Source of the DNA: a bacterium
GTDB lineage: Bacteria > SAR324 > NAC60-12
Reading direction: 5' to 3'
Assembly (NCBI GenBank): GCA_965233585.1
Contig: CBDDTI010000051.1
Location: 1-24,191, forward strand
Length of the DNA stretch: 24,191 bases
Numbering within the stretch: the first letter of the stretch is position 1; each line of letters begins with the position of its first letter. Positions 1 to 24,191 of this stretch are shown in pieces. The translations under genes and the position numbers were made by a program. The notes beneath the pieces are model-generated. The model saw only the letters and a list, made by a program, of their open reading frames with translations, was not told where the DNA came from and made no database searches.

Positions 1-10865: not shown

Positions 10866-11626
10866 AAAAATAAGATAAGCTTCGGTGGTATCCCCAACAG
10901 CCGCAGCTTTTTTTTTGCATGTTTTTTCTGAAGCGTGCTGCAACCTCAGCCGGTTTCCCTCAACTAAATGGCCGCGGATCCTGCTGAACCTGACCTGGCT
11001 CTGCACCAAAGCCTCCCACACCTTCTCCGGAACCTTCTCCGGAACCCTGTTGAACCTGACTTGGCGCTGCACCAAAGACTCCCGGAACCTTTTCCGGAAC
11101 CTTCTCCGGAACTTCTCCGGAGCCCTATTGAACCTAACCTGGCGAACCCTGTTGAACCTGACCTCTGCACCAAAGCCTCCCAGACCTTCTCCGGAAACCT
11201 GTTGAACTTGACAAAGCTTCCCAGACCTTCTCCGGAACCTTCTCCGGAAACCTGTTGAAACTGACCTGGCTCTGCGCCAAAGCCTCCCAGACCTTCAACG
11301 GAACCTTCTCCGGAACCTTCTCCGGAACCCTGTTGAATTTGACCTGGCTCTGCACCAAGCCTCCCCGAGCTTCTCCGGAACCTTCTCCGGAATCTGCTGA
11401 ACCTGACCTGGCTCTGCACCAAAGCCTCCCAGACCTTCTCCTGAACTTTCTACGGAACCTTCTCCAGAAACCTGTTGGACGTGACCTGGCTCTGCACCAA
11501 AGCCTGCCAGACCTTCTCCGGAACCTTCTCCGGAACCTCGTTGAACCTGACCTGGCGCCTGCACCAGTGCACACCGGAGCTTTTCTGGGCTGAAGACCCC
11601 ATTAGCTTACGCTGTTGGGGAAAAAT
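10866..11626 (-). mobile_element. Interspersed non-autonomous element with asymmetric TIRs (HINE-like)
   Basis: TCCCCAACAGC (10891-10901) is inverted to GCTGTTGGGGA (11611-11621). Terminal hairpin CCCCATTAGCTTACGCTGTTGGGG. AAAAAT is present at both boundaries (10866-10871, 11621-11626). Confidence 0.6.
10980..11560. repeat. ~66-bp tandem repeat with variable 12-bp subunit CCTTCTCCGGAA
   Basis: TGAACCTGACCTGGCTCTGCACCAAAGCCTCCC-type unit recurs (10985, 11051, 11129 ...). Confidence 0.95.
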
Positions 11627-11753
11627 GCCAACGATGGAAATCTAGGAGGCCTTGGGCTATGCCGGATACGCCCCAAGATTTTTTGGTTCAGAAGGCATTT
11701 ATGGAGAAGTGGATGTGGCTGTGCAGTTGATGTGCCATTGACGTGCTTGGAGG

Positions 11754-11819
11754 TGATGATCGTGGGCAACCAGACATCTGAAGATGCGCGGCAATTGGCA
11801 CGAGAACTGGAGGAGAAGA
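11754..11819 (+). CDS. Candidate short exon of an unidentified multi-exon gene
   Basis: GAG|GTGATG acceptor-like context and frame VMIVGNQTSEDARQLARELEEK. Similar short frames at ~10753 (EMFASLEEVSREKICR) and ~11647 (EALGYAGYAPR). Boundaries uncertain. Confidence 0.25.
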
Positions 11820-12474
11820 GTGCTTGCTCCCATGTGGATGCGCCGGATGCAAACACTCTGCAGACATGCTGATTTGATAGGCTCAGAGGCAGTCCAAAGG
11901 TGGTACGGGCGGACTGTTTCACATGCTGATGGCTTGCGCCACGAGTGCCAGCGCCATCTTGGAATTCCATGGGCCGATCTCTTCTGTGGCCAGCAATTTT
12001 GCATCAATCTTCAAATATGTTCAATATAATATCGAATTTGTTTGCACTGAGGAAGGCCGTACGGGCCTTTTGTTATCTTTTGTTGACCATACTGCTTTGC
12101 ATGGCTAATCCAATATAGTCCCATGTGTTTTGTTTTTGGGTAGATCCAGGAGCGTGGCCGAGAACGGTGTTGGTGTGCACGCCTTGTAGCTTACTCTGGT
12201 GGTTAGCAGAGAGAGCAGGAAGTAGAAACACGGGCAGCCGCTTTCATGAATTGGTTAAAACTAATGAACTAATGCACATCATCAAATGCTGCGTTTGTCA
12301 CAAGAATTCTTTGCTTGCTGTGTATTGAGGTCGGGTTCATGACATGCCTGAAACATGTCGCAGCCGTCTCGGCTGAGCGACATGGGATAAAGATGGATAA
12401 AGCATTTTGAGCCCACGTGGAGAACCATTGGGAGGTGAAGCCGGTGAAGCATGGTGAGGCCACGGGATTGTGGC

Positions 12475-13329
12475 ATGGCCTTCGCACTTTCCATCACCGC
12501 ACTTGCGCTTGCAGCACATCCAGCACTTGCAGCACTTGCAGCACCGCAAGAATGCGACGAGGATTTGTGCCATATGTCCCATCTGCAATTGCAGGTCAGT
12601 GGCATTCCAAATGCGACGAATTGGGCTGCGCTTGGCGGCGTGTGCCTTGCCGAGCTGCCTGAAGAGTACCTGACAAAGCCTGTCAATGATGTGCTGCAAA
12701 AGCACGAATGGAAGGAACAGGACGGATGGTGCGTGTTTGGTGCCGTGGACAAATGCATCAGCGGCTGCGCGGTGTGCCGCAAGCTGCGAGACATGCAGCC
12801 TTACTTTGAAGTTTATCAGCAGGAAACCCCGAACCGGGTTTTCAAGAACGCAACGCCCAAAACGCTCCGCTTTCCCAATGGCTCTCTGCTGACCCTTCGT
12901 GAGTATGACTCCCCGATGCTGGACATTTACTGTTACATGAAGGGCTATTACGACATGGACCGCGAAAAGTTGGTAAATGATTTTGACTATCTTGAGAAGA
13001 TCTCGGAAGCACAATGTGCAAGTGCAGAATGGCAGAATTCTGAGTTGTCACTGCAGGACGTCCATGACCTATATCTGCGTGAAACGGAGATTTTGGCACT
13101 CCTAATGGCTGAGAAGGGCATTTCTGATGTGAACCAGTCGTTGGTGGACACTTTAGAAGCCCACTTCGTGGTGAAGTGTTTATTGGGCCGCGGCCGTGGG
13201 GCCATTTGCGACGTGCCGGAGTGTTCCTGGCGGACTTGTGTCACGCGCGGGTCGCGTTTCGACGGAACGAAGGAGGTGACGGAGACCATTGTGAAGTACA
13301 CCTCGTTGAACGAATGCCCCGAGCTCTGA
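12475..13329 (+). CDS. Intronless secreted cysteine-rich protein of unknown function (284 aa)
   Basis: Non-repetitive ORF with GGCATGGCC start context. Hydrophobic Ala/Leu signal peptide MAFALSITALALAAHPALAALAA. 14 Cys and 4 N-glycosylation sequons (NAT x2, NGS, NQS). An in-frame upstream ATG at 12451 is an alternative start. Confidence 0.85.
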   Translation: MAFALSITALALAAHPALAALAAPQECDEDLCHMSHLQLQVSGIPNATNWAALGGVCLAELPEEYLTKPVNDVLQKHEWKEQDGWCVFGAVDKCISGCAVCRKLRDMQPYFEVYQQETPNRVFKNATPKTLRFPNGSLLTLREYDSPMLDIYCYMKGYYDMDREKLVNDFDYLEKISEAQCASAEWQNSELSLQDVHDLYLRETEILALLMAEKGISDVNQSLVDTLEAHFVVKCLLGRGRGAICDVPECSWRTCVTRGSRFDGTKEVTETIVKYTSLNECPEL

Positions 13330-14651
13330 AGGTGAAAGAGCTGTGAAAGTGATCTGTTTCAGAGATCGAAACATCGAAATTCGTCTCACAACGAGATTTC
13401 GGATAGATCAAAATCCTGCTTCGCCTCTACTACACGTCTCTGTTACCCAAAGAAATCATGGAAAAGTTGCCGCACGCTTTTGCAAGTCTGTCATCGATGA
13501 TATTAGAATTAGATGTCATATGAGAAAGAGAGAAAGAAACTCTGGTTTTGGGTAAACATTCAGTTTCGGGAGCTCATGAGCCCACACCGCCATGTCAGAA
13601 GACCTCGAAAGTCGTTCATTTGGTTGTCAGTCAAAGAGTCCTTATTAGGCTATGGTTTTGGCACGCCGCAATGTCAGAAGACCCCGAACTTGGTTGAATG
13701 GCTTCAGAGTGTAAGTTTTATTGTGCCTCTGAAGTCAGCCATGAAATTTTCGCGCCCGACCAGAAGTGACCAAAAGTCAAATTTGATTGGGTCCTCGCAT
13801 GGTTTCATGGTGCGAAGATATGTGTTTGTCGATTTTGATTTCGCATGTTGCTGGCCATTTCGCAGCCGCGCTGGTCGAAATTTCGGAGGCTGCTGTAGTC
13901 ACTGTTGGACCGAGGCGCTTGGTTGAAATTGTTGTTCGTTCACATTTTGGTTGCATTGGTTGCATTCAGCTGGCAATAGAATTTTGCTGAAATGGGATGT
14001 TAGCGGCAAACACGATAGTGGATTAAACACGATTGCTCATGACGCTGGCTTCTGAGGGACAGCTTCGTCCTCTGTTCCTGCTCCCCTCCCAACATGTTTT
14101 TCAATGCGACGCCTGCTGAAATTTGATAGCATTTTGTTTCCTGATCTTGTGCGGCCAAAACAAGCTCGGGTTGTTGAAGAATTGTTTCTGCCGGCGGTTT
14201 GGCAAAATGAGGGTTCCCCGAAATGGTTGGGGCCAATCTTCACAAATGACCAAACGGGGAGCCATTTTTTGAGTATGCTTTGTTCGTTGCACTGTTTTGG
14301 GTTGAATTTATGGTGGTAAAGTTGGCATCAATATAGTTGAATCAAGAAAATGGTGGTCAATCTTTTTTGGCTGCAGATTCCACAAATTCGTTCCACGTCA
14401 CTTTACAGTGGAATGCCAACGAAAGTGGGTTTCCGCATCATTTTTTGGCACCGTTTGGTCTGAATGATGTTTGCCTAGCACCACCTCCAGCTCACAAAAA
14501 ACCCTGAAGCTGCAACTTCGGTGGCGCTCTTTGATGGCGGTTCGAAGCACATATTGGCACCAAAACCAGTCAAAAATTGGCAGATGCTGTGTGGATTGAC
14601 GAAAACGTGCGCAAACTGACGTAGTGGGCTCCCACATGTCACTTGTTGTTA

Positions 14652-14690
14652 GGCATACTGGGCATACTGTGCATACTGGGCATACTGGCA
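14652..14690. repeat. 9-bp microrepeat (GCATACTGK)n
   Basis: GGCATACTGGGCATACTGTGCATACTGGGCATACTGGCA. Confidence 0.85.
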
Positions 14691-14821
14691 TAGCAAATCC
14701 CCAAGAAGACATGTATCTACTTTTGTCCTATAGTGTTTTTTGTTGAGGTAACTACATCTGAATGCCTTCCTTTTCCGACGTGGCTACGCGGCTACACGAT
14801 TTGTTTTACTATGATTTTGTT

Positions 14822-15255
14822 GAAGCACCTTTGGGGAGTAGCTTTAGAACGCAACTTTGGGAAGCAATTTTCGGCAGCAACTTTGGGGAGCAGCTTTCCG
14901 CAGCTTTGGGGCAACAGCTTTGGAGAACAGCTTTGGGCACAACTTTCGGGAGCAGCGCAGCGCAGGGGAACAGCTTTGGGGAGCACGTATTTACAAGGAA
15001 TTTCGGGGAGTAATTTTCAGTAGCAATTTTGGCTAATTTTGGGAGTAATTGGGGACTAGCTTTGGGATTGTAGAGAGCTGCTCTGGGGCAGCTTCGGGGA
15101 CCAGCTTTGGAAGCAGATTTCGGGAAGAATTTTGGAGAGCAATTTTGGAATAATTGTGGGCCTTATTATGCGCGAAGTAGGTTTCGATGACGTAACTTTG
15201 GGAAACCGCTTTGGGAATGAGCTTTTGGTAATAATTTTGGGGAGTATTTGGTAGT
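14822..15255. repeat. Degenerate ~13-bp satellite (GCAGCTTTGGGGA)n within an interspersed element
   Basis: GAGCAGCTTTGG-type units, progressively converted to GAGTAATTTTGG toward the right. Confidence 0.85.
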
Positions 15256-15544
15256 ACGTAAAGAATCGCGGATTTCCGATTGGTATTCTTCATTACCTAT
15301 ATTTCTGCTCTTTTATTTGCCGGCAAGGCTGGGATTAGTTTTCTCCTGAGTTTGTTGGCTCGTTTCAAAATTAGACAATTTATTTTTTGATGGATTGAAT
15401 TATTGTAGCTTGGATTTACTAATTATAATATATTTTCACGAAAGGTAGCTCCAGAGGGGCTACCTTGAGTTTTACTTTACAAAGTAAAGGGGAGGGCGGC
15501 CAGCCCCGTTACCTTATTATTCAGGAGATTGCTAGTCATTTTAG

Positions 15545-16175
15545 TACCCCCCCACCCCTCCACGCCTCCCACGCACCCTAAGAGCAGATTCAAAACATTG
15601 TAATTTACAGTATTTTTGGTCTTTTCGGATCAAGAAACCACATTTTGTTACATGGCGAAACCTCCGTAAATACCAGTGTTTTTGCTAGGTGCTGGCCAAA
15701 AAACACTGTAAATACCGTGCTTTTTACTACCAGAGGCAAAAAACATCGTAAATATCGTGGTTTTGGGCTTCCGACCCGCCAAAAACATTGGTATTTACGA
15801 TGTTTTTTGCTCCGCGAGTTGCAAAAACACGCGAAAACACCACCTATTTGACGATTCTCGGCCACTGCGGAACCGAGAAAAAATGCTGCAGGGGTAACAC
15901 CAACACCACCAACAACAACAACAGCAACAACAACAGCAAGAACAACATCATTATCAACAACAACACAACCACAACCAACAACAAACAACAACACGCAACA
16001 ACTCACAACAACACACAACAACACACAACAACACACAACAACACACAACAACACAACAACACACAACAACACACAACAACCAGCGAGTTGCAAAAACACG
16101 CGAAAACAACACATATTTGACGATTCTCGGCCACTACGGAACCGAGAAAAAACGCTGCAGGGGTAACACCAACAC
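15545..16175. repeat. Interspersed repeat with GTAAATAC...TTTTTG submotifs and a duplicated ~90-bp block
   Basis: GCGAGTTGCAAAAACACGCGAAAACA...GGGGTAACACCAACAC at ~15814-15906 and ~16083-16175. C-run tract at the left end. Confidence 0.75.
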
Positions 16176-17560
16176 AAACACCAACACCAACACCAACGCC
16201 GCCACCACCACCACCAACAACAACACGCAACACGCTACACCACGCAACACCACGCAACACCACGCAACACCACGCAACACAACGCAACACCACGCAACAC
16301 CACGCAACACGCAACACGCACACGCACAACGCGCGCAACACACAGCAACACACAGCAATACACAGCAACACACAGCAACACACAGGAAAACAACAACACA
16401 CAACAACAACACACAACAACAACACACAACAACACACAACAACACACAACAACACACAACAACACACAACAACACACAACAACACACAACAACACACAAC
16501 AACACACAACAACACACAACAACACACAACAACACACAACAACACACCACAACACACAACAACACACCACAACACACAACAACACACATCAACACACAAC
16601 AACACACAACAACACACCACAACACACCACCACAACACACCACAACAACACACCACAACAACACACCACAACAACACACCACAACAACACACCACAACAA
16701 CACACAACAACAACACACAACAACAACAACCACAACAACCACAACAACCACAACAACCACAACAACCACAACAACCACAACAACCACAACAACAACCACA
16801 ACAACAACAACCACAACAACCACAACAACCACAACAACAACAACCACAACAACCACAACAACCACAACAACAACCACAACAACCACAACAACCACAACAA
16901 CCACAACAACAACAACAACCACAACAACAACCACAACAACCACAACAACCACAACAACCACAACCACAACAACAACAACACAACACAGAACACAGAACAC
17001 ACAAGACACATTACACCACACACCACACACAACACACAACAGACAACACACAACACACAACAAACAACAGACAACACACAACACACAACACACAACAGGC
17101 AACATACAACACACATTACATAACAACAACACGTAACATACAACACATCACACAACGCACAACACACAACATAGAACACAACACAATTTACAACACACCA
17201 CAACAACCACAACAACAACAACCACAAAAACAACACCAACAATCACAACAACAATCACAATAACAACAGCAACAACAACAACAATAACAATAACAACAAC
17301 AACAACGACGACGACCACGACCACGACAACAACAACGACGCAACGACAACGACAACAACAATAACACCAAGAACACCAACACCAACATTACGACCAACAA
17401 CACCAACACCACCAACAAACCCCATTCACACCAGCAACACTAATAATACTATTAACACCACCAACAACAATACCAGCATTAACAACTCCAACAACAGCAA
17501 TACTACTAGCACCACCAACATTACCAGCACCACAACCACCGCCAACCCCAACGACACCAC
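15900..17560. repeat. CAA/ACA-rich low-complexity microsatellite block
   Basis: (CAA)n, (ACACAACA)n, (CACCACGCAA)n and (ACAACC)n. Almost no G/T on the plus strand over long stretches. Confidence 0.97.
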
Positions 17561-17579
17561 CGAAGCCTGTCCATCACTT

Positions 17580-20500
17580 TTACCAGACTCTATTTTATAT
17601 TTTTAGAAAGAAAATGGACGCATCGCTTTTATTAGATTTTACTGCATATTTTTTTTTTTGCCCTCTCTCCTTTTTTTTTCTTCGGTTTTTTTTATATACC
17701 TACCTTTCGTATTCCCCCTCTTAAATTTTCTTTTTTATGGATTTGGCTATTAAGGCTCGGCTTGACCTCCGAGGTTTTTTTTCGGACTTGAAATTTTAAT
17801 TTTGAATATATGATGTTATTTTTTAATGATTATGATTCGTTAAAATTTCGGGAATGTTGATTTATAAATTAATATAATTATATGGAATTAAATATATAAT
17901 ATTATAAGATATTTTAAATGATATATTGATATAGTTTTTGGATTTATATTTTTTTATATTTTTATTTATAAATATTTTATTATATTAATTCGCTAAAAAT
18001 TTGGCAATTGAAATTTATTATTATTGACCATTCCTAAAGGATATAGATTATAATTTATTAATGTAATTTAAAAATAATATTTTGAATTATTTTTTTTAAA
18101 TATATATATTTTAAATATATTGATTTTTATTTTTATCGTAATTTCTCGTTCTTGGAAATATAGGCCGATTTTAATATAAAATATTATAATTATTTGATAT
18201 TTTAAATTGAATATTTTTATATTTTTATTTTATTGATTTTTTTGTAAATTATAAATTAATTAAATATAATATTTGATAAGAATATTTAATTTATTTTAAA
18301 TATATTATATTTAAAAAAAAATTATGAATCGATATGTATTTATTTATTATGAAATTATTTTATTTTGATATTAAGAAATTGAAAATATATTGAAAATTTG
18401 ATACGATATAATAAAATGATATTGAAGATTAATATTTTATTTTTTGGGCTAATATTTTCAAAATTGAAAGATTTTTAAAAAATATTTTTGGAAAATTCGA
18501 AAATATAAATTTTCTAGAAATATGTTGTTTTTGTTTTCCGGGATGTTGGGTAAAATTTAATTTTGCTAAATTGATATATATAAAATATGAAATTGAAAGA
18601 ATTTAAAAAAATAAATTATATATTTATTTGGATATTTTTATATTTTTAGGAATTTGAAAAATTTGAATTTTATTTTATATAATAAATTGGAAATGGTGTG
18701 TTTAATTATTAATTCTTAAAATATTTTTTTTTTCTTTCATATTGATTGAAAATATAAATTAAAAATTGGATTGATTTATTATTTATTAAATTTATAATAT
18801 GATGAAATTTACTTTTAATAATAAAAATATTTTATTTATTGCAATTTTTTTTTTTATTTATATATATTTTTTTTAATTTAAGAAAAAATAATAATATCTA
18901 TCGAATTGGTATTAATTTAATTTATAATTAATAAAATTATATATGTTTTATTTTTTTTCAAAGAAAATATATTTCAATATATTCAGTGTTTTTTCTTTCA
19001 TTGAATTTAAATATATATATATAGATAAAATATTTCATAGAATAAATATTTATTGTATTTATTATGTTTATTTTAATTTATATTTTAATAAATATAATAT
19101 TTTTTTTTGATTTAAGATAATCTATAGAAATAATGAATTTAAAAGATTTGAAAAAAATAATCAAATTAAGATAAGATATTTAAAATATAATTTTTGAAAG
19201 AAAATTTGAATTAAATGATATATTTTGGAAATATTTTTTAGATATTAAAATGATATTAATATTTTGTCAAATTCGAAAAATAATGGAATATGAATATTAT
19301 TTTATATTTATTCGAATATATATTTTTCAAAATATTAAATAAATATTTTTTAATATGATTATTTGATAAAGAAATAAATCAAAATAAATAAATTCATATA
19401 TATTGAATATTTATTGATTTAGAAAATTAATTTTTAATATATATATATATATATTTCAAAAAATCATATGGAAATAAAGATTTGGAATTGGAATTAAATA
19501 TGAATAATGAAAAAAGATTATAATATATGATTTCTTTTTGAAATATTCAAATATATATATATTTATATATAGATATTTAATTCAATTTTGAATTTTATCT
19601 TTAAATAAAATATATTCAAATATTTATCTTTCAGGAATATAATTTGAAATTTCCAGAAATTATTAATTTGAATATTTATATTTTTTAAGATTATAAATAA
19701 ATATTGATTTTTTATATTATATGAAAATTGAATTTAATATTTTTTGAAAGAAAATCAAATTTTGATTTTTTAATATTGATATTTTCAATATAGATAATAT
19801 TTTGAATCGAATATATTTATTGAATGAGATATTTATAGATTTTTTTTTAATTTGAAGGAAAATAATGAATTATTATTTAATTAAAAAGAATTTTGGGAAG
19901 GATCTATATTTTAGAGATGAAAAATGAATAATATGGATGAAATTAGCGAAAAATATATAAATATGAAAATTGATTTTTTAAAAAATAAATAAATTATTTT
20001 AAATATATTTCTTGAAAATAATTAAAAAGATAGAAATATATAATTATTTTATTTATTTATTTTTGAGAATAATATAAAAAATGAAATCAAAGATAGAAAT
20101 TAATGATAAAAATATTTATAATAAGAATCGAAGGATTTCATTGATATTTGTTTAAAAATTTAATTGAAAATATGCAGGTTAATAAATATATATCGACCAA
20201 AAAAAATAATATAATTAAATTAAATATATTAAGATATTATTTATTTCTTAAATTATTTATTTAGATATAGATATAGATATTTTATATTTTTTGCTATATG
20301 ATTTGAATCTTGAAAAATTCAATTATTTAAAATTAATGGAATTCGGTATTTTTCTAGGAAAAGAATATTAAAAAAATTAGGTATTTCAGATAAAATTATA
20401 TAATTTAGAATTATTAATATTTATTTAGGAAGATGTTTTTTTCGAAAAATAAAGGAATAATAATAAGGAAATAGAGGTATTCAAATTAATAATATATATA

Positions 20501-22830
20501 TATAAATTAATTCATGAAAAATTTGTAATTTATATTATTGAATAACTAAATAGGATGCATATATGAGGGAAATATCGATATTATATATATTTCAATTTAG
20601 GAGAAAAAAAATGGATTTTTTCTTGAAAATATATTTTATCAGGAATAAAATTTGAATTTATTGAAATTTCAAAAAAAAATATTTTTTGAATATTCCTTGA
20701 AATTTGAAGAATAAATTCATTTTTTTTTGATATTTGATTTTTTTTCTTGGAAATACGGACTATTTCCATTTTTTTCATTATTTATTGAAATAAGTTGGAA
20801 AAATATTCGTAATTGATTTTGGGAAAAATGAAATTAGGAATTCAATTATTTTACCGAATCAGGAAATATATATATATATAATGTTATTGTTGTTTTCTTT
20901 TTTTCATTTTATTTGAATATTTTTCTTTGGCTTTTATATTTTTATTTTGTGATTTTTCTGGTTTTGTGATTTCTGAAAATTGATGGAAATATAAATAGAT
21001 ATTGTTTGATATTTAAAATTTTATTTTTTTTTTGATATTTTTGATATGATAATAAATAAAATATTATCGAAATTTAATTCGGTTTTTTAATATGTGAAAT
21101 AAAAAATTTGAAAATAAGAATTTCATAATGAAAAAAAAAATATAATTTATTTTTTTTAATATTTTTCAGATATAATATTCACCTTTTTTTTTTAAATTGA
21201 AATATTAAATTTCAAAATAAATAAATTGAAATTAATCAAATTTAGAATTGGAATTTTATAATTGAGAAAAAATATATATTTAATTTATATTTTTCAATTT
21301 TGATATTTTTCCAAAAATAATATTTGATATTTTTTAAAATAGAATATGGAGATAAAAATAGAAGATATTTGAAAAATGATGAGAATGTCAAATGAATCGA
21401 AAAGAAAAATGAAATATTGAATTTAATTTAGTTGTTTTTTTAATCACAAAGATTTTTTTTATATTATTTGATATTAATTGAATATATCAATTTATTTGAT
21501 ATTGTTTGATCTTTATCTTTGCTTAAGGATTCAAATTTCTTCGGTTTTTAATTAATAATTAATAGATGAAATTAAAAAATTAAGATATAATTTCTAAATT
21601 TGAATCTTGAAATTGAATTTTTTTTGATTAATAATTCTTTTTTCAAATGATATTCAGAAAATAAATATCAAATTAATTTAATCATAATTATTTTATTCCT
21701 TGATTATTTTCTTATGGCGTTTGCTTGCGAATGTATGGTTGAGAATATGCCTTCGGTTCTAAGTAAATAATTGATTCTCCTGAATTTATTTTTGATCCTG
21801 CTAGGGACCCGGCAACAAAGGCACTGGCAGCCGTATGGGCTTCATCGCACCTCATTATTTAAGGCTTGACTGTTCTGAGATTAGATATTGAAATAAGTTT
21901 TGATGTATTTACCGATTATATTGGATTGGAAATTGTCTGTAAATTCTTCAATATTATTTTGAGTTGTTTTATATTGGAAATTGGAAAATTGAAACCTGAT
22001 TAGGGAGAATATCTTTCAAATTATTGAATTAATAATCGCTAAAATTATTGTATTTCATTTAGAAATATCGAGAAATCGATTCTATTTAGATCAAAATATC
22101 GAGAAAAAATTTTTAAAAGATATAGAATAGATTTTTTTTTAACTTAAATATGAATAAATATGATTTTTATATTTTAATTTTCTAATATTTGAAATGAATT
22201 GGTTATTTTGTGGAAAAATAGATAGATAGATTTATTTCAAAATAACATGTTTTTATATATATATATATATATATTGATTTTTAGTATTTATTAAATTGTC
22301 GGTTTTATTATGTTCTTATTATTTAAGATTATAGAATATAAACTTTAAATCTATTTTAAGATATTTTGATAATTATTATATTAAATATTCAATTAAATTT
22401 AAATATTTTGAAAGATTATATTGCATTGGAAATTTGGAATATATTTTTATATTTTATTTTGTTTTTTTTATATATTGGAAATTGGGAAATTTGAAATTTG
22501 ATTGCGAAGAATGTCTTTCAATTTATTGAATTCATTATCGCTATTTTTTAATAATTATATATAATTCGATTCTATTTAGATCAAAATGTCGAAATCAAAA
22601 TTTTAAAAAATCTAGGATTGGAAAATGTGAATTTTAAAATTTAAATATTAATAAAAAATATTTATAATATTGAAAATTTATTTCTTTAAATTTAACATAT
22701 TTTTTCTTCGTTTCAGTTATGAATTGACTAATTTCTGGAAAAATAGGTATATTTCCCCCCCAAAAAAATATGAATTTAAATATATAATTTTGATTCTTTA
22801 ATATTTATTAATTTGTCGGTCCTATTGTCA
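17580..22830. other. Extremely AT-rich domain of decayed repeats
   Basis: Hand count at 19141-19620: 52 G+C in 480 nt (~11% GC). Contains internal diverged duplicates. No credible ORFs. Confidence 0.95.
21720..21843 (+). pseudogene. Decayed coding-like segment, paralog of 22846-22969
   Basis: Gapless alignment at offset 1126. Stop codons in one copy correspond to sense codons in the other. Confidence 0.5.
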
Positions 22831-22987
22831 ATTGTTTTGGTTGCTTTTGCTTGCTAATATATGGACAAGATTATGCCGGATATTACAAGTGGGTGGTTGG
22901 CTATCTTGCATTTACTTTTGGTCCTGCTAGAGTCCCAGCACCAAAGGCATTGGCAGCCCTGTGAGCTTCGCGCGCACTGGGACTCAG

Positions 22988-23185
22988 GCGGGACCAATCG
23001 AGACGGAACTCGCAGTTGGTCGCTGGGTGAGAAGCCGGATGATCCGTGGAGACTTGTTCAGACCTCTTCCCCACAGCGCCTTTGTAGAAGTCACTCTCAC
23101 GCCTTTGCGCCTTTGGGAGAGTGACTTCGCAGCCTGGGGTCGAGAGCGCCCTGCGTGGCCGTCTGGGCTCGTTGAAGCGGTGAAG
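22988..23185 (+). CDS. Candidate isolated internal exon (66 aa), product unknown
   Basis: CTCAG|GCG acceptor and AAG|GTGCAT donor bound 198 nt, phase 0-0, GC-rich. Encodes AGPIETELAVGRWVRSRMIRGDLFRPLPHSAFVEVTLTPLRLWESDFAAWGRERPAWPSGLVEAVK. Confidence 0.6.
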
Positions 23186-23279
23186 GTGCATAAGTCCCAG
23201 GTCGAGTGGGCTTGTTCTGTCTTTGCAGATAGTCCGCCCCCACTCTCTGCAATCCGGCATTTATATTCTCATCCATGCT

Positions 23280-24095
<816 letters not shown>

Positions 24096-24191
24096 ATTAA
24101 ATGGAATTGATTTTTTTGAAATTAATTTAAAAAAATGTTTTTTCTAAAACTAATTGCTTTATCTATACACAGTTTTTGCCATATTTTTCCG

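Follow-up and report, generated by a model that had tools for sequence, protein, structure and literature searches.

Small regional centromeres such as those of S. pombe and Candida tropicalis have AT-rich central cores between inverted repeats, and foldback transposons carry long low-complexity inverted arms. Fungal RIP of the Neurospora type (RID/DIM-2), which goes with a RID/Masc1-type cytosine methyltransferase, introduces almost only C>T/G>A changes with a 3' preference (CpA), increases TpA/ApT and affects every long duplicate; the index thresholds are approximately 0.89 for TpA/ApT and 1.03 for (CpA+TpG)/(ApC+GpT). For AID, WRC sites are hot and SYC sites are cold. Dinoflagellate chromosomes do without ordinary nucleosomal chromatin, and their domain boundaries have so far been known only as averaged “GC dips”. 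Such dips were reported at convergent domain boundaries of S. microadriaticum (PMC8110479) and in 17 of 25 putative boundaries of C. goreaui, in regions longer than 5 kb (PMC9412976), and in B. minutum the boundaries are enriched in 5hmU and of low accessibility (PMC11071213). As far as these sources are drawn on here, the published dips are averages of about 5–10 percentage points, and 12%-GC blocks, a repeated block family or a dinucleotide signature are not described in the sections used.

The window, i.e. the whole stretch of 24,191 nucleotides analyzed here, contains an AT-rich non-coding block at positions 17686 to 22862. It resembles the GC dips at the boundaries of convergent gene arrays (dinoTADs) as a kilobase-scale, non-coding fall in GC between genes of Symbiodiniaceae, with the gene on the left pointing at the block. 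It differs from them in that this one gene (left side, + strand) is the only gene identified near the block; the contig ends at position 24191, 1.3 kb right of the block, and a position at a convergent boundary is putative. Regional centromeres and foldback transposons likewise have a several-kilobase AT-rich centre between inverted arms, but the arms of the block are low-complexity CAA/TTG arrays only, with 70–77% complementarity. In contrast to regional centromeres, a second contig (C13) has several blocks inside 10 kb, which is also more than a single boundary would need, and evidence of a kinetochore or a transposase was not found.

The explanation we prefer, on which we are evenly divided between acceptance and doubt, is that the block is a genuine AT-rich spacer, non-coding and heritable, the long-term product of A/T-biased substitution restricted to a domain, in a family near its compositional equilibrium. 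Blocks of this kind may be what the GC dips correspond to at the level of sequence. If the dips consist of such blocks, the boundaries gain a concrete identity, namely a repeated spacer of approximately 12% GC, free of ApC/GpT, together with a conserved edge element. One could then search for blocks of this type, compare their positions with Hi-C, 5hmU and accessibility data, and quantify a mutation regime specific to the domain. A more far-reaching proposal, which we regard as unlikely, is that Symbiodiniaceae have a process of cytosine loss confined to particular chromatin domains, either enzymatic or coupled to the hydroxylation of thymine and its repair. With a strong preference for C after a purine, it would have built a genome-wide family of blocks of about 12% GC marking gene-array boundaries. 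This would amount to a means, peculiar to dinoflagellates, of encoding chromosome architecture in the sequence.

Origin of the contig and reality of the block

We identify the contig as nuclear DNA of Symbiodiniaceae that was wrongly binned with a SAR324 assembly from coral, because an open reading frame at 12451 to 13329 (+ strand, 292 aa), transcribed towards the AT block, has homologues in Symbiodiniaceae. Its product matches proteins of Durusdinium trenchii (70% identity, 89% coverage) and Cladocopium goreaui (79% identity, 64% coverage); a Pfam family was not found for it. These matches confirm the dinoflagellate origin supposed in the original prediction, and judged by sequence similarity the source of the block is probably a Cladocopium/Durusdinium-like coral symbiont. 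The median GC of 0.46, compared to 0.36–0.42 in most low-coding contigs, also fits this origin. The dinoflagellate genome share in the assembly is a few hundred kb only. Altogether approximately 7 Mb of DNA from coral and symbiont reside inside this “high-quality” bacterial bin.

The position of the contig in a mis-binned assembly could be taken as a hint that the block is an assembly or base-calling artefact, or AT-rich contaminating DNA of foreign origin fused to flanks of the dinoflagellate. We find this barely credible. An independent metagenome contig (L038) spans both the AT part, with 840 of 936 aligned bases identical (approximately 90%), and the boundary element to its right (133 of 139, approximately 96%), and paralogous blocks with conserved TpC/GpA positions occur on other contigs. 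Exact 31-mers of the stretch are also present in runs of several studies: each of seven sequencing runs contains half or more of the words sampled from 14200 to 24191, and parts of this segment are found in 21 runs from nine studies. The AT block is real, and L038 provides independent support for it.

Composition of the block

The block (approximately 12–15% GC; A 2032, T 2349, G 541, C 255) is the longest among the 137 AT-rich domains of the assembly. Across most of its 5.2 kb the GC content is 0.10–0.18, a kilobase-scale local minimum in a contig with 0.46 around it. Both edges are sharp, with GC falling from 0.45 to 0.12 between 17401 and 17801, and rising from 0.17 to 0.46 between 22601 and 22801. 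There is no open reading frame of more than 66 codons in the block, no period of three in its G positions (177/165/173), and no Rfam or tRNA match.

Between 19141 and 19620 all 14 C are preceded by T (AC, CC and GC do not occur), and among the 38 G 32 are followed by A, five by G, one by T and none by C, exactly as in the hand count of the original prediction. The scarcity of ApC and GpT compared to TpC and GpA extends over the whole block, where AC (26 observed, observed/expected 0.26) and GT (82, 0.33) are under-represented three to four times, and TC (159, 1.37), GA (325, 1.53), CG (49, 1.84), CC (2.87) and GG (1.77) are over-represented. C follows A rather than T in a ratio of 26:159 (p=1.4e-20), and G precedes T rather than A in a ratio of 82:325 (p=1.4e-43, both binomial against the A:T ratio). 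In windows of 200 bp the pattern is present from 17801 to 22800 and weaker only in a GC-richer island at 21601 to 22000, and the first 15,000 positions of the contig are ordinary (AC 0.97, GT 0.86, TC 0.93, GA 1.05).

Two further claims of the original prediction hold, and a third holds in part. Ordinary CpG decay is not the cause; 17 of the 49 CpG lie in TCGA. The 5' base is the dominant context variable for C: with strands pooled, C/(C+T) in the block compared to positions 1 to 15000 is 0.057 versus 0.70 in AYA, 0.020 versus 0.45 in AYT, 0.289 versus 0.72 in TYA and 0.115 versus 0.40 in TYT, i.e. the standing composition is 0.02–0.06 after A and 0.12–0.29 after T. Strand symmetry applies to the dinucleotide bias and fails for base composition, G exceeding C on the + strand by approximately 2:1; the GC skew is +0.39 to +0.57 over 18001–21500 and 22001–22500, and lower where GC rises. 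The retention ratio TpC/ApC is 1.8–2.4 in windows below 20% GC of dinoflagellate-like contigs, compared to 1.0–1.3 in coral-like and 1.06 in bacterial contigs. The signature is better described as ApC/GpT avoidance than as TpC sparing.

Such a pattern could also arise if the block consisted of arrays, inherited or selected, of short words that are rich in A/T and carry G/C where T-tracts meet A-tracts (TTGAA/TTCAA, GGAAT-like), e.g. a degenerate satellite or sites of a structural DNA-binding protein; the rarity of ApC/GpT would then reflect their absence from the words. Among words with G, TTGA (103), GAAA (95), TGAA (85) and TTGAA (56) are indeed the most frequent, words of this type occur in the stretches conserved between paralogues, and both G and C tend to have T on their upstream and A on their downstream side. 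There is also an internal tandem duplication of approximately 450–500 bp at 21880 to 22826 (+ strand; copies 21880–22309 and 22380–22826, 74% identical over 137 nt in blastn), with self-alignment scores of 168/154/98/88/64 against a reversed-control maximum of 55. Outside this segment, however, self-similarity of the block does not exceed the control, G and C positions have no periodicity at lags 1–40 and no strong Fourier peak, and TRF reports short, weak arrays only. As in addition an unrelated GC-normal island inside the block drifts to A/T, we consider motif composition quite improbable as the explanation, even with a G>C skew that tracks the orientation of the repeat unit.

Related blocks and flanking elements

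The segment 19071 to 20864 (+ strand) is homologous to an AT block at C13:40921–42794, with a local score of 669 against 119 for the reversed control and 1257 of 2000 columns identical under neutral scoring. Its sub-segment 19136–19887 has more paralogues, in both orientations (C13:38087–38535, C13:43359–43675 on the minus strand, C13:44493–44696 and C51:18074–18378). Block paralogues with the same signature are found on contigs C13, C376, C666 and C23, and AT-richness is common to all five C13-type copies, bin by bin. The sign of the G>C skew flips at the inverted C13 copy, which suggests that the skew was inherited with an ancestral unit and does not depend on position alone.

On the left the block is flanked by a C+A-rich, low-complexity CAA/CAACAC array (15896 to 17561, + strand; TRF periods 3, 6, 10, 20, 30 and 60). 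Its GC skew is approximately −0.64 to −0.98 over 16001–17500 and −0.28 over 15501–16000, its AT skew +0.78 to +0.99 over 16001–17500, and homologues occur at C23:23767–25226 and C287:2982–4437. It is the inverted counterpart of a G+T-rich TTG array on the right (23276 to 23995, + strand; TRF periods 3, 7, 37, 44 and 89; GC skew +0.70, AT skew −0.81), with 70–77% inverted matches to 23539–23965. Adjoining the block on its right is a conserved, GC-normal boundary element (22835 to 23300, + strand), 90% identical to C13:47858–48321; element and TTG array together match C13:47858–49021 with 76% identity over 1178 nt. The core pattern of the element occurs in five metagenome contigs, in each with an AT-rich upstream side. 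It has no coding potential (differences 13/16/18 over codon positions, all frames interrupted) and no Rfam match at E<=1.

Inside the block the island at 21710 to 21949 (+ strand) is a degenerate copy of the start of this boundary element, partly decayed towards A/T. It is 73% identical to 22843–22969 over 127 nt (blastn) and scores 91/105 in purine/pyrimidine space, compared to a shuffled maximum of 50/52. Polarised against sites at which flank and C13 agree, 81 changes were counted at 221 sites; 54 of them are GC>AT, which substantiates the expected decay towards A/T inside the block, and 38 are GC>AT transitions, a plurality seen in no other comparison.

Substitution spectra and possible causes

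The original prediction had attributed the block to a repeat-targeted, TpC-sparing, RIP-like C>T genome defence. The likeness to fungal RIP lies in sharp-edged AT-rich blocks made from sequence repeated in the genome, with a net loss of C/G, and ApC is the least stable context. The block copies are nevertheless dominated by A<->T transversions and indels, with transitions/transversions of 154/257, 84/131, 41/55, 30/58 and 116/92 (0.5–1.3); this lack of a transition excess is the outcome that had been named as speaking against C>T hypermutation. The indices run opposite to RIP of the Neurospora type, as TpA/ApT is approximately 0.75 and (CpA+TpG)/(ApC+GpT) is (81+267)/(26+82) = 348/108 = 3.2, with no preference for CpA>TpA, and the context effect is on the 5' and not on the 3' side.

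Repeat targeting is contradicted by the unmutated neighbours of the block. A dispersed GC-normal repeat family at 6181 to 8030 (556 blastn HSPs on 27 contigs) is CA-rich and of low complexity at 7001–7800; its clean part, 6181–7000, has 21 non-overlapping copies on 14 contigs, 81–93% identical, with a consensus GC of 46% and 292 transitions to 229 transversions. Here GC>AT is 0.050 compared to 0.034 for AT>GC (implied equilibrium GC 41%), and C>T is 0.039 in ApC and 0.043 in TpC, i.e. there is no context effect. The boundary element, itself repeated, is 90–96% conserved and GC-normal directly at the block edge, so that a targeting of all long duplicates is not observed.

TpC sparing is not apparent in the polarised changes either: among block copies C>T was counted in 26/100 TpC, 13/35 ApC, 8/41 GpC and 4/40 CpC (ApC versus TpC p=0.28, not significant alone), and in the island in 7/24 TpC, 8/16 ApC, 9/39 GpC and 9/32 CpC (ApC versus the other contexts pooled, 25/95, p=0.08). 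The variability between pairs, 12/28 for ApC and 22/91 for TpC, gives p=0.09. The effect of context on recent changes is thus slight, and could not by its size produce the 4–6-fold context difference of the block. Protection of C in hmUpC is at odds with a base-resolution 5hmU map that, in the part of the report used here, has no sequence preference (PMC11071213). We judge a RIP-like defence very unlikely, and the tempting but unsupported claim of such a system in dinoflagellates has been removed.

A rather unlikely alternative, though one with several points in its favor, is an ancient or episodic burst of an ssDNA cytosine deaminase-like activity (AID-like, with a purine at −1 and YpC “cold”) on an ancestral element, the AT-rich product being copied and later blurred. 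Judged by the standing composition, the −1 base may decide which C survive, as in AID/APOBEC footprints, although the polarised recent changes give a weak effect: C after A is scarce and C after a pyrimidine is kept, in the core 19001–20000 almost every C has a pyrimidine before it and almost every G a purine after it, and CC and GG are over-represented along with TC and GA. The mostly GC>AT island changes and a strand-asymmetric G>C inherited with unit orientation would also fit. Unlike such footprints, the recent substitutions have no transition excess in any block-to-block comparison and no clear TpC/CpC cold spot, with TpC hit as frequently as GpC and CpC. Among the copies we found no C>T or G>A changes that are clustered and coordinated by strand, neither blastn nor transition-blind seeds revealed a GC-normal progenitor of the block, and GC-normal repeats are untouched. 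According to the portion of the literature consulted, only an expansion of DYW deaminases is reported in dinoflagellates, apparent AID/APOBEC-like genes were judged to be host contamination, and no enzyme of this type is established there (PMC5889660).

For the old AT-rich spacer family that we prefer, the mechanism would be as follows. The blocks are members of a dispersed family, bounded by inverted CAA/TTG low-complexity arrays and the conserved boundary element. Within the domain substitution is biased to A/T, with a per-site GC>AT rate 2.2–4 times that of AT>GC, compared to approximately 1.5 outside; this regime would have shaped the composition over the long term. Its least stable context would be C after A (G before T), so that surviving G/C would be found mostly in 5'-T_S_A-3'-like contexts. 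The cause may be regional: in boundary chromatin that is unusual, rich in 5hmU and hardly accessible, forces that restore GC may be missing and/or cytosine may be lost at a higher rate.

The signature would be mostly old, being common to the paralogues and to the copy in another metagenome. The C conserved in both C51 and C13 comprise 44 TpC, nine CpC and no ApC; ApC sites are 19 singletons and none shared, compared to 42 single and 44 shared TpC sites (Fisher 1.2e-5). The blocks would by now be close to compositional equilibrium. Polarity was assigned by parsimony on non-star trees and is blurred to that extent; with this reservation GC>AT versus AT>GC amounts to 68/216 versus 92/645 in C13-type singletons (implied equilibrium GC 31%), 12/21 versus 27/191 in a three-way comparison of the core (approximately 20%) and 54/119 versus 17/102 in the island (approximately 27%), i.e. 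approximately 20–31% inside blocks compared to 41% outside. The observed GC is below these values in the core (approximately 10% versus 20%) and in the C13-type copies (25% versus 31%), and AT>GC changes outnumber GC>AT changes (27 versus 12 and 92 versus 68, respectively). The low GC and this net flux, which would both also suit a deaminase burst, could represent a relaxation after a stronger past event. Between C51 and L038 the differences are symmetric, with 11/9 for C/T and 9/12 for G/A.

Structure and signature of the AT-rich block

The non-coding AT-rich block of the window (17686–22862, approximately 12–15% GC) has sharp edges at the resolution of 200-bp windows. It is flanked on the left by a 1.6 kb CAA/CAACAC-rich array and on the right by a GC-normal element (22835–23300) followed by a TTG-rich array. 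Left and right arrays are inverted counterparts, and the flanks of the block were found again on three other contigs (C23, C287 and C13). A segment of the block (19071–20864) has a homologue in an AT block of C13, with an alignment score of 669 (vs. 119 for the control), and a sub-segment of it has at least four additional paralogues in both orientations. The block further contains a tandem duplication (21880–22309 and 22380–22826) and an island (21710–21949), which repeats the start of the GC-normal element in decayed form.

Every copy of this boundary element, which is GC-normal and approximately 470 bp long (22835–23300; C13:47858–48321; L037–L041 on public-metagenome contigs), is located at the edge of an AT block. 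The element is conserved to 90–96% and the neighboring AT part to about 90% at most. An ORF, a codon-position pattern and an Rfam match are all absent from the element, which might be a boundary, promoter or terminator signal. Its sequence pattern found no match in the collection of genome contigs searched, and matched five contigs of one public metagenome, all five of which are AT-rich upstream of the element. One of these (L038) aligns to positions 21873–22968 of the window and is identical at 840 of 936 aligned AT-part positions and at 133 of 139 element positions, and its signature is like that of the window (AC 0.27, GT 0.49); the remaining four group with C13 at 85–92% identity. Seven sequencing runs each contained 50% or more of the words sampled from 14200–24191. 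Given the independent metagenome copies and the words in the sequencing runs, it is very unlikely that the block is an artefact.

The original prediction was built on a hand count of dinucleotides in 19141–19620, which our recount reproduced exactly. The bias is present in all 200-bp windows between 17801 and 22800 except at the island (21601–22000). Over 17686–22862 the observed/expected ratios are 0.26 for ApC, 0.33 for GpT, 1.37 for TpC, 1.53 for GpA and 1.84 for CpG (binomial p = 1e-20 and 1e-43 for the ApC and GpT deficits, respectively). The 5' neighbor is the context variable of greatest weight: C/(C+T) in the block is 0.02–0.06 after A vs. 0.12–0.29 after T, and in the remaining contig it is 0.40–0.72 whatever the 5' base. 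In low-GC windows the retention ratio of TpC to ApC is 1.8–2.4 for dinoflagellate-like contigs, a sample of a few hundred kb that is enriched by binning for contigs bearing AT blocks, and approximately 1 for coral-like and bacterial contigs. Block composition is strand-asymmetric (541 G vs. 255 C). According to an old nearest-neighbor report, hmU reportedly prefers TpA/TpC.

We rejected that the block is of coding or organellar origin, as several sets of stop codons yielded no long frames and period 3 was absent, and known RNA families and tRNAs had no match in the block. Since periodicity is lacking, a short-period satellite was likewise rejected, and a motif or satellite origin of the blocks loses weight. 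The 14 kb around the AT blocks of C13 (C13:36000–50000) look like a mosaic more than a single block: at least three AT-rich blocks lie within 10 kb with GC-normal stretches between them, and one of them has an inverted core unit, at which the sign of the GC skew flips.

Substitutions between block copies

The bias had been attributed to a RIP-like, repeat-targeted hypermutation from C to T that spares TpC. Pairwise counts, although taken from noisy alignments of 85–90% A/T sequence, gave 154 transitions and 257 transversions (146 of them A<->T) between the window and C13 under neutral scoring, and 84 and 131 in well-aligned columns. The comparison with L038 resulted in 41 transitions, 55 transversions and 46 gap columns in the AT part, and its C/T and G/A differences are symmetric.

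Polarization by parsimony rests on few, non-star copies. For the copies grouping with C13 (five copies, 4-of-5 consensus, 861 sites) there were 208 singletons, 116 transitions and 92 transversions, among them C>T at 26/79, G>A at 25/137, A>G at 36/313 and T>C at 29/332 sites. The core, in a three-way comparison, had 88 changes (30 transitions, 58 transversions) with GC>AT at 12/21 and AT>GC at 27/191 sites. The island was polarized against two intact copies with transition-tolerant scoring, the alignment being less sure in its second half, and showed 81 changes at 221 sites (20 G>A, 18 C>T, 10 G>T, 6 C>A, 17 AT>GC). By 5' base, C>T occurred at 13/35 ApC, 26/100 TpC, 8/41 GpC and 4/40 CpC in the C13-type copies, and at 8/16, 7/24, 9/39 and 9/32, respectively, in the island. 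Throughout, C is most labile after A (ApC), with contrasts that are non-significant when taken singly (p = 0.28, 0.09 and 0.08). The sole clear context result is that C's common to the window and C13 are never ApC (ApC: 0 shared, 19 single; TpC: 44 shared, 42 single; p = 1e-5). In a GC-normal control repeat (6181–7000, 21 copies) there were 292 transitions and 229 transversions without a context effect (0.039 for ApC vs. 0.043 for TpC). Genome-wide hypermutability of ApC was rejected: an apparent 2.5-fold effect in the 6181–8030 family is gone without its CA-rich low-complexity part.

Because of these polarized and pairwise counts, neither a transition excess between block copies nor a sparing of TpC, which is also hit by polarized C>T changes, can be maintained. 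Repeat-targeting does not hold either, since the copy of the element within the block drifted to A/T and its twin adjoining the edge did not; the bias therefore tracks the position in the domain and not repetitiveness. RIP proper fails for each feature tested.

The per-site ratio of GC>AT to AT>GC is approximately 2.2 in the C13-type AT parts, 2.7 in the island and 4 in the core, compared to approximately 1.5 in the GC-normal repeat, with implied equilibrium GC contents of about 31%, 27%, 20% and 41%, respectively. The main rival to our reading, a deaminase-type burst in the distant past that preferred a purine at −1, would better account for a GC content below equilibrium, as well as for how strong the 5' effect is and for the G>C skew that goes with orientation. 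Yet such a burst lacks a transition signature, a known enzyme in the literature consulted (PMC5889660), and a progenitor: a blastn search of the assembly with the window as query covered almost none of 18001–22500, and transition-blind purine/pyrimidine 28-mer seeds gave only small edge matches barely above the reversed control. Sixty SAR324-related genomes contained no homologues of the block, only weak AT-rich chance matches (E ≥ 5e-6).

We favor a domain-restricted, AT-ward regime acting over a long time, whose cause is inferred: the blocks would form a family of non-coding spacers under long-lasting, neighbor-dependent substitution toward A/T. AT-richness and signature are common to the paralogues and the copy from the other metagenome, and are therefore old. 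Such a regime could plausibly produce the "GC dips" at convergent gene-array boundaries of Symbiodiniaceae that are reported in three papers (PMC8110479, PMC9412976, PMC11071213). The openly accessible papers searched on RIP in dinoflagellates, 5hmU, TAD boundaries, AT-rich intergenic DNA and APOBEC described no such blocks or signature.

Origin of the contig

The assembly (G000; 12.0 Mb, 747 contigs, the window being all of contig C51) is a mixture of bacterial and eukaryotic DNA. Bacterial 16S genes are found on a few large contigs with a long-ORF coverage of 79–87%, and ORF coverage is low in 661 contigs (7.2 Mb). Most of the latter are stony-coral DNA, and a few hundred kb are from Symbiodiniaceae. 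Evidence for coral is a single-exon class-C GPCR with 89% identity to an Orbicella faveolata protein; ORFs of Ty3/gypsy, Penelope-like and BEL/Pao type were also found. Median GC is 0.44–0.47 in a small subset including C51 and 0.36–0.42 in the other low-ORF contigs. The ORF at 12451–13329 (+) shares 70% identity with a homologue of Durusdinium trenchii (coverage 89%) and 79% with one of Cladocopium goreaui (coverage 64%), and an ORF of C13 likewise matches C. goreaui. The dinoflagellate origin originally proposed is correct in that both ORFs match Symbiodiniaceae proteins. C51 is thus nuclear DNA from the Symbiodiniaceae symbiont of the coral. Dinoflagellate spliced-leader relics were absent from G000, where dinoflagellate DNA amounts to a few hundred kb only.

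The AT blocks lower the mean GC of C51 and related contigs to about 40%, which probably explains their mis-binning with a 40%-GC bacterium. G000 was rated 92% complete and 2% contaminated although approximately 7.2 Mb of it, in 661 contigs, are eukaryotic, a fraction that is invisible to marker-gene contamination scores.

We further report that the ORF at 12451–13329 (+) encodes 292 aa, is conserved in Durusdinium and Cladocopium and has no Pfam domain; one source names a homologue histone-lysine methyltransferase (EHMT1). On a eukaryotic contig of 40% GC, a 1179-aa ORF (L017, C316:7146–10682, −) combines a GREB1-type circularly permuted helicase segment, a TET-associated glycosyltransferase and ankyrin repeats, a domain mix that suggests a DNA base-modification enzyme. 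A coral-like contig carries a Penelope-like retroelement ORF with reverse transcriptase and GIY-YIG endonuclease (L020, C339:16440–19457, −). The window itself also contains a direct duplication of approximately 570 bp (212–779 and 1235–1802, 95% identity) and a tandem array at 3125–4035 with a 44-bp register shift, whose self-matches of 91–93% occur at offsets of 44, 88, 132 and so on.
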